Part shown: in pieces, positions 1 through 64,000 of the stretch | Numbering within the stretch: the first letter of the stretch is position 1 | Layout of the letters: each line of letters opens with the position of its first letter | Source of the DNA: Candidatus Poribacteria bacterium | GTDB lineage: Bacteria > Poribacteria > WGA-4E > WGA-3G | Assembly (NCBI GenBank): GCA_022828145.1 | Contig: JAJEJA010000009.1 | Coordinates: 31,254 to 95,253, forward strand | Direction of reading: 5' to 3' | Length of the DNA stretch: 64,000 bases | Translations under genes and position numbers: made by a program | The notes under the pieces: model-generated | The model's database searches: none | Seen by the model: the letters and a program-made list of their open reading frames with translations, nothing else | What the model was told of the DNA's origin: nothing

Positions 1-1061
1 TTGATTGCAGCATTGACATCTCTATCTATTGAGATACCACAACAGCCACATTGATATGTTCTTTCGGATAGGTCTAAGTCTTGCTTTTGGTGTCCACAAC
101 TACTGCAGGTTTTTGACGACGCAAAAAATTGGTCTACTTCTTTGGGGATTATACCGTGGGCTTCTGCTTTAGTTTTTAACATAGAAAGAAATCCGCCTAA
201 GGCACTATCGGACAATGCCTTCGCTAACTTCCTATTTTTCAGCATATTGGATACTTTCAAAGTTTCAATACCTATGCCAGATGCACGGCTAACTATATCG
301 GTTGTCGCTTTATGATGTGCATCGTTTCTGATACAGGCAATCTTATAGTGTAGCCTGGCAATCTTAGCATTTTGCTTATACCAGTTTTTAGACCCTTTGA
401 CGCGTTTGCTTAACCGGCGTTGACACCTTGCTAACTTCTTTTCGTATCGTTTCAAAGGTCTTGGATTCTCGTATTTACTACCATCTGAACAAGTTGCCAA
501 TGTATTTATACCCACATCAATGCCGATAACAGGGTGCGTTGAATGCTTATCAACTGCTATAGTGTTCTCTGTCTCAACAGTAATAGATACAAACCAGCGG
601 TGGGCAGTCCTTGATATAGTAATACTGCTAATCTTGCCTTCAAAACGAAGTTCTTGAAACATTTTTACCCAACCAATCTTTGGCAGCCTGAGCTGCTTGC
701 CTTTTATTTCTGCCGATTGATTAGTAGATGAAAAGGAATCTCTGATGCCTTTCTTCTTAAATCTTGGAAACCTTGCTAACTTCTTAACCCAGTTCGTTAT
801 CGCTGCACCTAAATGCTTATAGATACTTTGCTGTGAAACAACCTGATCCATATCAGCAGTCCAAGCATATTCTTTTTTGTAGACATTGAACCTTGCGTCT
901 AACTCGCCAGCAGATAGATATTCACCTGTTTCGGCACAGTGTTTTTTGAAATCTGCTAACGCTTGATTATACGCAAACCTGGCATATCCACACTGCTGTG
1001 CAAACCATTTGCGCTGTTTATTGTTAGGATTTAATGCGATTTTATGGGTACTTTTAGGCAT
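1..1061 (-). CDS. tnpB: IS200/IS605-family TnpB (OrfB, IS1341-like) transposon-associated RNA-guided endonuclease-like protein. The C-terminus runs off the window start
   Basis: Minus-strand translation starts MPKSTHKIALNPNNKQRKWFAQQCGYARFAYNQAL at revcomp 1059-1061. Near position 1 it reads ...CSSCGHQKQDLDLSERTYQCGCCGISIDRDVNAAIN, the typical TnpB C-terminal zinc-finger motif. No tnpA is adjacent. Confidence 0.8.
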   Translation of the reverse strand, partial: MPKSTHKIALNPNNKQRKWFAQQCGYARFAYNQALADFKKHCAETGEYLSAGELDARFNVYKKEYAWTADMDQVVSQQSIYKHLGAAITNWVKKLARFPRFKKKGIRDSFSSTNQSAEIKGKQLRLPKIGWVKMFQELRFEGKISSITISRTAHRWFVSITVETENTIAVDKHSTHPVIGIDVGINTLATCSDGSKYENPRPLKRYEKKLARCQRRLSKRVKGSKNWYKQNAKIARLHYKIACIRNDAHHKATTDIVSRASGIGIETLKVSNMLKNRKLAKALSDSALGGFLSMLKTKAEAHGIIPKEVDQFFASSKTCSSCGHQKQDLDLSERTYQCGCCGISIDRDVNAAI

Positions 1062-1182
1062 ATATGACTCTGTAAAGTTGCTGACTTCCATTAGTGTGGT
1101 GTGGCAGTTGCACTAACAACCACCACTAAGTCAATCCTATTAATATACCACACTGCATTCCTTATATCAAGCTGTTTGGTCT

Positions 1183-1226
1183 CCGTGTCTACATCACCGA
1201 GCTAAAGCTTCGGTGTCTTGACACGG
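1183..1226. mobile_element. Imperfect 44-nt nested hairpin immediately upstream of tnpB, a candidate IS left-end subterminal palindrome
   Basis: ccgtgtc (1183-1189) pairs with gacacgg (1220-1226), and caccga (1195-1200) pairs with tcggtg (1210-1215). There is no U-run, so it does not look like a terminator for the IMPase gene. It lies between the tnpB start and the IMPase stop. Confidence 0.4.
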
Positions 1227-1243
1227 GGGAGTGATAATACCAT

Positions 1244-2014
1244 TCAATTTCCATCAAAATATCTCATTACAGTATCATGCAGGACTCCATTCGTTGCTAC
1301 CAATGAGGCAGTGTCTATCGAAATGGCTTGTCCTTGTATATCAGTAACGCACCCGCCTGCCTCCCGCACAATAACAGTAATCGCAGCGATGTCCCATATA
1401 CTAATTGCTGCTTCAATTACAACATCTGCTCTGCCAGAAGCCACGAGGTGATAACTGTAGAAATCACCAAACCCTCTTGAACGCGCAACATCATTGATAA
1501 GATTGTAGACACCGCGGAACGTTCCCTTTTCAACAAACCATTTCAGTCCGCCATGACATATCATCGCATCTGATGATTGAGAAACATCTGATACTTTAAT
1601 CTGATTGCCATTCAGGAATGCTCCTTTACCTACTTGTGCATATAGTAGTTCATCTAATAATGGGGCATTGGAAACGCCAAGTATAAGCTCTTCACCTTTC
1701 ATCAGTGCGATCTGTGTTCCAAAAATAGGTATTTTTCGTATATAATTTTTTGTTGCATCAATTGGGTCAATAATCCATACGTAAGGGGAATCACCCTTCT
1801 CAATGCCATATTCTTCTCCCAAAAACCCGTGGTCTGGAAAGCTCTGTTTGATGGTCTCCCGTATCGCTTTTTCTGCTTCTGTGTCTGCACGTGTAACCGG
1901 GGTTTCATCCGGTTTTAACGTCACGTCTAATGTATCTGCGTTGTAATATGAAAGCAGTATCTCTTCGGCTCTTTTTGCTGCATCTAATGCAACTATTAGA
2001 AATTGACTATCCAT
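1244..2014 (-). CDS. Inositol monophosphatase family protein (IMPase/SuhB-like)
   Basis: 256 aa with the WIIDPIDATKNY motif and overall IMPase/FBPase-family architecture. Confidence 0.8.
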   Translation of the reverse strand: MDSQFLIVALDAAKRAEEILLSYYNADTLDVTLKPDETPVTRADTEAEKAIRETIKQSFPDHGFLGEEYGIEKGDSPYVWIIDPIDATKNYIRKIPIFGTQIALMKGEELILGVSNAPLLDELLYAQVGKGAFLNGNQIKVSDVSQSSDAMICHGGLKWFVEKGTFRGVYNLINDVARSRGFGDFYSYHLVASGRADVVIEAAISIWDIAAITVIVREAGGCVTDIQGQAISIDTASLVATNGVLHDTVMRYFDGN

Positions 2015-2112
2015 TAATTATTTCAATCCTATATAGTAAATTTGGAATTATCTAAACACATATCGGTTAGCACAGATACATTTCCTGACAATTCATTGCC
2101 CGTATTATCCCT

Positions 2113-2505
2113 TCAATGTGTTCTGAAAAACCGTCTTGTTATACGTGAGAAAAAACTACGATTCTCTGCTACAAGCCGATAAACTATCTCTGTTATTTTT
2201 GCAAATCCGGGTAGTTTCTCGTAAAACCAGATAAGCATACCATTGTCTAAGGCACGAAATATCGCTTCTGCACCGGAATAGACCTGTCCATCATCTAAAA
2301 TGAACTGTACCGAAGTCTGAAAATCAGAAATCGGAATATCTGAGAATTGATGAGAAACCGCTTGGTAGGGGGCATAGACAATACGATCTTTAGTCAGATG
2401 TTTCCACCGATTTATACAGAAACTGCAAAAATCACACGCACCATCATAGACAAGAGTATGTTTTGTGTCTTTTGATTTCATCGGATACACATTGGCATCT
2501 GCCAT
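2113..2505 (-). CDS. DCC1-like thiol-disulfide oxidoreductase family protein (DUF393)
   Basis: Has the VYDGACDFC motif near the N-terminus. The ORF track extends to a TTG at 2517, but ATG at revcomp 2503-2505 is the likelier start. It sits immediately downstream of the DegT gene. Confidence 0.55.
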   Translation of the reverse strand: MADANVYPMKSKDTKHTLVYDGACDFCSFCINRWKHLTKDRIVYAPYQAVSHQFSDIPISDFQTSVQFILDDGQVYSGAEAIFRALDNGMLIWFYEKLPGFAKITEIVYRLVAENRSFFSRITRRFFRTH

Positions 2506-2517
2506 GCTTAGAAACAA

Positions 2518-3747
2518 TTAATGCCACGCTTCTTTAATTTTTAAAATCGCTTCAACTATCTGATCCATGTCTGACGTTGTTCCAAGTAGCATGTTCTGAA
2601 ACAGCCACACACTCTGACGACATACAGATTCAGCATTAGGACACGGTAACGTTTGTATCCGATTAGGATACTTCTCTGCAACATGAGCAATGCCAGGTTC
2701 TTCGGACAAGGGTGAACGGTAACCCGTTGAGCATGGAATTCCTTCTGCGGATAATGCGTTGACAAATTCCTGTCGAGATTTATTACCAAAGTCTTCTGGT
2801 TCGTATTTCATACAATAGAGATGGTATCCATGTTTTGTTACCCAATTAGCATGTTTCGGTGGCGTGATCCCGTCAATCTGTTCCAAGGCATTGCTAAGAT
2901 ATAGCGCGTTTCTATTTCGTAAATTGGTCTGTTCTTCAAGGAGTTCCAATCTCACCAACAGTATCGCAGCAAGATATTCAGAGGGGCGGTAGTTCCAGCC
3001 GAGTCTTGGATATTCCCATCTTGCCCCACCAGGCGCGCGTCCAACATTCATGAAAGCACAAACGCGATCATGTATGTCCTTATCATCTGTTGTCACCATA
3101 CCCCCTTCACCAGATGTAAGATTCTTTGATGATTGAAAACTAAATGCACCCACATCTCCTACACTTCCCACTTTTTTGGATTGATATTCCGCACCGTGTG
3201 CCTGGGCACAATCTTCTACTATCTTCAACTCGTGTTTGTCTGCTATCTCTTGTAGTGTTCCCATATCAGCTGGATGTCCGCCTAAATGTACGGGTAGGAT
3301 TGCATGTGTATTGGGGGTAATTGCTGCGTCAACTGCCTCGGGATCAATCGTGAATGAATCTGGACACACATCAACAAAACAGACTTTGCAGTTACGTTCT
3401 AACACCGCGCTTGCTGTAGCAACAAAAGTGTAATTCGGTACAATCACCTCGCCACCATCGCTGAACCCATCAAGATCTAATGCCCCAGCTAATGCTGCAC
3501 TGATGGAATCAGTTCCATGTGGCATAAAAATAGCGTAATTAGTTCCTGAATATTGTGCATATTTATCAGAAAAACGTGGGATCATCGTTCCGCCAGAACC
3601 CTCATGACCACTAAAATAAACTTCACGAAGTAACGGTTCAATCTTATCATCCCACTCATCAATAGAATGATAGGGCCACGTCTTCCACGGTTGTTTTTTC
3701 GTATCCCTGACTGGAGTACCGCCAGAAATTGCTAACTGATTGGACAT
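2518..3747 (-). CDS. DegT/DnrJ/EryC1/StrS-family PLP-dependent aminotransferase
   Basis: 409 aa with the FSFQSSKNLTSGEGGMVTTDD motif (the PLP lysine region of the DegT family). Confidence 0.8.
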   Translation of the reverse strand: MSNQLAISGGTPVRDTKKQPWKTWPYHSIDEWDDKIEPLLREVYFSGHEGSGGTMIPRFSDKYAQYSGTNYAIFMPHGTDSISAALAGALDLDGFSDGGEVIVPNYTFVATASAVLERNCKVCFVDVCPDSFTIDPEAVDAAITPNTHAILPVHLGGHPADMGTLQEIADKHELKIVEDCAQAHGAEYQSKKVGSVGDVGAFSFQSSKNLTSGEGGMVTTDDKDIHDRVCAFMNVGRAPGGARWEYPRLGWNYRPSEYLAAILLVRLELLEEQTNLRNRNALYLSNALEQIDGITPPKHANWVTKHGYHLYCMKYEPEDFGNKSRQEFVNALSAEGIPCSTGYRSPLSEEPGIAHVAEKYPNRIQTLPCPNAESVCRQSVWLFQNMLLGTTSDMDQIVEAILKIKEAWH

Positions 3748-3987
3748 TCAAAACACCATAAATTTATCATGAGTTTGTCAAATACATTAAACATAATAGG
3801 CAGAACTTATGTCTAAATCAATCAATAAGTAACGTTTGGTTTAATTTTCTCGTAATATGCAATTGTATAACACATAGCGTATCTTATTTTAGAGGCAATT
3901 GCAAGTGAAATTCACCAGGATAGTTATGTGTCTTAAAGTTATTCTATTTTACTTGATTATGTTTTGAATAAAAAAGGAGTACTTAAA

Positions 3988-4905
3988 TTGAGGAAACAGT
4001 GTACATTACTGCTTATACTAAGTTTGGCAGTTATCGGTTTTACCGGTTGTGAAAACCTTAAAGGTGTTATTGGAGAGAGTTACCAACCGAGTATGAACCA
4101 ACCAGAAGAATTTACGCTTGCATTCGTGCAAGAGGCAATTGATTTATACAAGACTGACGGAATAGAAGCGACAGTAGCACATTATGGCAACCCAGAAAAC
4201 ATAGAAGGACAGTGGTATGTATTTATCACGGATGTAAATAACATTTATGTTGCTCACGCTTTAGCACCAGTATTTGTTGGTAGGAACATAGCTGGAATTG
4301 AAGGTGTTGATCGCTTGACTATTGGTGCAGAAATCGCAGCAGCAACTGAGGAAGGACATTGGACAGAATATATTTGGCCAAATCCTGAGACAGATAAATT
4401 AGAACAGAAACGGACTTGGTCTATACGATATGATGGATACCTTTTCGCTTCTGGCTATTATGAACCCTGGGCACCAGACCCCGCATCTCTTCTAATCGCA
4501 TCAAAGGACAACCCTGTAAGATATGCACGTTCACTTGTTCTGTCTGCAATCGCATATTATGAAAGTGAAGGCATCGCGGCAACAGCTGCATACTATAACG
4601 ATCCCGCAAGGGTAGATGGACAATGGTACGTATTCATTACAGATGAAAACGATCTCTTTGTCGCACATCCAGTCCGACAAGATTTCGCAGAAAACAGAAC
4701 TGATCTAAAAACCATCGTAGGTTCTGATGGATATGAACTCGGCATCGAAATTGCAAAAGCAACAGGAATAGGCCGTTGGGTAGATTATCTATGGCCAAAT
4801 CCTGAAAGTGGCAAGGAAGAACAGAAGCGGACATGGGCAATTCGCCATGACGGTTATCTGTTTGGAACAGGATATTACCAACCAATTTCAACTGATTCAC
4901 AGTAG
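3988..4905 (+). CDS. Lipoprotein with two tandem sCache_2-like (single Cache) domains
   Basis: Signal peptide with lipobox LAVIGFTGC. There are two internal repeats carrying GQWYVFITD...VAHP...WPNPE...KRTW..DGYLF..GYY, which is the Cache_2 pattern. The probable TTG start at 3988 is preceded by AAGGAG; the ORF track starts at TTG 3964. Confidence 0.5.
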   Translation: MRKQCTLLLILSLAVIGFTGCENLKGVIGESYQPSMNQPEEFTLAFVQEAIDLYKTDGIEATVAHYGNPENIEGQWYVFITDVNNIYVAHALAPVFVGRNIAGIEGVDRLTIGAEIAAATEEGHWTEYIWPNPETDKLEQKRTWSIRYDGYLFASGYYEPWAPDPASLLIASKDNPVRYARSLVLSAIAYYESEGIAATAAYYNDPARVDGQWYVFITDENDLFVAHPVRQDFAENRTDLKTIVGSDGYELGIEIAKATGIGRWVDYLWPNPESGKEEQKRTWAIRHDGYLFGTGYYQPISTDSQ

Positions 4906-4930
4906 TTACTTTAGATTAAATTATCCCTAA

Positions 4931-4972
4931 AAAGAACAGTGGCGAGGTATATTTACCTCGCCACTGTTCTTT
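4931..4972. terminator. Bidirectional intrinsic terminator between convergent genes
   Basis: Perfect 17-bp stem aaagaacagtggcgagg / cctcgccactgttcttt with an 8-nt loop, flanked by A-runs and T-runs on either side. Confidence 0.6.
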
Positions 4973-4992
4973 AAACAAAATCAACTAAGATT

Positions 4993-6111
4993 TTACTTCT
5001 GATTTTCTGAAGGTTGAGGATCATCCGCTTCAAGTTTCTCAATCAATTCATCAATCCTATCCTCTAATTGATTAACCCGCTCTTTTAACTCACTAATTTC
5101 ATTAGAATCACCCGTTGTTTTCTTGAATGTATCAGGATTAATTTCAAGAACTTTCGCTCCATCTTTTTCTATAATAATGGTAGCATCAGGATGTTTCTGC
5201 TCAAATAGTTTTCTAATCGCATCAACTAACGCATCAGAATCTGTGTCTTTGATGAGTTTTTCTATATGTAACTTAATATCTTCAATATCCTTTAAATTCT
5301 TCTCAAGGTTTTTAAAATTATTCTCAACGATTGCAGAACCGGAGGGATTAACTTTTATGACCTTGACACCACCCACACTAAAAGTTCCATTAGCATCCAT
5401 CTGATAGTTCTTAAGAAGCTCCTTTATCTGCTTAGACAGCTCATCAGAATCAGCAGAGAGTTCTTTCGTAAGTTTCACGATCTTTTCTGTGAGTTTATCA
5501 ACTTCAGCTGAATCCAAAAACTTCATAGATAAACTGTTTATATCTTTTTTCAGAACTTTAATATTATCAGAATCAACTATGGTGGTCAAATCGCTGTCAA
5601 TTTTATCCTTCAGTGCTGTAATGATTTCTGACAACTCCCCAACATCTAAATCCTTACCCTTGACAATCTTTGACTTACCATCAGGAGTTATTGTATAAAC
5701 AACCCAACCATCTTCTCCATCTAACTTGACAGAATCAACGAATTCAACTTCAACATCCTTGATGTTATCAAGCCCTTTAAACAATTCCTCTATTTTTTTT
5801 GTTAACTTTTCAAAATCAGAAGTCTTCCTATCAAACTCATCATCGGAAAGTTCCTTAGCGGATTCTGTGATTACCTTAACCTTCTCATGAATCTCATCAA
5901 CCTTATTCTCAACTTCAACAACATCCGTTTGATTATTTGTGTCTTCATCAGACTCGGTACTATCTTCATTAATCTCAGTTTCATGCGGTGTCTCAGATTC
6001 TTCAGTCGTGTTTGCATCTTCAGGTGTTCCAACATCTGAATTAACCATGAATGCAGTCACTCCCAGAAGTAACACAAGCATGAACATAGCGACTAAACTT
6101 CTTATTTTCAT
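4993..6111 (-). CDS. Secreted acidic low-complexity protein (E/D/K-rich, coiled-coil-like), function unknown
   Basis: N-terminal signal peptide MKIRSLVAMFMLVLLLGVTAFMVNS. No recognisable domain. Confidence 0.5.
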   Translation of the reverse strand: MKIRSLVAMFMLVLLLGVTAFMVNSDVGTPEDANTTEESETPHETEINEDSTESDEDTNNQTDVVEVENKVDEIHEKVKVITESAKELSDDEFDRKTSDFEKLTKKIEELFKGLDNIKDVEVEFVDSVKLDGEDGWVVYTITPDGKSKIVKGKDLDVGELSEIITALKDKIDSDLTTIVDSDNIKVLKKDINSLSMKFLDSAEVDKLTEKIVKLTKELSADSDELSKQIKELLKNYQMDANGTFSVGGVKVIKVNPSGSAIVENNFKNLEKNLKDIEDIKLHIEKLIKDTDSDALVDAIRKLFEQKHPDATIIIEKDGAKVLEINPDTFKKTTGDSNEISELKERVNQLEDRIDELIEKLEADDPQPSENQK

Positions 6112-6154
6112 TTTATGCTCCTTTTATGTTGACTATAAAAAATCTAAACAAACT

Positions 6155-6183
6155 CGGTAGGTTCGGTTTCCTAACCGAACCGG
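6155..6183. repeat. Palindromic intergenic repeat family A (CGGTAGGTTCGGTTTCCTAACCGAACCGG)
   Basis: The same 29-30 nt hairpin element recurs at 18073, 18235 and four times at 42377-42594. Confidence 0.8.
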
Positions 6184-6218
6184 ACTATAAAGAAAATTAG
6201 CGATTGGATCAGTGGAAT

Positions 6219-6260
6219 CTTCCAGCCTTCCAGCCTTACTCCCTTCCAGCCTTCAACCTT
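6219..6260. repeat. Short tandem CTTCCAGCCTT-type repeats x3
   Basis: cttccagccttccagccttactcccttccagccttcaacctt. It shares the CTTCCA core with the octamer array at 11541. Confidence 0.6.
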
Positions 6261-6291
6261 TAAGTTTTATACACTAATTATTGAAAATAGT

Positions 6292-7365
6292 TCAATTTTT
6301 TTCGGAGCGTCTCATCAATTCAAGAATTGCAGTTATCGCCTTATCTGCATCTTGGAGTCTGTTTATGGAAGTATCTGAGTCAAATGAATGCGTAATTGCA
6401 TCTTGCAGCTCTTTCATCTTTATAAGCGTGAGAATACCGTTCTCTTCCATATAGTGATAGGTGTTATATCTTTTTGGCAGACGGTGTGTTTTATGCGTAA
6501 ACTCCAAAACGAATACGTTTCTGCCACTACTGGCAGCTTCACAGACCATCGAAAAACTGTCTGCACTCACGATTAGGATATCGCTCAATGCGAGAATCGC
6601 CTGATACGGATCGTCTATTGTAGATACTGTATCGGGTGTGACAAAAATTGGACACCACTCCTCTTTTTCAAAGTTCGACATCAGAAATTGTGTTACTTCA
6701 GGAGGTGTGCGGCGAGAAGTTGTCAGCAGAATTTGTAAGCGGTGAGTAGTTGCGAGGCTCTTACACACATTATATAATTCTTTTGCATCCGACAATGAAA
6801 TAGTCTCGTGTTTATCTGTTCCACCAATCAGCAGACCGATACGTCTTTGGTGCTTTAGTTTCAGTACATTCTGAAGAATACCTCGTTCAGAATTTAATAC
6901 TTCCACCGAAATAGGATTTGGGATACCGATAGTTTGGCAGATGGTCGGTCTGTTTTTCTGTTTTTTCCAATACACCATTGGGAGTATGGCGAGGTTAAAA
7001 TGACGAACGCCTAAAGGAGAAGGGCGTAGGCAAGTAACTGTTTTAGCATTTAGCAACCTTCCCAGAAGCAAATTGACTGAGGCGACTGATGAACCTGTAG
7101 AGAGAATTAAGTCTGCTTCTTGAAGGAGGTATAATGAATTGTAAGAATCGGAATCAAGACACCGTCGCAAGAGACTATGAACGAGGGATGCTGGTAACGC
7201 TATTCCCCCAAACACACACATGAATATCCGCAGTAAGTTATCACGCCATTTACTTTTAAATACAATATCAATCCATTCTGAATCACAATCAGGAATATTT
7301 TGGATGATGCCCAGGGATTGTTTATAATGTCCTGGTTTCTTATCACTTAAGACGACTATTTTCAT
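6292..7365 (-). CDS. ELM1/DUF1022-like putative glycosyltransferase-fold protein
   Basis: N-terminus KIVVLSDKKPGHYKQSLGI and an internal TSRRTP motif resemble the ELM1/DUF1022 family. The assignment is tentative. Confidence 0.4.
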   Translation of the reverse strand: MKIVVLSDKKPGHYKQSLGIIQNIPDCDSEWIDIVFKSKWRDNLLRIFMCVFGGIALPASLVHSLLRRCLDSDSYNSLYLLQEADLILSTGSSVASVNLLLGRLLNAKTVTCLRPSPLGVRHFNLAILPMVYWKKQKNRPTICQTIGIPNPISVEVLNSERGILQNVLKLKHQRRIGLLIGGTDKHETISLSDAKELYNVCKSLATTHRLQILLTTSRRTPPEVTQFLMSNFEKEEWCPIFVTPDTVSTIDDPYQAILALSDILIVSADSFSMVCEAASSGRNVFVLEFTHKTHRLPKRYNTYHYMEENGILTLIKMKELQDAITHSFDSDTSINRLQDADKAITAILELMRRSEKN

Positions 7366-7983
7366 AAATGATGGTAGCGATAAAAATGGTCAGTAACTTC
7401 ATGAAAGGCGGAATGGCACAGAGATAAGGACTCTGTGCCACCCCTGAACTCTGACAAGTTCAGGTTGCCATAGTTTGTGATAAATGTATCAGTTACGTGG
7501 GTTCATGTCAAGTATATCACGACATAAACATTGAAGTTAACAATACGTTATCACAGGGACCCATAATAATAGTGTTGATTTTAACGTATAAGATAAAAGC
7601 AACGTATAATTTATTATGAGAGTTTAGTAGTGGGAGATAGAGCCTTCTACCTCCCTGGCAACCTTTGTATAAGTTATAATAACATATCTATTTTTGTATG
7701 TCAAGTTTAAATTTATACTGACTTAGCCAGTTTTTGGAAGTATGTTTTATCCTGAATGAAACAATGAAGTTGCCGGTTGCCATTAGTCGTTGTTTGCCTG
7801 CTGTAAAACAATAGTAGTGTATGATTGACTTTCTCACGCTAGCTATATGAAAACACTGATAAACAAAGGTATTCAGAAAAACTGGGGCAAGTCAGTAAAA
7901 ACTGGCATCAAAGACACGGAATATCTCTGTTGAGACCGTTATTTTGTTGGTTTTATAGAAGGAGCCAGAAACAGGTATATATC

Positions 7984-9348
7984 TTATGCAAATCCAATAT
8001 ATCTTGCGATGAAGAATACTGCGAAATAGTGAACAAGCGGATTTACTTCATTATGACGTCCAGTGACTATCTTCAAAAACGAGATAGAAATAAAACCGAT
8101 TGCGATTCCATCCGTTATACTGAAGGTAAGCGGCATCATAAACACGGTCAACGCAGCGGGGATTGCCTCAGTAAAATCATCCCAATTGATGTTCACGAGG
8201 TCTTTTAACATCAAACAACCAACAACAATTAGGGCAGGACCAATAATTGGATGGAGTTGCATAGTTTTTGTTATAGGATTATTATTGATGATTACAGTGT
8301 GATCATATAGAACTTCTCCACCAACAATATTAATTAAAGGTGAGAAAAATACAGCAAGTAACATCAAAAGACCAACAACAATTGCAGTGAGACCGGTACG
8401 TCCTCCCTCAGCAATACCGGAAGCACTCTCAATATAACACGTAACCGTTGAAGTTCCGAGACATGCCCCACCAACTGAACCGATCGCGTCTGTCAAGAGG
8501 GCTTGTCGACCTTTAGAAAGTTTGCCATCATCAAGAAGACCCGCCTCATGACCTGTGGCAGTAAGCGTGCCGATACTATCAAACATATCCACAGAAAAGA
8601 AAACAAAAATAATAGGAATTAACTCAACCTTGCTAAAGATGTCTGGAAAACGTAGTTTAAAAAACGTTGGCTCTATGGGTGGAGGGGCAGAAACGACACC
8701 ATTGAATTTGACAAGTCCAAAGAGTAAAGATAGGATAGTTGTGGCGAGAATTCCCATTAGAATAGCTCCCTTTACTCGATGAGCCATAAGTGTCAATGTA
8801 ATTAGTATACCAAAGATTGATATCAGCACAGGTTTTGAATGGATTTCACCGAGCGAAACAAACGTAGCACCGTGTAACGTAACGATACCACTCATTTGCA
8901 AACCAATGAGCGCAATGAACACCCCTATTCCGACCGCAATAGCATTGCGTAGTGAAGAAGGGAGGGCATTCATTACGGCAGCACGCAAACCGACAAATGA
9001 AAGTATCGCGAACAGCATGCCCGATATAAAAACGATGCCTAATGCATCTTGCCAAGCCAAGTTCAAGTCTCTCCCTAAGCAGACCTCAAAGACAAAATAG
9101 GCATTTATACTCATACCGGGTGCAAGGGCAATAGGATAATTCGTTAGAAATGCCATCAAGAATGTCGCACCTGCACTTGATAGACAAGTTGCCATCATTA
9201 CAGCGTCTGCATCCATACCTGCTTTCGCTAAAAGCGCAGGTTGGTAGAATATGATGTATGAGAGAGACATGAATGTTGTAAACCCAGCGACTATCTCTCG
9301 TCGAACAGAAGTATGGTTTTCTTTTATTTTAAATAACTTTTCTAACAT
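7984..9348 (-). CDS. NCS2-family purine permease (AzgA/PbuG-like adenine/guanine/hypoxanthine permease)
   Basis: 454-aa polytopic membrane protein with the typical AzgA N-terminus ...REIVAGFTTFMSLSYIIFYQPALL. Confidence 0.8.
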   Translation of the reverse strand: MLEKLFKIKENHTSVRREIVAGFTTFMSLSYIIFYQPALLAKAGMDADAVMMATCLSSAGATFLMAFLTNYPIALAPGMSINAYFVFEVCLGRDLNLAWQDALGIVFISGMLFAILSFVGLRAAVMNALPSSLRNAIAVGIGVFIALIGLQMSGIVTLHGATFVSLGEIHSKPVLISIFGILITLTLMAHRVKGAILMGILATTILSLLFGLVKFNGVVSAPPPIEPTFFKLRFPDIFSKVELIPIIFVFFSVDMFDSIGTLTATGHEAGLLDDGKLSKGRQALLTDAIGSVGGACLGTSTVTCYIESASGIAEGGRTGLTAIVVGLLMLLAVFFSPLINIVGGEVLYDHTVIINNNPITKTMQLHPIIGPALIVVGCLMLKDLVNINWDDFTEAIPAALTVFMMPLTFSITDGIAIGFISISFLKIVTGRHNEVNPLVHYFAVFFIARYIGFA

Positions 9349-9507
9349 AGCCTCTCCCCCTATTGTTAGTGAAATGCAATACAGTTAGTCTCTAATGAAA
9401 ACCAAAGAAGATTACTGGAGCTGCGAAATTGCGATCTGTACCGTAGATCTCTATCTGATGTGAATTCTCTACGGCACAGAACACAGTGGACAGTTCAAGT
9501 CAAACTT

Positions 9508-9610
9508 GTAGGTCGGGTAGAGCGAAGCGCCAATAAAATATTAACTGGCGACATGATAGACACAATCAATACGTGTCGGGTTTCGTTCCTCTACCCGACC
9601 TACATTTTTT
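9508..9610. repeat. Inverted-repeat element family C (GTAGGTCGGGTAGAGGAACGAAACCCGACA) followed by a T-run
   Basis: Left arm gtaggtcgggtagag at 9508-9522; right arm tgtcgggtttcgttcctctacccgacctac at 9574-9603, then tttttt. The same family forms a perfect 35-bp inverted repeat at 59482-59575. Confidence 0.7.
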
Positions 9611-9642
9611 AGTCTGGACTATCCAATAGTCTATTGACAGTT

Positions 9643-11427
9643 CTACTTTAAACGCGCTTCTAAGGCATCTAATTCGTCTGACAAAGCCTTTGGCAGTCTC
9701 TCCTCAAACCGGGCATAGTGTTCACGGATTGATGCAATCTCATTTAGCCACTCTTCTTTGTCTACATGCAGTAGTTCATCCATCTGTTCTTCAGTAACGT
9801 CGATGCCAGAGGTGTCAATTGCATTTTTCGCTGGCACATAACCTATCGGTGTTTCAGTAGCTTCCGCTTCACCGTTGATCCGATCAACGATCCACTTCAG
9901 CACACGACTGTTTTCTCCGAAACCTGGCCACAACCACCCCCCATCTTCATCTTTACGGAACCAATTAACATAGAAGATACGCGGGAGTTTATCCGCATCT
10001 GTTTTCTCACCCATCTCTAACCAATGTGCAAAGTAATCCCCCATATTGTATCCACAGAATGGGAGCATTGCCATAGGATCCCGTCGCAGTTCGCCAACTG
10101 TACCAGCAGCAGCAGCAGTTCGTTCTGACGAGGCAATTGAACCGATAAACGTTCCATGTTGCCAATTGAACGCCTCAAACACAAGAGGAACAGTGGACGC
10201 CCGTCTACCACCAAACAGAATTGCAGAAATTGGTACACCATTCGGATCTTCCCAACTCGGATCTATGATAGGACATTGTGATGCAGGCGTCGTATAACGT
10301 GAATTAGGATGGGCAGCAGTTTTTTCATCACCAGGATGCCATTCTTCACCAAGCCAACTTGTTAATGTATCCGGCACATCGTCACTCATCTCTTCCCACC
10401 AAACATCATTGTCTTCTGTCAGTGCGGAATTCGTAAATATAGAGTTTGATGCAAGCGTGTGCATTGCATTCGGGTTTGTATCCATAGATGTCCCTGGAGC
10501 AACACCGAAGAATCCTGCTTCTGGATTGATCGCATAAAGCCGACCATCTTCACCAAATTTCATCCATGCGATATCATCTCCGATTGTTTCTGCTTTCCAA
10601 CCGGGTATCGTCGGTGTTAGCATGGCAAGGTTCGTTTTTCCACAAGCACTCGGAAATGCTGCCGCAATGTATGTCTTTTTACCTTCAGGACTTGTTAATC
10701 CTAAGATAAGCATGTGTTCTGCCATCCAACCATCATTTTTTGCCATAATTGAGGCGATCCGGAGCGCATAGCATTTTTTACCGAGTAATGCGTTACCACC
10801 ATATCCACTACCAAAAGACCAGATTGAACGTTCTTCAGGAAAGTGCACAATGTACTTATTGTCAGGATTGCAGGGCCAAGAAACATCTTTCTGTCCGGGT
10901 TCAAGTGGTGCACCAACAGAGTGTAAACACGGCACAAAATCACCATCTTCACCTAAGATATCCAACACCTCTTTACCCATACGAGTCATAATACGCATAT
11001 TCACCACAACATAGGGTGAATCACTTATTTCAACACCGATATGTGAAATTGGTGATCCCAGCGGACCCATACTGAAAGGAACAACATACATAGTTCTGCC
11101 TTTCATGCACCCCTTAAATAAGCCATTTAATGTTGCCTTCATTTCTACTGGATCGTGCCAATTGTTTGTTGGTCCTGCTTCAGCTGGGGTTTTGGCGCAG
11201 ATGTATGTCCTTCCTTCAACGCGAGCAACGTCTTCAGGATCAGAGCGTGCAAGGTAGCTGCCGGGTCTTTTATCCGGATTTAGACGAATAAAAGTCCCAT
11301 TTTGCACCAATTGTTCACAGAGTCGGTCATTCTCCTCTTGTGAACCATCGCACCAATAAATATCATCGGGTTGGCACAGCTCCGCTGTCTCCTTAACCCA
11401 ACTGAGCAGTTTACTATTGTTTGTCAT
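9643..11427 (-). CDS. pckG: Phosphoenolpyruvate carboxykinase (GTP)
   Basis: 594 aa with the [18 protein letters not shown] signature of GTP-dependent PEPCK. Confidence 0.9.
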
Positions 11428-11540
11428 TCAATTCCTCCATATTTTATTTCTCAAGATATACTAACACAAATTTACGATTGTTGCAATCAATTTCATGACA
11501 ATACCTTCATCAACATTCAACATTTTGTTAGATTGTGTCC

Positions 11541-11612
11541 CTTCCAATCTTCCATTCTTCCAATCTTCCAATCTTCCAATCTTCCATTCTTCCAATCTTC
11601 TATTCTTCCAAC
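11541..11612. repeat. Octamer microsatellite (CTTCCAAT/CTTCCATT) x9, flanked by an 18-bp direct repeat
   Basis: Nine consecutive 8-bp units. gttagattgtgtcccttc occurs at 11527-11544 and again at 11633-11650. The array sits in the pckG upstream region. Confidence 0.85.
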
Positions 11613-11657
11613 CTTTCTTTGTATCACCTTCAGTTAGATTGTGTCCCTTCATATCGG

Positions 11658-13547
11658 TTAAAAAGCAGCACCTAACTTCACATGCACTTTCCCACGCAGT
11701 GCAGAATCACCAGCAGCCAGACCATAATCCAATTGGATAATACCCCCTTTAGATTCAAGTCTCGCACCGATACCGTACCCGACTCGGAGTTTGTCAAACT
11801 CTGACGGTTTATCCACGAAAGTAACCGAACCCATATCCAAAAAAGCAAATATCTGAGAATTCCTTCCCATCAGGAATCGGTATTCGAACGTAGCATTAGC
11901 ACGGCGAGGACCAGAAAACCAATCCTCATCATAACCTCTTAAAGAATTAACACCACCCAAATAAAAGAGTTCTGTTGGAGGGATGTTTATTCCCCATGCC
12001 GATGCACCGTGTATCTCTATAGCGATTATTTGGTCTTCCCAAGTCTGAAAATACTGCTGAATATCAAGCCACAGTTTTCTGAGTCTAAAGTCGCTATGTG
12101 AAATTTCAACTGCGATGCTGTCTCTTCTACCCTGTGTTGGATTTAGATAGTAGTCCCGCGAATCTCTCGTGAAACGAACGGAGACACTATATTTAGATCC
12201 ATCATGTTTATGTACGGTGTCAGTTTCAGACATAGTACCCTGCATGTTATCAATAGGATTCATGTTATTAATAGGATTAAGGGGGGTTGGTATTGTACCT
12301 TGTGAAATTAAACTGTCATAACGAATCTGTTTATATCCAAAAATAATTTCGCTTTTATAGAATTTTCCAAACCTTGTATTACCACTAATGCTACCCGACC
12401 TTTCCTCTGATTCTGCATCATTGAATTGATTCCGTTGTTTGAGTTTACTATATGAGAAACCTAAAGAGATAGGTCTACCGAATATCCACGGTTCAGTATA
12501 TCCGACACTAAGGGCTCTCAACAAACCCGATTTCCAATAAAAATTAAAATTGCGTCCAGTACCAAAGAGATTAGTCTCACTGAGTTCAACCACCCCCGTA
12601 AGTTGAGGAACATCATCAGAACCTTCAACGGGGGGTGCATATCCCAGTATCCCAATTAACCTACCCGTCCGCGCTTCAGTAACCTTTGCATTAAAGATTA
12701 TAGAGTCATCTGTCGGACCTTCCTCTAACATATTAGGTTGAATATGGTAGAAAAAACCTAAATTTCGCAAACGGTGGTAGCTCTGGTCAATCTTCCTCTG
12801 ATGATACGTTTCGTTCACCTGCAATGGTATTTCTCTGAGCACAATATGGGGTTTCGTCTTATGTAATCCGCTTACCTTAATCTCACTCAACCTAACAAGT
12901 GCTCCTTCGTTGATTTTCAATGTAAAATAGATTCTACCATCTGCGGGTGAGAGATGCGTAATAGTCGGTTCAATTTCAACCTTTGGATACCCATGTTCGC
13001 TATATAGAAGTTGTATTCTTTCTATACCTTGCTCAAGAGATGTTTTCGTAAAATAGTTCCCGTTGTGCAGACGCATTTCCTGCAAAATATCAGAATTAGA
13101 CAGCAGTTTATTACCTGAAAGTGAAAATTCACCATAGCGGAGTCTCTTACCTTCACGAATTCTTGTAACTATAGTCAAACGAGAATTATCGCCTGTATGC
13201 GGGGTAGGAACAGGCAAAACCTGTGCAAAAACATAACCATCATGTCGATAGGATGACACTATCCTATTGAATCCATCACTAATTTCATTTCGGGAATAAA
13301 TCTTTTTGGACTTCCAACCGAAAAGATCACGTAACTTTCTCTGACTGAAATGTTTGTTACCATTAAAACTTATTTTTGTAATATTGTATAGAGGTATGGA
13401 GTCAATATCAGCAGCGACTTCTTCTGTTGAATCACTTTCCGTTGTAGATAAGTCTTCAATCCCATAACTGTCTTTAGTTTGGGAAGTAAGACAGAAAATG
13501 AGAAAGCAGAGTACAATCGGTAGAAAAATGGATTGAAAAAATCGCAT
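11658..13547 (-). CDS. Omp85-family outer-membrane protein (POTRA plus beta-barrel; BamA/TamA-like paralog)
   Basis: 629 aa with a signal peptide and a POTRA-like N-terminal region. The C-terminal barrel ends ...GAAF. A separate canonical bamA is at 51156. Confidence 0.65.
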   Translation of the reverse strand: MRFFQSIFLPIVLCFLIFCLTSQTKDSYGIEDLSTTESDSTEEVAADIDSIPLYNITKISFNGNKHFSQRKLRDLFGWKSKKIYSRNEISDGFNRIVSSYRHDGYVFAQVLPVPTPHTGDNSRLTIVTRIREGKRLRYGEFSLSGNKLLSNSDILQEMRLHNGNYFTKTSLEQGIERIQLLYSEHGYPKVEIEPTITHLSPADGRIYFTLKINEGALVRLSEIKVSGLHKTKPHIVLREIPLQVNETYHQRKIDQSYHRLRNLGFFYHIQPNMLEEGPTDDSIIFNAKVTEARTGRLIGILGYAPPVEGSDDVPQLTGVVELSETNLFGTGRNFNFYWKSGLLRALSVGYTEPWIFGRPISLGFSYSKLKQRNQFNDAESEERSGSISGNTRFGKFYKSEIIFGYKQIRYDSLISQGTIPTPLNPINNMNPIDNMQGTMSETDTVHKHDGSKYSVSVRFTRDSRDYYLNPTQGRRDSIAVEISHSDFRLRKLWLDIQQYFQTWEDQIIAIEIHGASAWGINIPPTELFYLGGVNSLRGYDEDWFSGPRRANATFEYRFLMGRNSQIFAFLDMGSVTFVDKPSEFDKLRVGYGIGARLESKGGIIQLDYGLAAGDSALRGKVHVKLGAAF

Positions 13548-13649
13548 GGAATGGATACCTATTAGAATGTTGGTAAATCTATTTTAACATGAACATAAGG
13601 GATATGCAAATTTCAGTTTTCCAGAGGGTACAATTTCCAGGGGTATAAA

Positions 13650-13678
13650 TTGACAAACCGAACTTTTTGTGATATTAT
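13650..13678 (+). promoter_or_regulatory. Sigma70-type promoter for tyrS
   Basis: TTGACA (13650-13655), 17-nt spacer, TATTAT (13673-13678). Confidence 0.6.
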
Positions 13679-13708
13679 ATTTAAAATAAGTAGAAAGGAT
13701 TATACCTC

Positions 13709-14944
13709 ATGTCAAATGTCTTTGAGATCCTGCAACAACGAGGTTTCGTTCAACAGTGTACTAACGAAGAAATCGTATCACGTCTACTCACTGAAACGCA
13801 GATAGCATATTATGTCGGTTTTGACCCAACAGCAGATAGTCTGCACGCCGGTAGTCTTGTCCCGATTATGGCAATGGCACATCTACAGCAGGCTGGTCAT
13901 AAACCCATTGCGATAATAGGCGGCGGCACCACCATGATCGGTGACCCGACAGATAAAACCGAAATGCGACCTATGATCTCTGCTGAACAGATCGAAAAAA
14001 ACGGCGCACGTATACTCAAACAACTACAACGCTACATCCAATTAGATAACGCAGTAGGACTATTCCTAAACAACGCTGAATGGCTGCTTTCACTAAACTA
14101 TGTAGAATTTCTACGCGAAATTGGTAGACATTTTCGCGTCAACGAAATGATGCGCGCCGAAGGATATAGACAAAGACTTGAAAGGGAAATGGGACTCTCT
14201 TTTCTCGAATTTAATTACCAACTCTTACAAGCTTATGACTATCTACGACTATTTCAGGAACATAATTGTGTGCTACAATTGGGTGGGGATGATCAATGGG
14301 GAAATATACTTGCAGGCGTTGACCTCGTAAGGAGAGTTGAAGGTGAACGCGTACACGGATTAACATTTCCACTACTAACTACCGCTGGCGGCGCAAAAAT
14401 GGGTAAAACTGTAGGTGGTGCTATATGGTTAGATCCAGATAAAACAACGCCTTATGAGTTCTATCAATACTGGATCAACACCGACGACCGAGACGTTGAA
14501 CGATTCTTAGCATTTTTCACTTTCTTGCCAATGGAAGAGGTAAAAAGACTGGGAAAATTGGAACATGATGAGATAAGAGAAGCAAAAAATATACTGGCTT
14601 ACGAAGCAACAAAACTTGCACACGGTAAAGAACAAGCCGACAGATCACAGGAAACTTCACAGGCTGCTTTTGGAGGAGAAGGTATAGACCTTGACGCAAT
14701 GCCAACTACCACAATATCCAAAGACTACCTGGAAGACGGTATACCTATCATCCAACTTTTTCATGAAGCCGGTTTAGCAAACTCACGTAGTGAAGCACGT
14801 AGACTCATAGAACAAGGTGGTGCTTATGTTAATGAAGAACAACAGAAAGATATAAAAATCGTAATTGATACAAATTCTTTAAAAGACGAGGCTTTGCTCC
14901 TACGCGCCGGTAAAAAACGATACCACCGTATTCTTCTAAATTAA
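13709..14944 (+). CDS. tyrS: Tyrosine--tRNA ligase
   Basis: 411 aa. The class I motifs are a DPTADSLHAGSL variant of HIGH and the KMGKT form of KMSKS. A C-terminal S4-like domain is present. Confidence 0.9.
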   Translation: MSNVFEILQQRGFVQQCTNEEIVSRLLTETQIAYYVGFDPTADSLHAGSLVPIMAMAHLQQAGHKPIAIIGGGTTMIGDPTDKTEMRPMISAEQIEKNGARILKQLQRYIQLDNAVGLFLNNAEWLLSLNYVEFLREIGRHFRVNEMMRAEGYRQRLEREMGLSFLEFNYQLLQAYDYLRLFQEHNCVLQLGGDDQWGNILAGVDLVRRVEGERVHGLTFPLLTTAGGAKMGKTVGGAIWLDPDKTTPYEFYQYWINTDDRDVERFLAFFTFLPMEEVKRLGKLEHDEIREAKNILAYEATKLAHGKEQADRSQETSQAAFGGEGIDLDAMPTTTISKDYLEDGIPIIQLFHEAGLANSRSEARRLIEQGGAYVNEEQQKDIKIVIDTNSLKDEALLLRAGKKRYHRILLN

Positions 14945-15079
14945 ATTATTTGACATAACCCCAAATTATATGATATAATACTTTGATGATGTAGTTTAAT
15001 TAAACTTTTTCTCTTGTATCACGTTTTATCTAATAATTACAGTTTATACTACCAACTAAGGTATTCAGGATTTCATAGA

Positions 15080-15226
15080 TGAAAAAACTTGAACACATTG
15101 CCTACATTTCAGCGCACAAGAATAGGTCCCAGTCCATCCGGACAAGTTCACGGGATCACGCTTTATACTTTTGGGCATATTTTACGACCTTATTATACCC
15201 GTTTACGCACTGCGGGGGTAGGTAGT
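15080..15226 (+). other. Small ORF (48 aa) with an aromatic-rich C-terminal half. Candidate leader peptide or small protein upstream of DAHP synthase
   Basis: MKKLEHIAYISAHKNRSQSIRTSSRDHALYFWAYFTTLLYPFTHCGGR. AGGA lies 10-13 nt upstream of the ATG. The ORF is followed by the intrinsic terminator at 15286. Confidence 0.2.
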
Positions 15227-15285
15227 GATAGCCTAAAAGAAGGCTAAAAGCAAGACAGTATAAGTTACAATGGATTTCACGCTTC

Positions 15286-15327
15286 ACCCCCAACGTCGAA
15301 AAACTTCGGTGTTGGGTTGTTTTATTT
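15286..15327 (+). terminator. Intrinsic terminator-like hairpin with a U-run, 50 nt upstream of DAHP synthase
   Basis: Stem cccaacgtcgaa / ttcggtgttggg (two G-U pairs) followed by ttgttttattt. Confidence 0.5.
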
Positions 15328-15377
15328 AATAATAAGCGTGTTGACGAATTCAGTCTTTTCGGAGGATATTAAAAATT

Positions 15378-16394
15378 ATGGTTATTGTCACCAAACCGGA
15401 TGCAACGCCAGATCAAATTGATAAGATAGTCAAAAGGGTTGAAGGCGTGGGTTTGAAAGCACAGATTTCGACGGGTGAACAACGTACCGTCATCGGTGTC
15501 ATAGGAGATAAAACATTGCTTGGAGATATGCCAATCGGATCAATGTCGGGTGTCGAAAAAACGATGCCTATCACGGCACCCTATAAATTAGCGAGCCGAC
15601 AGTTTCGGGAAGAACCCACCATCATTGCTGTCAACGGAACGAAGATCGGGGGACGAAAACTTGCGGTTATGGCAGGACCCTGTGCAGTTGAAAGCACTGA
15701 ACAGATCGTTACAATAGCAAAATACGTCAAGAATGCTGGCGCAACTTTCATACGAGGCGGCGCATTTAAACCCAGAACCGGTCCATATAGTTTCCAAGGC
15801 TTCGGGCTCGAAGCACTCAAAATGCTCGCTACCGCAAAACAGGAAACAGGATTAGGAATCGTAACTGAGGTAATGACACCAAGCGAAGTCGAAATTGTAG
15901 GTGAACATACTGACATCTTTCAACTCGGCACACGCAATATGACTAACTTCTATCTATTGCGCGAAGTAGGACGAACAAAAAAACCCGTCATATTAAAAAG
16001 AGGTCTTGCTTCAACAATCGAAGAATGGCTACTCGCCGCAGAATACATACTATCAGAAGGGAATCCTGATGTCATCCTGTGTGAACGCGGAATTAGAACA
16101 TTTGAAACACATACACGAAACACACTTGATCTCAATGCTGTACCTGCTGTACACGAATTAAGCCATCTGCCAATCGTCGTTGACCCAAGCCACGGAACAG
16201 GTATCAGAAGTCTCGTAAGTGATATGACAAAGGCATCCGTAGCATCCGGCGCAGATGGATTATTGCTGGAAGTACATCACGATCCTGACCATTCAATGAC
16301 AGGAGATGGGGCACAATCACTCTTTCCTGAACAATTTGAAAAACTTATGCAAGATATAAAACCAATTGCAATCGCTGTCGGACGAGAAATATAG
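15378..16394 (+). CDS. aroF: 3-deoxy-D-arabino-heptulosonate 7-phosphate synthase, type I-beta, with an N-terminal ferredoxin-like regulatory domain (Thermotoga type)
   Basis: 338 aa. N-terminal MVIVTKPDATPDQIDKIVKRVEGVGLKAQISTGEQRTVIGVIGD, then the catalytic barrel AGPCAVES...GGAFKPRTGPYSFQG...KKPVILKRG...ILCERGIRTFE, closely matching the T. maritima DAHPS architecture. Confidence 0.85.
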   Translation: MVIVTKPDATPDQIDKIVKRVEGVGLKAQISTGEQRTVIGVIGDKTLLGDMPIGSMSGVEKTMPITAPYKLASRQFREEPTIIAVNGTKIGGRKLAVMAGPCAVESTEQIVTIAKYVKNAGATFIRGGAFKPRTGPYSFQGFGLEALKMLATAKQETGLGIVTEVMTPSEVEIVGEHTDIFQLGTRNMTNFYLLREVGRTKKPVILKRGLASTIEEWLLAAEYILSEGNPDVILCERGIRTFETHTRNTLDLNAVPAVHELSHLPIVVDPSHGTGIRSLVSDMTKASVASGADGLLLEVHHDPDHSMTGDGAQSLFPEQFEKLMQDIKPIAIAVGREI

Positions 16395-16480
16395 TTCAAG
16401 AATACATATCTACTTATACTTGAAATGAATACACAAAACTACATTTCAAGTTACACCTAACCATATCGGAGGATAGAACG

Positions 16481-18034
16481 GTGGATGACTTTGAATCAAA
16501 ACAGGAAAAGGTCTATATTTTTGATACAACACTCCGAGACGCTGAACAGACCCCTGGTGCTGCACTCGGTATTGAAGAAAAATTAGAGATCGCAAAACAC
16601 CTCGCAAAACTAAACGTTGATGTCATCGAAGCTGGTTTCCCAATTTCTTCTCCAGGTGATTTTGATGCTGTTGAAAGAATATCACACGAAATAGAAGGTC
16701 CCGAAATCTGTGCACTTTCACGCGTTGTGGAAAAAGACATTACGGCTGCATGGAAGGCTATTAAAGACGCACAACGGGCACGCATTCACACCTTTGTCGG
16801 CACATCAAATATCCACATGGAAAGGATTACAAGAACGACTCCTGAACGCACATTGGACATGGCTGTTGACGCAGTTGCTTACGCAAAGAGTTTATGTAAA
16901 GATCATCCAGACGCAACTGTAGAATTCTCACCAATGGATGCTGGACGTACCGAACTGTCATATCTATATAAAGTCGTAGAAGCAACTATTGACGCAGGTG
17001 CTACTGTTGTAAACATACCCGAAACAGTCGGGTGGACAGTACCCACAGAATTTAGCAATCTCATTGCGGGAATCATGGAGAATGTAGCAAATATTGATGA
17101 CGCGATCATAAGTGTACACTGCCACAACGATTTAGGGTTGGCAGTAGCGAACAGCATTGCCGCAATTGAACAGGGCGCACGACAAGTAGAATGTACAATT
17201 AATGGACTCGGAGAACGCGCAGGTAATACTTCACTTGAAGAAGTCGTAATGGTTATACGAACACGGCGCGATTACTTCAAAAGATACTATACTGATATAA
17301 ACACGAAAGAAATTGTTCCTATTAGTAAACGGGTTAGTCGCACGATGGGAATTCCGGTCCAACCCAATAAGGCTATTGTGGGAGAAAACGCATTTGCACA
17401 CAGTTCCGGAATACATCAAGACGGTATCATAAAATCACGCGTGACTTTTGAAATTATTGACCCAATAGAGATCGGTTGGAAAGAGAGCCAGATTATTCTC
17501 AGTCCACGTTCCGGACGAAACGCACTCAAACATAAACTAAACGAACTCGGCTACGAATTAGATAAGGAACAATTAGAGAAAGTCTATGAGAGATTCCTGC
17601 AAGTCGCTGATAAGAAAAAAGCAATCCATGATGCTGACCTGGAAGCGATTATGAGTGATGAAATACGTTATGTTCCAACAACTTTCGAACTCGATTATAT
17701 ACAAGTTGTCAGCGGAACAAAAATTGCATCTACTACTACCGTCGGTATTAAAACTGAAGAGGGGTTAATAGAAAACGCTTCTACAGGTGAAGGTCCTGTT
17801 GATGCTGCATTCAAGGCAATTAACCAGATCGTAAAAATTGACCTTAACCTCATTGACTATCAGATCCGTTCAGTAACAGAAGGCGAGGATGCGATTGGTG
17901 AGGTCATGCTAAAGGTACAGGACAACGGAAAGATCATCACTGGAAACGGGGCAAGTACTGATATCATCGAAGCGAGCGCAAAAGCTTATGTTCACGCTGT
18001 CAATAAATTAATACAACTCCGTTCTGAGGGTTGA
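16481..18034 (+). CDS. leuA: 2-isopropylmalate synthase (LeuA/CimA family, with a C-terminal regulatory domain)
   Basis: 517 aa with FDTTLRDAEQTPG, HCHNDLGLAVAN and a LeuA-dimer C-terminal domain. GTG start with a GGAGGA SD. It ends in TGA, so UGA is a stop in this genome. Confidence 0.85.
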   Translation: MDDFESKQEKVYIFDTTLRDAEQTPGAALGIEEKLEIAKHLAKLNVDVIEAGFPISSPGDFDAVERISHEIEGPEICALSRVVEKDITAAWKAIKDAQRARIHTFVGTSNIHMERITRTTPERTLDMAVDAVAYAKSLCKDHPDATVEFSPMDAGRTELSYLYKVVEATIDAGATVVNIPETVGWTVPTEFSNLIAGIMENVANIDDAIISVHCHNDLGLAVANSIAAIEQGARQVECTINGLGERAGNTSLEEVVMVIRTRRDYFKRYYTDINTKEIVPISKRVSRTMGIPVQPNKAIVGENAFAHSSGIHQDGIIKSRVTFEIIDPIEIGWKESQIILSPRSGRNALKHKLNELGYELDKEQLEKVYERFLQVADKKKAIHDADLEAIMSDEIRYVPTTFELDYIQVVSGTKIASTTTVGIKTEEGLIENASTGEGPVDAAFKAINQIVKIDLNLIDYQIRSVTEGEDAIGEVMLKVQDNGKIITGNGASTDIIEASAKAYVHAVNKLIQLRSEG

Positions 18035-18072
18035 CTATTGTTACAGTAAAATATAAAAATTTATGAACAACC

Positions 18073-18102
18073 CCGGTAGGTTCGGTTTCCTAACCGAACC
18101 GG
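18073..18102. repeat. Repeat family A copy
   Basis: ccggtaggttcggtttcctaaccgaaccgg, embedded in a longer hairpin atgaacaa...ttcat. Confidence 0.8.
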
Positions 18103-18234
18103 TTTTGTACCACTTACGTTCATAAAGATTTTCGCTATTGTTTAATCGATATCATGAATCTTGAGGACTAAAATATCTTGATAACATTTTAGGTGTATGC
18201 TATTATCTATCTATTACAAAATTCCAATCCATTG

Positions 18235-18264
18235 TCGGTAGGTTCGGTTTCCTAACCGAACCGA
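18235..18264. repeat. Repeat family A copy flanked by a 29-bp direct repeat
   Basis: tcggtaggttcggtttcctaaccgaaccga. The direct repeat tctatctattac(aa/gt)aaat(t)ccaatccattg lies at about 18207-18234 and 18298-18328. Confidence 0.75.
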
Positions 18265-18347
18265 TGGAGAGTGTCCAAGTAATTCTAAAATCTACTATAT
18301 CTATCTATTACGTAAATCCAATCCATTGAATACATGAGGAGACATAC

Positions 18348-18770
18348 ATGGCTGTTTTTCTACATACACGTGTCCGAGTCAGCAATCTTGACGATTCTAT
18401 CAATTGGTATTGTGATCATTTGGGGTTTAAAGTCAAGAGTCGTAGCGACAAATCACCAGCAGGTAATCAGATCGTCCACCTTGAACTCCCAGGTAACGCA
18501 CATACCTTGGAACTAACATACTCACCCGATTATGACCTTCAGGTTCAGGAAGACCTAATGCATTTTGCCATTGGCGTTCCTGACCTTGTGGAATTCTGTG
18601 ATGTTTTGGAAAAAGCAGGTTTGGAGATTTGGCCCGACGAATGGAAAAAACAATTCACTTCCGGTGGGATGAAAATGGCTTTCATCACAGATCCAGATGG
18701 TTATGAAGTTGAACTCTTAGAACGCAAAGACGCAGCAGGGGATCAACTCGACGTCCTCAAAGAATCCTAA
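18348..18770 (+). CDS. VOC-family (glyoxalase/bleomycin-resistance/dioxygenase fold) protein
   Basis: 140 aa with a glyoxalase-like fold pattern. GGAG SD upstream. Confidence 0.6.
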   Translation: MAVFLHTRVRVSNLDDSINWYCDHLGFKVKSRSDKSPAGNQIVHLELPGNAHTLELTYSPDYDLQVQEDLMHFAIGVPDLVEFCDVLEKAGLEIWPDEWKKQFTSGGMKMAFITDPDGYEVELLERKDAAGDQLDVLKES

Positions 18771-18794
18771 TCAAAACTGTGACCTCAATAGGCT

Positions 18795-19610
18795 TCAGAC
18801 AAAAGGCCAGAACCGATCCCAAGCAGTCATCCAATCCTTTGCGTGAATTTCAACAGTCAACGGACCGGTGATTTCAACACCTGTTCTTCCCTTAAAGTCT
18901 GAAAGTTTTTCAACATTGGAAACTTCAATCTTGATAGTTGTGGGTTGACTTGGCACATAAGGACGCACCTTGTCTAATTCTTTGAGTGCTTTTTCTGTAG
19001 CAGCTTCAATCATATCTCTTGCACGTGCTGGTGGAATTTGCCTTGCGCTGTATCTACTAAGGCCTTTTTTGACGGCTATAGTTGGGAGTGTGTCACCTAA
19101 AAGTTCTTTCGCTTCTCGGCAGACCGCGGAATCACCAGTAACCAACGCGATAGGCACACCGTAGTGACCATTAAGTGCTGCATTGACACCAGTCTCTCCA
19201 ACAAGATCATCGTTAAACCAAAGGTTTCTATATTGGACTGTAGAAATAGTGTGGCACAGCACACCGTCAGGGGTACCGTTGCGTGCATGCATGCCAATCA
19301 ACAAACATGCATCACAACCCGTTTGCCACATCTCATCATATCGCCCCCAACCATGATGTGCTACCCATTCACAATCGGGATGTATTTTCTCTGGGATAAG
19401 GGAATTAAATGTCCAACCTTTTCCTGCACCGTGGCAATCTACGACTACGATCTCATCTGCTCCAGCAGCCTTTGCACCCCGCACAGCAGCGTTGATCTCT
19501 TCTGTATACAAACTTCTGCACTCCTCAAACATCGCAGCACCACCTTCAACCTGATCCCAAACGACTATACCGCTAACACCTTCCATGTCAGACATGATCA
19601 ATACACGCAT
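18795..19610 (-). CDS. Peptidase M55 family D-aminopeptidase (DppA-like)
   Basis: 271 aa with the N-terminal MRVLIMSDMEGVSGIV motif typical of M55. Confidence 0.7.
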   Translation of the reverse strand: MRVLIMSDMEGVSGIVVWDQVEGGAAMFEECRSLYTEEINAAVRGAKAAGADEIVVVDCHGAGKGWTFNSLIPEKIHPDCEWVAHHGWGRYDEMWQTGCDACLLIGMHARNGTPDGVLCHTISTVQYRNLWFNDDLVGETGVNAALNGHYGVPIALVTGDSAVCREAKELLGDTLPTIAVKKGLSRYSARQIPPARARDMIEAATEKALKELDKVRPYVPSQPTTIKIEVSNVEKLSDFKGRTGVEITGPLTVEIHAKDWMTAWDRFWPFV

Positions 19611-19761
19611 AACATCAATTCCACCTTATTCTATACATTCTGTTTTGTGCTGAGTATAGACCAAACCGCGTTAATAAGCAAGGTTAAATTGAGCCGGTAT
19701 AGTCTTCTGTTAATGACGTTACACAATATACACATCTATAAAGGTTAGAAGAAAAACTGGT

Positions 19762-21126
19762 ATGAATAAAACTCGTGAGGATTTAACAGAGGGAAGCATA
19801 CTAAAACATCTGTTTAGACTTGCTATACCGATAACATTCGGATATATTCTTCAAGATGCATTTAACATTGTTGATATGATCTTTGTAGGTAGATTGGGAC
19901 CTGCTGCAATTTCCGCCGTGGGTGTGAGTGGAAACCTGTTGCGTTTGGTAGGTGTGTTCTCTCTCGGTATCTCAACAGGTGCTGGGATTATGGTGGCACA
20001 ATATCTTGGAGCAAGAAACTTTGCACAAGCTGGACATGTGGCAAATCAAGCGATCATATTAGCTTTCATCTTCGCAATTGGGATAGGAATTTTAGGATAT
20101 CCTTTAGCTGAATTTGGCATTCGGACATTGAGAATTGATGACCCTGACATAATACAGCTCGGAACCACTTACATGCATATTATTCTCGTCGGAATCAGCA
20201 CAATGTTCTTATCCATGACACTCGGTTCAATCTTTCGTGCTGGCGGCGATGCTGTCACACCGATGATAGTATTGGTCTTCTCAACCCCTATCAACATCGT
20301 GCTTGATCCGTTGTTGATATTCGGTTTATGGGGTTTTCCTGAACTTGGCGTAGCAGGTTCTGCGTATGCTACACTCATCGGTAGAGGTATCGGTGTTCTT
20401 ATACTCTTATTCCTATGCTGGCGTGGACGAGCACCCATCTCATTTCGACACGTGCAGTATAGACCAGACCTGGTTGAAATGCTTGACATTTTTAGGTTAG
20501 GCATATATAGTTCAATGCAAGGTTTCTGGCGTCATGTGTCACGATTAGGTTTCTTATGGGTAATAGGTCCGTATGGTAAGTTCGCTGTCGCAGCATATAC
20601 ACTCTGTATGCGTTTACGTATATTAGCAATGAATCCTGGATTCGGTGTAGCAAACGCTGTTGCACCAGTTGTTGCTCAGAATTTAGGTGCAAGGAACATA
20701 GAAAGAGCCGAAAAAACAACTCACATAGGTAACCTTTTAGGCACATCGCTTATGACGGGAATAGGTATAATATTTCTGCTATTCCCACAGACGTTTCTTA
20801 GCGTATTCACTGATGATGGGGAAGTGATTAAAATTGGAAAAGCTTTTCTACAATGTTTATCACTAACATTCGGATTTATCGCTTTCTCCTTAGTTCTGGG
20901 TAAAGCACTGAATGGGGCAGGTGATACATTATCACCCATGTTAATTACACTCGCCGCACAACTGGGAGTCGGTTTAGGACTTGTAATTCTATTGTCTAAT
21001 TTTCTCGGTATAATCGGAATCTGGATCGGAATTGCTCTCTCAAATGTTGTCCAAGGCGGCGTCATGTGGCTTTGGTATCGTACGGGTAAATGGAAAACTA
21101 TTAACGTGATTAAAAAAGGTAGATGA
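19762..21126 (+). CDS. MATE-family multidrug/sodium efflux transporter
   Basis: 454 aa and 12-TM, with a NorM-like N-terminus. Confidence 0.8.
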   Translation: MNKTREDLTEGSILKHLFRLAIPITFGYILQDAFNIVDMIFVGRLGPAAISAVGVSGNLLRLVGVFSLGISTGAGIMVAQYLGARNFAQAGHVANQAIILAFIFAIGIGILGYPLAEFGIRTLRIDDPDIIQLGTTYMHIILVGISTMFLSMTLGSIFRAGGDAVTPMIVLVFSTPINIVLDPLLIFGLWGFPELGVAGSAYATLIGRGIGVLILLFLCWRGRAPISFRHVQYRPDLVEMLDIFRLGIYSSMQGFWRHVSRLGFLWVIGPYGKFAVAAYTLCMRLRILAMNPGFGVANAVAPVVAQNLGARNIERAEKTTHIGNLLGTSLMTGIGIIFLLFPQTFLSVFTDDGEVIKIGKAFLQCLSLTFGFIAFSLVLGKALNGAGDTLSPMLITLAAQLGVGLGLVILLSNFLGIIGIWIGIALSNVVQGGVMWLWYRTGKWKTINVIKKGR

Positions 21127-21155
21127 ATTACTACCAGAAAGGAAATTGTATTAAT

Positions 21156-21986
21156 ATGGACAAGGGTTTTGAGAATCCCCAACTCGTTATCACAGTTGAC
21201 GAGTTGATGAACAATCTTGATGATAAAAATATCTGTATAGTTGATACACGTCCAACACATGAATATTTAAATGGACATATTCCAGGTGCATTACATTTGG
21301 ATTTATTCGGTTTAAGCCTTATCAATACAACCCAAGAGATGTTTGATGCATTTATGTGGATGATAGCATATCTGTTTCAACAACGCGGTATTGATCCTAC
21401 AAAGACAATCATCTGGTATGAGGATATATCGGGAACACGCGCATCCCGTGGACTCTGGTTCTGTGAGTATCTCGGAATTATGAAGACGCGTCTACTGGAT
21501 GGTGGTTACAAAGCCTGGTTAGCTGCGGACGGACCTGTAAGCACAGAGGGGGTTGTACCACCTGCAGTTGCACCGTTCACAGGAGAACCACAGAAACATT
21601 TGCATCTAAGTGCTGATTCAATTCATGAACAATTGAATCAGGACGACTTCATTCGATTGGATACACGCACCGCTGATGAACACTACGGCAGAGTCGCTCG
21701 GGCTGAACGCGCGGGTGCGATTCCCGGTTCTATACATATTGAATGGCTCAACAATCTTGACGAGAATGGTGCTTTTAAACCAGCACATGAACTCCGGGAA
21801 TTGTATGAACCGGTCGGTATCACACCGGAAAAGCAGATAATGTGTTACTGACAGGGAGGATACCGTTCTTCCCAAACCTACTTAGCGTTACGCTTATTAG
21901 GTTATCCGAATGTAAGTAATTACATCGGATCATGGAAAGAATGGGGAGACCGGCTGGATTTGCCGGTTGAAATACCAACGTCATAG
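21156..21986 (+). CDS. Two-domain rhodanese-like sulfurtransferase with an in-frame TGA (21849-21851) at the catalytic Cys position. Candidate selenoprotein, or otherwise a nonsense pseudogene
   Basis: Upstream ORF ends ...[11 protein letters not shown]. The same frame continues [44 protein letters not shown] to a TAG at 21984. The stop aligns with the Cys of the rhodanese active-site loop C-x-x-G-x-R (IMCY[U]QGGYRS versus IVVYCRSGRRS). An alternative start is ATG 21123. Confidence 0.6.
21854..21873 (+). promoter_or_regulatory. Hairpin 2 nt downstream of the in-frame UGA, a candidate bacterial SECIS-like element
   Basis: GGGAGG-AUACCGUU-CUUCCC: a 6-bp stem with one G-U pair and an 8-nt loop containing GU. 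The apical loop lies about +12 to +19 from the UGA. Confidence 0.3.
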
Positions 21987-21993
21987 ATTCTAA

Positions 21994-22031
21994 ACGTATA
22001 AGGTGCGGTCCGTCTTTCGCACTTTATACGT
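21994..22031. terminator. Bidirectional terminator-like hairpin between convergent genes
   Basis: acgtataaggtgcg / cgcactttatacgt, a 14-bp stem with one mismatch and a 10-nt loop. Confidence 0.45.
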
Positions 22032-22035
22032 CAAT

Positions 22036-22773
22036 CTACTGAAAACTGGAAACCGAAAACTTACATATCTTTGCCACTTCTATTGGGCGCTCGTGGGGTA
22101 AGTAATGTCCAGAACTAGGGATCCATCTTATATGTATACTCGGATTAGATGGAATCCGCAACAATTCCTCTGTTGATTCATGCCTGCCCAATTCACCGTA
22201 AACTTCATAAATAGGTATTTTTGCATTTTCAAGAAAAGTCCAACCATCGAATTCCCTGACAGAACCCCAGAAACTATCCCAAACTCTTTCTATAAAACGT
22301 TCCCTTGTCATACCTGCTTTCCACTGTATCTCTTTGATTTTCTCGTGAGATAATGAACCGTAAAATCGACCTGTATCAAATGCAGTTCTTGTAACGGATA
22401 GGCTTGTCCATCCTTCAAGCAAAACCAAGGCTGCAACACGCGCATCCCGTCTTGCTGCTTCCGTAGCAACCATCCCACCGAGACTGTGTCCCACCAGAAC
22501 TATCTCCTGCATCTCTAAAGCATAGATAAGGTTTAGCACATCATCCGCAAGACAGTCTATTGTGAAAGGTTCAATTGGCGCGGGACTCCGTCCATGTCCC
22601 CGGAAATCAAGTGTTATGTAACGTTGTTCCATCGGCAATTCCGATATGACAAGATCCCAATCGGCTGAATCACATCCTGTACCATGCAGAAATAGCAATG
22701 GAACACCTGATCCTTCCGAATCGTAAAAAAACATCTCACCCCAGAATCGTGTAAGTGTTGCCGATTTCGTCAT
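22036..22773 (-). CDS. Alpha/beta-fold hydrolase
   Basis: 245 aa with the HGTGCDSADW and GHSLGGMVA nucleophile-elbow motifs. Confidence 0.7.
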   Translation of the reverse strand: MTKSATLTRFWGEMFFYDSEGSGVPLLFLHGTGCDSADWDLVISELPMEQRYITLDFRGHGRSPAPIEPFTIDCLADDVLNLIYALEMQEIVLVGHSLGGMVATEAARRDARVAALVLLEGWTSLSVTRTAFDTGRFYGSLSHEKIKEIQWKAGMTRERFIERVWDSFWGSVREFDGWTFLENAKIPIYEVYGELGRHESTEELLRIPSNPSIHIRWIPSSGHYLPHERPIEVAKICKFSVSSFQ

Positions 22774-22784
22774 AACATTTCAAC

Positions 22785-23996
22785 TCAGTTAAGAAACTGC
22801 GCTTCTATCCTTTCTCCTGCACTTAACGTTACACCAGAAGGAATTGTGATGAGACCGTTTGCCAATACAAGGGAATGAAGTATTCCCGATCCTTGGGGAC
22901 CCGTCGTTTTCGCAACGTATTCACCATTCTCTTTGGAGATAATAGCACGCATATAATTCACACGTCCATCGCTGTTCGTAACATCAGTCGTGAGAACCGC
23001 TTCAAAGGTTGGACGTAAGAGTTCAGTGTGTCCAGCCATTTTCAGAAGTGCTGGACGAACAAACAACTCAAAAACAACAAGCGATGACACAGGGTTACCA
23101 GGTAAACCAAAAATGGGTTTGTCATCAATAAACCCGTAGACTTGCGGTTTACCAGGTTTCATTGCAACTCGCCAAAAGTGCATCTTTCCTAACTTGGTCA
23201 ACACATTTCTAACGACATCATGTTCACCGACAGAAACCCCACCACTTGTTATCAGGGCATCCGCCTGTGAAAGTGATTTCAAGAAGATCTGTTCTGTCTT
23301 ATCTGCATCGTCGGGTGCAATACCCATATCTATAGGTATCCCACCAGCATTCTGAACCTGTGCGTAGAGACCGTAACGATTGCTATCGCGTATCTTACCC
23401 GGTTTCAGTGTTTCGCCAATAGGCATGAGTTCATCACCCGTTGAGACGATTGCTACTTTAGGTTTACGATATACTTCTACCGACGCACAATTGAGCGACG
23501 CCATCATGGATATTTCAGGTGGATGCAGGATCTTTCCATTTGACATGACACAATCTTTCACCTTAACGCTTTCACCAGTGAAGCGTACGTTTTCAGATTT
23601 ATCAACACTTTCAAAGATCTGTACAGTATCGCCATCAAACTCAGTTACTTCCTGCATAACAACTGCGTTTGCCCCGTCTGGCATCATCGCTCCTGTCATT
23701 ATACGTGCCGCACTCCCGGATGATACCTTTTTTTTTGGTGCAAATCCAGCAGCGATAGTTTCCACGACCGATAAGACAATTGGATTCTCTTTAGATGCAG
23801 CCTTTACATCTGATGATATAACAGCAAACCCATCCATCGCTGAATTATCAAAAGGTGGGATATTATCAGAGGCATAAAGATCCTCTGCCAGAACATAACC
23901 TGAACATTCAAGTATCTCTCTCTGTTCTGTTTGTAAGACATCAATTGTGTCTAACATCTGTTGCCGTGCTGCTTCAACACTAAGCATAAAATTCAC
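22785..23996 (-). CDS. moeA: Molybdopterin molybdotransferase
   Basis: 403 aa with the MoeA/gephyrin-E domain organisation and the SGGVSVGEHD motif. Confidence 0.8.
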   Translation of the reverse strand: MNFMLSVEAARQQMLDTIDVLQTEQREILECSGYVLAEDLYASDNIPPFDNSAMDGFAVISSDVKAASKENPIVLSVVETIAAGFAPKKKVSSGSAARIMTGAMMPDGANAVVMQEVTEFDGDTVQIFESVDKSENVRFTGESVKVKDCVMSNGKILHPPEISMMASLNCASVEVYRKPKVAIVSTGDELMPIGETLKPGKIRDSNRYGLYAQVQNAGGIPIDMGIAPDDADKTEQIFLKSLSQADALITSGGVSVGEHDVVRNVLTKLGKMHFWRVAMKPGKPQVYGFIDDKPIFGLPGNPVSSLVVFELFVRPALLKMAGHTELLRPTFEAVLTTDVTNSDGRVNYMRAIISKENGEYVAKTTGPQGSGILHSLVLANGLITIPSGVTLSAGERIEAQFLN

Positions 23997-24027
23997 TCCA
24001 ATCAGTTTAAATCATCATATCCTCAAA

Positions 24028-24522
24028 CTACTTTGCATGACCCATGAGAAGCACCGCGGCAGGTAAGGACGTTTCTGAGCTCTCTTGAAATGCCCAATGA
24101 ATAGACGTTATATCTGTGTTAGATGCTAACATCTTGTAGGGTAGGGACCACGCTTTGAGTGTCGGTTCCAGGAAAGTTGCTACTGAGTCAACCCATTTTC
24201 CATTCTCATCTCTATTGTGATAACCACGATATCCGATAAACACAACAACCGGTATTTTCATGTTGTAAACAGTGCCGCGAAATGCATCACCCGATTCAAG
24301 GAAACCGGTATTTTGTATTATAATCACAGGTTTTTTGTCACCGACAAACAACCCCGCAGCCAACGCAAATGCTTCACCTTCCCGGCTTACAGTGATGACT
24401 TCAATATCCGGTTCTTTACGCAACCGTTCATATATCTGTGCACTACCGTTATCCGGAACACCAATTGCATGCGTAATATTCTGTTGTTTGAGTGCTTCAA
24501 CTATTTTTTGAGATGAAACCAC
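24028..24522 (-). CDS. Stand-alone TPP-enzyme N-terminal (pyrimidine-binding) domain protein, sulfopyruvate/phosphonopyruvate decarboxylase alpha-subunit-like
   Basis: 164 aa; IGVPDNG...REGEAFALAAGLFVGDKKPVIIIQNTGFLESGDA resembles ComD-type alpha subunits. No beta subunit is adjacent. Confidence 0.45.
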   Translation of the reverse strand: MVSSQKIVEALKQQNITHAIGVPDNGSAQIYERLRKEPDIEVITVSREGEAFALAAGLFVGDKKPVIIIQNTGFLESGDAFRGTVYNMKIPVVVFIGYRGYHNRDENGKWVDSVATFLEPTLKAWSLPYKMLASNTDITSIHWAFQESSETSLPAAVLLMGHAK

Positions 24523-24557
24523 AAAATGTCCCCATTGATTGATGTGCTGCTATGCCC

Positions 24558-26501
24558 TTACTTTCTACCTTCAACTAAGGCGTCAACAACGGATGGATCA
24601 GCAAGTGTAGACGTATCACCAAGATCCGATACGTCACCCTCTGCAATGTTACGTAATATTCGTCGCATGATTTTACCCGAACGCGTCTTCGGTAAAGCAG
24701 GCGTAAATTGGATTTTGTCCGGCGTTGCGATAGGTCCAATATGCTGTCTGACAGCCTGTTTTATACCTGTTTCTACATCCTCTGAAGCAGTTTCACCTGT
24801 CATAAGTGTTACGTAAGCATAGATACCTTGGCCTTTAATATCGTGTGTATAACCGACAACCGCAGCTTCGGCAACTGCGGCATGTTGTCCAATCGCGCCT
24901 TCAACTTCTGCGGTGCCTAATCTATGTCCTGAGACATTCAAGACATCATCCACGCGTCCTGTGATCCAGTAATAGCCATCTTCATCTCGCAAAACACCGT
25001 CTCCTGTCATGTAATAACCGGGAAACCTTTTGAAATAGACATCAATGAAACGTTCATGGTCACCATATACAGTGCGCATAATACCGGGCCACGCATATTT
25101 AATACAGAGATAACCGGTAGCCGGATTACCAGCCACTTCATTACCTTCCTCATCTAAGATCACCGGTTCAATGCCAAAAAACGGGAAGGTGGCTGAACCA
25201 GGTTTCAACGTGGTCGCTGCAGGGAGAGGCGTAATCAGAATACCACCGGTTTCAGTCTGCCACCAGGTATCAACAATCGGACAACGTTTCTCTCCAACAA
25301 CGTTATAGTACCACAACCATTCCGGTTCTTTTATCGGTTCACCGACAGTGCCTAATAGTCTGAGTGTAGACCTATCATATTTTTCTACCCATGTATCACC
25401 TTCTTTCATCAATGCACGTAATGCCGTAGGTGCAGTGTAGAATAGGTTGATTTTGTGTTTCTCTACCACCTGCCAGAAGCGGCCATAATCAGGATAGTTT
25501 GGGACACCTTCAAACATCACAGTGATTGCACGATTAGCAAGCGGTCCGTATATGATATATGAATGACCCGTAATCCACCCAATATCTGCCGTGCACCAGT
25601 AAACATCCCCCTGATGATAATCGAAAATCTGCTGATGCGTATACGATGTATAGACGAGATACCCGCCAGTCGTATGGAGAACACCCTTCGGTTTACCTGT
25701 AGAACCCGATGTATAGAGAATAAAGAGCGGATCCTCAGCATTCATTTTCTCAGGTTCACATTCTGTTCCAGCGTCAGCCATAGCTTCGTGCCACCATACA
25801 TCCCGTGAAGAATCAAGGTCTACTGTGTCCCCTGTCCGTTTTACAACGACAACGGACTCAATTGAAGGACAATCAACGACTGCCGCGTCAGCGTTTGCTT
25901 TCATTGGAATATCACTTCTTGCACCACGCATTGCAGTATCTTGTGTGATTAACATTTTACATTCGGAGTCATTGATTCTATCCCGAAGAGATTCAGCAGA
26001 GAATGCACCAAAAACGATAGAGTGAATCGCACCAATTCTTGCACAAGCCAACATCGCGACCGCTAATTCCGGGATCATCTGTAAATAGATACAGACACGA
26101 TCACCTTTTACGATACCGTTAGATTTCAGCACATTGGAAAACTTTTTTACCTCCACAAGAAGTTCGTTAAATGTATATTGCTGATCTTCCTGAGGGTCAT
26201 TTCCTTCCCAAATGATTGCCGTTTCCTCTCCATGTCCGTTTTCAACGTGCCTATCAACACAGTTATAGCAAGCGTTCAGTGTGCCCCCTTCAAACCATTT
26301 AATCTGTGCTTTGACAAAATCGTAGTCACTTACAGTATGCCACTTCTGATACCACGTCAACCGCTCAGCGATCTGTGCCCAAAATGTGTCTGGGTCTTTA
26401 ACCGATTCAGCATACAATTCTTGATATGCTTCTAAGCTGCTGACGTGTGCGTTCTCTATTGGATATGATGTCTCCGATGGTGGGAAAATGTTGTCTGCCA
26501 T
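24558..26501 (-). CDS. acs: Acetyl-coenzyme A synthetase (AMP-forming)
   Basis: 647 aa with Acs-typical motifs ([19 protein letters not shown] and a C-terminal [11 protein letters not shown]). Confidence 0.9.
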
Positions 26502-26619
26502 TTTTCTCTCCTATTATAAAACAATCCATAACTAAATTTAATCATATTCTTCTTACAAGCATTCTATCCTAATTATGCGATTTTGTCAACAATTGAATCA
26601 CATGAATCTGTCATTATTC

Positions 26620-26648
26620 TTGACAGTAATGTTGCAGTATGGTATACT
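26620..26648 (+). promoter_or_regulatory. Sigma70-type promoter for the membrane-protein gene at 26695
   Basis: TTGACA, 17-nt spacer, TATACT. Confidence 0.55.
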
Positions 26649-26694
26649 TTTAACTATCAATTAACTGGCAATCATCTGATGTCTTGGAGTTGAA

Positions 26695-27240
26695 ATGTTA
26701 TCAAAAAATCGTATACTATTAATTCCTTTCCAAATTGCTATAGGTGTTGTTGTTGTTCTGTCTGGACTTCTCGTATACCTGTTTGTTGTTAAGAAGTTTA
26801 TTTGGGAAGTACTTATCGCAGAAAGCATAACACACGGTTTTTGGGTAGCACTGTTGTTGATACTCTCAATGGGAATTACTTACGGATTTATGGTTGTTGG
26901 AACAACTGAGGGTATAAGATACATCGGACGAAAATTCAACCTTGAAGTTCCGTTCAAGCCAGTTTGTTCAGGTGCTTTCTTAGGCGCACCCGCTGTCGTC
27001 GGATTAGTAGCACTATTGAATGTACCCTGGGGGATCTTTGGCAATCAGAATATAATTGTCAATATGATTGTCCCTATCCTTGCTCTAATATCTTACATTC
27101 TGTCATTACCGATTCGCGGTTGGTTCCTGATCGGGTTACCTATTGAGATATTGTATCTCTTAGCAATTCCCGTCGGTGCCATCATTGGTTACATAATATC
27201 AAAGAAAGAAGTATCAGTGATTGAGCATTCTGAGGAATAA
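26695..27240 (+). CDS. Hypothetical integral membrane protein (4-5 TM)
   Basis: 181-aa hydrophobic ORF with its own consensus promoter. Confidence 0.5.
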   Translation: MLSKNRILLIPFQIAIGVVVVLSGLLVYLFVVKKFIWEVLIAESITHGFWVALLLILSMGITYGFMVVGTTEGIRYIGRKFNLEVPFKPVCSGAFLGAPAVVGLVALLNVPWGIFGNQNIIVNMIVPILALISYILSLPIRGWFLIGLPIEILYLLAIPVGAIIGYIISKKEVSVIEHSEE

Positions 27241-27374
27241 TCTGTCTCTTGTATATTTGTACTCAGTCTTTTCTGTAGGCATTCCCCTCCTACAGAATGC
27301 ATGTATAATTAATTGTATATTTTACCGTAATTAACTCTCACGAAACGCTTGTAGGTTGGAGGTTTGACCAACGC

Positions 27375-28781
27375 ATGCAGTTTGATAAACCTAAAGATGA
27401 ATGCGGAGTTTTCGGTGTATTTGGACACCCAAGAGCTGTTGAATTAACTTATCTGGGTTTACGTGCACTACAACATAGAGGTCAGGAAAGTAGTGGTATC
27501 GTTGTCTCTGATGGTGAAAGACTATCATCTCATCACGGCATGGGTCTCGTGGATGCTGTATTTAATTCTGAAGTCTTAGGTAAATTATCTGGAGACATCG
27601 CCATCGGACATAACAGATACTCAACAGCAGGAGCAAGCACCCTTGAGAATGCACAACCTTTGTTACGAAACTATAAGCATGGTGAGCTTGCACTCGGACA
27701 TAATGGCAACTTGGTCAACGCACCAGAGATTAGAAAACACCTTGAAAATGGCGGTTCAATTTTCAGTACCAGTTTAGATACTGAGGTCGTTTTTCATCTT
27801 ATCGCCAGGTCTAAACAGCATAGTTTGGAAGACAGGATATTCGATGCATTTCGTGCAGTGGATGGTGCATTTTCTATCGTCGTAATGGACAAAACGACGC
27901 TTATGGGAGCACGGGACCCACACGGTTTTCGTCCTTTGTGGATTGGAAAACTCGGGGATGCTTATGTACTCGCTTCTGAAACTTGTGCACTTGATGTTAT
28001 TGAGGCAACGCCAATACGAGAAGTAGAACCAGGGGAATTAGTTATCTTTCGTTCCAAATTCCTGGGATTAGAATCTTTCCATTTCTCATCACCAAACGAT
28101 AAATTATCACAATGTATCTTTGAATTCATATATCTGGCACGACCAGATGGCATGATGTTTGGACAAGGTGTTAATAGCACTCGCAGAGAATTCGGAAAGC
28201 AACTTGCACGAGAACACCCCGTCAAAGCCGATGTCGTTATTCCTGTACCAGATTCTGCAACAATTGCCGCACTCGGATACGCAGAGGAATCTGGCATACC
28301 TTTTGACCTCGGTCTATCAAGAAATACTTATGTTGGACGATCATTCATGAACCCAACGCAAGATATACGCGAACTGATGGTTAAAGTCAAACAGAACCCT
28401 ATACGAGAAGTACTTCAAGGTAAAAGGGTTATCATGGTTGATGATTCTATCATGCGAGGCACGAATAGCAGAAAACTTGTAAAAATTGTCCGACAGGGTG
28501 GCGCAACTGCAGTCCATGTCCGGATAGCATCTCCACCAAACAAATATCCCTGTTTCTACGGTGTGGATACACCGACAAGAGCAGAATTAATTGCAAGTAA
28601 ACACACTACTGAAGAAATACGAAAATATATAAGGGCAGATAGTTTAGGATATGTCAGTATAGACGGCATGTTAAAAGCAGTGAAAGCACCAGACAATTTC
28701 TGCACATCATGTTTTGATGGAAGTTATCCAATTACTCTAAATGAACGTATCCCGCGTCAATTGCCATTAATTGTAAACTAA
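27375..28781 (+). CDS. purF: Amidophosphoribosyltransferase
   Basis: 468 aa. The N-terminal M..CGVFGVFG motif marks a Ntn glutamine amidotransferase, followed by a C-terminal PRTase domain. Confidence 0.9.
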   Translation: MQFDKPKDECGVFGVFGHPRAVELTYLGLRALQHRGQESSGIVVSDGERLSSHHGMGLVDAVFNSEVLGKLSGDIAIGHNRYSTAGASTLENAQPLLRNYKHGELALGHNGNLVNAPEIRKHLENGGSIFSTSLDTEVVFHLIARSKQHSLEDRIFDAFRAVDGAFSIVVMDKTTLMGARDPHGFRPLWIGKLGDAYVLASETCALDVIEATPIREVEPGELVIFRSKFLGLESFHFSSPNDKLSQCIFEFIYLARPDGMMFGQGVNSTRREFGKQLAREHPVKADVVIPVPDSATIAALGYAEESGIPFDLGLSRNTYVGRSFMNPTQDIRELMVKVKQNPIREVLQGKRVIMVDDSIMRGTNSRKLVKIVRQGGATAVHVRIASPPNKYPCFYGVDTPTRAELIASKHTTEEIRKYIRADSLGYVSIDGMLKAVKAPDNFCTSCFDGSYPITLNERIPRQLPLIVN

Positions 28782-28784
28782 CTT

Positions 28785-28846
28785 AATAGTAGTAGGCATA
28801 CTCCGTGTGCTGTTCTCTTAATAGTAGTAGGCATACTCCGTGTGCT
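28785..28846. repeat. Repeat family B (AATAGTAGTAGGCAtACTCCGTGTGCt hairpin) x2 immediately after the purF stop
   Basis: Two direct copies at 28785-28811 and 28820-28846. The same family recurs at 49441 and three times at 54265-54365. Confidence 0.8.
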
Positions 28847-28856
28847 ATCCTCAACT

Positions 28857-29189
28857 ATGTCAAATCGTCGATTATCACCAGAATCAAGAAAAGAAAACCG
28901 TAATACTATCAAGAAGTCTCTTAGCACTGTCCAAGGGGCTTCTACACTAAAGATAGTGCTAATATATTCGGTCCTCGGTCTAATCCTAAATTGGGTACTG
29001 CCTACACTGATTCTTGGTGTAAGACCACAAATTCCTAAAGATCAGGCTGAGGTTTGGGGAACTACGATTGCTATGGCTATAACAGGTATATTATTGGTTG
29101 TTACTTTAGTGAAGGATATAATAATGCGTAAGCCTTCTCGACCACATGATAAAAATTCCACCACCCATGATAGAAAGGAAAAAGGTTAG
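28857..29189 (+). CDS. Small hypothetical membrane protein
   Basis: ORF MSNRRLSPESRK... with 2 TM helices. Its start was placed after the B repeats; the track ORF starts inside the repeat at 28842. Confidence 0.4.
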   Translation: MSNRRLSPESRKENRNTIKKSLSTVQGASTLKIVLIYSVLGLILNWVLPTLILGVRPQIPKDQAEVWGTTIAMAITGILLVVTLVKDIIMRKPSRPHDKNSTTHDRKEKG

Positions 29190-29197
29190 AGCATCTT

Positions 29198-30235
29198 ATG
29201 TCAAATCAGAAGTCATTGACTTATGCTGATGCAGGGGTATCTTTTGATGCCGAAGCAGAGGCTATGCAAAGAATAAAAACCCTTGTCAGAAAGACCTATA
29301 GACCGGAAGTTTTGAGTGATTTAGGTACATTTGGTGGGTTGTTTGCACTAAGTGAATACCGGCAACCCGTTCTTGTCTCAAGCACAGATAGTGTCGGCAC
29401 AAAGTTGATGGTTGCATTTAAAGCCAACAAACATGATACAGTTGGTTACGATATAGTTGCACATTGCGGAAATGACATAGTTGTTCAAGGGGCAGAACCG
29501 CTCTTCTTCCTGGATTACATCGGCACTGGAAAAATGAATCCTATCGTAATTGAACAGATTGTCTTAGGTCTTGCCAATGGCTGCATAGATATTGGTTGCG
29601 CGCTTATCAGTGGAGAAACTGCTGAACTCTCAGGACTATATACTCCTGATGAATATGATCTCGTCGGCACTATCGTTGGTGTCGTAGAAAGAGATCAGGT
29701 AATCACAGGAGAAAAAATAACGCATGGCGATAAGATAATCGGATTGATGTCAAACGGTCTACATACAAATGGATATACATTGGCACGCCACATTTTATTT
29801 GACCATTGTAAATATGAAATAGATACCTACCTTCCCGATATATCAACAACCGTTGGTGAAGAGTTACTCAAACCACACCAGAGTTATGTAAAACTGATCT
29901 TACAACTCATGCAAATGTGTGAAGTAAAGGGAATTGCACACATCACCGGTGGAGGATTACCAGCCAACATTTCACGAGTTCTCCCCGATGGATGCCAAGT
30001 AAAAATAGATAAGAATAGTTGGGAAAGACAATCTATCTTCTCATTACTACAACAAGCAGGAAATGTAGAAGAAAATGAGATGTATCGTGTGTTTAATATG
30101 GGAATAGGTATGGTAGTAGTTTTAGCACCAGAAAACGTTGATGTTGCGATAAATATATGCGAACAATATGATGCTGCTGCGATACAGATTGGTCAAATTG
30201 TACCTGGTAAAAAAGGAGTTGAACTGTGTCCATGA
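29198..30235 (+). CDS. purM: Phosphoribosylformylglycinamidine cyclo-ligase (AIR synthetase)
   Basis: 345 aa with the PurM N-terminus LTYADAGVSFDAEAEAM. Confidence 0.9.
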   Translation: MSNQKSLTYADAGVSFDAEAEAMQRIKTLVRKTYRPEVLSDLGTFGGLFALSEYRQPVLVSSTDSVGTKLMVAFKANKHDTVGYDIVAHCGNDIVVQGAEPLFFLDYIGTGKMNPIVIEQIVLGLANGCIDIGCALISGETAELSGLYTPDEYDLVGTIVGVVERDQVITGEKITHGDKIIGLMSNGLHTNGYTLARHILFDHCKYEIDTYLPDISTTVGEELLKPHQSYVKLILQLMQMCEVKGIAHITGGGLPANISRVLPDGCQVKIDKNSWERQSIFSLLQQAGNVEENEMYRVFNMGIGMVVVLAPENVDVAINICEQYDAAAIQIGQIVPGKKGVELCP

Positions 30236-31029
30236 CATTCTTAAATAACGCTGCAATACAGGAATTAACAAATCTATTAGATAGAACACCGTTACCCGTT
30301 GTTATGAAAGCGTTTAAGGAGGTAAACGATGATGAAATCGCTGTTTTTCTATTATTAATGGATGTGGCTTCAACAGGATCCGACTCAACTGATCGCGAGG
30401 AAATCCGAAGGAAACTTGTACTTATTGGAGAGGATGAATCTGAAGAGGACAGTGAAGATGCCCTGACAACTTACGCACAAAAAATATTTGCACAATTTCC
30501 CTTCAAGAGACAAGTTCAGATTGCTGAAGCTATTTCTACAACTGAGATGGTTGAAACTGAAGAGGCTGAACGGATATGGAACGAGATTAAAGGTAAGTTG
30601 AATGCAATTTTGGACAGTACGCTCTTTTTTGGGAATGCATCAAAAAACCTTGCCAAACTTTTAGGCAAGGTTAATATTGAACAACAGAATCAACTGATGG
30701 ATGTCCTGCAGGAGAATCAACCTGGATTGATAGAAAAAGTCGCAGATCATCTTTATACATTTGACGATCTCAGCGAAATGCCAGATGAGTCCATCAAAAC
30801 GCTAATTGAGGTGTTAGAAACAAATACACTCGCTCTTGCGTTATACGATTCCCCTACAGACATTCAAGACAGATTTTATGAGAACATGTCCAATGAACAA
30901 GCATCAGTTGTAGAAACTGAGATTGAATTACTTACCCATGAACAGACACAACTCAGCGTAACCGCACGTCAATCCATCGTAAATCTAATTCGCAATTTCG
31001 CTGGAAAAGGACTAATAAAAATGCGTTAA
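30226..31029 (+). CDS. FliG C-terminal / MgtE-N-like domain protein (non-flagellar context)
   Basis: C-terminal half YTFDDLSEMPDESIKTLIEVLETNTLALALYDSPTDIQDRFYENMSNEQASVVETE...ARQSIVNLIRNFAGKGLI follows the FliG_C pattern (F.DL..lDd.sIq.lL.....e.LalALk......k.f.NMS.Ra......e.......v..aq..Iv..iR.l...G.I). The start overlaps the purM stop by 10 nt. Confidence 0.45.
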   Translation: MSMTFLNNAAIQELTNLLDRTPLPVVMKAFKEVNDDEIAVFLLLMDVASTGSDSTDREEIRRKLVLIGEDESEEDSEDALTTYAQKIFAQFPFKRQVQIAEAISTTEMVETEEAERIWNEIKGKLNAILDSTLFFGNASKNLAKLLGKVNIEQQNQLMDVLQENQPGLIEKVADHLYTFDDLSEMPDESIKTLIEVLETNTLALALYDSPTDIQDRFYENMSNEQASVVETEIELLTHEQTQLSVTARQSIVNLIRNFAGKGLIKMR

Positions 31030-31078
31030 GTTGTAGCGCATTCTTCCAAAGTGTGCAGTATAATTTCGTGAACATCTG

Positions 31079-32086
31079 CTATTTTTTAAACTCGAACACT
31101 ATAGGAAGGATAACAGTCATCTCAGCGTCCTTACCTTTTTTCTTACCAGGGATAAATCTCCATTTTTTCAATGCACTTATAGCTGCATTCTCAAAACCAA
31201 ATCCAAGATTTGTGAGTGCTACAATGTTTTTCGGGATGCCGTCTGTCCCGATTGTCGCTTGCAGTTTAACAGTACCTTCCTTCTCCGCCCGTTTTGCGTT
31301 CTGCGGATATATCGGCTCTACCTTTTTTTTCACTTTTGGTGGTGAGCTCTCAAGATCGGACGTATCTATTCCTGGCACCTCAAAAACTGGATTACTCGCT
31401 TCATTTGCCAAATTTGAGAGATCCGGTGAAACTGTCGGAACTTGTGTAGGACGATCAATTTTTGGGGGCCCAACTGTCGTAGTAGGTTGAACTGGATTTC
31501 TCATCCCCCTCGTAAGATTTATCCTGGGACCTTCTCTTAATCCAGGGGTTTCAGTGTTGAGTTCGGTGCCGTGCGTTGAAGGTAAAGTGAAACCGCTATC
31601 TCTCGGATTTAGTAGACTTGTATCCGTGAGCACTGTTGTTTCGATCGGTGCTTTTATCTCTTGTTGCTCTGCCTCAAAAGTCGGACGTTTTCGAACTGGC
31701 AACGAAGTGCGTTTTCTCAAGTCGAAATCTGGGGCAACCAATGCCGCATCAATCCTATCATCTTCAGATGAAATGCGATCTTTTATATATATGAAACCTA
31801 ATAACAAAGCAAGACTTACATGAAGTCCAATAGAAAAAAATAGTGACAGAGAATTTCTACCACCGGTCTTCTGAAGCGTCATAGGGGGTGGTTTATTCTC
31901 AGCCGCAGTAACTATGCCATCCAATTGCCCCTCATCAAGACTAACCTTCATTAACTTAGAATTAACTTTCGGTTTTTTTCTTTCTGCTCTACGTCTCTGT
32001 AATTGTGATACTATGTCGGAACTTCTACTCATCTCTTTTCCTCCTGCGGGTTTACTCGTGATGTCGATAGCGCGCTTACAACACAC
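31079..32086 (-). CDS. tonB: Energy transducer TonB
   Basis: 335 aa with an N-terminal anchor, a Pro-rich linker, and a C-terminal TonB domain (...EPIYPQNAKRAEKEGTVKLQATIGTDG...EMTVILPIVFEF). Confidence 0.8.
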   Translation of the reverse strand: MCCKRAIDITSKPAGGKEMSRSSDIVSQLQRRRAERKKPKVNSKLMKVSLDEGQLDGIVTAAENKPPPMTLQKTGGRNSLSLFFSIGLHVSLALLLGFIYIKDRISSEDDRIDAALVAPDFDLRKRTSLPVRKRPTFEAEQQEIKAPIETTVLTDTSLLNPRDSGFTLPSTHGTELNTETPGLREGPRINLTRGMRNPVQPTTTVGPPKIDRPTQVPTVSPDLSNLANEASNPVFEVPGIDTSDLESSPPKVKKKVEPIYPQNAKRAEKEGTVKLQATIGTDGIPKNIVALTNLGFGFENAAISALKKWRFIPGKKKGKDAEMTVILPIVFEFKK

Positions 32087-32224
32087 TTACCGGAGTTTAT
32101 GAGATTGACTATAATTAAACGAGATATGATAACATATTCCCGTTACTCACTTCAGATTAACTGTAGTTCCCTTAAGAAAAACTACATTATACTAATACGT
32201 CCATTTTATACTAACCTACTACAA

Positions 32225-32253
32225 ATTATACCGTATTAACAACAAATTGTCAA
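32225..32253 (-). promoter_or_regulatory. Sigma70 consensus promoter for tonB (minus strand)
   Basis: On the minus strand: TTGACA, 17-nt spacer, TATAAT. Confidence 0.6.
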
Positions 32254-32311
32254 CATTTTTAAAATATCATAACACATAATGTGCCATCTAAGCAACTAAA
32301 TTTGTCATAAT

Positions 32312-34585
32312 TTACGGATTCCACCAAAACGTCACTTTAGCAACTACCGTGGAATCCTGTAGTATACGTTTCGTTGTCTTATCCGTATCGTAGGTCTGAT
32401 TATAAACAAAATAGAAATCGCTTCCTGGACGATAAATGTAATTAATGAGAAAATTGGTCAAAATCTGCCTCTTCTCTGTATTCCATTGCGTATATAACTT
32501 TGCGAATAACTTCGTAGAGAAAGAGTAATTCAATCTACCTGAGAACAGATTGACCTCAAAACTATCATCTGGAAGCGACACACGATTGAATTCATAGTCC
32601 AAGTTAACACTCATCCTTGTAGTCGGTTTCAGTGAAGTATCAATATAGTATTTTCGTAGATTGCCATTATAGTATTCACCGGTCTCAAATCCTGTAGTTA
32701 TACTGAGAGTACGACTGTCACTTGTAGAGAATCTTCCTCCGAAAACACCAAATTCGTAATCACCTATCGGTATAAAAATATCCTCACGTACTTCGAAAAC
32801 TTCGTCAAGTCGTTCAAATTCTCGTCTTAAAAAGACCATAATTGAGTCGTCTGTAGCAAACGATGTCCAATGTGAATAGGAGATATTCCATCTTTCAATT
32901 TCGTTTTCTTGGTTAAAGACATAGTTCACCTCTGGTCCTGACCATAGTTCACGTATACCGTATCTGTTAGGTCTTGGTGCAATACGCGCATCTCCACGGA
33001 TCTGTCGTATACCTTCATCCCGCACGTAGCCGACTTCTGGTTCGAAGTCTTCATCTATATCTGTGTAAGAAGTGCTAACTCTTAGGAGATCATTTCTCCA
33101 TCTTGTGCCGATATACCATGCGTTGTTCCTTCCGTTCATATCAGGTGAAAAGGTTCTTGCAAACATACCCCTAATATCCAATCTATCGTTTGGACGCAAT
33201 TCAAAGTCAAAGCCACCTGCCCTGTTGTAGTCGCGAGATTCAGCTTTGTTCACTGCGATCATTCCAAAACGGGAACCTACTGGACCGTCTCTTGTGAATC
33301 GGATTACAGAATAATTCGTGTGCGGAATATCAATTGGGTCATCATCTTCAGGTTCATCATAGAATTCGTCTGTTCTGACATGGATCAATCCTACGCCGTA
33401 TCCCCCTATTTTACCGGTGGCTTTAGTCCCGAAGATAATTGGCACTGCGTTGCCTTCATATAGTCCTATCTGTCTGCTATAGAACAACAACATAGGGGGT
33501 GGTCTACGAAAACTCTGCCGAGGGATACCAAAATCGAAAAGACCGGCACCTTCTAAAAAAAATGGTCTTTTCTCCGGAAAAAACAGATTAAAACGTGTTA
33601 GGTTCACCTGCTCCTGATCAGCTTCAACTTGAGCGAAATCCGTATTATAGGTTAAGTCTGCTATTAAGTTTGACGTAACACCGTATTTGGCATCGAAACC
33701 GAGTTTGAATCTTTGCGTTGTTTCAACGGTTGCTTGTTCGTCATATTCTTGTGTCACACCAGGTAGAATATAGGGAAGAATTTCAATACTTCTTGACGGC
33801 ACGATTCCTTCTAAACCGACAAGCTCGGCAAGGTTAGTCGTTCTATACTTTGCCAACCCCCCGTACGATGCGGGTACTGGTGCCCATATTGATTCTTCCC
33901 GATTTCGGATGAGTTCCCTACCAACATTTATACCCCATTTCATCGGATCACTTTCCTCAAAACGTAACTGGTTAAACGGTATACTAAGCTCTGCTGTCCA
34001 GGATGTGTCATGTATCTTTGATTGACACGCTACGACTGCATCCCAATCGTCATTCAATGTATCTCCATTATTGGTTATGACTCTATCTTGTATAGCACCT
34101 AAGGCGTTCGTCCGGAAAAAGAAGCCACTCCTTTTGTCATTGTATGTATCCAATAGTAGAAATACGTTATCATTTTCGTGGATATCCCGAGCATCTCTAC
34201 GTCTTTCATTCGCAACGAGTTGAGAAATGTCTGAATCATAACATCTGAACCCAAAATAGATATTATTATTATCGTAGAGTATCCGAACTTCCATCGGTTC
34301 AGAACTGACTTCACCTTCATTCGGTTCAATTTGTACAAACCTATTGATTACATCTGCTTCTTGCCAGTCTGACTCGCTTAAATCTCCATCTATTTCAATA
34401 CTTTCATAGGTTCGATATGCTCTAATCTGCAGATTGTGTGAAGCAGAATAGACTCCTGTAACTATAATAAACACGAATGTAATGAGACAAAGGCATATAG
34501 CCAATTTATAGAAAAACTTAGAATTAGTATAGATTTGATAAGTAAATATTTTTACATTCAAAAGCGTTACCTCCTTTGAATACAA
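32312..34585 (-). CDS. DUF5916 / CBM9-like domain outer-membrane protein
   Basis: 757 aa. The N-terminal region with ...IEIDGDLSESDWQEADVINRFVQIEPNEGE...IYFGFRCYDSD resembles the carbohydrate-binding-family-9-like domain of DUF5916 proteins. The C-terminal region is beta-rich. Confidence 0.55.
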   Translation of the reverse strand: MYSKEVTLLNVKIFTYQIYTNSKFFYKLAICLCLITFVFIIVTGVYSASHNLQIRAYRTYESIEIDGDLSESDWQEADVINRFVQIEPNEGEVSSEPMEVRILYDNNNIYFGFRCYDSDISQLVANERRRDARDIHENDNVFLLLDTYNDKRSGFFFRTNALGAIQDRVITNNGDTLNDDWDAVVACQSKIHDTSWTAELSIPFNQLRFEESDPMKWGINVGRELIRNREESIWAPVPASYGGLAKYRTTNLAELVGLEGIVPSRSIEILPYILPGVTQEYDEQATVETTQRFKLGFDAKYGVTSNLIADLTYNTDFAQVEADQEQVNLTRFNLFFPEKRPFFLEGAGLFDFGIPRQSFRRPPPMLLFYSRQIGLYEGNAVPIIFGTKATGKIGGYGVGLIHVRTDEFYDEPEDDDPIDIPHTNYSVIRFTRDGPVGSRFGMIAVNKAESRDYNRAGGFDFELRPNDRLDIRGMFARTFSPDMNGRNNAWYIGTRWRNDLLRVSTSYTDIDEDFEPEVGYVRDEGIRQIRGDARIAPRPNRYGIRELWSGPEVNYVFNQENEIERWNISYSHWTSFATDDSIMVFLRREFERLDEVFEVREDIFIPIGDYEFGVFGGRFSTSDSRTLSITTGFETGEYYNGNLRKYYIDTSLKPTTRMSVNLDYEFNRVSLPDDSFEVNLFSGRLNYSFSTKLFAKLYTQWNTEKRQILTNFLINYIYRPGSDFYFVYNQTYDTDKTTKRILQDSTVVAKVTFWWNP

Positions 34586-34655
34586 AAACTCAGGATTTTA
34601 AAAATGGTGTGTGCAGCTTGGGAAGATTATACAAGATTCTGCTAAATTAGACAAT

Positions 34656-36788
34656 TCAAAACTCAAAAACAAACGTCGCTGCAAGGAAAGGGGTAATCGG
34701 TAATTGTGCAATGGGAACTTCTTTGGTAAATTCTGAATTATAACGTACTTGTAATAGATTCACTCGGTTATAGACATTCCACATTTCAACAGTAAATCCA
34801 CCATTAAACTTATCAATATCTAAGAACAACCAATCGATTGTGATGTCATTGAAGAATGACCAATGAAATCTTAAATCTAAACGGTGATAGGGAACAGTGC
34901 GCTTCAGATCATCGTATATGGGTATCCATACCTGTTTGTTTGTAAAAGGATTAGTATATTTTTCTCTACCAACTAACGGGGCATATAGGATACCGCTCTT
35001 GTATTGCCAGTTAGCACCAAATTCAATAGTAGAATAGAAGTAATTTAGATTGATAGTCAATACATGTGGGGTGCTATACATATAATCTCGTTCCTTGTCA
35101 TAAGGAGAATCTTGGCGTTTAGAGTCTGTATATGCATAAGCAAACCAACCCCTAAACATTTTTCCAATTTTATGTTCCAATGAGAATTCTATGCCTCTAA
35201 CTGAACCAGTTTTCTGATTCTGATACTGTCTTTCCGGTAGGTTATAGACGATCATATCTCTTAAGTACTTTAAATATCCGGCGACTTCAAATCTTGTATC
35301 TGATGTGATTTTTTTCTCAATGCCAACAACATAGTGTGTGGCTGAACTCGGAGATAATTCTGGGTTCTCATTACCGAGTACAATTTGGTAAAATTTAGGG
35401 TTCTGTACATAATTGCCATACATAAAGCGCACATCTATAGGGAAAAGAGTAACACCGACGTCGTCAGGCTGTTCCGTTCCTAATGTGGCACCAATTAAAC
35501 CCCGCGGTTGAATCGCAAAAGAATCAATAATGTTAAAGTAACTCCCTCTTAATCCAAGAGTTCCATAAAAATCAATGTATCTTGATGACAACAGTGCTTG
35601 TGTTGCTTGGAGATAACCTTCAAATTTCTGCATATCTTGCGTAATATGCGTGTGGACCTTCTCTCCATCTACTTTTATTCTTACATCGTAATCCCAATCC
35701 CCCTCTTCAAGTGGTCGCGAACCAATACTTGTCAAACTTGACGGAAGATTAGTTAATTCAAAACCAGATTCAAGTAAAAATTTCGGAAATTTTATCCAAT
35801 ACTTCAAATCCCCGCGAAGTGAGTATATGCTTTCTAAATCCCTATAATAATATCCTTCTCCATAAATCAGCTCATTACGTGAAAAAGAACGTGTCAATGA
35901 TAAAACAGACTTGAACCTTTCTTCTATCTCAGAGTAAAAATGTATCCCTTGGGAATCAAATGGATTCTCAGATATGAAAGGTCCCCGATAGTCACTTTCA
36001 GACACTTCATCTACACCGATTAGAAATTCACCACCATCGTCTGCACCGATAGTATTAAATTCTAATCTGTGTATTTTTGATAACTGATAGACGAATTTGC
36101 TTTGATAACTCCAGAAACTTGGCACTTGTGTAACCAAGTCATCTTCAATTTCCAAAAGATGGGGTAAAAGTTCAAAAAGTGGTCCCATGTAACTACGGCG
36201 ACCAAAGAGATACCAATACCCGCGTGTGCCGATGTTCCCTTCAGAGAACATTTGGGAATAAACAAGATTCAGATTGAGTTTGCCGCTAAGTTGAGATGCC
36301 GCTAACCGACGGGAAGAAATGTCAATGACAGCCTGCGAGTCAGAACCGAATTCCGCACCGTAACCACCCGGGTACACTTCAACATTCTGAATCACATCCG
36401 CATTCACAGTTGAAACAATGCCGTAAAGATGATATGGATACCCTAATGGAAGTCGATCAAAATAGTAAACATTGTCTTCAGGGCCGCCACCACGTACAGA
36501 TAGTATGCCTACGAAATCGTTTAGAACACCAACACTCGGTAGCATATTCAATACACGTAGCGGATCCCCAGCACTACCAGTCGCATATTTAAAGACATCT
36601 GTATTCAGTGTATGTCTCGGTTTCATTTCAATACGTTGGGTTGTAACTTCAATCGGTGGAAGGACAACAATATCCCCTACTTCTTCATCGTCTATAGTTT
36701 CCGCATTCTGACAAAAAGCATTTGAGGCAGTTATTAAAAGCAATAATATCAGTAGATGTTTCAATGACCTGAAAATAGAAAATGTCAT
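34656..36788 (-). CDS. TonB-dependent receptor (plug plus beta-barrel)
   Basis: 710 aa with a signal peptide. The plug motif is ...GDPLRVLNMLPSVGV...ILSVRGGGPEDNVYYFDRLPLGYPYH...GGYGAEFG. The C-terminus ends ...TFVFEF. Confidence 0.8.
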   Translation of the reverse strand: MTFSIFRSLKHLLILLLLITASNAFCQNAETIDDEEVGDIVVLPPIEVTTQRIEMKPRHTLNTDVFKYATGSAGDPLRVLNMLPSVGVLNDFVGILSVRGGGPEDNVYYFDRLPLGYPYHLYGIVSTVNADVIQNVEVYPGGYGAEFGSDSQAVIDISSRRLAASQLSGKLNLNLVYSQMFSEGNIGTRGYWYLFGRRSYMGPLFELLPHLLEIEDDLVTQVPSFWSYQSKFVYQLSKIHRLEFNTIGADDGGEFLIGVDEVSESDYRGPFISENPFDSQGIHFYSEIEERFKSVLSLTRSFSRNELIYGEGYYYRDLESIYSLRGDLKYWIKFPKFLLESGFELTNLPSSLTSIGSRPLEEGDWDYDVRIKVDGEKVHTHITQDMQKFEGYLQATQALLSSRYIDFYGTLGLRGSYFNIIDSFAIQPRGLIGATLGTEQPDDVGVTLFPIDVRFMYGNYVQNPKFYQIVLGNENPELSPSSATHYVVGIEKKITSDTRFEVAGYLKYLRDMIVYNLPERQYQNQKTGSVRGIEFSLEHKIGKMFRGWFAYAYTDSKRQDSPYDKERDYMYSTPHVLTINLNYFYSTIEFGANWQYKSGILYAPLVGREKYTNPFTNKQVWIPIYDDLKRTVPYHRLDLRFHWSFFNDITIDWLFLDIDKFNGGFTVEMWNVYNRVNLLQVRYNSEFTKEVPIAQLPITPFLAATFVFEF

Positions 36789-39077
36789 CTAAAACTCCGC
36801 TGTTATGCCTAAGTAAGGAATGAGAGGAAACTGATTAATAGGATCTTTATCCGAGTAGTCTGTATTGTAGCTATAGTTAAGGAGATTTTTTTGATTATAT
36901 GCGTTCAGTATTTCAAGAAAAACACCTAAATTCCAACTCTTAAAATTGAAAGTTTTGCTCAAGCGGATGTCCAACCTATGATAGGATGGGAGACGTTCAG
37001 AATTAGTCTCACCATAGATAGGAATATATACTGTATTCTCAACGATATCTATTGCACTAATTTCCTCGATACTCTCTACATTCTCAAGGAAGCGTGGGTC
37101 AATTCTGCGTTCCGAACCATTCACCGGTGTATACGGATTCCCAGTCCTATACTGCCATTTCGCACCTATCTCCCAAGTTGGTGTAAGTTTATAACTTGCT
37201 GCTAAAGTGGTGACGTGTGTCTGATCAAATGAGTAGTACCGGTAAGGTTCATCTAAACGGTCTTTTCGTTTTGAGAGTGCATAAGCATAAGAAGCCCATC
37301 CAAAAAACCTATCACTACTTCGGTGTCTTAAGAATATCTCAGTACCTTGAGCATAGCCAATACCCTGATTTAAAAATATAGATGCATCATCAGCTGTCAC
37401 AAGGTTCACAAGGTCTTTGTAATACGCAGCCATCTTAATCTCAGTATTTTGTGACAGTTCTCGTTTAAGCTCAAGAATGTAATGACTCGCTTGACTGGAT
37501 TTCAATTCTGGGTTACCCACACTGGATGACAGTTGCGCCGGAATTGGCGTTTGGTTGTATATACCGTAGGCGAATTGGAGTTCAGAAGTATTGGGTAGTT
37601 CCACACGAATACTACCGCGCGGTTGTATTGATATTTCATCTATGCGGTTAAAATAGTCAAGGCGTAATCCATACACCACTGATAGAAAAGGCAGAATATT
37701 AAATCTATCTTGTAAGTATGCTTCAATACGTTGTCCTCTCACAGATTCATCTATAACCTCTTTTTCAACAAAGCGAATGTCATAGTCCACTTCACCCTCG
37801 TCTGGAATTCGAGAGAACACACCTTTTACCTCTCCCGGTTCCATACCAAGGATAAGACCAGACTCTAAACGATGCCTTTCGTTTAGTTGATAAGTCAGAT
37901 CTTCTCGCAACGTGTATGTTGGCGCATCAATATTAAGCGACAATGTAGGTCCAAAATTCACATCAAAAAGAAAATCTGATCTTGTTAATGACAGATATGA
38001 GGTTAACCTGTCTGTAAGTGAAGAGCGTAGGTGTATGCCTGCACCTTCAAATCCACTCTCAAAGCTCGTATCGCCTCTAAAGTCAGCGTCAACCTCTTCA
38101 CCATCTAATGTCAGTGCAAAGTTATCACCTGAGGCAAACATATTGAAGAATAACTGATGTTTATCACTAAAGTCATACCCTACCTTCACTTGATAATCCC
38201 AGAATTTTGGAAAAGCAGTGATTGCCCCAGCGTCAAACGTCAATGAACCTACAAACAGATCAATGTAACTTCTACGTCCTGCAGCATACCAATATCCATT
38301 CTGTCCAATCTTTCCTTGTAAAAGTCCTTCTGAAAATAGTAAGTTGAGATTAAACTTACCACGAAGGTTTTCTGGACTGTTATCCTTAGAGTAAATATCA
38401 ATTACTGCCTGTGAATCAACACCGAATTCAGCACCATAGCCGCCAGCATAAACATCGATTCTATCTATGATATCAGAATTCAGTGAAGAGACCAATCCGC
38501 CAAAGTGGAACGGATATCCCACAGGAACACGGTCGAAATAATATAGATTATCTTCATCAGAACCGCCACGGATATAGAGTGCACCACTGAAATCATTAGC
38601 CACACCTATACCAGGGATCACAGGGAGGGCTCGTAGTACATCACCAGCAGTACCGGGTATTCGCGTAATCTCTTGAGATTCTATACTTTTTATTAAAACT
38701 GTTTTAGGAACACGTTCAGTCTTAACCTCTATAGCCTCTAACTGAAAGTCTACCCTTGTAACAAAAATGTTCGGCGTAAGCGATTTACCTTCCTCAACAA
38801 CAATACTCACTATCTCATCAGTTTCAGATTTTGGAAGCGATACCTGTAATGTATACTTTCCAGCTTTGATTTCATCAAAAGAAAATTTTCCTTCATCGTC
38901 TGTAGCAGTTCGCAGATCAAGTTCAATGATACGTATCTCTACGTCTTCAATAGGTTCGTCAGTAATTCTGTCTATGACGACACCCTCAATTGACCCTGTC
39001 TGTGCAAAGACTGAGACCGGCAATGCTAAGATTAAAAGCATACAGATTAGTCGACTCATTGTTAACATCTTCCTCAA
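36789..39077 (-). CDS. TonB-dependent receptor with an N-terminal carboxypeptidase-regulatory-like domain
   Basis: 762 aa with a signal peptide, CarbopepD_reg-like GSIEGVVID...GKYTLQV, a plug, and a barrel with terminal ...ITAEF. Its start abuts the stop of the downstream paralog. Confidence 0.8.
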   Translation of the reverse strand: MRKMLTMSRLICMLLILALPVSVFAQTGSIEGVVIDRITDEPIEDVEIRIIELDLRTATDDEGKFSFDEIKAGKYTLQVSLPKSETDEIVSIVVEEGKSLTPNIFVTRVDFQLEAIEVKTERVPKTVLIKSIESQEITRIPGTAGDVLRALPVIPGIGVANDFSGALYIRGGSDEDNLYYFDRVPVGYPFHFGGLVSSLNSDIIDRIDVYAGGYGAEFGVDSQAVIDIYSKDNSPENLRGKFNLNLLFSEGLLQGKIGQNGYWYAAGRRSYIDLFVGSLTFDAGAITAFPKFWDYQVKVGYDFSDKHQLFFNMFASGDNFALTLDGEEVDADFRGDTSFESGFEGAGIHLRSSLTDRLTSYLSLTRSDFLFDVNFGPTLSLNIDAPTYTLREDLTYQLNERHRLESGLILGMEPGEVKGVFSRIPDEGEVDYDIRFVEKEVIDESVRGQRIEAYLQDRFNILPFLSVVYGLRLDYFNRIDEISIQPRGSIRVELPNTSELQFAYGIYNQTPIPAQLSSSVGNPELKSSQASHYILELKRELSQNTEIKMAAYYKDLVNLVTADDASIFLNQGIGYAQGTEIFLRHRSSDRFFGWASYAYALSKRKDRLDEPYRYYSFDQTHVTTLAASYKLTPTWEIGAKWQYRTGNPYTPVNGSERRIDPRFLENVESIEEISAIDIVENTVYIPIYGETNSERLPSYHRLDIRLSKTFNFKSWNLGVFLEILNAYNQKNLLNYSYNTDYSDKDPINQFPLIPYLGITAEF

Positions 39078-39182
39078 CTTTCTTTATTTTTCAGAATTTT
39101 ATGTATTGTAATCACCCATAATTATACCCCATAATTATACACTGTCTCTATGCAGAAGTGCCAGAAAAACGGACGATCTTGT

Positions 39183-41684
39183 TTAAAATTCCAACGTAAG
39201 TCCAACATAAAAAATTCGGGGTAACTGCTGAATTTCTTCTGATTCCCATTCGTCTATCACGATCTCTTCATCTTGAACAATTATCGTAGCTTCTCTGAAA
39301 CTAAATTTTATCTTGTTTTTTCGGTTGTAGAGGTTGATTATATCAATAAACCCACCGATTTTAGTGCCTCTTACCTTCCACTTATGACTTATCCTGAAAT
39401 CTAACTTATGGTAAGGTTTCAGTTCAGCTTGTAACTCTTCATCAACACTTGCCAACAAAGGATTCAATCCACGTGTTACAGGATCCTGGATGAGTATCAG
39501 CGAACTGATAGGAACTTCAGATGTCCCACTTAGATACTGCCATTTTAGTCCCATTTCAGTGTTCTCTGAAAAACTATAGTTGGAAACAATACTCACTATA
39601 TGTGTATTATCAAATAGGTATGGACTGTATAACGCGTTAGTTTTCTCACGTTGTTCAGCATGTGTATAAGAATATGAAACCCATCCGAAGAATTTATCAG
39701 GAATTCTATGACGTAAGAAGGCTTCAACACCACCTACATAAGCAGAACCTTGATTTTGAAAATTGGAGATGGTATCAGCGGTCGCAATGCTTCCCCCTTC
39801 TGATTCTGCAAGTGCTTCTCCGGGTTGAACTGGTATTCTGTCATTGATGACCATATTCTGGGTATCTTTGTAATATGTTGCAAACTTAAAATCTGTCTGC
39901 TGCGTGAATTCATTTTCTATTTCAAAGATATAATGTCGTGCAATACTTGATTTTAATGATGGGTTGCCGTTGTCAGACAAGAGTTGGTAGGGACTTGGAC
40001 TCTGTTCATACTGTCCGTAAGCAAAACGGAGGTTGAAATCATTCTGGAGTTTGACATTCACACTGGCTCTCGGTTGAACAGAGAGTTCTTCAGTTAGATC
40101 AAGATAATCCAACCGAGCACCAAGTGCTAATGAAAGCGTAGGTATTGGATCGTATCTCGCCTGCAAATAGCCTTCTGACCGATAGAAATCGTGTCCGAAT
40201 TCGAAATGCGTTAGTTCTAAATTTGTTATCTCATATCTGTCAGGTGTAAAGTATCCAAATGTATTGTCGTTATTTACATAAGTAACTTCACCTATTCTAC
40301 TGTCTTCAATGCGTTCATATTCATATATTCTTCCCTCTTCAAAGCTATTTGCTGGACTAAAAGACAGAAGAAAACCCGATTCAAGTTGAATCAAAGGATT
40401 CAACTTATATATGATGTCTTCTCGTAAAGTGTAAACCGGGACATCTATCTTTACCTCATAAGAATTGTTTACGATTTCTTCCGCAACTAATTTTCCATCT
40501 TCAAATACTGCATCTTTAAATTCTGCCTGATCATCTACGACCTTATAAGAGAGAACGATCGGTTCTTTTAGATCAATATCAAGTATATTTAAAGTTCGAG
40601 TTAAAGATAGATTTGATGTCAAATTATCCCATAATTCTGATCGGAGATGAATGCCTTGTCCTGAAAAACCGTTCTTGAAATATATGCCTGTTCTACCAAC
40701 ATCTGGTTGAATACTGTCCGGATCTTCTTCTTCTTTAAAGTCAAAATGGTCTGTAGCAGCAAATGCGTTAACTGTTAGGGTATGTCTGTCATTCAGTTCG
40801 TAATTAAGTTTGATCTGATAATCAGAAAAATAAGGAAACTGTTGTTCAGTTCCTGTCTGTGCTTCAACAATTGGTCCTGCGATTAAATCGAAATAACTTC
40901 TACGTCCTGAGACTGAAATGTACCCTTTATCACCTAATTTGCCTTCAAGTAATCCCTCAGAATAGAGTATATTCAGGTTGAATTTTCCATCTAACCTCCC
41001 TTTAATACTATCACGTGTATGGATATCGAGAACAGATTGTGAATCTAAACCAAACTCAGCCCCATATCCACCAGCATAGATATCAATTTTCTCAATAGTT
41101 TCTGAACTGATAGTTGAAAGAAACCCTCCCCAATGGAATGGATAGCCGAGTTGTGTCCGATCAAGATAGTATAGGTTTGATCCTGGTTCACTACCGCGTA
41201 TATAGAGTATACCAAAAAAATCATTTGGAATCCCGATACTTGGAAGTGTCGTTAAACCCTTAAGCGCATCTGTACCAACCCCAGCAATACGCAAGAGTTC
41301 GTTTCCCCGTATATCTTTTCTACTAATCGTTAGGGGTATACGTTCACCTTCAACAACGACTGTTTCTAATTCAAATACCTCCCCAAGGGATACTCTCGTC
41401 TGTGTTGTATGTCCTGCTGTAACTTCTACAGTGACATTTATCGGTGTTGGAAACGAATTATGAGAAATAGAAAGAGAGTATGTGCCTGGCGGGATTCCCG
41501 TAAACCATACTTTACCTTCAGCATTACTTTTTTCACGTTGATCTGTCTCTATGAGATGTACTTCTGCATTTTCAAGTGGTCTTTCTGTATTTTGATTATA
41601 GACGGTGATTTCGATTGTACCTGTTTGTGCAACAGCAGTTGCAGCAAAAACGAAGAATAACATTAAACTGACAAATTGCTTCAA
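39183..41684 (-). CDS. TonB-dependent receptor with an N-terminal carboxypeptidase-regulatory-like domain
   Basis: 833 aa with a signal peptide, GTIEITVYN...GTYSLSISH, a plug, and a barrel ending ...LTLEF. TTG start with an AAGGAG SD. Confidence 0.8.
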   Translation of the reverse strand: MKQFVSLMLFFVFAATAVAQTGTIEITVYNQNTERPLENAEVHLIETDQREKSNAEGKVWFTGIPPGTYSLSISHNSFPTPINVTVEVTAGHTTQTRVSLGEVFELETVVVEGERIPLTISRKDIRGNELLRIAGVGTDALKGLTTLPSIGIPNDFFGILYIRGSEPGSNLYYLDRTQLGYPFHWGGFLSTISSETIEKIDIYAGGYGAEFGLDSQSVLDIHTRDSIKGRLDGKFNLNILYSEGLLEGKLGDKGYISVSGRRSYFDLIAGPIVEAQTGTEQQFPYFSDYQIKLNYELNDRHTLTVNAFAATDHFDFKEEEDPDSIQPDVGRTGIYFKNGFSGQGIHLRSELWDNLTSNLSLTRTLNILDIDLKEPIVLSYKVVDDQAEFKDAVFEDGKLVAEEIVNNSYEVKIDVPVYTLREDIIYKLNPLIQLESGFLLSFSPANSFEEGRIYEYERIEDSRIGEVTYVNNDNTFGYFTPDRYEITNLELTHFEFGHDFYRSEGYLQARYDPIPTLSLALGARLDYLDLTEELSVQPRASVNVKLQNDFNLRFAYGQYEQSPSPYQLLSDNGNPSLKSSIARHYIFEIENEFTQQTDFKFATYYKDTQNMVINDRIPVQPGEALAESEGGSIATADTISNFQNQGSAYVGGVEAFLRHRIPDKFFGWVSYSYTHAEQREKTNALYSPYLFDNTHIVSIVSNYSFSENTEMGLKWQYLSGTSEVPISSLILIQDPVTRGLNPLLASVDEELQAELKPYHKLDFRISHKWKVRGTKIGGFIDIINLYNRKNKIKFSFREATIIVQDEEIVIDEWESEEIQQLPRIFYVGLTLEF

Positions 41685-41923
41685 ATTACCTTCTCCTTAG
41701 GGGATTATATACAAGAATGAAACGATACGAAGCTATTCTTCGTTGACTCAAAATTGATTTTTAATTGTTTTTTTTGAATCTGGTCATAAAATGGGTAATG
41801 TGCAGCACCGTCAATGTTATTTGGGGTTAGACGCATAATCACACAGGTGAAAACGATGATGCTGTTTTCACTATCTGGTTGGAGAACTACCGTGACGAAT
41901 TCAGGACCGCTTACTGCATCGGT

Positions 41924-42184
41924 TCAAACTTCCGACTCATACAATGCTTGTAATAATGCATCAACATCGGTGGTGTTGCTTGCTTTGTTAAACAGATCTA
42001 CCAAACGATCATGGTCCTGAATAGATTCAAGTGTCTGCTTTACAAGTTGTATATCGCTTGACGGAATACTCCCAATAAGCACTCTCAAAATATGTGTGAT
42101 AAGATATTTACGTTCTCTTTCTCTTCTTAAATGTTCTTCAAAGGAAAAATGTTCAATATAGGTAAAGGGAGATTCTTGCATCAT
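41924..42184 (-). CDS. Small hypothetical protein (86 aa)
   Basis: GGAGG SD upstream. It is preceded by a consensus minus-strand promoter that is part of the inverted E module. Confidence 0.4.
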   Translation of the reverse strand: MMQESPFTYIEHFSFEEHLRRERERKYLITHILRVLIGSIPSSDIQLVKQTLESIQDHDRLVDLFNKASNTTDVDALLQALYESEV

Positions 42185-42288
42185 TTCCTCCGATATTAGT
42201 TTCGGCGTACCTATCCATCAGAAACTTCACGATTTCATCAAATTGTGCCATGTTATGTGTTCCGCCTTTCGGACAAGTACTTTTATTG

Positions 42289-42318
42289 ATTATACTTGAT
42301 GGGACGGTGGATTGTCAA
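42289..42318 (-). promoter_or_regulatory. Sigma70 consensus promoter (minus strand) driving the small ORF at 42184
   Basis: On the minus strand: TTGACA (42318..42313), 18-nt spacer, TATAAT (42294..42289). Confidence 0.5.
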
Positions 42319-42357
42319 GGGAAGTTTTTGCCACTCTATTTGTCTGAATCGCGGAGG
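42319..42357 (-). repeat. Inverted copy of the upstream module E (tccgcgattc(a/t)gacaaatagagtg(g)caaaaactt)
   Basis: Revcomp of 42320-42355 = tccgcgattcagacaaatagagtggcaaaaacttcc; this matches the 42839-42872 part of E1 at 34 of 35 aligned positions (one indel). Together they form roughly 40-bp inverted flanks around the repeat island. Confidence 0.75.
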
Positions 42358-42363
42358 ACGTGG

Positions 42364-42545
42364 TAATACCCCCAGGCCGGTAGGTTTGGTTTCCTAACCG
42401 AACCGGATTCTACGCGAAAACCTTAATACCCCAGGCCGGTAGGTTTGGTTTCCTAACCGAACCGGATTCTACGCGAAAACCTTAATACCCCAGGCCGGTA
42501 GGTTTGGTTTCCTAACCGAACCGGATTCTACGCGAGAACCTTTAT
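42364..42545. repeat. 59-bp tandem direct repeat x3, each unit containing a family-A-like hairpin (ccggtaggtttggtttcctaaccgaaccgg)
   Basis: Unit: taataccccaggccggtaggtttggtttcctaaccgaaccggattctacgcgaaaacct. The hairpin cores start at 42377, 42436 and 42495, giving a 59-bp period. The units are near-identical, so these are not CRISPR spacers. Confidence 0.85.
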
Positions 42546-42564
42546 AAACGCAAATGAAGCAAAG

Positions 42565-42594
42565 CCGGTTCGGTTGGGAAACCGAACCTACCGG
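42565..42594. repeat. Inverted family-A-like copy terminating the tandem array
   Basis: ccggttcggttgggaaaccgaacctaccgg is the revcomp of ccggtaggttcggtttcccaaccgaaccgg. Confidence 0.8.
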
Positions 42595-42634
42595 CCTGGG
42601 GAAATCTGATTTTTCAAACTCACGTTAAATATAG

Positions 42635-42780
42635 AAGCACAATCTAACAGAATGTGCTACGGCAGTGTGAAGATGGATGGTGTGGGGGGAAGGATAATGA
42701 TGGATGAAAGGGGTTGGAGGAAGAAGCACAATCTAACAGAATGTGCTACAAAGAAAGGCACAATCTAACAGAATGTGCTA
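42635..42780. repeat. Repeat family D: three copies of the hairpin AGCACAATCTAACAGAATGTGCTAC
   Basis: Copies at 42635-42660, 42725-42748 and 42757-42780. The stem is AGCACA/TGTGCT with an 11-nt loop. Copies 1 and 3 are followed by ggcagtgt(g/c)aag. Confidence 0.8.
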
Positions 42781-42837
42781 CGGCAGTGTCAAGTAGGTTA
42801 GGAACATGAGCCTCTTAAAATCCGCGAAATCTGTGAA

Positions 42838-42925
42838 ATCCGCGATTCTGACAAATAGAGTGCAAAAACTTTACACACCCCACCCGTATTATATTATTGA
42901 CACTCACAAATAGGTGTGGTAATAT
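42838..42925 (+). promoter_or_regulatory. Upstream module E1 plus sigma70 promoter for lnt-prfB
   Basis: atccgcgattctgacaaatagagtgcaaaaactttacacaccc (42838-42880), then TTGACA (42897-42902), 17-nt spacer, TAATAT (42920-42925). A near-identical module precedes the GGGPS gene at 57731. Confidence 0.6.
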
Positions 42926-42947
42926 TTCCATAAGTTTATTTGATCTT

Positions 42948-44528
42948 ATGGTAAGAACTTTGAGTTTTGTAAAACGTTATCGTTATCTACTTGCAGGCAG
43001 TTCAGGGATTCTCTTGTTTTGTAGTTTTCCTAATGTCAACTTCTTTCCACTGGCGTGGGTCGCATTAATTCCTTTATTAATCGCACTTGAGACGGGAGTG
43101 AGTCGGAAATCCTCATTTTTGATGGGGTACATAACAGGATTGGTTTTTTTCGCGGGTCTATTGTTAGCAATTGTTCTGCTATATCCTTATGCACACATCC
43201 TAACAACCTTACTCGGTTATACACTCTTAGTAGGTTATACTGCACTCTATTTTGCAGTCTTTGCAGTATTAGTCCATATTTTGCCATGGCGGACAGGCAT
43301 ATTATACCCTACTGCTGTCGCTTCAATCTGGGTTGGTTTAGAATGGATCAAAGGTTGGCTCTTAACCGGATTTCCGTGGGGGAATATCGGATATTCACAG
43401 TGGAACTTTGTTCAAGGAATTCAGATTGCATCTATCACCGGTGTTTACGGAATCAGCTTTATAGTTGTTTTCTTTAATGCAGGAATTGCGAAGTTAATCG
43501 TTAATATAGACAGATGGCGCGATGAACTGATAACTGTCATAGTGCCGTGTTTGTTAACGATAGTGTGTATTACCTACGGTTTTGTGGTCATAAATAGGCA
43601 TGATAATACAGAAAGCAGTCTACAGGTTGCGCTTGTACCTGGTAATATCTCACAACTTGAGAAATGGCAAAGATCGAATTTTCCAAGAATATTCGCAAAG
43701 TACCTCAACTTGTCAAAAAAAGCTGCGTTAAAAAAACCGGATATAATTGTCTGGCCTGAGACCGCTGTAAGCGGAGATGTGTTATCAGGCAAATTACCAA
43801 ACTACAACAAACGCTTTAAGGAATTCCAAGTGCAGATCGGGAACATACCTATGCTTATCGGAGCGACTGATCTTGATGCATACAACGATCTTTACAACCG
43901 TGTCATATCGGTATCTTCTGACAGTGAGATCGTTGGCAAATATGCGAAAATGCACCTCGTGCCGTTTGGAGAGTATGTACCATTAGCTGACTTTTTACCA
44001 AACTTTATCCAATTTCAACCTTATGAACACGGCAAGACGTTAGATACGTTACCAATTGTAAATGTTCAGCAACCAAAAGATGGCAATTTAAAGGTTGGAA
44101 CATCAATATGCTTCGAATCGGCGTTTCCAAATCATTTTCGCAAGTTCGTGAAAAAGGGGGCAGATGTAATGGGGATTCTGACCAACGATGCTTGGTTTAT
44201 CGGAACTGCATTCCCTGAACTTCACTTAGCAATGGCACCGATGCGGGCAGTAGAGAACAGAATCGCTGTTTTCAGATGTGCAAATGGAGGATATACATGT
44301 GTCGTTGACAAGTATGGAAGAATAAAAAGACCGATGGTAACACCCCAACAAACAGAAGACCAATTCATAAACGCGGAAATAGATCTTAAAGAAGGAAACC
44401 AGACACTTTACACACGCTATGGCGATTGGTTACCTATTCTCTGTGTCGTGTTTTCTATCGTCAGTTTAACAGCAGTACGAATACTCGGTTTAATCTCATC
44501 AATAACGCAATCAACGAAATCAAAATAA
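42948..44528 (+). CDS. lnt: Apolipoprotein N-acyltransferase
   Basis: Polytopic N-terminal region plus a C-terminal CN-hydrolase domain (...IIVWPETAV..., ...CFESAFP...). Start ATG 42948 was chosen because the track start at 42897 lies inside the promoter. Confidence 0.8.
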   Translation: MVRTLSFVKRYRYLLAGSSGILLFCSFPNVNFFPLAWVALIPLLIALETGVSRKSSFLMGYITGLVFFAGLLLAIVLLYPYAHILTTLLGYTLLVGYTALYFAVFAVLVHILPWRTGILYPTAVASIWVGLEWIKGWLLTGFPWGNIGYSQWNFVQGIQIASITGVYGISFIVVFFNAGIAKLIVNIDRWRDELITVIVPCLLTIVCITYGFVVINRHDNTESSLQVALVPGNISQLEKWQRSNFPRIFAKYLNLSKKAALKKPDIIVWPETAVSGDVLSGKLPNYNKRFKEFQVQIGNIPMLIGATDLDAYNDLYNRVISVSSDSEIVGKYAKMHLVPFGEYVPLADFLPNFIQFQPYEHGKTLDTLPIVNVQQPKDGNLKVGTSICFESAFPNHFRKFVKKGADVMGILTNDAWFIGTAFPELHLAMAPMRAVENRIAVFRCANGGYTCVVDKYGRIKRPMVTPQQTEDQFINAEIDLKEGNQTLYTRYGDWLPILCVVFSIVSLTAVRILGLISSITQSTKSK

Positions 44529-44540
44529 CGGATGGAGAAT

Positions 44541-45636
44541 ATGCTATCAGACTATAAATCAGAAATAGATAGGATTACGATTCAACTACAAGAACTCAGG
44601 GGGTTTCTTTGACCTGCCAACAAAACAGCAAGAGTTGGTTGAACTTGAGAAAGAAGCATTGAAACCAGATTTCTGGGCAAACTCCCAACAGGTGCAAAAA
44701 GTAAATCAACGGATATCTTTTCTCAAAGATGAAATTGGTGAATATGAAAAAGTAGCAGGTTTAGTTGAAGATTTACAAACCTTATTGGAGCTTGCCATTG
44801 AAGAAAACGACAACAGTTTTGAACCTGAAATTGAAAGCGGATTAAAGGAAGTTACCGCACAGTTAGAGAAAATCGAATTGCGATTGATGCTGAACGGTGA
44901 GTTTGACCATAACAACGCAATACTGAACATCCATCCAGGCGCAGGCGGCGTTGATGCACAGGATTGGGCAGGGATGCTGATGCGAATGTATCTGCGTTGG
45001 TGCGACCAACATAGCTACACTTCCGAAATAGCAGATATCACTCCTGGGGACGAAGCAGGAATTAAAGGTGCAACTATTTTTGTCAGCGGTCCATCAGCTT
45101 ATGGATACCTTCAAGCTGAATCTGGGGTTCACCGACTGGTTCGGTTATCCCCTTTCGACTTCAACAAACGACGACACACCTCTTTTGCAGCAGTCCATGT
45201 TACCCCCGAAATTGATGACAGTGTTGAAGTAGAAATCAGTACTGAAGACCTACGTATTGATACGTTTCGTGCAAGCGGTGCAGGTGGGCAACATGTGAAT
45301 GTAACAGACTCTGCTGTCCGTATTACGCACAAACCAACGGGCATAATGGTGCAGTGTCAGAATGAACGTTCTCAACACAAGAATAGAGAAATTGCCATGA
45401 AGGAAATGCGTTCTCGATTGTATCTGTTCTATCGCGCACAACGTGATGAGGAAATTGCCAAACTACAACCTGAACGTAGAAATATCGACTTTGGAAGCCA
45501 AATCCGATCTTATGTCTTGCATCCGTATCAACGTGTGAAAGATACGAGAACTAACATTGAAACAGGAAACGTTGATGCTGTCTTGAACGGGGATTTAGAT
45601 GCCTTTATAGAGGGTTATTTGAAAACAAAACCATAA
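44541..45636 (+). CDS. prfB: Peptide chain release factor 2, expressed via a programmed +1 ribosomal frameshift at CUU UGA C (44607-44613)
   Basis: Frame 0 reads MLSDYKSEIDRITIQLQELRGFL, then TGA (44610-44612). The +1 frame continues DLPTKQQELVELEKEALKPDFW... through the RF2 body (SPFD, GGQHVNVTDSAVRITHKPTG). An AGGGGG SD-like element lies 3 nt upstream of CUU, as in E. coli prfB. Confidence 0.9.
44598..44613 (+). promoter_or_regulatory. RF2 autoregulatory frameshift site (AGGGGG UUU CUU UGA C)
   Basis: Seen directly in the sequence. The +1 frame is confirmed by continuity with the 44635..45636 ORF (offset 24 nt). Confidence 0.9.
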
Positions 45637-45766
45637 TAGTCTTATGTCAGTTTTCCTGAAGAAACCTAATGGATAATGCATCAGATAAGTCAACATAGTT
45701 GTGTAAAGGTAAACGGAATTTTTAAATGGGCAGAAATCAAGCGTAGATAATTTTCAAGTATTCAAG

Positions 45767-45795
45767 TTGCACTGAAGGAAAAATGAGAGTATAAT
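45767..45795 (+). promoter_or_regulatory. Sigma70 promoter for lysS
   Basis: TTGCAC, 17-nt spacer, TATAAT. Confidence 0.55.
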
Positions 45796-45830
45796 TATAT
45801 ATACCATAGAATAGGAAGGCGGAAGAAAGT

Positions 45831-47303
45831 ATGGACGAAACCAATGAGCTCATGCGGCAACGCAAAGAAAAACTAAATGAAATCCGGAATGCCGGTATTG
45901 ACCCATATCCACATCAATATGAACCAACACACACGACCCAAGGTATACACGAAAAATACAAAGATGTCAATGAAATACCCGATGAGAAAAACTGTGTGAC
46001 GATTGCTGGTCGGATAATGACAAAGCGCGACCATGGGAAAAGTAGTTTCGCACATCTGCAGGATAGCACTGGACGTATCCAGGTATATGTGCGGCGAGAC
46101 AGCGTTGGACCTGACTCTTACCTTATCTATCGTCGCTTTGATGTCGGAGACATAATCGGTGTAAGCGGTGTCATATTTCGGACTCGAACAGGCGAGCTAA
46201 CAATAAACGTTGATAAAGTTGAACTACTCTCTAAATCCATCCGACCCCTGCCTGAAAAATGGCACGGACTGACAGATAAACAGACGCGGTATAGACAACG
46301 TTACGCTGACCTTATTATGAATCCTGAAGTGAAAGAGGTATTCCTAAAAAGAACGCATATTGTTCAGGCAATAAGAGATATGCTCAACGATCAAGACTTT
46401 ATTGAAGTTGAAACACCTATACTGCAACCGATCTATGGTGGCGCAAGTGCCCGACCTTTCACAACGTATCATAATACTTTAGATCAACCCTTATATCTTA
46501 GAATCGCAAATGAACTATACTTAAAAAGACTAATTGTCGGTGGGATTGATAAGGTATACGAATTTTCACGGGATTTTCGGAATGAGGGTATGGATAGAGA
46601 CCATAATCCAGAATTCACAATGCTTGAACTCTATCAAGCTTATGCAGATTATATTCAAGTCATGGAGTTAACTGAGAATCTAATTGCTAAAACAGCAGAA
46701 AAAATACACGGCTCAACAAAAATTACATATCAGGGGCAAGAGATAGACTTTTCACCACCCTGGCGAAGAATGACGATGATAGAGTCTATCAAAGAGCATA
46801 GCAGCTTTAATCCTGAAGCACTATCTGAAGATGAACTCTACTCAAAAGTTGTCCATGCAGGAATTGAATTGGATGGAAACGAATCTAAAGGAAAAATGAT
46901 TGCTCAAATTTTTGATACTTATGTAGAGGACAAGCTGATTCAACCCACTTTCATCTATGACTATCCGATAGAAGTATCGCCATTCGCGAAAAAGAAACCG
47001 GAGAATCCGGAATTCGTAGAAAGATTCGAGTTTTTTGTCGCTGGTATGGAATTAGGTAATGCCTTCAGTGAACTGAATGATCCAATTGATCAGAGACAAC
47101 GTTTTCTTGAGCAAGCAGCAAATTTAGAAAAAGGTGATGATGAAGCATTTATGGTTGATGAAGATTATCTGCGTGCTTTAGAATATGGCATGCCACCAAC
47201 GGGAGGCTTGGGGATTGGAATAGATAGATTGACTATGTTGTTAACTGATCAATACTCAATACGGGATGTTATCCTATTTCCACAGATGCGACCAGAGAAT
47301 TAA
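45831..47303 (+). CDS. lysS: Lysine--tRNA ligase (class II)
   Basis: 490 aa with an N-terminal OB anticodon-binding domain and class II motifs (...[20 protein letters not shown]..., ...[10 protein letters not shown]...). Confidence 0.9.
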
Positions 47304-47321
47304 TATGCCGGGGAATTAAGA

Positions 47322-47888
47322 ATGAATATGAAAGACACACCTACTTTACATACAAAAAGGTTGATATTACGCGCTTTTACGATTGAGGACGCACACGATG
47401 TTCAAAGACTAGCAGGAGAACGCGATGTCGCAGCAACAACCAGTAACCTTCCTCATCCTTATGAAGATGGTATGGCAGAAGCATGGATAAGTACACATCC
47501 AGATAGATTAAAAAAAGGAAAAGGTGTTGTTTGGGCAATCACACGCATAGAGGATGATTCCTATACAGACACAAGTCTAATTGGGGCAATTGGCATAAAT
47601 ATTGATAAATCTGAAAAAATCGGTGAACTTGGATACTGGATAGGAAAACCTTATTGGAATTGTGGTTACTGTTCGGAAGCCGCGAAGGCAGTGCTAAACT
47701 ATGGGTTGGATGTACTCAAATTAAAAAGTATCCATGCATTCTATCTCGCTAAGAATCCTGCATCTGGACGCGTCATGCAGAAAATCGGTATGGAATTTGA
47801 GCAACGCTTCCCAAAGGCAGTGGAGAAATGGGGCGTACTTGAAGATATAATTAAATACAACATACAAAACAAAACAGCGGATGTCTAA
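47322..47888 (+). CDS. GNAT-family N-acetyltransferase (RimJ/RimL-like)
   Basis: 188 aa with a GNAT fold pattern. Confidence 0.65.
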   Translation: MNMKDTPTLHTKRLILRAFTIEDAHDVQRLAGERDVAATTSNLPHPYEDGMAEAWISTHPDRLKKGKGVVWAITRIEDDSYTDTSLIGAIGINIDKSEKIGELGYWIGKPYWNCGYCSEAAKAVLNYGLDVLKLKSIHAFYLAKNPASGRVMQKIGMEFEQRFPKAVEKWGVLEDIIKYNIQNKTADV

Positions 47889-47961
47889 TTCAAAAGCATT
47901 ATGAATGAAGTAGGCTACAGATGCATTGTTTTGTTTGTTACAATACGACAACCTGGACTAT

Positions 47962-49422
47962 ATGAAATTTGACTGGTTCGTAGCCTCACGTTACCTACTA
48001 TCACGCAGAAAACAATCGTTTATATCAATTATAAGTATTATCTCTATTATAGGAGTCAGTCTGGGTGTTGCAACTGTTATTTTAGTTATCGCTGTTTTGG
48101 ACGGCGTTGAACATGGTCTGAGAGATAGGTTTCTTGCGAATGAAGCGCATATCGTCTTGAGAGATTTCGGGAGTGCATACTTTTCTGATTACGATAGAAA
48201 GATTGAGGAAATAAAAAAAGTTAACGGTGTCGTCGCAGCATCACCTGTGGTCTATTCTCAGTCAGCAATTTTCCGACAAGATAATAACAATATAGATGCT
48301 GTAATCCTCGTTAAAGGCATTGACCCGGAGCTTGAGGAAAATGTAACCGGTTTTTCTCAGTTTGTTAAGGGGTCTACCGGTTTTAAGGATACCAGGATCA
48401 TAGAAGAAGCCAGCTTTATAAACGATGTAAAAATTACGGGAGGAATTGTACTCGGATCGCGATTAGCATTCAGAATCGGTGTCAATGAAGGTGATGTTTT
48501 AAGACTCGTCGTTAGAATGGTTGAGGATGCATTGAACCCAGATTCACTGTATCCAATAATAAAGCACTTTGTTGTCATCGGTCTTTATGAATCTGAATTG
48601 ACAGTTTACGATAACCAGATTGCATTTATTCATATAGAAACCGCACAAGAGATATATGAAAAACCGGGGCAAGCCAACGTTATCTTAGTGCGTCTTGAGG
48701 ATGCTGAACGTGCTCCTGAAATCGCGCAAAAGATGACGGAACCACCAGCATTTGACAAGATACAAATGCCAATGACAACTACATGGTTGGAAACACATGC
48801 TCCGTTATTCGCTGCATTGGAGTTGGAAAAAATCGCAACTGTCATTATAGAGGCGTTAATCATTTTAGTCGCAGCCTTCAACATCGCAAGCACACTCATA
48901 ATGACAGTAATGGAAAAGACGCGAGATATTGGTACTTTGCGTACTCTCGGATCATCCCGCGGGAACATTATGCGGATATTTATGATCCAGGGAAGTGTGA
49001 TTGGCATGTTAGGCACATTCATCGGTACTGCTTTGGGACTCGGGCTATGCTGGTTGCTCAGTACGAATATTGTTAGACCTACACCATGGTTGGCATTAGG
49101 ACTTGTAGTATTCCTCATTCTGATACAGATAGTGATTGCGATCCGACATCTATTACCTTATGCGAAAATAAGGGGAATTGGATTTACCATATTATGGGTC
49201 ATCGCTATTGCTTTCGGTCTATACTGTTTGGTAGAACCCATCTCCTTGCAAGAATTAGGTTTGAGCCAAATTTACCAGATGAATCAACTCCCCATAAGAG
49301 TCAATTGGTTCTTTGTGGGTTTTATCAATGTTCTGTCATTCGTAATCTGTTGGTTAGCGACAATTTATCCAGCTTGGCAAGCTGCAAACCTGAATCCGAT
49401 TGAAGCGTTACAGTATGAGTAA
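47962..49422 (+). CDS. FtsX/LolC-LolE-family ABC transporter permease (lipoprotein-release type) with an enlarged periplasmic domain
   Basis: The N-terminus MKFDWFVASRYLLSRRKQSF and the C-terminal end ...AWQAANLNPIEALQYE are characteristic of LolC/E. It is longer than typical LolE, possibly because of an insertion in the periplasmic domain. Confidence 0.7.
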   Translation: MKFDWFVASRYLLSRRKQSFISIISIISIIGVSLGVATVILVIAVLDGVEHGLRDRFLANEAHIVLRDFGSAYFSDYDRKIEEIKKVNGVVAASPVVYSQSAIFRQDNNNIDAVILVKGIDPELEENVTGFSQFVKGSTGFKDTRIIEEASFINDVKITGGIVLGSRLAFRIGVNEGDVLRLVVRMVEDALNPDSLYPIIKHFVVIGLYESELTVYDNQIAFIHIETAQEIYEKPGQANVILVRLEDAERAPEIAQKMTEPPAFDKIQMPMTTTWLETHAPLFAALELEKIATVIIEALIILVAAFNIASTLIMTVMEKTRDIGTLRTLGSSRGNIMRIFMIQGSVIGMLGTFIGTALGLGLCWLLSTNIVRPTPWLALGLVVFLILIQIVIAIRHLLPYAKIRGIGFTILWVIAIAFGLYCLVEPISLQELGLSQIYQMNQLPIRVNWFFVGFINVLSFVICWLATIYPAWQAANLNPIEALQYE

Positions 49423-49440
49423 TATGTCAAAAAACTATTA

Positions 49441-49470
49441 TATAGTAGTAGGCACTCTCCGTGTGCCGTC
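49441..49470. repeat. Repeat family B copy after the lolE-like stop
   Basis: tatagtagtaggcactctccgtgtgccgtc. Confidence 0.75.
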
Positions 49471-49481
49471 AACGTTGAAGT

Positions 49482-50186
49482 ATGGACACATTAATTACAA
49501 TTGACAATTTACACAAATCCTTTTATGATGGTGACTCAGAATTAAAAGTACTGAAAGGAGTCAATCTTGACATCTACACGTCTGAAATCCTTTCAATCAT
49601 GGGGGCATCGGGAGTAGGAAAGAGCACGCTATTACATATTTTAGGCACACTTGACCGTCCAACTTCGGGTAGTATATTATATGAAGATGAAGACATTACG
49701 ACATTCTCAGAACGGCAGTTGGCATCATTTCGGAATAACGCCATCGGTTTTGTCTTTCAATTTCATCAGCTACTCCCTGAGTTTACCGCATTAGAAAACG
49801 TTGCAATGGGGAGACTCATTAAGATATCCAAGCGAAATAAATCCAGAGATACTGATTTAAATAACAACAGTACCTATCAAGACGCGCAACGACTCCTTGA
49901 AGATGTTGGGCTTGCAGAACGATTAGACCATTATCCAAGCCAACTCTCTGGTGGAGAAAGACAACGTGTCGCTATAGCAAGAGCATTAATAAATCAACCA
50001 AAAGTCGTTCTTGCTGACGAACCAACCGGGAATATAGACGACAAAACCAGTCAAGCAGTCCTAAATGTCTTACAAAAAATAAATGAACGATTGCAACAGA
50101 CTTTTATTATAGTAACACATGATTCACGTTTGGCTGAACGAGCTGACAGAACGGTAGAACTTGTAGATGGAAAAATTGCAGACTAA
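49482..50186 (+). CDS. lolD: ABC transporter ATP-binding protein (LolD-like)
   Basis: 234 aa with Walker A GASGVGKST, signature LSGGERQRVAIARAL and Walker B VLADEPTG. Confidence 0.8.
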   Translation: MDTLITIDNLHKSFYDGDSELKVLKGVNLDIYTSEILSIMGASGVGKSTLLHILGTLDRPTSGSILYEDEDITTFSERQLASFRNNAIGFVFQFHQLLPEFTALENVAMGRLIKISKRNKSRDTDLNNNSTYQDAQRLLEDVGLAERLDHYPSQLSGGERQRVAIARALINQPKVVLADEPTGNIDDKTSQAVLNVLQKINERLQQTFIIVTHDSRLAERADRTVELVDGKIAD

Positions 50187-50220
50187 GTACAATTGAATAA
50201 GTGTAGAGGAAGGAATAGTA

Positions 50221-51108
50221 ATGTTGGTTTATATTGATGGAGCATATTTATCACCAGAGGATGCTAAAATTTCTGTATTTGACCACGGATTACTCTATGG
50301 AGACGGTGTATTTGAAGGTATTCGTTGCTATAACGGTAATGTTTTTATGCTGGATGAACACTTAGAAAGACTTTATGATTCAGCCAAATCAATCATGTTG
50401 GAAATACCAATAGCAATAGATGCTATGAAGCATAATGTCCTTGAAACGCTCCGCAGAAATCAACTCCGTGAAGGTTATATCAGATTAATTGTCACACGAG
50501 GAATAGGCGATTTAGGACTTGACCCAGAGAAATGTCCTAACCCATCAGTCGTTATCATTGCCGACAGAATTCAATTGTATCCAGAAAAATACTATGAAGA
50601 CGGTTTGGAAATAGTCACGGTCTCTGTAAGAAGGAATTACCCTGAAGCAATCAATCCACGTGTTAAATCTCTCAATTATCTAAATAACATTCTTGCAAAG
50701 ATTGAAGCAAAACAGTCTGGTGCAGTAGAGGCATTGATGCTCAATAATGACGGGTATGTTGTTGAATGTAGTGGTGATAACATCTTTCTGGTTAAAGACG
50801 AGATCATAATCACACCACCGTCGCATATCGGGATATTGGAAGGTGTTACCCGTAATACCGTAATTTCGCTCGCTCATGAAGCAGGATTTCAGGTAGAAGA
50901 ACGCGTCTTCACGCGACATGATATATACATTGCAGATGAATGTTTCCTGACTGGTACTGCAGCTGAAGTCATTCCAGTCGTAAAACTCGATAGAAGAGTT
51001 ATCGGAGAAGGAAAACCAGGGATCGTTACACAAAAGTTAATTGCAGCATTTAGACATCTCGCGAACAACTTCGGAACACCTATATTTGCTTGTGAAGAAA
51101 AGGAATAA
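50221..51108 (+). CDS. Class IV (fold-type IV) aminotransferase (branched-chain amino acid / D-amino acid aminotransferase family)
   Basis: 295 aa; ...DHGLLYGDGVFEGIRCYNG... and the overall IlvE/Dat pattern. Confidence 0.7.
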   Translation: MLVYIDGAYLSPEDAKISVFDHGLLYGDGVFEGIRCYNGNVFMLDEHLERLYDSAKSIMLEIPIAIDAMKHNVLETLRRNQLREGYIRLIVTRGIGDLGLDPEKCPNPSVVIIADRIQLYPEKYYEDGLEIVTVSVRRNYPEAINPRVKSLNYLNNILAKIEAKQSGAVEALMLNNDGYVVECSGDNIFLVKDEIIITPPSHIGILEGVTRNTVISLAHEAGFQVEERVFTRHDIYIADECFLTGTAAEVIPVVKLDRRVIGEGKPGIVTQKLIAAFRHLANNFGTPIFACEEKE

Positions 51109-51155
51109 TAAAAACTTAGCACCTCTTGCACACTAACAGTATAAGGAGCAAAAAA

Positions 51156-53594
51156 ATGAAACATAAGAAAAATTCAACAATAGCAAGTTTCATAAGTATA
51201 GTCTGCATAACAGCAGCATTATTGTTTATTCAGAGTCTTGTTAGTTTCGGTCAATCATCTCAAACACCATTTGGACCGCAACCTGAAAAAGAAGAGACAC
51301 AGGCTGATCAAGCAGTTGTTAAACAGAAAGAATCCATACCTATAGACAATACGCTTATTGTAACAAAGATTGACTTCAACGGTGTGCAATCGCTTCGTAA
51401 AGAGATGCTCCAGACGCTCATTCAAACAAAAATTGGACAAGAAATAGCTGAAGATTTACTCACGAAAGATATTGAAAGCCTATATAAGGATACAGGATTC
51501 TTCTACGATTTGAAAGTTGATGTATCAAAAAACGAAGAAGACGGCGGTATCGCGGTAACCTATATCCTATACGAGAGTCCGAAAATAGAGGGCATCAGTA
51601 TTATTGGAAACGATGAAATTGGCATCGGCAAAATCATGGATAGAATTACTTTGCGCCGTTCAGAGATATATAATGATCACCTACGATGGCAAAGTGAAAG
51701 AGCAATTCGGAAACTATACCATGAAAAAGGATACTATCTTGTCAGTATACAGGTTCACAACGACGTCAATGAAGAAGACAATACCAGTCAAGTTACTTTT
51801 GAGATCAACGAAGGTCCACGTGTGAGGATTACAGAGATCAACTTCATAGGGAATGACCAACTTTCCGCAAAAAAACTACGAAAAAAAATGAAGACGCGGG
51901 TTGGCAAACATTATGATGAATTGCTTTTTGAAGAAGAAGATATGAACTTAAGCCTACGCAACTATTATCAGGACCAAGGTTTTTCACAAGTGAAGATACT
52001 CGGACATGAAAAACGCTTTACGGAAGACAAAACAGGTCTAATACTTGATATAACTGTTGATGAAGGGTCGCAGTTTGTATTAGGTAATTACAGTATTGAA
52101 CTCCAAACGGGTGACAAAGTCATCTTTTCTGAAGAAAAAATCAAGAATATGTTAGACCCAGCAGAAGGGGAAGTTTTCAATCGCGCTATCTTTGAGGAGT
52201 CTATAGCAAAATTACAGCAGGCATATCTGGATAAGGGTTACTTACTTGCCGAAGTGGATCCAATTCCGCTCTTCGACGAGGAAAACGCACTCGTAGACAT
52301 CACCTTGAATATTAACCAGGGTGATGTTATAATTATAGACAATGTACCCATCACGGGTTTGGAAAAGACAAAAGAGAGAATCATAAGACGGGAGCTGGAT
52401 TGGCTCAACATCAAATCAGATGAACTACTTGATGTTAAAGTGCTGCGAAAAGCACGACAACGCCTTTTCCAGATGGGGCCTTTTATACGCGCTGTTGATT
52501 TCGTACCAAGCGACACAGAAAATGACAGCAGGAAGAGTTTAGTCGTCAATATCGCAGAATCACCTACGACAGGAACCCTCAGTGTCGGTGGTGGATACGG
52601 AAGTGAAGGTGGTATCTTCGGGACAGCTGAAATAGGACAACACAATTTTCTTGGACGCGCATACCGTATGCATTTGAAAGGAGAACTTGGAACAAGAGAC
52701 CACCATACAGCTGAATTTAGTTTCGGGTCGCCATGGATCTTCGGGACACCCACGAGACTTAATGCACGCATTTACAATAATCGCAGATTCAGACGATATT
52801 ACAGCAACGTTGGTGCCGCATTAAATCCGGATTATACAACAGACAGATATGTGTGGGATACACGAGGTGGATCCATTTCTCTGGGACGTCCAATCGCGTA
52901 TGATATCGACCTTTCTGTAAGGTTCAGGAATGAAAACATTAGGGCACACACGCCAGACAGAGAAGTGTTAAATCGTTCTACAAGAAGCATCCTATTCGCA
53001 GTAGGACGGGACACCCGAGATTACCGCACATCGCTTTACGACCCCATGGGCGGAAGTTCTAACAGTATATCTTATGAATACTCTGGAGGAATCTTGGGGG
53101 CTGATAACGAATTCCAAAAATACACTGCTGACACAAGTTGGTTCTTCAATCCGTGGTGGAATCATGTACTTGCGATTCATGCACGGGCAGGTTATATGGT
53201 CAGTAAGAGCACAGATAGTAGAAACCTATTTTACGAAAGATTTTACTTAGGGGGCGTAGATACAATACGCGGATACGAAGATTGGGAAATATATCCTGAT
53301 TCCGATAGTCCATTCAGGGAATTTGGGGGAAACAAAGTGTTTTTCTCTAACTGGGAATACAGAGTTCAAGTTTCTCCACAGTTGACAACAGCAGTTTTCT
53401 TTGATATCGGTCAAGTGTGGGATGAATCTACCCCAAACATTTTCAATAACATCAATCTGAAACGTGGTGCCGGTGTTGAAGCACGTTTACAGATGTTAGG
53501 GATGTTAGCACGCTTTGGATGGGGATATGGGTTTGACCGACAGAATCGGGCACCTCAAGGCAAATTCTATTTTACAATCGGCCCCGGCTTTTAG
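51156..53594 (+). CDS. bamA: Outer membrane protein assembly factor BamA
   Basis: About 810 aa with a signal peptide, multiple POTRA repeats and a C-terminal Omp85 barrel. It sits in the conserved bamA-skp-lpxD order. Start chosen at the ATG with an AAGGAG SD. Confidence 0.85.
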   Translation: MKHKKNSTIASFISIVCITAALLFIQSLVSFGQSSQTPFGPQPEKEETQADQAVVKQKESIPIDNTLIVTKIDFNGVQSLRKEMLQTLIQTKIGQEIAEDLLTKDIESLYKDTGFFYDLKVDVSKNEEDGGIAVTYILYESPKIEGISIIGNDEIGIGKIMDRITLRRSEIYNDHLRWQSERAIRKLYHEKGYYLVSIQVHNDVNEEDNTSQVTFEINEGPRVRITEINFIGNDQLSAKKLRKKMKTRVGKHYDELLFEEEDMNLSLRNYYQDQGFSQVKILGHEKRFTEDKTGLILDITVDEGSQFVLGNYSIELQTGDKVIFSEEKIKNMLDPAEGEVFNRAIFEESIAKLQQAYLDKGYLLAEVDPIPLFDEENALVDITLNINQGDVIIIDNVPITGLEKTKERIIRRELDWLNIKSDELLDVKVLRKARQRLFQMGPFIRAVDFVPSDTENDSRKSLVVNIAESPTTGTLSVGGGYGSEGGIFGTAEIGQHNFLGRAYRMHLKGELGTRDHHTAEFSFGSPWIFGTPTRLNARIYNNRRFRRYYSNVGAALNPDYTTDRYVWDTRGGSISLGRPIAYDIDLSVRFRNENIRAHTPDREVLNRSTRSILFAVGRDTRDYRTSLYDPMGGSSNSISYEYSGGILGADNEFQKYTADTSWFFNPWWNHVLAIHARAGYMVSKSTDSRNLFYERFYLGGVDTIRGYEDWEIYPDSDSPFREFGGNKVFFSNWEYRVQVSPQLTTAVFFDIGQVWDESTPNIFNNINLKRGAGVEARLQMLGMLARFGWGYGFDRQNRAPQGKFYFTIGPGF

Positions 53595-53693
53595 TCCATA
53601 TCATTTTATCAGAAAACTACAGATAATCTACTGACAGTGAGTTGGTAGAAATTACATAACGAACATTTATGTGTTGTTCAAAAAGGAATAATT

Positions 53694-54257
53694 ATGAAAA
53701 AGTTTGTACTAACAGTATTTTCTTTAGTGTTGTTCGGGATTTTGACCGGCAGCATCGGTCAAGAGTCATTTAAACTCGGTGTCGTTGATTCCAATCGTGT
53801 TCTGCAAAACTATAAGAAGGCTATGGACGCAGACAAATTCATAAAGAATGCGGACGCACGTTTGAAGAAGAATCTTGATGACATGGCAGAAGACATTAGG
53901 ACATTGATCGAAAAGAAAGAGAAGACTGAGCTATTTGTTGAAGAGGCACAAACAGCAGAATTAGTAAAACAGATTCAAGACAAACAGTTGGAATTTCAGA
54001 GAGAACGTGAGCAGGGAACTCAAGCACTATATGAGAAAAACAGAGAATTGATGCAGCCGATTTTCAAGGAACTTGAGCAACTCATTATTAAAACCGGAAA
54101 AGATGAAAACTACGATCTGATAATTGACAAACAAGCTGCACTCTATTTTAATGAAAAGTATGATATTACTGACAAACTTATTATTCTGATAAATGCAGAA
54201 AACGAAAAAGCCGAACAGAATAATCAGGATGTTGAAGCACCGCAAAAAAATGAATAG
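53694..54257 (+). CDS. skp: Periplasmic chaperone Skp/OmpH
   Basis: 187 aa with a signal peptide and K/E-rich coiled-coil. Its position between bamA and lpxD fits the conserved order. Confidence 0.8.
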   Translation: MKKFVLTVFSLVLFGILTGSIGQESFKLGVVDSNRVLQNYKKAMDADKFIKNADARLKKNLDDMAEDIRTLIEKKEKTELFVEEAQTAELVKQIQDKQLEFQREREQGTQALYEKNRELMQPIFKELEQLIIKTGKDENYDLIIDKQAALYFNEKYDITDKLIILINAENEKAEQNNQDVEAPQKNE

Positions 54258-54264
54258 GAATATT

Positions 54265-54365
54265 AATAGTAGTAGGCACACTCCGATGTGCCGTTTTTGC
54301 ATAGTAGTAGGCACACTCCGATGTGCCGTTCTGGCATAGTAGTAGGCACACGCCGTGTGCCGTCA
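54265..54365. repeat. Repeat family B x3 in tandem after skp
   Basis: Three copies of (a)atagtagtaggcacac(t/g)ccg(a)tgtgccg. The first is followed by a T-run, so it is terminator-like. Confidence 0.8.
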
Positions 54366-54417
54366 GATGATACCTTGATATTGTAAGATTTCACCTGTTT
54401 CAATGAGGAAACTATAT

Positions 54418-55473
54418 ATGAAACTAAAGCATATTTGTGAACATATTGGTGGCGAACTTCATGGGGATGGTGAGATTGAAATAACTGGTGTTTCTGGCAT
54501 TAAAGAAGCAGTTCCGAACCAAATTACCTTCGTAGCAAATACAAAATATCTGAGTGCAATCGCAACTACCCAAGCATCGGCAATAATCTTAGGACACGGT
54601 GTTTCTGGCAACGGGAAAGCCACAATCAGTGTTGACAACCCATATTGGGGATTTGTAAAGGTCTTGGAATTATTTGCACAGGGAACAGAGAGAAAACAAC
54701 AGGCCGGTATACACGAAACAGCGATTATTGGAGAGAATGTTAAAATCGGCAAAAATGTCTCTATACATGCACACTGTGTCTTAGAAGACAATGTGGAAAT
54801 TGGTGATAATACAGTAATTATGCCTTTAGTTTATATTGGAGAGGGAAGCAAAATTGGATGTGATGGTTTAATATACGCCAATGTAAGTATTCGGGATAAT
54901 ATCATTATTGGCGATCGTGTCATTATTCATTGCGGTGCTGTAATTGGTAGTGACGGATTCGGGTTTACGCCTGACCCCACAAACCATAGTCCATATAAAA
55001 TTCCACAAATAGGTTCTGTCGTTATTGAAGACGATGTTGAAATCGGGGCAAATACAACAATTGATAGAGCGACAATTTCTGAAACGCTGATAAAAAACGG
55101 AACAAAACTTGATAACCTCGTTCAGATTGCACACAATGTAGTTATTGGAAAAGATTGCTGTTTAGCAGCGCAAACAGGTATTGCAGGAAGTAGTCAATTA
55201 GGTGACCGTATAAACATGGCAGGTCAATCTGGTGTCATCGGACACCTAACGCTTGGCGAAAACACCGTCATCTACTCAAAAACGGCTGTCACAAAAGATA
55301 TCCCACCTGGAAGTCATCTTTCTGGTATTCCCGCCCGACCCCATAAACAGGAGTTACGTTTTCAAGCATCAATCAGAAAAATGCCAGAATTATTAAAAGA
55401 GTTTAATAAACTGCAAAAACGTGTCGTGGAGCTTGAAGAAAAACTACACGAACTCGGAAATGAGAATACTTAG
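54418..55473 (+). CDS. lpxD: UDP-3-O-(3-hydroxyacyl)glucosamine N-acyltransferase
   Basis: Left-handed beta-helix hexapeptide repeats throughout, LpxD N-terminal domain, and a position after skp. Confidence 0.85.
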   Translation: MKLKHICEHIGGELHGDGEIEITGVSGIKEAVPNQITFVANTKYLSAIATTQASAIILGHGVSGNGKATISVDNPYWGFVKVLELFAQGTERKQQAGIHETAIIGENVKIGKNVSIHAHCVLEDNVEIGDNTVIMPLVYIGEGSKIGCDGLIYANVSIRDNIIIGDRVIIHCGAVIGSDGFGFTPDPTNHSPYKIPQIGSVVIEDDVEIGANTTIDRATISETLIKNGTKLDNLVQIAHNVVIGKDCCLAAQTGIAGSSQLGDRINMAGQSGVIGHLTLGENTVIYSKTAVTKDIPPGSHLSGIPARPHKQELRFQASIRKMPELLKEFNKLQKRVVELEEKLHELGNENT

Positions 55474-55552
55474 AAAATTCCTATCTACATCACCTTGAAA
55501 CAAGAAAGAACTTAACACATTCCTGTTAACTCCAGATAGACACAATCAGAGG

Positions 55553-56407
55553 TTGACAATGCGGACGTTGTTAACGTATGTTGAACTTGCCAGGCCTTTG
55601 AACGGTGTGATCGCATTTATTTCTACTTGGTTAGGTGGCATATTCGCGATAGGCAGCACACTCAATTCATTTTTAGAAGTAAAGTTATTATATGTTTCTA
55701 TTGCCTCACTGTTACTACTCTCCGCAGGCAATGCAATAAATGATTATTGTGATTATAACATTGATTGCCATAACAGGCCTGATCGTCCACTCCCTTCAGG
55801 TAGAATCCGTAGAAGAAATGCACTAATATTCGCCATAACGCTTATCGGACTCGGTATTGCACTTGGTGTGTTAGTTAATCTATATGCGGTTTTTGTAGCA
55901 ATATTGGTGTCTATGCTTCTCGTGAGCTATGCTCTCATTCTAAAACGTACACCTATCTTAGGAAATTTGGTTGTCGGTATTCTTACAAGTCTGACGTTCA
56001 TTTCTGGTGGCATAGCAGTCGGTTCAGTACATAGCACCATCATACCTGCTATTTTTGCCTTTCTATTTACAACAGCAAGGGAGATTGTCAAAGACCTTGA
56101 GGATATTGAAGGAGATAAAAGAGAAAACATCAAGACACTTGCCAATCTCAATCCGCGTCTGGCAATCATCATGGCATTGAGTTTTATGTTCTCTGTGATC
56201 ATATTTAGTCCTATTCCCTATCTGCTTGGACTTTATCCGTGGCAATATTTGGTGACAATCTTACTTGGCGTTGATCTTGTCCTTATCTGCTTGGGAATTC
56301 AGCTCGTGAAGAACGTCTCAAAAGACGGTTATGCAAAAATACAACGGTGGATGAAATGGGACATATTCGTAGGTTTAGGTGCAATCTATTTTGGGATCAT
56401 ATATTGA
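55553..56407 (+). CDS. UbiA-family prenyltransferase, digeranylgeranylglyceryl phosphate synthase-like
   Basis: 284 aa, polytopic. NAINDYCDYNIDCHNRPDRPLPSGRI closely parallels the archaeal DGGGPS motif [21 protein letters not shown]. A second Asp-rich motif KDLEDIEGD is present. Confidence 0.65.
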   Translation: MTMRTLLTYVELARPLNGVIAFISTWLGGIFAIGSTLNSFLEVKLLYVSIASLLLLSAGNAINDYCDYNIDCHNRPDRPLPSGRIRRRNALIFAITLIGLGIALGVLVNLYAVFVAILVSMLLVSYALILKRTPILGNLVVGILTSLTFISGGIAVGSVHSTIIPAIFAFLFTTAREIVKDLEDIEGDKRENIKTLANLNPRLAIIMALSFMFSVIIFSPIPYLLGLYPWQYLVTILLGVDLVLICLGIQLVKNVSKDGYAKIQRWMKWDIFVGLGAIYFGIIY

Positions 56408-56446
56408 CAAAAGGGAACGACGATTCATTTCTCGTCGGAATAGATA

Positions 56447-57679
56447 GTGAAAGACTACACCAAAGTGATAGAGTTCTTAAACAGCACGACACCAAACATT
56501 GAGCATGCACTTCGCTTTATAAATACCTCTCAAACTTCATCCTTAACAGACGAATTGCTTAAAACCTGCAAGGTGTTCGCGTCAGGATGGAGACAGATTG
56601 ACGGTGTAATGTTGATGAGACAGATGGAAGGGCATGATTCTGATTATCGTATCCTTGTAAGTGCAACTACTGAAAGAAGTCTAAGGGAACTACTCCTCAC
56701 TTTTCCAAGAAGTTCAGTTGGAATGTTTTACCTGACAAACGATTGGATTGAAAGCAGAGTACTGGATCTGTTTGATGGTGAGAAGGTTAGTGTAGGATCA
56801 GAGGTATGTTTCGTTGGCACAAAAAAAGGCGGTACTACAGCAGCAGAACAGAAGACATTGAATAAAAAGAAAGATGCAATCAACAGTAATCTTGGTCATC
56901 TAACATCCATAAAGGGTAGATTCGAGAATTCTCAGTTTCTTATTGAAGGGGAAATGATGGTAGAACGCGCTTTCTCCGATGGATTACCTATTGAAAACGT
57001 GCTTTATACAAACGAATTTGTTGCGTCTGCTGCAGGTAGAGATTTTTTGATGAAAGTTTTTGCCGAAAATCTATCAATATATCTAACAAGAGATAGCCTG
57101 ATGGGTTCACTAACAACCACTCGTCCGATTCCCTCGATTATAGTATCCGTGCATCTAAATTATCCTACATTCTTAGATAAGGATGGATGTATGAATTTTC
57201 ATTTTAGTCAAGACTGTATACTGCTGATAATTGAAAACGTTCAGAATCCTGACAATCTTGGGATGACGTTACGCACGGCTGATGCTGCAGGTGTTTCCGC
57301 AGTACTGATAAGTGGAGAAGGGGCAAATCCGTTTCATAAAAACTGTATCCGTGCATCGCGTGGTGCTGTTGGTAGGATTCCCATTTTCTATGTTCCTTCA
57401 ACGAAACCAGCGATCGAGAAACTCAAAGCAAGCGGTTGGCATATCATCGGAGCAACAGCAAAGACAGAAAAGGAGCTTTACACATCGACTTATGAGAAAC
57501 CGATTGCAGTTGTTGTTGGTAATGAGCATAGTGGTTTAACAGAGGAGACGCGAAACCATTGTACAGAATTAGTCAGTATACCCATGGCAACGGGTCAATC
57601 CTCTCTGAATGTTGGCGTTGCTACCGGGATTCTACTATATGAATTAAACGCTAATCCTGTGAAAGTAAACCTGAGATGA
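56447..57679 (+). CDS. SPOUT (TrmH/SpoU-family) RNA 2'-O-methyltransferase with an N-terminal extension of roughly 160 aa of unknown function
   Basis: The C-terminal 250 aa carry the SpoU pattern (...LLIIENVQNPDNLGMTLRTADAAGV..., ...VVVGNEHSGL..., ...SLNVGVATGILLYEL). Confidence 0.65.
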   Translation: MKDYTKVIEFLNSTTPNIEHALRFINTSQTSSLTDELLKTCKVFASGWRQIDGVMLMRQMEGHDSDYRILVSATTERSLRELLLTFPRSSVGMFYLTNDWIESRVLDLFDGEKVSVGSEVCFVGTKKGGTTAAEQKTLNKKKDAINSNLGHLTSIKGRFENSQFLIEGEMMVERAFSDGLPIENVLYTNEFVASAAGRDFLMKVFAENLSIYLTRDSLMGSLTTTRPIPSIIVSVHLNYPTFLDKDGCMNFHFSQDCILLIIENVQNPDNLGMTLRTADAAGVSAVLISGEGANPFHKNCIRASRGAVGRIPIFYVPSTKPAIEKLKASGWHIIGATAKTEKELYTSTYEKPIAVVVGNEHSGLTEETRNHCTELVSIPMATGQSSLNVGVATGILLYELNANPVKVNLR

Positions 57680-57730
57680 GCCAGAACACCTTCCGCGTCT
57701 TCCGTGCCAGCTATGTTAACTGGCGCGTCA

Positions 57731-57818
57731 TCCGCGATTCTGACAAAAGGGTGCCGAATAACTTTACACACCCACTATATTATAAGAATTTGACAAATTC
57801 GTCCGATGGTGTTAAAAT
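57731..57818 (+). promoter_or_regulatory. Upstream module E2 plus sigma70 promoter for the GGGPS gene
   Basis: tccgcgattctgacaaaagggtgccgaataactttacacaccc (57731-57773), then TTGACA (57790-57795), 17-nt spacer, TAAAAT (57813-57818). Confidence 0.55.
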
Positions 57819-57891
57819 AATTTAGTTTTGATATATAATCGTGTAAGTAAATTCCCGCAAGGATCAATGACATTTTGACAGTAAGGACCGG

Positions 57892-58644
57892 TTGCAATTG
57901 AGATCAAATTGTATTCTAAGATATCTAAAAACAGTAATTAAAGAAAAGGACGCAGGATACTTCATCTTGATTGATCCGGAAATGTGTGATGTAGAAAAGA
58001 CTGCAAAACTCGCCACTACCATAGAGAACGCAGGTGCAGATGCAATTCTACTTGGGGGTAGTCTATTGACCCAAGAATTAGATCCAATTGCCGCCTCTAT
58101 CAAGGCAGAAACCGAGTTGCCAATTATTCTATTCCCTGGCGATTCCATGCATCTCACACCGCATGCAGACGCACTCCTGTTTATGAGTCTCATCAGTGGA
58201 CGAAACCCAAACTATCTTATCGGGGAACAGGTAAAAGCAGCACCATGGATCCAGAAATATGGATTAGAACCCATACCAACGGGGTACATGTTGATTGATG
58301 GTGGGAGCAGAACCTCAGTAGAATTCATGAGTGGCACCGTTCCTATTCCGAGAGACAAACCTGACATCGCTGCACCCCATGCCCTGGCAGCAGAATACCT
58401 CGGTATGCAGATGGTCTATCTGGAAGCAGGAAGTGGGGCAACACTCCCTGTGCCAAACGCGATGATTTCTGCTGTGAAAGAACAGATCACAACACCATTG
58501 ATTGTGGGGGGAGGCATAAGATCGCCTGAAACAGCAGCTGAAAAAGTAAGAGCAGGAGCAGATTTCATAGTCACGGGTAACATACTTGAAGAAACAGGTT
58601 CTATTGACCTTATCAAACAGTTTGCCATCGCAATTCATGGTTAA
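57892..58644 (+). CDS. Geranylgeranylglyceryl/heptaprenylglyceryl phosphate synthase family (GGGPS/PcrB)
   Basis: 250 aa; ILIDPE..., ...YLEAGSGA..., ...IVGGGIRSPETAAEKVRAGADFIVTGN... match PcrB/GGGPS (compare B. subtilis PcrB FKLDP, YLEYSG, FYGGGIKD). Confidence 0.75.
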   Translation: MQLRSNCILRYLKTVIKEKDAGYFILIDPEMCDVEKTAKLATTIENAGADAILLGGSLLTQELDPIAASIKAETELPIILFPGDSMHLTPHADALLFMSLISGRNPNYLIGEQVKAAPWIQKYGLEPIPTGYMLIDGGSRTSVEFMSGTVPIPRDKPDIAAPHALAAEYLGMQMVYLEAGSGATLPVPNAMISAVKEQITTPLIVGGGIRSPETAAEKVRAGADFIVTGNILEETGSIDLIKQFAIAIHG

Positions 58645-58712
58645 CTATTGCAAATGACTTACCCTAAGAATATAATTTGAAAACAATCATTTAGAACGTG
58701 AGGAATTACATT

Positions 58713-59441
58713 ATGTCAGAAAACAGAGAGGTAGTTATTGAAATTGGAACTGAAAACGATAAATCTGATTCTGAGACTTTTGCAACACCAGATGATTCTG
58801 ACAATACTACCGAGATAGAAAATAAGAATGACGAACCTACTGTAGAAACATTGCTTGCAGAAATTGAAGAACTCAAAGAATCTTTCAAAAAACAGATTGA
58901 GGAAGTTGCAGAATCAGAGAGAGCACAATATGAAACTGAACGGGAACGCTTGTTGCGCACCGCTGCAGAAGCTGAAAATACAAAAAGACGTGTTGAAAAC
59001 GATGCTAAGAAGCAGCTAAAATTTGCAAATAAGAATATCATAGAAGGAATTATTCCTGTATTGGATAGCCTTGAAGCAGCAATTAATAGCACTGATGAAA
59101 AGGTTGAAACTGAAGAACATAATCCAGATATGTCTAACTTCAGTGAGGGCGTAGAATTAGTACATAAGCAACTATTAGATGTTCTAAGATCACATGGACT
59201 TACGCCAATAGACTCTGCAAGTGGTTCATTTGATCCAAACCAGCATGAAGCTGTCTTTGCAACAGAATCAGATGAAGTACCAGAGGGGAATATAATTGAG
59301 GAATTCAGACGAGGATATCTGCTGCATGAACAAGTGATCCGTGCCGCACAAGTTGTCGTGTCAACGGGAAAGAAAAAGGAAGAACCCTCCGATGAAGTAA
59401 CCGAAGAAATCATAATCGAAATTTCAACTGAGGAAGAATAA
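58713..59441 (+). CDS. grpE: Nucleotide exchange factor GrpE
   Basis: 243 aa with an acidic N-terminus, coiled-coil and the C-terminal GrpE domain (...IDSASGSFDPNQHEAV...). Confidence 0.85.
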   Translation: MSENREVVIEIGTENDKSDSETFATPDDSDNTTEIENKNDEPTVETLLAEIEELKESFKKQIEEVAESERAQYETERERLLRTAAEAENTKRRVENDAKKQLKFANKNIIEGIIPVLDSLEAAINSTDEKVETEEHNPDMSNFSEGVELVHKQLLDVLRSHGLTPIDSASGSFDPNQHEAVFATESDEVPEGNIIEEFRRGYLLHEQVIRAAQVVVSTGKKKEEPSDEVTEEIIIEISTEEE

Positions 59442-59481
59442 ATGTAATACCAAATCTAATTGATTAATTAACATTATTGTC

Positions 59482-59575
59482 TTTTCGTAGGTCGGGTAGA
59501 GGAACGAAACCCGACATGGAAGTCTTTATCTAATCCTACGTGTCGGGTTTCGTTCCTCTACCCGACCTACGAAAA
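59482..59575. repeat. Perfect 35-bp inverted repeat (family C) with a 24-nt spacer, between grpE and dnaJ
   Basis: ttttcgtaggtcgggtagaggaacgaaacccgaca ...24 nt... tgtcgggtttcgttcctctacccgacctacgaaaa. Each arm also contains an internal gtcgggt/acccgac hairpin. Confidence 0.85.
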
Positions 59576-59624
59576 TAATACTATATAATCATTTAGAAAT
59601 GGTATAACTTAGGTAGGAAAACAC

Positions 59625-60734
59625 ATGGAACAAAAACGCGACTATTATGATGTTTTGAACGTCAGCAGAGATGCAGATGAGAACGAAATTAAAAAAGCAT
59701 ATAGAAAATTAGCAATAAAATATCATCCAGATAAAAATCAAGGTGATAAAGACGCCGAAGACAAATTCAAAGAAGCCGCCGAAGCTTATGACGTGTTGAG
59801 AACACCAGAAAAACGACAGCGATATGACCAATATGGACATGCTGGACTTGAAGGGACAACATCCGGATACGGGTATGGCGTAAACCTTGACGATATATTG
59901 AGTGAGGTGTTTGGAGACGTATTAGGGGGTTTTGGAAGAACAAGCAATAGACCCAAACCGGGACGGAGCATACCGTATAACCTTGAAATCACACTTGAGG
60001 AAGCATATTACGGTAAGGAGGAAACAATTGAAATACCCCGAATTGAATCTTGTCCTGATTGTAACGGCAGTGGCGCAGAAAGAGGATCAACTATTGATAC
60101 GTGTCCTCAGTGCTATGGACAGGGACAAGTAACACAATCACAAGGTTTCTTTACAATGTCCCGAACATGTCCACGATGCCATGGAGAAGGTAAAATTATC
60201 AAGAACCCATGCAGAAACTGTAACGGACAAGGTAGAATAAGAGTCAAAAAAGAACTCAAGATAAAAATAGATAAAGGTGTTGACAACGGTACTAAGTACA
60301 GCTTGCGTGGACAGGGTGAAGCAGGTACTTTAGGAGGACCCCCCGGAGACCTACTGGTTGTAATCCACATAAAGCCACACCAAACTTTCGTCAGAGAGGG
60401 AAACGATTTATATACTTATGCAAAAATTTCGTTCATCCAAGCAGCACTTGGAACTACTATTGAAGTTAAAAGTATTGATGGTGTGCAGGAATTAGATGTG
60501 CCAGCAGGAACACAATACGGAGACCAATTGCACATTAAAGGGAAGGGAATGCCAAGATACAGAAGTTCTTATTACGGCGACCTTGTTGTTCAGATAGAGA
60601 TAGAAACACCAAGAAAACTCACGGCACAACAGAGAACACTGTTAGAACATTTTGATGCCCCTGAGTATAAACCTGACGGATCTGAGAACAGTAGTTTCTG
60701 GGAAAAACTTTTTGGCAATCCAGATGATAAGTAG
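59625..60734 (+). CDS. dnaJ: Molecular chaperone DnaJ
   Basis: 369 aa with a J domain (HPD), G/F region, four CxxCxGxG zinc-finger repeats and the C-terminal domains. Confidence 0.9.
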   Translation: MEQKRDYYDVLNVSRDADENEIKKAYRKLAIKYHPDKNQGDKDAEDKFKEAAEAYDVLRTPEKRQRYDQYGHAGLEGTTSGYGYGVNLDDILSEVFGDVLGGFGRTSNRPKPGRSIPYNLEITLEEAYYGKEETIEIPRIESCPDCNGSGAERGSTIDTCPQCYGQGQVTQSQGFFTMSRTCPRCHGEGKIIKNPCRNCNGQGRIRVKKELKIKIDKGVDNGTKYSLRGQGEAGTLGGPPGDLLVVIHIKPHQTFVREGNDLYTYAKISFIQAALGTTIEVKSIDGVQELDVPAGTQYGDQLHIKGKGMPRYRSSYYGDLVVQIEIETPRKLTAQQRTLLEHFDAPEYKPDGSENSSFWEKLFGNPDDK

Positions 60735-60751
60735 TCAATTCTTACTGAAAA

Positions 60752-61636
60752 ATGAAATGGATACAGATTACAATAAAAACATCTCATGAAGCATCTGAAG
60801 CCGTGGCAAATCAATTATTTGAAATGCGGTCACTCGGTGTTGAGATAACTGAAGACAACAAAAATGGTACACTATTAACTGCATATTTCCCGCTGGATGA
60901 CAAAATCAATTCAAAAGTTAACACACTAAGAACCTTCCTGTCAAAACTACCGGCATGGGGAATCCAACCGAATCCAGCAAAAATTGAACTAAAAAGAATT
61001 GAGTCAGAAAAATGGACAGAAGCGTGGAAGGCAAATTTCACACCTCAAAAAGTAGGAGAAAAGATACACATCGTTCCAACATGGTATGAACAACCTATCA
61101 ATGAATCAGACATCGTAATAAGACTTGATCCTGGCATGGCGTTTGGCACAGGTTACCATCCAACAACACGATTATCTCTACAAATGTTGGAGAAAGCGAT
61201 CAGACCGAATCAGATTGTGGCAGATGTAGGAACTGGCTCTGGTATTTTAGCAATTGCTGCTATCAAACTGGGGGCGAAACATATTGACGCGATCGAACTT
61301 GACCCGACAGCAATACCAGTAGCAATGACCAATTTCGCTAATAACAGTGTCTCAAAAAAAATCACATTACATGAAGCAGATGGGCTCCGGACTGTTAAAC
61401 GAAAATACGATCTTATAGTCGCAAACATCCTAACAAAAGCGATCATACCATTGATTCCATACTGTCGTGATAGATTAAATTCTGATGGAAGCCTAATCTT
61501 ATCCGGTATTCTGGAATCAGAACAGGCCGACGTTCAAGAGACTTTAAAAGAAAACGGTTTAGAATGCGTTTCTGTTACACGGCAAGCAGAGGATAAACTA
61601 ATGTGGGTAGCAATGTTAGCGAGATTCCTTTGCTAA
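60752..61636 (+). CDS. prmA: Ribosomal protein L11 methyltransferase
   Basis: 294 aa with the PrmA N-terminal domain and the SAM-MTase motif VADVGTGSGILAIAA. The dnaJ-prmA adjacency is common. Confidence 0.8.
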   Translation: MKWIQITIKTSHEASEAVANQLFEMRSLGVEITEDNKNGTLLTAYFPLDDKINSKVNTLRTFLSKLPAWGIQPNPAKIELKRIESEKWTEAWKANFTPQKVGEKIHIVPTWYEQPINESDIVIRLDPGMAFGTGYHPTTRLSLQMLEKAIRPNQIVADVGTGSGILAIAAIKLGAKHIDAIELDPTAIPVAMTNFANNSVSKKITLHEADGLRTVKRKYDLIVANILTKAIIPLIPYCRDRLNSDGSLILSGILESEQADVQETLKENGLECVSVTRQAEDKLMWVAMLARFLC

Positions 61637-61873
61637 TCCATGACAAAGATTACATCTACCGAGATTGAGATGGGGCATGATAGGTGATTTCTCATCACCA
61701 TGTTTATGACAAGTCAGACACGCTGCATCTTCAGAAGATGCTCGATGTTCCTCAATATTGGATCTGGCAGGTGCTGCATTAAAAAAAAGAATTACCATTA
61801 CAATCGCGAATATTAAACCGATAACGCAGACAATATACATTACCACTTTCGGGTTAGCTTGATCGGTAGGCAT
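61616..61873 (-). CDS. Small membrane-anchored dihaem c-type cytochrome (two CxxCH motifs), NapC/NirT/NrfH-like N-terminal architecture
   Basis: 85 aa with an N-terminal TM helix, then CLTCH and CNLCH. It is convergent with prmA and overlaps its 3' end by 21 nt. Confidence 0.4.
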   Translation of the reverse strand: MPTDQANPKVVMYIVCVIGLIFAIVMVILFFNAAPARSNIEEHRASSEDAACLTCHKHGDEKSPIMPHLNLGRCNLCHGLAKESR

Positions 61874-61928
61874 GTGATATTTGAAATTCCTTACTATAGT
61901 TGTTTGTTAAATATGTGCCATTGACAGC

Positions 61929-62753
61929 CTATTCAAAGAATGGGAAAAGGATCGGTATGTTCTCGGCAGTGAGTCGGGAACCGTACTCACTGGTCTCAAA
62001 AACTTCAGCAAAGTTTGTATCAAGACCTACGCTGACACCGTATAGATTCGTCAACAGACTTCTATGGTCTTCGGCAATCACATTGAAGCGGTTACGCATG
62101 CGATCTGAAAGCCATTCGCGTCTGGCATCATCGCTCTCAGGCACTGAATCCAGTGTTCCGCTGTTGTATGGAAGCCATTCATAGAACTGAGAAGTATGAC
62201 AATGGAGCATATCAATTTTCTGTTCAATGACTGCATCAATGTTTATCGCTATATCTGGACAAAATGCATTCGGTTTCTTAAAACCATCACTAAGATACAT
62301 AATCACAGGATTCCGCTGCATGTGTGGTGTCAGGGCACATACATTTGGAACTGTAACCATATAGGCAGCATCTTGAACCAGAATTGACGTATAACGGTGG
62401 TCTGGATGATAATCATTCGGTCGGTGAGTCATGATTAGGTCAGGTACAAACTCACGAATCAGACGAATAATCTGAAAGCGATTCTCTAAAGTAGGAACAA
62501 GTTCTCCATCATGATTGTCAAGTAATTCATAATCGATACCGATAACAGCCGCTGCAGCTTGTGCTTCAGCATTTCGTCTTTGTGCTAAAGCACCACCACC
62601 CATCTGATGGTGTCCTGCATCGCCGTTGGTAACGGAAACGAATTTAACATGGTGTCCGTTCTGTTTATATAGAGCTGCAACACCGCCTGCTTTAATATCA
62701 CAATCGTCTGGATGTGCACCGATAACCATAACCCGTATCACTTCGCTGTTCAT
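61929..62753 (-). CDS. PIG-L/LmbE-family N-acetylglucosaminyl deacetylase
   Basis: 274 aa with the N-terminal VIGAHPDDCDIKAGG motif and downstream HPDH. Confidence 0.75.
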   Translation of the reverse strand: MNSEVIRVMVIGAHPDDCDIKAGGVAALYKQNGHHVKFVSVTNGDAGHHQMGGGALAQRRNAEAQAAAAVIGIDYELLDNHDGELVPTLENRFQIIRLIREFVPDLIMTHRPNDYHPDHRYTSILVQDAAYMVTVPNVCALTPHMQRNPVIMYLSDGFKKPNAFCPDIAINIDAVIEQKIDMLHCHTSQFYEWLPYNSGTLDSVPESDDARREWLSDRMRNRFNVIAEDHRSLLTNLYGVSVGLDTNFAEVFETSEYGSRLTAENIPILFPFFE

Positions 62754-62820
62754 ATATTAAACTCACATTAAAAGATGTTTGTGTAGAATTAAAATCATAC
62801 CGCTATCACAGGAAAAACTA

Positions 62821-63288
62821 ATGAATTCTTGGAAAGTTGAAGTTACATATAAATCAGAAATTACAGACTTTGTTGGCAAAGAGATTCTTGAAGATATTGC
62901 GGACCTTGGCATAGATGGTGTTGAAGCGGTCCGTACTGCATCAATATATTGGATTGAAGGAACACTTAACACCGAACACATACACAGAATTGGCAGCGAA
63001 CTCCTTGCTGATCCGATTACACAAGTGTTTAAGCTGACTGAAGAAAAAGAAGAAACAGCCGATTGGACAATAGAAGTCCAATACAAACCGGGTGTAACAG
63101 ATGCTGTTGGCGATAGTACTGTCAAGGGTATCAAAGATATCGGTATCTCCTCTGTCAACAATGTTCGGACAGGCAAAAAGTTCTGGTTAAGTGGAAACCT
63201 AAGTAATCAAATCATAGAAAATATTGCACAACGTCTTCTAATGAATGATGTAATCCAGACCTTTTCTTATGTAGAACCACATTTCTAA
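62821..63288 (+). CDS. purS: Tandem double-PurS-domain protein (FGAM synthase PurS-like x2)
   Basis: Two repeats, WKVEVTYKSEITDFVGKEILEDIADLGIDGVEAVRTASIYWIEG and WTIEVQYKPGVTDAVGDSTVKGIKDIGISSVNNVRTGKKFWLSG, each following the PurS pattern (V.V.LKPGVLDPQG.....L..LG...V.DVR.GK.F.L). Start chosen at the ATG with an AGGAAA SD. Confidence 0.6.
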   Translation: MNSWKVEVTYKSEITDFVGKEILEDIADLGIDGVEAVRTASIYWIEGTLNTEHIHRIGSELLADPITQVFKLTEEKEETADWTIEVQYKPGVTDAVGDSTVKGIKDIGISSVNNVRTGKKFWLSGNLSNQIIENIAQRLLMNDVIQTFSYVEPHF

Positions 63289-63309
63289 ATCCAGCGCGAT
63301 AAAAGCGTC

Positions 63310-64000
63310 CTAAAACAGAGGTAATCCTTGCGCTTCAGTATAGACCGAATATAGTGACTGACTACCTGTCATAAACAACCTGTTTCGTTTTGTTCCTCCG
63401 AAACATAAATTTGAACAGATTTCTGGTAAGTGAATTTTACCTATCAGTGTTCCATCTGGAGCGAATATATGTACACCGTCATATCCATCTCCCACCCAAC
63501 CGGCACTTGACCATAGATTGCCGTCTATATCACACCTGATACCATCTGCTATACCTGGGGACATATCACAAAATACCTGTTTGTTCTCTAAGTGTTCACC
63601 GTCTACAACATCAAAAACATATATATTTCTTGGACTTCCCTCTTTATGTATTGCACCCGTATCTACAACATACAGTTTTTCATAATCTGGTGAAAAGCAT
63701 ATTCCATTCGGTTTCTCAAGCTCCGTTGTAACAACAGTCGCTACTCTTGCTTCTGGATTCAGACGATATACTGCAGTGGGTAGTTCAAAATCTGCGACGT
63801 GTCCTTCGTAATTCAGCATAATACCGTATCCTGGATCGGTAAACCATATATGTCTATCTGCATGCACAGCAACATCATTTGGTGCATTGAGCCGTTTACC
63901 ATCATAGTGATCCATCAACACAGAAAGCGTTCCATCGTATTCAGTTCGAGTAACGCGTCGTGTGCCGTGTTCACAACTGATAAGTCTTCCTTGTCGGTCT
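63310..64000 (-). CDS. SMP-30/gluconolactonase/LRE-like beta-propeller protein. The N-terminus lies beyond the window end
   Basis: ...NAPNDVAVHADRHIWFTDPGYG... and a ...GNLWSSAGW... repeat pattern. The ORF is open to position 64000. Confidence 0.6.
   Translation of the reverse strand, partial: DRQGRLISCEHGTRRVTRTEYDGTLSVLMDHYDGKRLNAPNDVAVHADRHIWFTDPGYGIMLNYEGHVADFELPTAVYRLNPEARVATVVTTELEKPNGICFSPDYEKLYVVDTGAIHKEGSPRNIYVFDVVDGEHLENKQVFCDMSPGIADGIRCDIDGNLWSSAGWVGDGYDGVHIFAPDGTLIGKIHLPEICSNLCFGGTKRNRLFMTGSQSLYSVYTEAQGLPLF

Follow-up and report, generated by a model that had tools for sequence, protein, structure and literature searches.

Evidence that a tnpB gene of Candidatus Poribacteria lies in a non-autonomous IS200/IS605 element with IS608-like ends

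Positions 1-1233 of the window (the whole 64,000-nucleotide stretch of DNA analysed here) most probably represent, on the minus strand, the left 87% of a 1,417-bp non-autonomous element of the IS200/IS605 family with IS608-like ends, an IS1341-type organisation and tnpB as its sole gene; we put this reading at about 90%. The host is Candidatus Poribacteria, uncultured bacteria that live as sponge symbionts. The element is an ordinary and typical, though new, representative of a well-studied family. Its features within the window are collected in Table 1.

Table 1. Features of the element and its target locus, in window coordinates
Feature	Position	Strand	Details and basis
In-window part of the insertion sequence	1..1233	-	1,233 of 1,417 bp; similarity among ten copies begins exactly at 1233; L179 element identical over all 1,233 nt
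tnpB	1..1061	-	Codons 1-353 of 400; ATG at 1059-1061; translation, Pfam, match to P0001
RuvC-III catalytic Asp D348	18..20	-	IDRDVNAA motif; aligns with ISDra2 TnpB D361
Zinc ribbon, CSSC ... CGCC	39..107	-	aa 319-341; Cas12f1-like_TNB Pfam match at aa 291-353
RuvC-II catalytic Glu E266	264..266	-	Aligns with ISDra2 TnpB E278
RuvC-I catalytic Asp D182	516..518	-	Aligns with ISDra2 TnpB D191
Hairpin in tnpB 5' leader	1101..1126	-	GTGGTGGTTGT-tagt-GCAACTGCCAC; predicted fold
Sigma-70-like promoter in the left end	1142..1170	-	TTGATA, 17-nt spacer, TATATT, extended TG; consensus scan 10/12; predicted function
Two-tier hairpin of the left end	1183..1226	-	Outer stem CCGTGTC/GACACGG; inner hairpin CACCGAAGC-TTTA-GCTCGGTG (1195-1215); folds, relatives
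TTAT target site and predicted transposon-adjacent motif (TAM) for TnpB	1234..1237	-	Host DNA, outside the element; invariant in 10 copies, upstream flanks unrelated
Inositol monophosphatase (IMPase) family gene	1244..2014	-	Pfam Inositol_P, E 3e-58; TGA stop at 1244-1246

The full extent of the element was read from a near-identical strain, L179 (a 240,881-bp contig from a sister sample), in which a complete copy occupies positions 2591-4007 with tnpB as its only ORF. Comparison of this copy with window positions 1233 to 1 gave 0 mismatches over 1,233 nt, so that 184 nt lie beyond position 1; in L179 these carry the last 47 codons of tnpB, its stop and the right end (RE). A second complete element, in L050, is 1,412 bp long and also has one gene. 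In both copies this single gene lies between ends of the IS200/IS605 type, which bears out the solo, IS1341-type tnpB proposed in an earlier reading of this DNA made from the letters alone (the sequence-only reading). The left boundary was placed by comparing ten copies, whose flanks show no relationship until an invariant TTAT, after which all of them read CACTCCCCCGTGTC... (the base before TTAT is T in 6 of the 10). Their shared similarity starts at TTAT^CAC, where ^ marks the element boundary, and is alignable from TTAT^CACTCCCCCGTG onward. The first base of the left end (LE) is window position 1233, and TTAT reads from 1237 to 1234 on the minus strand. The sequence-only reading had set the edge near 1240, which was close but seven bases too far out, and the target motif that it looked for around 1230-1240 is this TTAT. 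No repeat flanks the element, insertion having occurred directly 3' of TTAT. Searches of the 64-kb window with the element, the L050 RE and the L050 LE (blastn and tblastn) found no second copy and no solo ends.

The RE itself lies beyond the window and was defined in near-identical strains (L179, L181 and L050), where it ends ...CACCAGAGCTTTAGCTCGGTGAGTATGTCAA^; 11 further copies define the same end, as does a comparison of the occupied L050 locus with the intact VWA gene of L052. The end and flank of L181, which shares its sample with an exact match to the window's IMPase and has a protein in common with the source contig, read ...AAGAATCACCAGAGCTTTAGCTCGGTGAGTATGTCAA^CTTCTAACACATTTTATAATG. 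For the source DNA upstream of position 1 the predicted sequence is ...AATTTGAGAAATGTCGCGGTAGGGCATACCGAG...TATAAAACCTAAGAATCACCAGAGCTTTAGCTCGGTGAGTATGTCAA^CTTCTAACACATTTTATAATG. Between the TAA of tnpB and the end of the RE there are 41 nt (42 nt if part of the stop is counted), with no gene in them. The RE module consists of AGAAT, a hairpin with a TTTA loop and AGTATGTCAA, and the element ends after TCAA, 10 nt past the hairpin. When metagenome contigs were scanned for the RE core (TTTAG-N4-GG-N-GAGTATGTCA), at least 120 loci were found, with labels of human gut, microbial mat and others; among the matches listed, 12 encode a Y1 transposase that is 52-83% identical, by local tblastn, to an IS608 TnpA sequence. 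These TnpA-encoding metagenomic elements have the same RE module (GAAT, TTTA-loop hairpin, AGTATGTCAA, end 10 nt past the hairpin), and their left ends are of two-tier design, one example being TTAC^CAAAT-GCGAGC-GTAAA-GCCCCTAAATTTATTTATGGGG-ATATAA-GCTCGC.

The LE of the window's element contains a 44-nt nested palindrome which, folded as single-stranded DNA, forms an outer 7-bp stem (1220-1226 with 1183-1189) around an inner hairpin. The fold has -13 kcal/mol against -4.8 +/- 1.7 for shuffled sequences, and equally stable shuffles were 0 of 200. Read from the target inwards, the window has TTAT^CACTCCC-CCGTGTC-AAGA-CACCGAAGCTTTAGCTCGGTG-ATGTA-GACACGG. The two-tier fold is kept with other stem sequences in the diverged Poribacteria copies L010, L013, L015 and L008, the outer stems of diverged copies being CGGTGTC/GACACCG, CCGCTA/TAGCGG, CCCGTC/GACGGG and CGGGC/GCCCG; each sequence was folded separately for this comparison (indels misalign diverged copies column by column). 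The inner hairpin, which agrees with the L050 RE hairpin at 20 of 22 nt, is likely the one bound by TnpA. The exact LE-hairpin pattern had 0 matches in JGI metagenomes. Because the two-tier design occurs in TnpA-encoding elements, because the stems vary in diverged copies and because the inner hairpin resembles the RE hairpin, the nested palindrome is the canonical left end of an IS608-like element. The element is thus bounded in the manner of the IS200/IS605 family, by subterminal imperfect hairpins that are related between LE and RE, and not by terminal inverted repeats.

Between the LE hairpin and tnpB, diverged relatives carry TTGACA/TATACT or TTGAC./TATAAT at the same LE place as the predicted promoter, and the leader hairpin is retained in relatives with different stem sequences (alignments judged by eye). 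The LE-to-ATG distance is 172 nt, with no gene in this interval.

The reverse complement of positions 1-1061 is stop-free and codes for 353 aa, running off the window edge; an N-terminal TnpB fragment with a zinc finger had been recognised here, correctly except for its length, which was given as 350 aa. The ATG at 1059-1061 is preceded by a GGAG Shine-Dalgarno sequence in sister copies, and an alternative upstream ATG at 1089-1091 is also used by gene callers. The full-length protein of the source contig, P0001 (410 aa as predicted by the gene caller), agrees with the window part at 100% identity; the gene is neither truncated nor frameshifted, with RuvC-III D348 and the zinc ribbon present. 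Pfam matches, all above curated cut-offs, are to HTH_OrfB_IS605 (E 1.6e-8), OrfB_IS605 (1.9e-32) and Cas12f1-like_TNB (1.3e-18). The RuvC D-E-D triad is complete, with all three residues inside the window, as are all four zinc-finger cysteines (CSSC at aa 319-322, CGCC at aa 338-341). The closest natural solved structure is that of ISDra2 TnpB (8H1J, 8BF8), at an E value of about 1e-58. Pairwise dN/dS among 8 copies was 0.10-0.23, indicating that TnpB is under purifying selection. By its sequence, TnpB is intact and has the predicted domains of an OMEGA RNA-guided nuclease (HTH/WED-REC, RuvC and zinc ribbon).

Analysis of the last ~210 nt of 24 diverged copies with RNAalifold gave four helices, in which 93.8% of cells form standard pairs, compared with 34-50% when the partners were slid by 1-3 columns. 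In this 24-sequence alignment both sides were altered by compensatory changes in 12 of 24 pairs, and 0 of 500 column shuffles reached the observed covariation score. The first covarying helix, within the NVAVGHTE codons, begins some 10 nt outside the window, past position 1; the conserved RNA structure in relatives spans the last ~175 nt, that is, the tnpB 3' end and the RE. This region matches the precedent of ISDra2, in which a ~150-nt omega-RNA spans the 3' end of tnpB together with the RE and draws a guide of ~16 nt from the flank (PMC8612924). Covariation in relatives, together with the ends of near-identical strains, points to a structured omega-RNA over the tnpB 3' end and the RE that would run to the element boundary; the sequence-only reading had expected the omega-RNA and the RE just before position 1, and the missing 184 nt agree with this. 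The predicted guide is CTTCTAACACATTTTA and the predicted TAM is TTAT. Rfam returned nothing at the gathering threshold for the window and no significant family for the full copy, where an HgcC match (16 bits, E 0.71, against a 50-bit cut-off) was discounted as evidence.

On the host side, the next three genes along the window, on the same strand as tnpB, are, in order, the IMPase gene, a DCC1-like gene and a gene for a DegT-family aminotransferase (all Pfam-confirmed), and these assignments, with the orthologous loci, uphold an insertion at the 3' end of a DegT-DCC-IMPase cluster. The IMPase stop lies 6 nt upstream of the TTAT target and does abut the palindrome, as had been claimed, at a gap of 17 nt and not 3 nt (the latter being counted from a noted end at 1240). 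Three strains (L052/L053, L055 and L057), with IMPase 94-95% identical to that of the window, have empty sites that read TGAATGGTATTAT^TGTTGATAT, starting TGTTG, where occupied sites read TGAATGGTATTAT^CACTCC. The element sits at the same TTAT in L050 and L179. On its right the element is flanked by CTTCTAACAC..., a sequence internal to a VWA-domain gene. Where the element is absent, this flank comes after a second TTAT (AAATTTAT^CTTCTAACAC) at a distance of 2.1 kb from the one next to IMPase; L050 and L179 lack exactly the DNA between the two TTATs, which holds an acetyltransferase gene and the 5' two-thirds of the VWA gene, and the source contig has the same 118-aa VWA remnant. Since the right flank falls within a truncated VWA gene, the element stands at a deletion joint and is not a simple insertion. 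This position of the right flank had not been foreseen in the sequence-only reading.

The simplest reading of the 2.1-kb deletion is recombination between two direct copies at the two TTATs; in that case the junctions RE^TGTTGATATGACC and GCAAATTTAT^CACTCCCCC would mark the two-copy intermediate. Sequence identity is also unevenly distributed across the locus. The window and L179 have the same element interior, base for base, and show 41 differences in the adjoining 781 nt of IMPase (about 5%); between the window and L050 the tnpB part is 99% identical, and the LE non-coding part only 84%. Such an interior/flank mosaic suggests conversion among copies. Alternatively, TnpA may have catalysed a target-to-target deletion, in which the LE guide would pick an upstream TTAT and the intervening DNA would be excised as a circle, with the interior identity arising from nuclease-driven homing or conversion that is still going on between strains, and not from concerted evolution of the ordinary kind; we consider this combination unlikely. 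To our knowledge, target-to-target deletion is not an activity described for IS200/IS605 elements.

Relatives of the protein number in the thousands, and the top matches with a source name are all labelled Candidatus Poribacteria. A scan of one genome per species gave 47 loci, nearly all labelled Poribacteria. A single 5.9-Mb genome holds at least 5 full copies (91-93% aa identity), one diverged full-length copy (75% aa) and one that is internally deleted. Copies that share a genome are fairly far apart (dS 0.08-0.22), which may mean that transposition is infrequent or has ceased. Contigs break inside the LE in four short-read assemblies (L048, L049, L051 and apparently L058), which fits a repeated sequence. 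Relatives at 77-85% protein identity have different left ends and apparently different target motifs (TTGAC, TGAAG). A full-text literature search found no paper mentioning both TnpB and Poribacteria.

The sequence-only reading had reported no tnpA, and searches by tblastn with IS608 and IS200 TnpA queries agree: none was found in the window, nor in about 1 Mb around the 47 loci with Poribacteria copies. These queries did detect TnpA in 12 loci of unrelated origin, which serve as a positive control. No Y1 (HUH) TnpA is encoded in the element, which is therefore filed as non-autonomous and tnpB-only, and not as an autonomous IS605/IS608 member.

Several other explanations were weighed against this reading. 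With a stable fold, and 17 nt past the IMPase stop on the strand of that gene, the palindrome could be a terminator or regulatory hairpin of the DegT-DCC-IMPase operon and no part of a mobile element. It is, however, conserved beside tnpB in 10 unrelated contexts, is missing after IMPase in the three IS-free strains (L052, L055 and L057) and has the two-tier architecture of TnpA-encoding IS608-like left ends, all of which confirms the structured left end that it had been taken for and makes a host hairpin very improbable. A terminator, in particular, is refuted by the empty sites, and the palindrome has no T-tract and is not called by a terminator scan. The window does cut the element and leaves its 3' part outside, where a tnpA (Y1 or serine recombinase) might make it autonomous; yet in L179, L050 and L181 tnpB stops 42 nt before the RE end and the truncated VWA gene comes next, the source contig has the same 118-aa VWA fragment, and on the other side the 172 nt from LE to ATG leave little space, so we give an autonomous element almost no credence. 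The same holds for another carrier of TnpB, either of IS607 type or an IStron, which combines a group I intron with tnpB: TnpB does occur in those element types too (PMC10055086), but here there is no serine recombinase or any second ORF, Rfam detects a group I intron neither in the window nor in the full copy, and the hairpins at the ends are of IS608 type, with TTAT as the target and TCAA as the last bases.

A domesticated or inactivated tnpB, either a TldR-like RNA-guided repressor or a decaying relic, deserves somewhat more attention and is still quite improbable. It would accord with the lack of a tnpA in about 1 Mb around the 47 Poribacteria loci, with the divergence of copies within one genome and with the occurrence of the same junctions in strains whose flanks are 3-5% apart, which implies that this copy has long been in place. 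Against it stand the intact RuvC triad and zinc ribbon, the intact LE and RE with their target and cleavage motifs, the presence of multiple copies at different sites (at least 5 full ones in the 5.9-Mb genome) and purifying selection on the copies. With triad and both ends intact the element is not a TldR. Most tnpB genes, moreover, are without an adjacent tnpA and are still taken as mobilised in trans (PMC10055086).

For the non-autonomous IS200/IS605 element that we favour, the proposed mechanism follows the textbook scheme, its steps being inferred from ISDra2, IS608 and ISGst biology. A Y1 (HUH) TnpA encoded elsewhere would bind the LE and RE hairpins in single-stranded DNA, excise the top strand as a circle and insert it 3' of TTAT without target duplication. 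The sigma-70-like promoter of the LE (1170..1142) would drive tnpB, and transcription of an omega-RNA would begin in the 3' end of tnpB, cross the RE and run on into the flank, where the RNA would acquire the guide given above. TnpB loaded with this omega-RNA may then cut sites of TTAT plus guide, that is, the IS-free donor joint GGTATTAT^CTTCTAACAC, and recombinational repair of the cut would restore the element. The TnpB-omega-RNA mechanism, with a TAM equivalent to the TnpA target, has been described (PMC8612924), as have donor-joint cleavage and the mobilisation of tnpB-only elements in trans (PMC10055086).

For annotation, these results fix the left edge of the element at 1233, establish TTAT (1234-1237) as its target and explain the hairpin, and they show the neighbouring operon to be intact and only abutted by a mobile element. 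They also add a Candidatus Poribacteria TnpB lineage for which the ends and the omega-RNA region are defined and TTAT is the predicted TAM; it may be of use to those who search for compact RNA-guided nucleases. Our understanding of the IS200/IS605 family is unchanged, the deletion joint and the pattern of conversion being minor points of interest.

Among known systems, IS608 of Helicobacter pylori and IS608-like elements have in common with the element described here the RE module (GAAT, TTTA-loop hairpin, AGTATGTCAA, TCAA 10 nt past the hairpin) and a two-tier LE hairpin after a TTAY target (TTAC in IS608-like loci, TTAT here), and they likewise insert 3' of a tetranucleotide without duplication. 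In contrast to them, the element is without tnpA and non-autonomous, targets TTAT and not TTAC, and resides in Poribacteria; its TnpB shares only about 30-35% identity with those encoded at IS608-like metagenomic loci. ISDra2 TnpB of Deinococcus radiodurans (PDB 8H1J, 8BF8, 8EXA) has the same domain order and a similar length (408 aa, 400 aa here), its catalytic D/E/D residues align, and its C-terminal tail is coded over the omega-RNA region, as is the case here; the two proteins are nevertheless diverged, with many substitutions along the whole alignment, ISDra2 carries tnpA, and its TAM is TTGAT where TTAT is predicted here. ISGst2 of Geobacillus stearothermophilus is also tnpB-only and, like the present element, presumably depends on a single TnpA that acts in trans. 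ISGst2 TnpB uses TTTAT as its TAM (PMC10055086), compared with an invariant TTAT here that is preceded by T in 6 of 10 copies, and the difference at two positions between TAM and end motif (TTAT vs TCAA) is also ISGst2-like; ISGst2 differs in belonging to another host phylum, and no cognate TnpA was found near the copies studied here. With the IS1341 group, finally, the element shares its layout, a single tnpB (orfB) between IS200/IS605-type ends, and it carries that label by organisation and not by sequence.

Beyond window position 1, the right flank of the element consists of the 3' third of a VWA gene, as seen in two related strains that carry the element after the same IMPase TTAT (L050 and L179) and in L181, from the same sample as the window's exact IMPase. 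In IS-free strains, this flank is preceded by a second TTAT, located 2.1 kb from the IMPase TTAT. Where the element is present, the sequence between the two TTATs, an acetyltransferase gene and the 5' part of the VWA gene, is gone. The VWA remnant shares its reading frame with an ATG internal to the right end (gtATGtcaa), and gene callers therefore report an ORF of 118-119 aa, which is also found in the source contig. Separately, in the IS-free DegT-IMPase locus of a 5.9-Mb genome (L054), two fragments are present, one HTH_OrfB_IS605 and one IS1 DDE (2404-2778 and 5535-5951).

Regions of the leader structure and of the right-flank comparison
Feature	Location	Strand or state
Second predicted structure, promoter to tnpB start	window 1094-1154	(-)
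Right-flank joint regions	L050 8150-8260; L179 4001-4360; L181 144-500	occupied loci
IS-free comparison regions	L052 (related strain) 6742-6800 and 8880-8990	

We compared the element and its surroundings between copies. The window element is 100% identical to that of L179 (0/1,233 mismatches, window 1-1233 vs L179 2591-3823), and the adjoining IMPase region is mismatched at 41 of 781 nt (window 1234-2014 vs L179 1810-2590). In the comparison with L050, identity reaches 99% in the tnpB part and only 84% in the 172 non-coding nt of the left end. This identity mosaic suggests gene conversion or replacement between IS copies. There are also several decayed or variant copies, of which one (L041, 9838-10865) has an internal deletion that fuses the left end to the last 208 codons.

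In relatives at 56-85% TnpB identity, the left end forms a simple, single-tier hairpin (L009, L043, L044, L047; L014-L031; upstream of 10001), and the conserved sequence next to it differs: the 363-aa group has approximately TGAAG there, another group approximately TTGAC. Judging from these motifs, related TnpBs appear to have switched target/TAM. In L007 (3114-3200), 8 nt are tandemly duplicated (GACACGGA) within the outer stem of the left end. In the tnpB 5' leader, the predicted inner hairpin (1101-1126) is retained in diverged relatives with changed stem sequences, and a CACACC(A/T)C motif comes after it; the predicted outer stem, 8 bp long and formed by 1093-1100 and 1147-1154, overlaps the -10 box.

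At the other end, at least 120 metagenome contigs (L059-L178), some of them labelled human gut or microbial mat, share the right-end core AGAAT-CCCC..TTTAG..GGGG-AGTATGTCA(A) with hardly any variation. The TnpBs of these contigs are only about 30-35% identical to that of the window, and thus the element end and guide-RNA 3' module are far more conserved than the protein. In three copies of one genome (L001, L002, L003), GTCTCT directly follows the ...GTATGTCA end (11275-11280), with unrelated flanks beyond it; these copies may extend 6 nt past this right boundary, or there may be an insertion-site preference on the 3' side.

The tnpB stop (TAA) of the 363-aa subgroup comes directly after the first omega-RNA helix (alignment A1 columns 121-240, L017-L030 vs L050/L001), whereas in the window's subgroup the ORF continues for ~37 more codons through the omega-RNA scaffold. 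The same RNA-coding DNA is therefore untranslated or translated depending on the lineage, and the window's subgroup resembles the TnpB element ISDra2 of Deinococcus radiodurans, in which the ORF likewise reads on through the scaffold.

Follow-up and report, generated by a model that had tools for sequence, protein, structure and literature searches.

A likely leader-peptide attenuator with tyrosine-rich codons upstream of aroF in Candidatus Poribacteria

Analysis of a 64,000-nucleotide stretch of a Candidatus Poribacteria contig (hereafter the window) makes it likely that the DAHP synthase gene aroF, and probably the aroF-leuA pair, is controlled by a ribosome-mediated (leader-peptide) transcription attenuator. 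The switch is best read as sensing mainly Tyr-tRNA, a reading that rests on sequence comparison and RNA folding. An earlier note, made from the window's letters alone, had proposed that an aromatic-codon leader attenuates DAHP synthase. This proposal is supported by the conservation in relatives of the reading frame, of a covarying antiterminator and of Tyr-rich C-terminal codons, and every feature listed in the note was found again with essentially unchanged coordinates. The elements of the locus are as follows.

14950..14979, + strand: leader-aroF promoter, sigma-70 type (TTGACA, 18-nt spacer with TG, TATAAT; 12/12, extended -10)
15001..15028, + strand: small 5'-UTR hairpin UAAAC...GUUUUA (conserved block in alignments; pairing judged by eye)
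15067..15070, + strand: Shine-Dalgarno-like AGGA, 8 nt 5' of the leader ATG
15079..15225, + strand: leader peptide ORF, 48 codons (TAG stop 15223-15225)
15166..15204, + strand: candidate regulatory codons Y30 F31 W32 A Y34 F35 T T L38 L39 Y40 P F42 (from alignment and distances)
15214..15228, + strand: region 2, antiterminator 5' strand (GGGGGUAGGUAGUGA), containing the leader stop codon
15277..15291, + strand: region 3, antiterminator 3' strand (UCACGCUUCACCCCC), its last 3 C (15289-15291) forming the terminator stem base
15289..15327, + strand: intrinsic terminator, 12-bp stem CCCAACGUCGAA/UUCGGUGUUGGG, loop AAAC, then UUGUUUUAUUU
15361..15365, + strand: GGAGG Shine-Dalgarno sequence of aroF (invariant in alignment A1; before aroF in 34/35 genomes)
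15378..16394, + strand: aroF, type I-beta DAHP synthase with N-terminal ferredoxin-like regulatory domain (PF18152 + PF00793)
16481..18034, + strand: leuA, 2-isopropylmalate synthase (above NCBIfam equivalog cut-offs)

In the window, the tyrS stop codon (14942-14944) and the aroF ATG (15378) enclose a spacer of 433 bp. Genomes of 35 distinct Poribacteria species carry the same unit of small ORF and terminator 5' of aroF, and three leader homologues traced in metagenomes gave the order small ORF, aroF, leuA at all six places, with a divergent gene upstream. It is always on the same strand as aroF and directly upstream of it regardless of the preceding gene, and no copy away from aroF was seen in the 35 genomes or the six metagenome places. 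Only about 11 of the 35 genomes have tyrS upstream of the unit; a terminator serving tyrS was rejected because in most genomes a divergent gene precedes the unit instead. Within the window, our own scan found no further attenuator-like small ORFs, and this terminator is the sole hairpin-plus-T-run preceded by an aromatic-rich small ORF.

The window leader would encode a peptide of 48 residues, MKKLEHIAYISAHKNRSQSIRTSSRDHALYFWAYFTTLLYPFTHCGGR. When the small ORF was followed through the relatives its frame was never disrupted: the ATG is invariant and the frame intact in all 35 Poribacteria genomes, and these leaders contain no in-frame stops, versus 55 and 71 in the other two frames. Insertions and deletions, including 36-nt repeats, preserve the frame, and the ORF grows from 48 codons in the window to as many as 96 in relatives. 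AGGA or AGGAA stands at an equal distance from the start codon in most of the 35 leaders, and in most genomes the peptide ends in ...GLYLYLYLYLYSNDRW followed by the stop codon.

The aromatic-rich end of the ORF, reported in the earlier note, is real and its aromatic character, chiefly Tyr, is conserved in relatives. Seven of the last 20 residues of the window leader are Tyr, Phe or Trp, a count reached by only 0.7% of 288 ORFs of 30-90 codons taken from all six frames of the window. Across the 35 leaders Tyr accounts for 20.3% of the last 20 codons and 2.7% of the remaining ORF (window proteins, 3.65%), and in 120 database homologues for 25% of the last 20 codons versus 1.6% elsewhere. Most Poribacteria leaders carry 4-7 Tyr alternating with Leu, and Leu makes up 22% of the tail versus 9% in window proteins and 13-16% in the remaining leader. 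The window stretch 15166-15204 corresponds in the alignment to the (Tyr-Leu)n run seen in other clades, a run that in the window's clade has decayed to a mixed Tyr/Phe/Trp set. Codon-position entropies in the YLY clade are 0.38, 0.14 and 0.51: variation is concentrated in the first and third positions and almost absent from the second. This means that synonymous Tyr and Leu codons interchange, so that selection acts on the identity of the codons and not on the RNA sequence as such. The tail is conserved in its Tyr codon content, with a variable number of repeats, and not as a fixed sequence.

The intrinsic terminator previously noticed 3' of the ORF consists of a 12-bp stem (15289-15316) and a T-run, TTGTTTTATTT, extending to 15327; it is 98.8% paired across the 35 genomes, with hairpin energies of -11 to -18 kcal/mol. 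The last codons of the leader and its stop can base-pair with the 5' arm of this terminator and the sequence flanking it on the 5' side, and RNA folding bears out the alternative antiterminator pairing that had been suggested for examination: it exists, covaries and competes with the terminator. In the minimum free energy fold of the window sequence, 15214-15228 pairs with 15277-15291 (-25.7 kcal/mol, z -3.15, 0/200 shuffles as good). The homologous helix has 14 pairs with 96.1% of cells paired in 35 sequences, including two compensatory pairs (A-U in 16 versus G-C in 14 sequences; U-A in 22 versus C-G in 7). The observed pairing was not attained by any of 500 shuffles, and slid controls are 30-70% paired. 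The two structures are mutually exclusive, the terminator's 5' arm being common to both, and formation of the antiterminator leaves only a 9-bp hairpin separated from the U-run by an unpaired GGG. Antiterminator hairpin energies range from -18 to -26 kcal/mol; the complete terminator and antiterminator conformations usually differ by no more than about 5 kcal/mol. In the window's clade the antiterminator is in a shifted register and sequesters just 3 nt of the terminator stem; there its support comes from energy and homology and not from within-clade covariation. The whole-leader fold (14986-15330) is not unusually stable (z -1.79), and the signal resides in the 3' alternative helices.

How might such a leader operate? 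We infer from these features that the ORF is translated, that ribosomes stall and transcription ends prematurely, and likewise the direction and size of the response and the amino acids sensed. Transcription would begin at the strong promoter 14950-14979, and the 48-codon leader would be translated as RNA polymerase moves on. With ample charged tRNA-Tyr (and, in this lineage, ample charged tRNA-Phe and tRNA-Trp), the ribosome would reach the stop codon and, because that codon lies inside region 2 (15214-15228), would physically cover it; region 3 would then be free, the terminator (15289-15316 with its U-run) would form and transcription would halt before aroF. When these tRNAs are scarce, the ribosome would stall on the aromatic codons at 15166-15204, which sit 47 to 11 nt 5' of the antiterminator 5' strand. 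Region 2 could then pair with region 3 (15277-15291), removing three basal G-C pairs of the terminator, and the polymerase would read through into aroF.

The geometry was assessed with the established size of the ribosome footprint. In most of the sampled leaders the stop codon begins 10-13 nt into region 2 (in one, L012, 25 nt into it), and the aromatic codons of these leaders lie 5-56 nt 5' of region 2, with six of the seven in the window at 17 nt or more. A conserved 1:2 anti-antiterminator or pause helix was not found across the clades. In the window and middle clades region 2 finds its best upstream partner in codons 5-10 (-13 to -17 kcal/mol), a candidate that was dropped as a conserved element because it is not kept in the YLY clade, where upstream partners are weak and scattered. 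Given the lack of a conserved 1:2 helix, the ribosome-free default is predicted to be read-through, unlike in the trp paradigm.

The downstream genes are aroF and leuA. AroF scores 478 bits against NF006421 and matches Thermotoga maritima DAHP synthase (1RZM/3PG9) over its full length; the N-terminal ferredoxin-like allosteric domain recognized earlier corresponds to PF18152, and the GGAGG that had been placed before the gene is at 15361-15365. An attenuator together with a Tyr-binding-type regulatory domain on the enzyme would amount to two-level control. LeuA scores 747 bits against NF002086 (cut-off 532) and 695 against TIGR00973 (cut-off 599). In all 38 Poribacteria loci leuA follows aroF, with gaps of 21-343 nt, and the gap in the window is 86 nt; at the six metagenome places, where aroF and leuA are again in this order, gaps go down to 34 nt, and for one of these places (L087) the leuA call covers just a C-terminal fragment of 180 aa. 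Neither a convincing terminator nor an obvious second leader was seen in the 13 aroF-leuA spacers examined, and the two genes are probably co-transcribed. The same 13 spacers contain variable repeat insertions.

Because the order aroF-leuA is constant over the Poribacteria loci examined, both genes may be under the control of the (Tyr-Leu)n leader. A tentative extension, somewhat less likely than not, is that this leader is a bivalent sensor over DAHP synthase and 2-isopropylmalate synthase, with a three-region, on-by-default design that dispenses with a 1:2 helix. Leu sensing would follow from the codon composition of the tail. Were this so, one attenuator would govern the first committed steps of both aromatic and leucine synthesis, two unrelated pathways; termination would need a ribosome on a stop codon embedded in the antiterminator; and starvation for Tyr or Leu, or failed translation of the leader, would switch on aroF-leuA.

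The leader is an undescribed family of a familiar kind of attenuator and falls outside the families of Rfam, Pfam and NCBIfam. Four leader peptides gave no NCBIfam match at E up to 10 and three gave no Pfam match at E up to 0.01, and a profile search collected at least 129 homologous unnamed protein clusters. A known structured RNA was first suspected because the unit combines a strong promoter, a transcript of about 340 nt and a terminator. Nothing in the window or 10 related loci reached the Rfam gathering score (Trp, Phe, His, Leu and Thr leaders, T-box), a permissive Rfam search of 14500-15800 returned chance-level matches only (E at least 2.6), and ARAGORN found no tRNA or tmRNA gene in the entire window; RNase P RNA, tmRNA, 6S RNA, a T-box and a riboswitch were rejected on these grounds. 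A RiPP precursor, the only subject of the papers that a literature search for Poribacteria "leader peptides" turned up, was likewise rejected because the leader's neighbors are always aroF and leuA and not modification enzymes.

Features at the 5' end of the unit bear on a broader role. The N-terminal codons of the leader (M-R/Q-T-L-E-R-N-T-I/T...) are moderately conserved, which is more than simple codon sensing requires and counts against the attenuator reading. The unusual length of the leader and of its 5' UTR also weighs against that reading, as do the missing conserved 1:2 helix and, in the window's clade, the decayed Tyr run and the shifted antiterminator register. The 5' UTR is long (about 90-190 nt) and holds the hairpin at 15001-15028, whose counterpart in relatives reads TAAACG...CGT(C/T)TTA. 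Both elements, left unexplained by codon sensing, would fit a terminated leader transcript of about 340 nt, or its peptide, that also acts in trans, with cis attenuation as part of its function. With so strong a promoter and an efficient terminator, the short RNA would be abundant, and a precedent is provided by the Sinorhizobium meliloti trpL attenuator with its trans-acting products rnTrpL and peTrpL (PMC7298713, PMC7968998). The Poribacteria leader resembles trpL in that its short transcript and peptide could have extra roles, but differs in showing no evidence of a trans role. Neither a target nor a partner nor an independent copy came to light, the unit lies beside aroF in all 35 genomes and six metagenome places, and no result here requires such a function, which we regard as unlikely.

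Could the small ORF instead be a gene in its own right, flanked by its own promoter and terminator and encoding a small, perhaps membrane-associated protein, with aroF transcribed separately and the adjacency devoid of regulatory meaning? The unit does have a complete promoter and terminator, the C-terminal half of the peptide is hydrophobic and its N-terminus moderately conserved, and gene callers predict it as a "hypothetical protein" in the 129 clusters. The N-terminal codons, however, show only a weak third-position excess (0.57, 0.61 and 0.78 in one clade, none in another), the C-terminus is kept as Tyr codon content and not as sequence, and the stop and last codons are locked in a covarying helix that competes with the terminator. 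The constant same-strand position directly 5' of aroF, whatever gene lies further upstream, also speaks against it.

The promoters add to this case. The promoter at 14950-14979, missed in the earlier note, lies about 100 nt 5' of the small ORF, and transcription would start near 14986. Each of the 29 aligned Poribacteria leaders has a homologous promoter (A-tract, TTGACT, TGTGTTATTAT), and the upstream promoter scores at least 10/12 in 30 of the 35 genomes. The separate TTGACG promoter that the note had assigned to DAHP synthase does not hold up. The motif (TTGACG...GATATT, 15341-15370) is present, at a score of only 9/12, which among the 35 genomes compared is confined to the window. It weakens to 8/12 in the closest relative, L038, and in L003 the best promoter candidate anywhere in the spacer scores 7/12. 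Because its -10 hexamer overlaps the aroF Shine-Dalgarno sequence, a transcript started from it would be without that sequence. It was rejected as a promoter, no better candidate having been found: between the terminator and aroF, none of the 35 genomes has a candidate of 10/12 or more, which weighs against separate transcription of aroF. A small protein or sRNA may have a role in addition to attenuation, but as the sole explanation it is disfavoured, and the independent small-protein gene appears very improbable.

An alternative that keeps the two helices is a TnaC-like, ligand-dependent arrest of the nascent peptide at (N/S)DRW-UGA, in which free Tyr would prolong ribosome occupancy of region 2 and so favour termination, hungry codons being irrelevant. 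In its favour, the nascent peptide could span the whole exit tunnel, its ...DRW-UGA end hardly varies (84 of 120 homologues have NDRW, and UGA-A is the most frequent stop context), and without a 1:2 helix a long-lived ribosome at the stop would aid termination. We nevertheless consider such arrest extremely unlikely, as the invariance of ...AGGUGGUGA is fully explained by pairing with UCACCACC, the window clade has no terminal Trp and stops with TAG, and a roughly ten-fold excess of Tyr, encoded by synonymous codons that replace one another freely, is the classical mark of tRNA sensing.

The tRNA-sensing attenuator proposed here can be set beside several known systems. Classical leader peptides have 14-30 codons, and E. 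coli trpL and pheL (Rfam Trp_leader and Phe_leader), of 14-15 codons, are classical four-region leaders. The Poribacteria leader shares with them tandem codons for a pathway product, mutually exclusive 2:3 and 3:4 helices and a stop near region 2. It differs in its 48-96 codons, its 5' UTR of 90-190 nt, its lack of an Rfam match and of a conserved 1:2 helix, and a ribosome-free state predicted to give read-through and not super-attenuation. The E. coli thr (Thr and Ile) and ilvGMEDA (Ile, Leu and Val) leaders are multivalent, for amino acids from connected pathways. Here too one operon stands under a leader with many codons for at least two amino acids, but Tyr and Leu in Poribacteria would link unrelated pathways through the aroF-leuA pair.

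Only one characterised case of DAHP synthase attenuation is known to us, that of Corynebacterium glutamicum. There the aroR leader upstream of aroF is an established attenuator (Neshat et al., 2014, as summarised in PMC11802643); it contains Phe-Tyr-Phe codons, ribosome stalling raises read-through, and Tyr supply is reportedly without effect on the aroR-aroF operon. The two systems are alike in having a leader ORF with aromatic codons 5' of a DAHP synthase operon. They belong to different phyla and precede different classes of DAHP synthase (type I-beta with the ferredoxin-like domain in Poribacteria), and the Poribacteria leader is much longer, mostly carries 4-7 Tyr alternating with Leu and has leuA as its downstream partner. 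Tyr codons dominate it, whereas Tyr supply is reportedly inert in C. glutamicum.

The attenuator reading would give a concrete regulatory mechanism to the Poribacteria and would add a well-populated family (at least 129 protein clusters) to the leader-peptide attenuators, one of the few with a clear Tyr-codon leader. To our knowledge no member of this sponge-symbiont phylum has been brought into culture, and its gene regulation is almost unstudied. Most likely the switch would turn on the first gene of aromatic amino acid synthesis only when those amino acids are short. This suggests that the symbionts continue to tune the synthesis of aromatic amino acids, and possibly of leucine, to supply, which bears on the exchange between bacterium and sponge host. 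Attenuation of DAHP synthase may also be far more widespread, since unrelated aromatic-rich aroF leaders occur in several phyla: such small ORFs were found 5' of the same type of aroF at seven loci in other phyla, and at six of these a clear hairpin-plus-T-run terminator is present.

The 433-bp spacer between tyrS and the DAHP synthase gene aroF probably carries a leader-peptide transcription attenuator of classical logic. Attenuation of DAHP synthase through an aromatic leader was the proposal of the earlier note, and comparative evidence on the reading frame, its Tyr codons and two mutually exclusive helices now supports it. The elements described there, a spacer of 430 bp with an aromatic-rich 48-codon ORF and then a hairpin and U-run, are found essentially as claimed.

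Features of the leader unit and the genes around it, in window coordinates
14944, + strand: end of tyrS, 5' border of the spacer
14950-14979, + strand: sigma-70 promoter, TTGACA, 18 nt, TG-n-TATAAT (perfect, 12/12)
15079-15225, + strand: leader ORF of 48 codons, MKKLEHIAYISAHKNRSQSIRTSSRDHALYFWAYFTTLLYPFTHCGGR
15289-15316, + strand: 12-bp hairpin of an intrinsic terminator, followed by TTGTTTTATTT
15378, + strand: start of aroF, 3' border of the spacer
16481-18034, + strand: leuA, 2-isopropylmalate synthase (above two NCBIfam equivalog cut-offs)

The last 20 residues of the leader include three Tyr, three Phe and one Trp, a total of seven aromatics attained by 0.7% of the ORFs of 30-90 codons in the six frames of the window (n=288). 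A scan for aromatic-rich small ORFs preceding a hairpin and T-run returned the leader terminator as the sole such site in the window. Hairpin-plus-T-run terminators are scarce across the 64 kb, with roughly two dozen weak ones, of which few fall below -13 kcal/mol. Genes in this organism may usually end in some other way than by intrinsic termination, and the leader terminator stands out for that reason. A known structured RNA gene, considered because of the promoter, ~340-nt transcript and terminator, was ruled out by Rfam, which gave only chance-level matches at a permissive threshold over 14500-15800 and none at gathering score over the whole window, and by ARAGORN, which found no tRNA or tmRNA in the window.

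Poribacteria, a phylum without cultured members, live as symbionts of sponges. The window's AroF is also encoded by metagenome contigs with the same DNA, and 36 Candidatus Poribacteria loci among the GTDB species genomes have AroF 74-98% identical, which places the window in this phylum. Leader ORFs were obtained from these loci as the reading frame ending at the conserved motif (locus L004 was included by hand). Whether the small ORF is conserved upstream of aroF in relatives, a question raised by the earlier note, can be answered clearly: it is intact in 35/35 distinct sequences (43-85 codons), with an invariant ATG just downstream of a Shine-Dalgarno-like AGGA or AGGAA, and its frame contains no stop codons over the 35 leaders vs. 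55 and 71 in the other two frames. Length changes preserve the frame, e.g., a 36-nt unit (LASKNLLLKSxQ) present in 1-4 copies. At the nucleotide level a ~36-39-nt repeat unit (GCAGCTTGCAA.C..AAAACTTGCTATTGAAAAG) lies in frame within the ORF in 1-4 tandem copies (L020 2535-2909; proteins P0040, P0104, and P0115) and also occurs in the terminator-aroF spacer of four loci (L014, L018, L024, and L030); a pause hairpin and a small mobile repeat are both candidates for its nature.

The terminator 3' arm, GTTGGG, is found 65-215 nt 5' of aroF in nearly all Poribacteria loci, and tyrS lies directly 5' of the spacer in only ~11. A leader-peptide profile search recovered 129 further protein clusters (E <=0.001), all unnamed or "hypothetical" and, where the source is named, from Poribacteria; the leader peptides compared gave no match in Pfam (three peptides, E up to 0.01) or NCBIfam (four peptides, E up to 10). 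Three homologues were traced to their encoding contigs, and in 6/6 places the order is small ORF, aroF, leuA, with a divergently transcribed kinase gene 5' of the small ORF. Tested in both directions, from aroF to the leader and from leader homologues to aroF, the leader unit therefore goes with aroF and not with tyrS. In locus L007 a partial second copy of the tyrS 3' end (2262-2471, 68% identity to residues 341-410) separates the full tyrS from the leader promoter, which suggests local duplication or rearrangement.

If the peptide is a sensor, which of its properties is conserved? In most genomes the leader ends ...GLYLYLYLYLYSNDRW*, with 4-7 Tyr alternating with Leu; in a middle clade it ends ...LWALFTLGLYPFLYCGGRW* and in the window's clade ...LYFWAYFTTLLYPFTHCGGR*, and the three tails align with one another. 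The Tyr share is 20.3% in the final 20 codons, against 2.7% elsewhere in the leader and 3.65% in the window's long ORFs; in 120 database homologues it is 25% in the final 20 codons vs. 1.6% elsewhere. Within the Tyr-Leu run, entropies at codon positions 1, 2, and 3 are 0.38, 0.14, and 0.51: position 2 hardly varies (A in UAY, U in the Leu codons), whereas TAT swaps with TAC and CTN with TTR, a pattern that fits selection on the tRNA called and not on RNA sequence. The N-terminal codons have little third-position excess (0.57, 0.61, and 0.78 in one clade, none in another). The leader does not seem to evolve as a normal protein would, and its conserved property is, by these counts, Tyr content.

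In the alignment of 35 leaders the terminator helix is 98.8% paired. The last five codons and stop (region 2, CAACGAYAGGUGGUGA; CGGCGGUAGGUGGUGA in the middle clade) are complementary to the terminator's 5' arm together with its 5' flank (region 3, UCACCACCCRGCGUYG). The alternative antiterminator pairing that the earlier note asked about is a covarying helix of 14 pairs (96.1% paired) that excludes the terminator. Two of its pairs are compensatory (A-U, n=16, vs. G-C, n=14; U-A, n=22, vs. C-G, n=7), observed pairing or covariation was matched in 0/500 column shuffles, and sliding the partner strand by 1-3 columns lowers pairing to 30-70%. One compensatory change is a synonymous GAU-to-GAC in the leader whose counterpart in the terminator arm is A-to-G, still able to pair there as G·U. 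Hairpin energies are -18 to -26 kcal/mol for the antiterminator and -11 to -18 kcal/mol for the terminator, and the two complete conformations usually differ by ~5 kcal/mol or less, as expected of a kinetically decided switch.

In the window's small clade region 3 is one base short and TAG has replaced the Trp codon ahead of the stop; the antiterminator proposed there is based on energy and homology, not covariation. It is predicted to pair 15214-15228 (GGGGGUAGGUAGUGA) with 15277-15291 (UCACGCUUCACCCCC) at -25.7 kcal/mol (z -3.15; 0/200 shuffles as stable), taking up three C at the terminator base. The minimum-energy fold including the 3' arm retains this helix and leaves a hairpin of only 9 bp that should not terminate, an unpaired GGG lying between it and the U-run. 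Relative L003 has two changes that weaken the helix.

The 14950-14979 promoter, absent from the earlier note, lies ~100 nt 5' of the leader ORF. A homologous strong promoter (A-rich upstream tract, TTGACT, TGTGTTATTAT) is present in 29/29 aligned leaders, and 30/35 score at least 10/12 over the 220 nt scanned; the A-rich tract (AAAAAGAAAT) is itself conserved. No candidate of at least 10/12 occurs between terminator and aroF in any genome compared. The separate TTGACG promoter previously assigned to DAHP synthase was rejected: TTGACG/GATATT scores 9/12, falls to 8/12 in L038 (97% identical), and nowhere in the L003 spacer does a candidate exceed 7/12. The -10 of TTGACG/GATATT overlaps the conserved GGAGG, so that a transcript would begin close to the ATG and lack a Shine-Dalgarno sequence. 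Given this weak motif and the lack of a good promoter in the interval, aroF most likely relies for its expression on read-through from the leader's promoter. For tyrS, a near-consensus promoter (11/12) is found at 13650-13678 (TTGACA, 17 nt, TATTAT with TG), with neither a T-box nor any other Rfam element upstream of it.

Within the 5' UTR, of 73-190 nt, a conserved motif, TAAACG(T/C)TTTT...AACGT(C/T)TTA (15001-15028 in the window), is able to form a small hairpin. A role in trans, like that of Sinorhizobium rnTrpL/peTrpL, for the short, presumably abundant transcript or for the peptide might account for this conservation and that of the N-terminal codons, but nothing found requires it.

Attenuation agrees with the geometry. 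The ribosome protects ~12-15 nt downstream of its A site. The leader stop codon begins 10 nt (window) or 13 nt (most relatives) into region 2, so a terminating ribosome would cover region 2; aromatic codons lie 5-56 nt 5' of region 2 across leaders (47, 44, 41, 35, 32, 17, and 11 nt in the window), so one stalled at most of them would leave it free. We infer translation, stalling and response as follows. Transcription would begin near 14986 and the leader be translated. Given a good supply of charged tRNA-Tyr (tRNA-Phe and tRNA-Trp would also count in the window lineage) the ribosome would reach the stop codon and mask region 2, the terminator would form and transcription would stop at ~15320-15327. 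When these tRNAs are short the ribosome would stall upstream, region 2 would pair with region 3 and polymerase would enter aroF.

No conserved 1:2 (anti-antiterminator/pause) helix was found across clades. In the window and middle clades region 2 pairs best, on its upstream side, with codons 5-10 (-13 to -17 kcal/mol), and partners in the Tyr-Leu clade are weak and scattered; the ribosome-free state is therefore predicted to read through. The missing helix makes TnaC-like, ligand-dependent arrest at ...DRW-UGA conceivable, but base pairing already accounts for the invariance of that end and the Trp is lost in the window clade. An independent small-protein gene, separate from aroF control, is disfavored by the strict linkage to aroF, the failure to find a promoter of aroF's own and a stop codon embedded in the covarying helix.

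Regulation of this kind is already known. For a DAHP synthase operon, attenuation through a leader peptide is described as established in C. glutamicum aroR-aroF, with Phe-Tyr-Phe in the leader (PMC11802643), and control of E. coli aroF-tyrA by Tyr-tRNA was proposed long ago (cited in PMC2659441). Unlike textbook attenuators, the Poribacteria leader is long (up to 96 codons, 48 in the window), with its hairpin motif in the 5' UTR and no conserved 1:2 helix. It matches no Rfam leader family, a literature search found nothing published on it, and it forms an undescribed family, specific to its lineage, within a well-known kind of regulation. Unrelated aromatic-rich small ORFs lie 50-420 nt upstream of the same aroF class at seven loci of other phyla (L040, L055, L066, L070, L076, L078, and L080), from Syntrophaceae and Smithella, Rokubacteria, Bryobacterales, Acidimicrobiia and one unclassified MAG. 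A hairpin-plus-T-run terminator is clear at six of these loci (in Rokubacteria, L070, the T-run is short). Four of the ORFs share a ...VCP(P/S)(A)L... tail, one ORF reads, for example, ...NAYYYWFYTYFASVCPSLRMTC, and the leader regions have no Rfam match. This recurrence supports attenuation and lowers its novelty.

The ferredoxin-like allosteric domain noted at the AroF N-terminus is borne out by PF18152, preceding the DAHP synthase barrel, and by full-length alignment with the Thermotoga maritima enzyme (1RZM/3PG9). That enzyme is feedback-inhibited by Tyr bound at the same domain, which makes dual-level control of AroF, with Tyr as common signal, a reasonable proposal. The next gene on the same strand is leuA in 38/38 Poribacteria loci (gaps 21-343 nt) and at all six metagenome sites, where the gap can be as small as 34 nt and the leuA of L087 is called only as a 180-aa C-terminal fragment; among other phyla sampled only two loci have this order (L065 and L067). 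A (Tyr-Leu)n leader ahead of a putative aroF-leuA operon points to bivalent control, by Tyr and by Leu. Leu makes up 22% of the tail, 13-16% of the rest and 9% of background, a weaker signal than Tyr, and Leu sensing is therefore put forward as a hypothesis; joint control is the more interesting possibility, if unproven. The 13 aroF-leuA spacers examined contain no convincing terminator and have variable repeat insertions. These include GC-rich tandem or palindromic repeats in L005 (4017-4285), L015 (4017-4299), and L012 (4017-4169), of a REP- or MITE-like kind, with CGACATCGGACAGGGGGACCCAGTCCCTA occurring twice in L005.

Follow-up and report, generated by a model that had tools for sequence, protein, structure and literature searches.

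The rhodanese gene at positions 21156-21986 of the window, that is, of the whole 64-kb stretch of DNA that was analysed, appears to encode a selenocysteine (Sec) rhodanese whose in-frame UGA would be decoded with the help of a distal SECIS element, composed of a long-range helix (helix 1) and a following hairpin (hairpin 2). We estimate the probability of this reading as a whole at about 0.85. Based on the comparison of orthologous sequences, the gene is almost certainly a genuine selenoprotein gene, in which the catalytic Cys of a two-domain RhdA-type rhodanese is replaced by a UGA-encoded Sec. The source of the sequence is a sponge-symbiont Candidatus Poribacteria genome.

Gene, reading frame and protein

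In the window, an in-frame TGA at 21849-21851 closes the ORF 21123-21851, and translation past it continues in the unchanged frame for 44 more codons to a TAG at 21984-21986, as the first-pass annotation had described. The span 21123-21986 proposed there keeps its end and likely loses its start; the true start is likely ATG 21156 (MDKGF...) and not 21123, and homologues start with MDKGF or MxxKGY. The in-frame ATG at 21123, upstream of 21156, overlaps the stop codon of a MATE gene. The resulting features are as follows.

21156..21986, plus strand: predicted full-length selenoprotein CDS, two-domain RhdA/SseA-type rhodanese, 276 aa including U232 (translation; Pfam PF00581 twice; homologue starts; match to RhdA 1E0C)
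21849..21851, plus strand: predicted UGA Sec codon at the catalytic position, ..IMCY-U-QGGYRSS.. (orthologue TGA column; Cys forms)

The read-through product matches PF00581 in two stretches (Pfam, E 2.2e-36) and carries two rhodanese domains in one chain. The best solved-structure match was Azotobacter vinelandii RhdA (PDB 1E0C; E 1e-40, residues 5-273), which aligns full-length, as does the Thermus rhodanese 1UAR. In the RhdA alignment, U232 is located opposite the catalytic Cys, which bears out the earlier placement of the TGA at the catalytic Cys of a C-x-x-G-x-R loop. The active-site loop of the C-terminal domain, U-Q-G-G-Y-R-S, aligns with C-Q-T-H-H-R-S of RhdA and with C-Q-G-G-Y-R-S/A of 67 Cys homologues, and the nucleophile, here Sec and not Cys, is the first of its six residues. 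RhdA shares the two-domain layout and the loop type (H-C-Q-T-H-H-R-S there, Y-U-Q-G-G-Y-R-S here), but it has Cys in place of Sec and THH in place of GGY; because these loop residues differ, the substrate preference may differ as well. The top NCBIfam match, 3-mercaptopyruvate sulfurtransferase, scored 110 bits, below the 250-bit cut-off. The observation that UGA keeps its usual role as a stop in the rest of the window was also correct, with TGA ending 10 of the 45 long ORFs, leuA among them.

Conservation of the in-frame TGA

The comparison set consisted of the 80 most similar loci from GTDB species representatives (Poribacteria and Latescibacterota). At the homologous codon, 78 of these loci have TGA and two have TGC, and TGA was also found in eight metagenome loci. 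Across these genome and metagenome loci, the extension of 44-45 codons after the TGA is conserved in frame, with synonymous variation. Full-length homologues with Cys at the Sec column share 54-61% identity with the protein, and more distant homologues read C-Q-G-G-Y-R-S at the catalytic loop. Two marks of a selenoprotein are present: an in-frame UGA opposite the Cys of homologues, and orthologues that keep both the UGA and the downstream frame. Such conservation among species-level loci is far beyond what chance would produce. The Sec form is the rule in sponge-associated Poribacteria, occurs in Latescibacterota and is present in unclassified metagenome contigs. Complete Poribacteria chromosomes with this gene include OZ242325.1, OZ244616.1 and OZ244889.1.

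The proposal of a Sec sulfurtransferase is thus upheld by each of the comparative checks suggested with it, and the locus is not unique in its TGA. The alternative that had been offered with it, a nonsense mutation or sequencing error, is excluded by these data. Even when it is widened to an assembly error, a pseudogene or a functional truncated protein of 231 aa, its probability is negligible. Although one TGY-to-TGA change suffices to produce the observed codon, and public annotation gives a 231-233 aa protein ending there (102 of 120 database homologues, with 63-93% identity, are annotated as ending at this codon, ...[C/S/A]Y), the TGA recurs in independent species-level assemblies of two phyla and in further metagenomes, and the 44 codons behind it are kept in frame. 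A shared systematic artefact is implausible across independent short-read and long-read assemblies. Additionally, a protein ending at the TGA would be left without the catalytic loop and the final third of the active domain, and the TGA is followed by an RNA structure specific to the Sec forms, described below.

Selenocysteine machinery in the lineage

The window contains no tRNA, and none of the 39 tRNAs found by ARAGORN in the window and the 80 loci is a tRNA-Sec. Using approximate E. coli SelA, SelB and SelD queries, tblastn returned no match to selA, selB or selD at 1e-5 in the window and 1.6 Mb of related loci. This result is compatible with reading of the UGA without Sec, by near-cognate Trp, Cys or Arg insertion or by a suppressor tRNA, which would yield a full-length non-seleno enzyme. 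UGA followed by C, the context found here, is a weak termination context, and structured RNA downstream of a stop codon, also found here, can stimulate read-through in other systems. Nevertheless, such a reading is very improbable: the site is the catalytic nucleophile, at which homologues have only Cys, and a Sec/Cys pairing of this kind is what every selenoproteome survey uses as its signature. A TGY codon would give a Cys enzyme at no such cost, and earlier catalogues already list the family among the selenoproteins. The SelA, SelB and SelD COGs are present in Poribacteria bin70, bin44 and WGA-3G (Slaby et al. 2017, Table S4), and other predicted selenoproteins, Sec-containing hydrogenases, have been reported from Poribacteria (compare the NiFeSe hydrogenase of PMC13582414). 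Based on this literature, the Sec machinery is supported at the lineage level.

A conserved RNA structure downstream of the UGA

The main alignment comprised 84 Sec-form sequences, which were compared with 66 Cys forms. RNAalifold found no consensus in the 48-87 nt past the UGA; the structure emerged once 135 nt were taken in, when the 84 Sec forms returned helix 1 and hairpin 2. The structure is bipartite and lies within 120 nt after the UGA, with an 8-bp helix 1, a 3-nt linker and a 7-bp hairpin 2. Its parts in the window are the following.

21852..21862, plus strand: spacer between the UGA and helix 1, 11 nt, CAGGGAGGAUA (alignment A4 columns 10-20)
21863..21870, plus strand: helix 1 5′ arm, CCGUUCUU, codons Y-R-S-S, pairs with 21937-21944
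21872..21874, plus strand: helix 1 extension, 5′ side, CCA, after a 1-nt bulge, pairs with UGG 21933-21935 (MFE folds)
21875..21932, plus strand: looped-out coding segment inside helix 1, with lineage-specific internal hairpins whose register is not conserved
21933..21935, plus strand: helix 1 extension, 3′ side, UGG, a Trp codon (pair counts)
21937..21944, plus strand: helix 1 3′ arm, AAGAAUGG, codons K-E-W-G (RNAalifold, covariation, mutual information)
21948..21968, plus strand: hairpin 2, GACCGGC/GCCGGUU, 7-bp stem, candidate SelB-binding apical hairpin
21955..21961, plus strand: hairpin 2 loop, 7 nt, UGGAUUU, of the UGGAUYU type across Sec forms

Among the 84 Sec forms, 99.7% of the cells of helix 1 and 98.5% of those of hairpin 2 are paired. 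For the combined structure the value is 99.1%, compared with 38-54% in slid controls, and none of 500 shuffles equalled it. The extension, by which helix 1 can reach 11 bp, is 86-100% paired and shows no covariation. The structure is also specific to the Sec forms: helix 1 is fully paired in 82 of 84 Sec forms and in one of 66 Cys forms, hairpin 2 in 75 of 84 and three of 66, respectively, and the mean fold z-score is -3.05 in Sec forms and -0.04 in Cys forms. MFE folding of single sequences, from the window and from distant members, also gave both helices, and hairpin 2 of the window has an energy of -12.0 kcal/mol (z -3.4). One locus (L068) carries a one-codon deletion in the looped-out segment and retains both flanking helices. 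In three apparent Sec-to-Cys revertants, the RNA element is decaying.

Compensatory double changes occur in four pairs. In helix 1, alignment columns 24-99 are CG in 61 sequences, UA in 20 and UG in three, and columns 27-96 are UA in 72 and CG in 10; in hairpin 2, columns 108-124 are CG in 61 and UA in 23, and columns 109-123 are CG in 81 and AU in three. Three of the four are purely synonymous, while the change at 108-124 also swaps Val for Ile. For every covarying column, the helix partner is the reciprocal top mutual-information column, and for this reason compositional drift was rejected as an unlikely source of the covariation. Additionally, synonymous codons are nearly fixed in the Sec forms only, namely TAC (85/85, with a TAT background of 57%), CGG (81/84), CTG (81/81) and GAT (80/82), together with CCG in hairpin 2, and the G-G-A of the hairpin 2 loop is invariant in the 84 Sec forms. 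Based on these alignments, the conserved, Sec-form-specific RNA structure is very probably real. The covariations are all exchanges between GC and AU among related sequences, and the independent events are modest in number, with about three clades or more behind each of two pairs.

Local hairpins adjacent to the UGA

Two local hairpins lie immediately after the UGA.

21854..21873, plus strand: local hairpin GGGAGGA-UACCGU-UCUUCCC, an alternative conformer that competes with the helix 1 5′ arm
21853..21869, plus strand: triloop hairpin B, AGGGAGG-AUA-CCGUUCU in the window, consensus AGGGCGG-AUA-CCGCUCU in most members

The canonical bacterial SECIS (bSECIS) of the E. coli fdhF type is described by the consensus model of Zhang & Gladyshev, summarised in PMC13188914. 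The model has an upper stem of 4-16 bp, an apical loop of 3-9 nt with a G within its first two positions, an MFE of -7.5 kcal/mol or lower, and the apical loop 16-37 nt past the UGA.

The first of these hairpins had been put forward as the bacterial SECIS (GGGAGG/CUUCCC, 2 nt after the UGA). The window does contain it as a stable structure (7 bp, -11.4 kcal/mol, z -3.4), but we rejected its proposed role, as it is not conserved, is not Sec-specific and departs from the bSECIS model in two respects. Its strength is confined to the clade of the window; 81% of its cells are paired, with the central pair open in 61 of 71 distinct orthologous Sec forms, and complete pairing occurs in 5% of Sec forms compared with 10% of Cys forms. 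Its loop, UACCGU (or AUACCGUU), lacks a G in positions 1-2 and lies 8-9 nt from the UGA rather than 16-37. In the fold of the window, helix 1 appears in the MFE structure (-43.7 kcal/mol) and this hairpin in the nearly isoenergetic centroid (-43.2 kcal/mol).

In the window, the centre of hairpin B is an A x G mismatch, and this hairpin also competes with helix 1. All its pairs are present in 70% of Sec forms and 1.5% of Cys forms, and its cells are paired at 96% in the 71 distinct orthologous sequences and at 94% in an enlarged set of 79. This enrichment, the use of GGC at Gly+2 (65%, with a background of 21%), which only hairpin B explains, and the near-isoenergetic hairpin 21854-21873 of the window would fit a different assignment, in which Sec is inserted with one of the two local hairpins as the usual SECIS, and helix 1 and hairpin 2 have some other Sec-linked role; they could slow ribosomes, exclude RF2, stabilise the mRNA or regulate expression with selenium supply. 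We regard this assignment as unlikely. Both local hairpins lack the loop G and share the 8-9 nt UGA-loop distance, and a ribosome with the UGA in its A site should have these nucleotides inside its mRNA channel. Neither hairpin shows compensatory changes, and the covariation of the CGY and UCY codons tracks the helix 1 partners, not the local ones. Furthermore, each has a central mismatch, hairpin B in the window and hairpin 21854-21873 in most other members.

Helix 1 and hairpin 2 as a candidate distal SECIS

Hairpin 2 has the stem (7 bp), loop (UGGAUUU, 7 nt, with G-G at positions 2-3) and energy (-12 kcal/mol) of the bSECIS model. It departs from the model in its position, with 103 nt of linear distance between the UGA and its loop instead of 16-37 nt. 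The helix that begins at +11 nt is not a loop-bearing stem but a long-range clamp around about 66 nt, and hairpin 2 follows after this clamp and the 3-nt linker.

The canonical range of 16-37 nt contains no hairpin that is conserved: contiguous stems yielded a weak bSECIS candidate in five of 84 sequences and none in the window, and suboptimal folds yielded some candidate in 40 of 84, with no position common to more than 12. Another hairpin, CCAAGCC-UAUUU-GGCGUUG at approximately +23 to +45 nt, was rejected: it is 57% paired overall, which does not exceed the shuffles, and weak in the window. This hairpin is strong in some lineages. Rfam gave nothing above gathering thresholds in the window and, around the gene, only chance-level matches at E <= 10. 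The window contains no other selenoprotein gene for SECIS comparison; across the 1.6 Mb of related loci, this gene is alone in having a UGGAUYU-type hairpin after an in-frame TGA, and no other conserved cluster of TGA-interrupted ORFs in the loci is coding-like.

Based on the modelled structure, helix 1 and hairpin 2 together probably constitute the SECIS. For the broader proposition, that of a natural bacterial SECIS that works from afar, its hairpin some 100 nt past the UGA being brought close by a looping-out helix, we put the odds only a little better than even. Helix 1 would loop out about 82 nt of coding sequence; this would shorten the effective distance between the UGA and hairpin 2 to 11+3+7 = 21 nt and place the hairpin where the mRNA enters the ribosome, so that SelB.GTP.Sec-tRNASec could bind it there and decode the UGA. 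The leading ribosome would essentially have to finish before the next one decodes the UGA as Sec, because no more than 16 nt separate the structure from the stop codon. Sulfur or selenium transfer by the finished enzyme may proceed through a persulfide-like Se-S (or Se-Se) intermediate at the Sec active site. The spacing of the minimal E. coli SECIS from the UGA is reportedly 11 nt, the distance at which helix 1 starts. The SECIS loops of E. coli and Moorella contain a GU dinucleotide; the hairpin 2 loop has GG and no GU.

Comparison with known systems

An E. coli SECIS engineered into the 3′ UTR, far from the UGA, is said to work when base pairing loops out the intervening sequence. The concept of a pairing that restores proximity to the UGA is common to both; however, the engineered element is artificial and in the 3′ UTR, whereas the element described here is natural, lies wholly inside the CDS and is conserved in two phyla. 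Action at a distance from the UGA is likewise shared with the archaeal and eukaryotic 3′-UTR SECIS. These lie in untranslated regions, carry a GAA_A bulge or an AUGA/GA quartet and use SBP2-type or other adaptors; both motifs are absent here.

The protein family itself is not new, in agreement with the earlier remark that Sec rhodaneses are known from selenoproteome surveys. Sec rhodanese-related sulfurtransferases (COG2897, UxxG) were first described from the Sargasso Sea metagenome (Zhang, Fomenko & Gladyshev 2005, PMC1088965), in marine bacteria, with Cys homologues being widespread. In common with that family, the present protein is a PF00581 tandem rhodanese with Sec at the catalytic Cys and a U-x-x-G motif (here U-Q-G-G). 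The survey predicted the SECIS directly downstream of the TGA, whereas here the candidate is a long-range helix with a hairpin about 100 nt downstream. A PF00581/COG2897 protein with Sec in UxxG also corresponds to 'form 4' (exemplars AACY01016424 and MCY3690685.1), and from domain type and motif only we infer that the two are the same. The accession number of one cluster member, MCY3742294.1 (Ca. Poribacteria), is near that of the exemplar MCY3690685.1, which is only suggestive.

Implications

In the databases, over 100 clusters of this gene, among them GenBank records of Poribacteria MAGs, carry annotations as 'rhodanese-like' or 'hypothetical' proteins truncated at 231-233 aa. By the present reading, these records represent full-length selenoproteins of about 276 aa, the catalytic residue of which is missing from the entries.

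If helix 1 and hairpin 2 are the SECIS, they would be a natural exception to the rule that the bacterial SECIS lies immediately 3′ of the UGA, and SECIS-based predictors confined to the stretch 16-37 nt downstream would overlook such genes or assign them wrongly. They would also represent a distinct architectural class of bacterial SECIS, the natural counterpart of the engineered E. coli 3′-UTR SECIS, and a plausible intermediate between the bacterial in-ORF and the archaeal/eukaryotic distal arrangements. Bacterial expression of selenoproteins could then borrow the same design and leave the residues beside Sec unmutated. For the organisms themselves, the prevalence of the Sec form points to a selected advantage of the selenium nucleophile and to a selenium requirement in these symbionts.

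The rhodanese gene and its in-frame TGA

The first-pass annotation had placed an in-frame TGA at the catalytic-cysteine position of a rhodanese. The gene has the following features:

21123 to TGA 21849-21851, plus strand: original open reading frame (ORF reading)
ATG 21156, plus strand: likelier start, giving MDKGF..., as in all homologues
44 codons in the same frame, to TAG 21984-21986, plus strand: read-through extension (translation)

The 276-aa read-through product contains two rhodanese domains (Pfam PF00581, E 2e-36), and its best solved-structure relative is Azotobacter vinelandii RhdA (PDB 1E0C, E 1e-40). In the alignment to RhdA, the TGA falls on the catalytic Cys, which confirms the proposed position; the active-site loop reads H-C-Q-T-H-H-R-S in RhdA, whereas it reads Y-U-Q-G-G-Y-R-S in the window protein. 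As had also been stated, UGA is a normal stop elsewhere: TGA ends 10 of the window's 45 long ORFs, among them leuA and the adjacent upstream MATE gene, and therefore it is not globally reassigned in this genome.

The window is collinear with the Candidatus Poribacteria MAG contig JAJDZB010000043.1 (96-98.7% identity), and the neighbours of the gene are ordinary (DAHP synthase, LeuA, M55 peptidase, MATE transporter, alpha/beta hydrolase, MoeA and acetyl-CoA synthetase). The in-frame ATG at 21123 overlaps the MATE transporter stop codon (ATGA, 21123-21126). Since the MATE and rhodanese genes share their orientation and are syntenic in the closest related loci (L001-L005), they may form one operon. 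The intergenic segment 21988-22042, right after the rhodanese stop, does not align with L001 10833-10909 and is the sole part of the neighbourhood not aligning with the 97-98% identical Poribacteria contig. Elsewhere, an ORF on the minus strand (2115-2517) with a DCC/DUF393-like thiol-disulfide motif, YDGACDFCSFC, ends in a TGA followed by 27 open codons; this TGA looks like an ordinary stop rather than a selenocysteine (Sec) codon.

Conservation of the TGA codon

The Cys-substituted product was searched against 5.8 billion proteins. Among the best 120 matches listed, 102 (63-93% identity) are annotated as 231-259 aa, mostly 231-234 aa, and all 102 end in ...(C/S/A)Y, exactly at the TGA codon. 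The full-length homologues from the same search (273-299 aa, 54-61% identity) have Cys at this position. At the DNA level, we compared the best 80 loci by similarity from GTDB species representatives (about 70 Poribacteria, 7 Latescibacterota and a few unclassified). The homologous codon is TGA in 78 and TGC in 2, and the following 44-45 codons are open and highly conserved in every locus. The orthologue comparison suggested in the first-pass annotation thus yields, as judged from the alignments, a classic Sec/Cys signature. The alternative raised there, a Cys-to-TGA mutation or sequencing error, is excluded, as is a pseudogene, because the TGA and the downstream frame are conserved across these species-level loci.

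Eight more Sec forms, i.e., rhodanese genes with TGA at the catalytic codon, occur among unclassified metagenome contigs from JGI and other sources (L092, L106, L122, L126, L127, L131, L152 and L157), with the same RNA structure as described below. These contigs and the Latescibacterota loci extend the family beyond Poribacteria.

With the TGA and downstream frame conserved and Cys in distant homologues, it is nearly certain (about 97%) that the gene truly encodes a selenoprotein, one whose family is already catalogued, and the original reading as a selenocysteine sulfurtransferase was right. Its remark that Sec-rhodaneses are known from surveys was also correct: a Sec "rhodanese-related sulfurtransferase" (COG2897) was among the new families of the 2005 Sargasso Sea survey (PMC1088965), and later reviews list the family, in 2026 as "form 4" with the motif UxxG. 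The window protein, a tandem rhodanese with U-Q-G-G, fits the description of "form 4" in domain type and motif. In GenBank, the truncated Poribacteria genes are named "rhodanese-like domain-containing", "sulfurtransferase" or "hypothetical" (e.g., MDE0684969.1, MCY3742294.1, MCE2401197.1 and MCG9128434.1). In more than 100 public clusters (within P0001-P0120), the annotated protein has 231-234 aa and stops at the Sec codon, which is a systematic mis-annotation.

Selenocysteine machinery

No Sec machinery was found within the 64-kb window. In 1.6 Mb of related loci, ARAGORN found no tRNA-Sec, and tblastn with approximate E. coli queries gave no match to SelA, SelB or SelD; neither the window nor these loci yielded another selenoprotein gene for SECIS-loop comparison. 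SelA and SelB are enriched in sponge symbionts (Slaby et al. 2017), and SelA, SelB and SelD COGs occur in all three Poribacteria genomes, bin70, bin44 and WGA-3G (Slaby et al. 2017, Table S4); the GC content of bin70 (40.3%) is close to that of the window (40.7%). Sec-containing group 4 hydrogenases have also been described in Poribacteria (2026 study). The machinery is supported at the lineage level only.

Local hairpins after the UGA

The hairpin first proposed as the SECIS is the following:

21854-21873, plus strand: GGGAGG(A)/(U)CUUCCC, stable in the window (-11.4 kcal/mol)

Among 71 distinct orthologous Sec-form sequences, 61 leave the central pair of this hairpin open; complete pairing is seen in 5% of Sec forms vs 10% of Cys forms (homologues with a Cys codon). 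The bacterial SECIS consensus (bSECIS; PMC13188914) has a G in the first two loop positions and 16-37 nt from the UGA to the loop; this hairpin has no G there, and its loop lies 8-9 nt from the UGA. The hairpin is thus present, but neither conserved nor Sec-enriched, and its proposed role does not hold. Hairpin B (AGGGCGG-AUA-CCGCUCU), which overlaps it and has a triloop, shows stronger conservation, being 96% paired overall and fully paired in 70% of Sec forms vs 1.5% of Cys forms; this Sec-enriched hairpin may have a role. It lacks the same loop G and spacing, is interrupted in the window by a mismatch at its centre, and shows no compensatory changes among Sec-form orthologues. Another hairpin, from +23 to +45 nt, was rejected for lack of conservation.

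A conserved bipartite RNA structure

Synonymous sites were compared in the DNA of 85 Sec forms and 68 Cys forms, with background codon use computed. Two zones are constrained in Sec forms only. In codons +1 to +7, TAC is used in 85/85 sequences, though TAT makes up 57% at the other Tyr positions of these genes, and TCT-TCC is almost invariant. In codons +33 to +39, the Sec forms use CGG (81/84), CTG (81/81), GAT (80/82) and CCG (81/84), whereas codon +35 of the Cys forms varies even in the residue that it encodes. The RNAalifold consensus of 84 Sec forms (141 nt) consists of two helices:

21863-21870 (CCGUUCUU) with 21937-21944 (AAGAAUGG), plus strand: helix 1, long-range, starting exactly 11 nt after the UGA
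21948-21968, plus strand: hairpin 2, GACCGGC, loop UGGAUUU, GCCGGUU

By pair counting, 99.1% of cells in both helices are paired, vs 38-54% with the partners slid, a value matched by 0 of 500 shuffles. Compensatory double changes, all GC-AU exchanges among related sequences, occur in four pairs (CG61/UA20/UG3, UA72/CG10, CG61/UA23 and CG81/AU3); three involve synonymous sites only, while the third listed also changes Val (GUC) to Ile (AUC). Simple GC drift could be considered as their source; the mutual information argues against it, since each covarying partner is the reciprocal top column among all 140 others. All pairs of helix 1 can form in 82/84 Sec forms vs 1/66 Cys forms, and all those of hairpin 2 in 75/84 vs 3/66. 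Over the 127 nt after the UGA, the mean fold z is -3.05 for Sec forms vs -0.04 for Cys forms. The single-sequence MFE fold of the window (-43.7 kcal/mol, z -4.2) recovers both helices, as do those of distant members, and helix 1 gains a 3-bp extension in such folds. Rfam has no match for the element or the window. We conclude that this Sec-form-specific, covarying structure is very probably real.

In the window, the looped-out segment (21875-21932) contains two strong local hairpins, AACCUACUUAGCGUUACGCUUAUUAGGUU and AUCCGAAUGUAAGUAAUUACAUCGGAU. Since it folds otherwise in other lineages, what is retained seems to be a compact fold and not any particular register.

The RNA structure also appears to have shaped the protein, since Sec forms always have R-S-S and R-L-D, where Cys forms mostly have R-A-A and R-x-D. 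Three Cys-form loci carry the Sec hallmarks C-QGGYRSS and GDRLDLP:

L079:5589-5729
L137:2188-2328
L150:2188-2328

In each of them, 13-14 of the 15 helix-1 and hairpin-2 pairs remain, and the loss concerns either the GG in the loop (CUCGAUU, CUAGAUU) or a single pair of the stem. These loci seem to have reverted recently from Sec to Cys, with their RNA element decaying.

Proposed mode of action

We infer that the bipartite structure is the SECIS. Hairpin 2 has the stem, loop, G and energy of the bSECIS model and lies 103 nt from the UGA in linear distance. Because helix 1 would close off 82 nt, the path from the UGA to the apical loop would be 11 + 3 + 7 = 21 nt, inside the canonical 16-37. Helix 1 starts at the 11-nt spacing after the UGA of the minimal E. 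coli SECIS. The loop of hairpin 2 differs from those of the E. coli and Moorella elements, which carry a GU dinucleotide that it lacks. With the UGA in the A site, helix 1 would be placed at the mRNA entrance and hairpin 2 next to it, where SelB could reach it. In the related locus L068, a one-codon deletion in the looped-out segment is tolerated, as a distal SECIS would predict. Since 16 nt separate the end of the element from the stop codon, the leading ribosome would have to finish before the structure could re-form for the next one. Su, Li and Gladyshev reportedly found in 2005 that a distal SECIS worked in E. coli if the sequence in between was looped out by base pairing, which would be the engineered equivalent of this arrangement.

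In the protein, Sec would take the place of the rhodanese nucleophile, on which the persulfide is carried; the gain, speculatively, could be a stronger nucleophile that withstands irreversible oxidation, or a part in selenium trafficking. On balance, we favour the model in which the conserved structure is a distal SECIS, working through its long-range helix. If true, this distance-acting element would add a new architectural variant to the bacterial SECIS elements.

Follow-up and report, generated by a model that had tools for sequence, protein, structure and literature searches.

What kind of sequence fills the repeat-dense gap upstream of lnt in this Candidatus Poribacteria genome? In the window, i.e., the whole stretch of 64,000 nucleotides that was analyzed (GCA_022828145.1 JAJEJA010000009.1:31254-95253), this island is flanked by the plus-strand genes lnt, prfB and lysS and by two TonB-dependent receptors encoded on the minus strand. 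An earlier note, made from the sequence alone, had described the island as lacking any ORF of 60 aa or more between 42184 and lnt. This held at a stricter threshold, since 42184-42897 contains no ORF of at least 40 aa, and the longest one in the 562-bp element has 38 aa. Repeat searches recovered all of the listed repeats at their coordinates and far above chance; dinucleotide-preserving shuffles gave none of these patterns. We conclude that the island is very probably a nest of non-autonomous mobile repeats, composed of an ISKra4-type MITE, a later REPIN and a set of D hairpins. Known kinds of mobile DNA have accumulated here, and the island is neither a new RNA gene nor a regulatory device. 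The following features are used below.

41924-42251, minus strand: gene remnant, consisting of 17 N-terminal codons (ATG at 42251) and 86 C-terminal codons (42184-41924) of a 289-aa family
42289-42318, minus strand: sigma70-type promoter match TTGACA-18-TATAAT (12/12), pointing left to the decayed gene that starts at 42251
42319-42880: putative MITE as a whole, 562 bp, ISKra4-type and non-autonomous, reversed relative to the copy at L089 6820-7080
42319-42363, plus strand: left MITE end, an inverted E module with a degenerate tip followed by the subterminal GAATCGCGGAGGACG motif
42364-42546, plus strand: 59-bp unit in 3.1 tandem copies, each copy being one family-A REP hairpin (core GGTAGGTTTGGTTTCCTAACCGAACC) and a spacer
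42562-42601, minus strand: inverted family-A REP of 40 nt, 93% complementary to the direct copies
42602-42634, plus strand: conserved flank of the REPIN unit, containing the dispersed motif ATTTTTCAAACTCACGTTAAAT, which occurs at at least 8 other loci
42635-42781, plus strand: three D hairpins (42637-42657, 42726-42746 and 42758-42778), REP-like palindromes
42811-42880, plus strand: right MITE end, with subterminal AAATCCGCG repeats at 42818-42845 and then the terminal inverted repeat
42881-42896, plus strand: gap between MITE tip and lnt -35 hexamer, 16 nt, the characteristic distance of the family
42897-42925, plus strand: native lnt promoter TTGACA-17-(TG)TAATAT with TG extension, conserved in L119, L120 and L121
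42948-44528, plus strand: lnt (apolipoprotein N-acyltransferase), with ATG 42948 as the likely start

The ends of the island identify its outermost layer. The two E modules, previously noted as mutually inverted, form a 30-nt inverted repeat (42326-42355 and 42839-42868) with 90% complementarity, which reaches 42319-42363 and 42831-42880 when a 6-bp gap is allowed. At the right end, the 18-nt tip CAAAAACTTTACACACCC (42863-42880) is identical at 18/18 positions to the IS tips in L082, L070 and L100. BLAST of the island against the loci fetched for comparison (L numbers) showed that the right E module matches L089 7037-7080 at 44/44 positions and that the tip recurs at many loci, in some cases as inverted pairs about 1.45 kb apart. 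One such pair, identical to the island tip, bounds a 1.46-kb IS in L082 with a perfect 9-bp TSD, ATCGGAATG. Its 439-aa transposase (1902-3221) scores 247 bits on the NCBIfam model NF033572 for the ISKra4 family (cut-off 205) and E=1.2e-7 on Pfam UPF0236. Further full IS copies are present in L070 (8-bp TSD TTTGTCAG) and L100. The ends of the island are of ISKra4 type, and the idea of a composite MITE-like element in the earlier note was correct.

Shorter copies with the same tip were also found. A 250-bp copy at L160 3214-3463 carries the E-type subterminal CCGCGATTCTGACAAA motif and a 9-bp TSD, CACGTGTGC; the copy of about 260 bp at L089 6820-7080 has the same subterminal motif; and a copy of about 600 bp at L086 2541-3143 has an 8-bp TSD, CTACTGAA, and lacks this motif. 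The interiors of the L089 copy and of a copy in L045 contain D-like hairpins and CTTCCAnn repeats, whose counterparts in the island, in reverse orientation, are the D hairpins and purine-rich sequence at 42635-42800. Because the tip, the E-type ends and this type of interior are common to other copies, positions 42319-42880 very probably represent one MITE of the ISKra4-type tip family. Removal of the nested REP block (42364-42634) leaves a backbone of about 291 bp, and other copies measure 250-260 bp. The block sits between the left subterminal region of the MITE and the first D hairpin, and the REPIN thus lies inside the MITE.

The left boundary of the MITE was inferred. Its tip GGGAAGTTTTTG misses 6 bp of the canonical GGGTGTGTAAAGTTTTTG and matches it at 12/18 nt, and the left -35 hexamer abuts the tip instead of being 16 nt away. 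When direct repeats flanking 42319 and 42880 were sought, no TSD was found around this copy, which fits decay of the left end. The copy is old and, because its left tip has decayed, probably immobile. A tblastn search of the 64-kb window detected no autonomous IS and no RAYT; the examples of both come from related genomes.

The ISKra4 group corresponds to p-MULT 4 among the prokaryotic Mutator-like transposases and is related to the ISLre2 and TnGBS elements (PMC3942029). The island shares with ISs of this group the tip, which is identical to that of full ISs passing the NCBIfam ISKra4 cut-off, nearly perfect inverted repeats, with 8-9-bp TSDs at other copies, and a -35 hexamer at 16 nt from the tip. 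As with group members that have symmetric inverted repeats, promoters are found beside either end. In contrast to the ISs, the island copy lacks a transposase and has a backbone of only about 290 bp, it contains subterminal AATCCGCG repeats, interior REP-like hairpins and CTTCC repeats, and it has no TSD and a decayed left tip. In the papers that we consulted, we found no description of MITE derivatives of the ISKra4 group or of its members from Poribacteria. The Correia/NEMIS elements of Neisseria offer a comparison for nested or composite MITEs: they are found near promoters, contain an IHF site along with parts of promoters, and cause duplication of TA. Like these, the Poribacteria elements are small and multi-copy, have terminal inverted repeats and lie between genes beside promoters, but in Poribacteria the promoter serves as the target, TSDs measure 8-9 bp and the elements derive from another IS family.

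The second layer is the 59-bp array with its inverted companion. The array received a TRF score of 343, its copies being 100, 100 and 97% identical. The earlier note had counted three units at 42364-42545 and an inverted copy at 42565-42594; both are present, the first as 3.1 units and the second as the core of a somewhat longer repeat. The third direct copy (42488-42527) and the inverted copy constitute a REPIN-type doublet, and the segment 42488-42613 is predicted to fold into a 37-bp stem of -48 kcal/mol (z=-11.4, against z=-2.4 for a single hairpin). The flank of this unit also occurs elsewhere, as L022 2527-2595 matches it with 93% identity over 69 nt, contiguous with a REP.

Family A is a dispersed repeat found across Poribacteria. 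Its core occurs seven times in the window, with GGTAGGTTYGGTTTCCYAACCGAACC outside the island at 6154, 18073 and 18235. Counting one genome per species, at least 118 stretches from at least 47 species-level MAGs carry the core, and all but two of the matches listed are labelled Poribacteria. Among 176 copies in 119 sources, neighbours less than 400 nt apart were oriented '+-' 13 times and '-+' never, and 6 of the 13 '+-' pairs were spaced by 69-71 nt. There were 27 direct tandem pairs, whose periods were 34-72 nt. An arrangement of three direct copies and one inverted copy is seen again at an unrelated locus downstream of lipA (L021 6866-7096), and a simple doublet is found at L021 2440-2560; family-A arrays are also present in L098 and L051. 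In L067, a 157-aa ORF (3084-3557) scores 115 bits on the NCBIfam model for REP-associated tyrosine transposases (NF047646; cut-off 80) and matches Pfam Y1_Tnp with E=1.3e-17. This RAYT is flanked by inverted family-A hairpins at 3017(+) and 3584(-), and a second RAYT (L104 5585-5995) likewise lies between inverted hairpins of this family.

The palindrome polarity and spacing, the flanked RAYT genes and the folding of the doublet indicate that family A is of the true REP/REPIN-RAYT type, for which the defining features were given by Bertels and Rainey (2011) (PMC3116915; see also PMC3337134). Like the repeats of such systems, it is a short imperfect palindrome with a high copy number and a position between genes, as judged by eye for the inspected copies; it forms clusters of several copies and inverted doublets of fixed polarity and spacing, and a Y1/HUH RAYT gene is found between inverted copies. 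It differs in its conservation at the level of a 26-mer over dozens of species of an uncultivated phylum, and in that the island array is nested within another mobile element. The BIMEs of E. coli are REP clusters with alternating orientations, whereas the island arrays are direct tandem repeats of REP and spacer (three direct and one inverted). The statement in the earlier note that the island is not a simple REP cluster was therefore wrong for the 59-bp array, its inverted copy and the D hairpins, which are of REP/REPIN type with a RAYT partner in related genomes.

The D hairpin GCACAATCTAACAGAATGTGC was confirmed in the three copies of the earlier note and starts at 42637, 42726 and 42758, with 0 occurrences expected from shuffles. 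Between the first two copies, a degenerate purine-rich stretch of GGAAG/GGATG (42668-42725) corresponds to the CTTCCAnn repeats of other MITE copies read in reverse. In about 1.9 Mb of analyzed sequence we found 32 D copies. Their stems vary in a compensatory manner, as in GCACAATCT...AGATTGTGC, GCACAAACT...AGTTTGTGC and GCACAACCT...AGGTTATGC. The view that D hairpins are purely internal parts of the MITE was partly rejected: an E motif is found within 400 nt of only 12 of the 32 copies, and D hairpins form inverted doublets of their own in L040, L043 and L076. We regard the D hairpin as a second dispersed family of REP-like type that is a frequent companion of the E-type MITE. A search for copies in relatives, as the earlier note had proposed, thus found the family-A, D and E modules all to be multi-copy and dispersed.

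Orthologous loci, found by Lnt homology search, allowed comparison of the lnt upstream region in relatives.

L119: Lnt 91% identical; no MITE; 63-bp intergenic region beside the ATP-synthase operon; core promoter ATTGACACTCACAAAGAGGTGTGGTAATAT kept
L120: Lnt 87% identical; MITE tip in the corresponding position, with 11 nt between it and the -35 hexamer; AATCCTGG-type subterminal repeats; no family-A REPs
L121: Lnt 78% identical; MITE tip in the corresponding position, with 11 nt between it and the -35 hexamer; no family-A REPs

The L121 locus has two partial MITE ends, one AATCCTGG-type and one AATCCGCG-type, and a further complete MITE upstream (5513-5718). The subfamily in L120 and L121 differs from that of the window, and in three lineages different MITE subfamilies are found at this site. 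The site has either been occupied once, anciently and for a long time, or been hit repeatedly as an insertion hot spot. The REP array is specific to the lineage of the window. Such a comparison had been suggested in the earlier note as a way to detect an insertion with its TSD; it gave the contrast between the MITE-free L119 and the MITE tips in L120 and L121, but no TSD at the window copy. Short lnt upstream regions and scattered repeats, which the same note had named as arguments against its own reading, were, on the side of sequence, largely what we observed: the region in L119 measures 63 bp, and the repeats are scattered through many genomes. A much wider scenario, in which promoter-seeking ISKra4-type MITEs have spread through Poribacteria and repeatedly hit the same essential-gene promoters, so that MITEs and REP arrays systematically reshape upstream DNA and hence expression, appears rather unlikely. 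If it were true, MITE and IS tips would be sequence-only markers of real sigma70 promoters in a phylum without genetics.

We then come to the promoters beside the island. Both outward consensus promoters of the earlier note exist, but they lie outside the repeated DNA, the right -35 hexamer 16 nt past the tip and the left one abutting it. The minus-strand match is in flanking DNA, directly against the degenerate left tip, and its sequence is found at no other locus. On the right, the tip ends at 42880 and the TTGACA of lnt starts at 42897, an offset of 16 that falls within the published range of 13-17 bp (PMC3942029). A longer, TTG-initiated lnt ORF from 42897 overlaps this promoter. The offset is a property of the family, as found for 139 unique flanks beyond element tips, after the collection had been enlarged by 120 stretches from a search of metagenomes with the tip. 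At offset 16, 21 of the 139 flanks have a perfect TTGACA (background 0.07 per offset), 32 have a match of at least 5/6 (background 1.16) and 42 have one of at least 4/6 (background 7.2). Promoter matches of at least 10/12 were obtained in 24/139 flanks at offset 16 and in 32/139 at offsets 15-17, and by base counts positions 17-19 read TTG, positions 37-38 TG and positions 40-45 TAnnnT. Promoter proximity was seen for both IS ends and for several subfamilies with different subterminal sequences, and a solo MITE end in the window (57680-57773) has the same tip-to--35 geometry.

This agrees with Guerillot et al. (2014; PMC3942029), who showed for TnGBS/ISLre2 elements and for the ISKra4 group that insertion takes place 13-17 bp upstream of sigma-A promoters, and that elements with nearly perfect inverted repeats have promoters on either side. 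Brochet et al. (2009) are cited there for such insertion, and a transposase signature motif between domains N1 and N2 is linked to promoter targeting (PMC3942029, Fig. 8). We therefore rejected promoter targeting as a new discovery, since the ISKra4-group case was published in 2014 (PMC3942029). What the Poribacteria flanks add is an unusually clean natural data set for this Mutator-like insertion, with the -35 hexamer at exactly 16 nt, about 300-fold above background. The element tips could also help to annotate promoters in Poribacteria genomes.

Since outward consensus promoters occur beside both ends, and at many other copies, the island might instead be a composite transposon or MITE that delivers promoters as cargo to neighbouring genes, which the earlier note had in mind when it spoke of imported promoters. 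This is extremely unlikely. The repeated sequence stops exactly at the tip in every copy, and the TSDs of L082, L070, L086 and L160 abut the tip, placing the promoter outside the element; promoters as part of the element were rejected on these grounds. Furthermore, the 16-nt gaps between tip and -35 hexamer and the promoter spacers are unrelated from copy to copy, and the lnt promoter is present in L119, which has no MITE, and is therefore native. The promoters are the insertion target of this transposase group, each native to its flanking gene. Even with native promoters, the MITE and the REP array could have become a domesticated regulatory module that insulates the divergent promoters or modulates lnt-prfB-lysS, through a replaced UP-element region, a hybrid TTTACA-16-TATTAT promoter, or REP hairpins serving as terminators or as binding sites for proteins. 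Host roles of REPs are known from other bacteria, the minus-strand REP hairpin fits the terminator pattern, the outward TTTACA in the tip pairs here with a TATTAT at 16-nt spacing, and the lnt promoter of three lineages (window, L120 and L121) has a MITE end next to it. We nevertheless regard this explanation as unlikely, because L119, the closest relative by Lnt identity, lacks the island; the content of the island varies by lineage, with no REPs and another MITE subfamily in L120 and L121; the left tip is decaying; and the base counts over the 139 flanks contain no general -10 signal where a tip-borne -35 would need one. The regulatory landing pad of the earlier note likewise found no support, every module being a dispersed multi-copy repeat.

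The strong predicted hairpins, together with the lack of a protein-coding ORF, could also point to a structured non-coding RNA or a small-RNA array. Rfam gave no match at the gathering score in the whole window, none at E <=0.65 in the region and only chance-level hits in 41500-43500. The hairpin energy is accounted for by the inverted arms of the REPIN, the family of each hairpin is dispersed at unrelated loci in both orientations, and no promoter match is directed into the island, which makes an RNA locus very unlikely, although the earlier note had considered one. As to a degenerate CRISPR-like array, the regularly spaced palindromic repeats are what would suggest it, but the 'spacers' are identical between units, on which basis the earlier note had already, and rightly, dismissed CRISPR and we rejected it as well. 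With one copy inverted and the same repeat occurring singly in at least 47 genomes and flanking a RAYT gene, its probability is close to nil.

The nest of mobile repeats can be read as a series of events. The island occupies a permissive gap that separates two divergent promoters of this genome. The MITE at 42319-42880 would have inserted 16 bp upstream of the lnt -35 hexamer, as suggested by the geometry and the published behaviour of the ISKra4 transposase group. A REPIN, i.e., two inverted REP hairpins moved in trans by the Y1/HUH transposase RAYT, would later have entered the MITE interior, an order suggested by the absence of REPs from the orthologous regions of L120 and L121. The left arm of the REPIN with its spacer was then presumably amplified to three near-identical 59-bp units, likely by replication slippage or unequal recombination, as the copies are 97-100% identical and another sample has two units. 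The D hairpins represent a second REP-like palindromic family, commonly accompanying E-type MITEs. A regulatory effect on lnt-prfB-lysS expression is possible; it would be a side effect of displacing the DNA upstream of position -51, with no designed function.

What these results add is confined to a new host phylum, MITEs derived from the ISKra4 group and a REP array in direct tandem form. They also remove a false lead, since the island contains no new RNA gene, no CRISPR-like system and no promoter-carrying device. Poribacteria are a dominant, uncultivated and little studied phylum of sponge symbionts, for which three items are now documented: a REP/RAYT system with a 26-nt core common to at least 47 genomes at species level, an IS family of ISKra4 type together with its MITEs, and a promoter-targeting data set.

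On the left flank, the small ORF at 42184 of the earlier note exists but is the C-terminal remnant of an internally deleted gene. This 86-aa ORF has 47% identity (E=8e-17) to aa 212-289 of a 289-aa protein encoded at L032 4646-5515, and the N-terminus of the remnant, MAQFDEIVKFLMDR, corresponds to MAQDDEIVKHLMDR in the family. Because the N-terminal 17 and C-terminal 86 codons of the 289-aa family survive, some 195 internal codons have been lost. Neither the 86-aa ORF nor its 289-aa full-length relative has a significant Pfam or NCBIfam family. The predicted perfect minus-strand promoter now drives this remnant.

Sequences from other samples show the same island in different states. L244 is 99.5-99.9% identical across it and 59 nt shorter, with two units versus three, which reflects either a real polymorphism or an assembly collapse. 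Short-read contigs of another run stop at the island edges, one starting at 42851, 30 nt inside the right tip (L242), and one ending at 42292 (L243), as expected for multi-copy DNA. Such repeats explain short-read assembly breaks at sites of this kind in Poribacteria genomes.

The small ORF to the left of the island (window 41924-42251, minus strand) is a gene remnant. Of a 289-aa family, which has a full-length relative at 4646-5515 of the related-genome locus L032, it keeps 17 codons at the N-terminus and 86 at the C-terminus, and about 195 codons have been deleted. Despite this internal deletion, a promoter matching the consensus at 12 of 12 positions persists upstream of the remnant. No Pfam or NCBIfam family was matched by the 289-aa family.

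The same island locus in another sample (ERZ23491403; L244, 606-729) carries two 59-bp units against the three at window 42364-42546, reflecting either copy-number polymorphism or collapse in short-read assembly. Logan short-read contigs end at the edges of the island. On the right, position 1 of contig L242 corresponds to window 42851, which puts the break within the MITE and exactly 30 nt from its tip. On the left, contig L243 ends at window 42292, beyond the left E module by about 27 nt. As for this left break, the 5' leader of the paralogous gene family may be repeated.

The lnt orthologue locus L121 contains an additional complete MITE of about 205 bp (5513-5718) upstream of the lnt-proximal one, with related ends, GGTGTAAAGGTTTTGTCAC … GTGGCAAATACTTTAAACCC. 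In this clade, the region upstream of lnt would be a recurrent landing site, unless it has been occupied long-term. In the closest relative (L119, 6075-6090), AAG stands in place of the Lnt ATG (gatcATAAGGtaagaac); its annotated Lnt start lies 24 codons upstream of the AAG and overlaps the promoter. A solo right half of the island's MITE family, ending …TCCGCGATTCTGACAAAAGGGTGCCGAATAACTTTACACACCC, is located at window 57680-57773, directly 3' of a gene stop codon, and beyond its end, at offset 16, TTGACA-17-TAAAAT occurs at 57790-57818. Two ISKra4-type IS copies meet tip to tip at 7945-7979 of L100, another related-genome locus (…CACACCG joined to GGTGTGTAAAG…), forming an IS junction of the tandem or head-to-head type.

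Further repeat families in the window are as follows.

28782-28851, 49438-49472 and 54262-54366: palindromic repeat family ATAGTAGTAGGCACACTCCGTGTGCC
9502-9609 and 59482-59575: repeat family GTAGGTCGGGTAGAGGAACGAAACCCGACA
11520-11655 and 6219-6262: eight-base CTTCCAAT/CTTCCAGC tandem repeats

The palindromic family forms 35-bp tandem arrays, with 2.8 copies at 54266-54363 according to TRF. The GTAGGTCGGGTAGAGGAACGAAACCCGACA family includes, at 59482-59575, two 35-nt arms that form a perfect inverted repeat around a 24-nt spacer, an arrangement resembling a REPIN. The eight-base repeats reach 9.4 copies at 11541-11615 and are flanked by D-like half hairpins at 11520 and 11626; CTTCCAnn repeats of this kind also fill the interiors of E-type MITEs in two related-genome loci (L089 and L045).

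Downstream, prfB (window 44542-44640) has a classic programmed +1 frameshift site, AGGGGGTTTCTTTGAC, at 44598-44613, separating a short upstream reading frame (ATG at 44542) from the 333-aa main frame.
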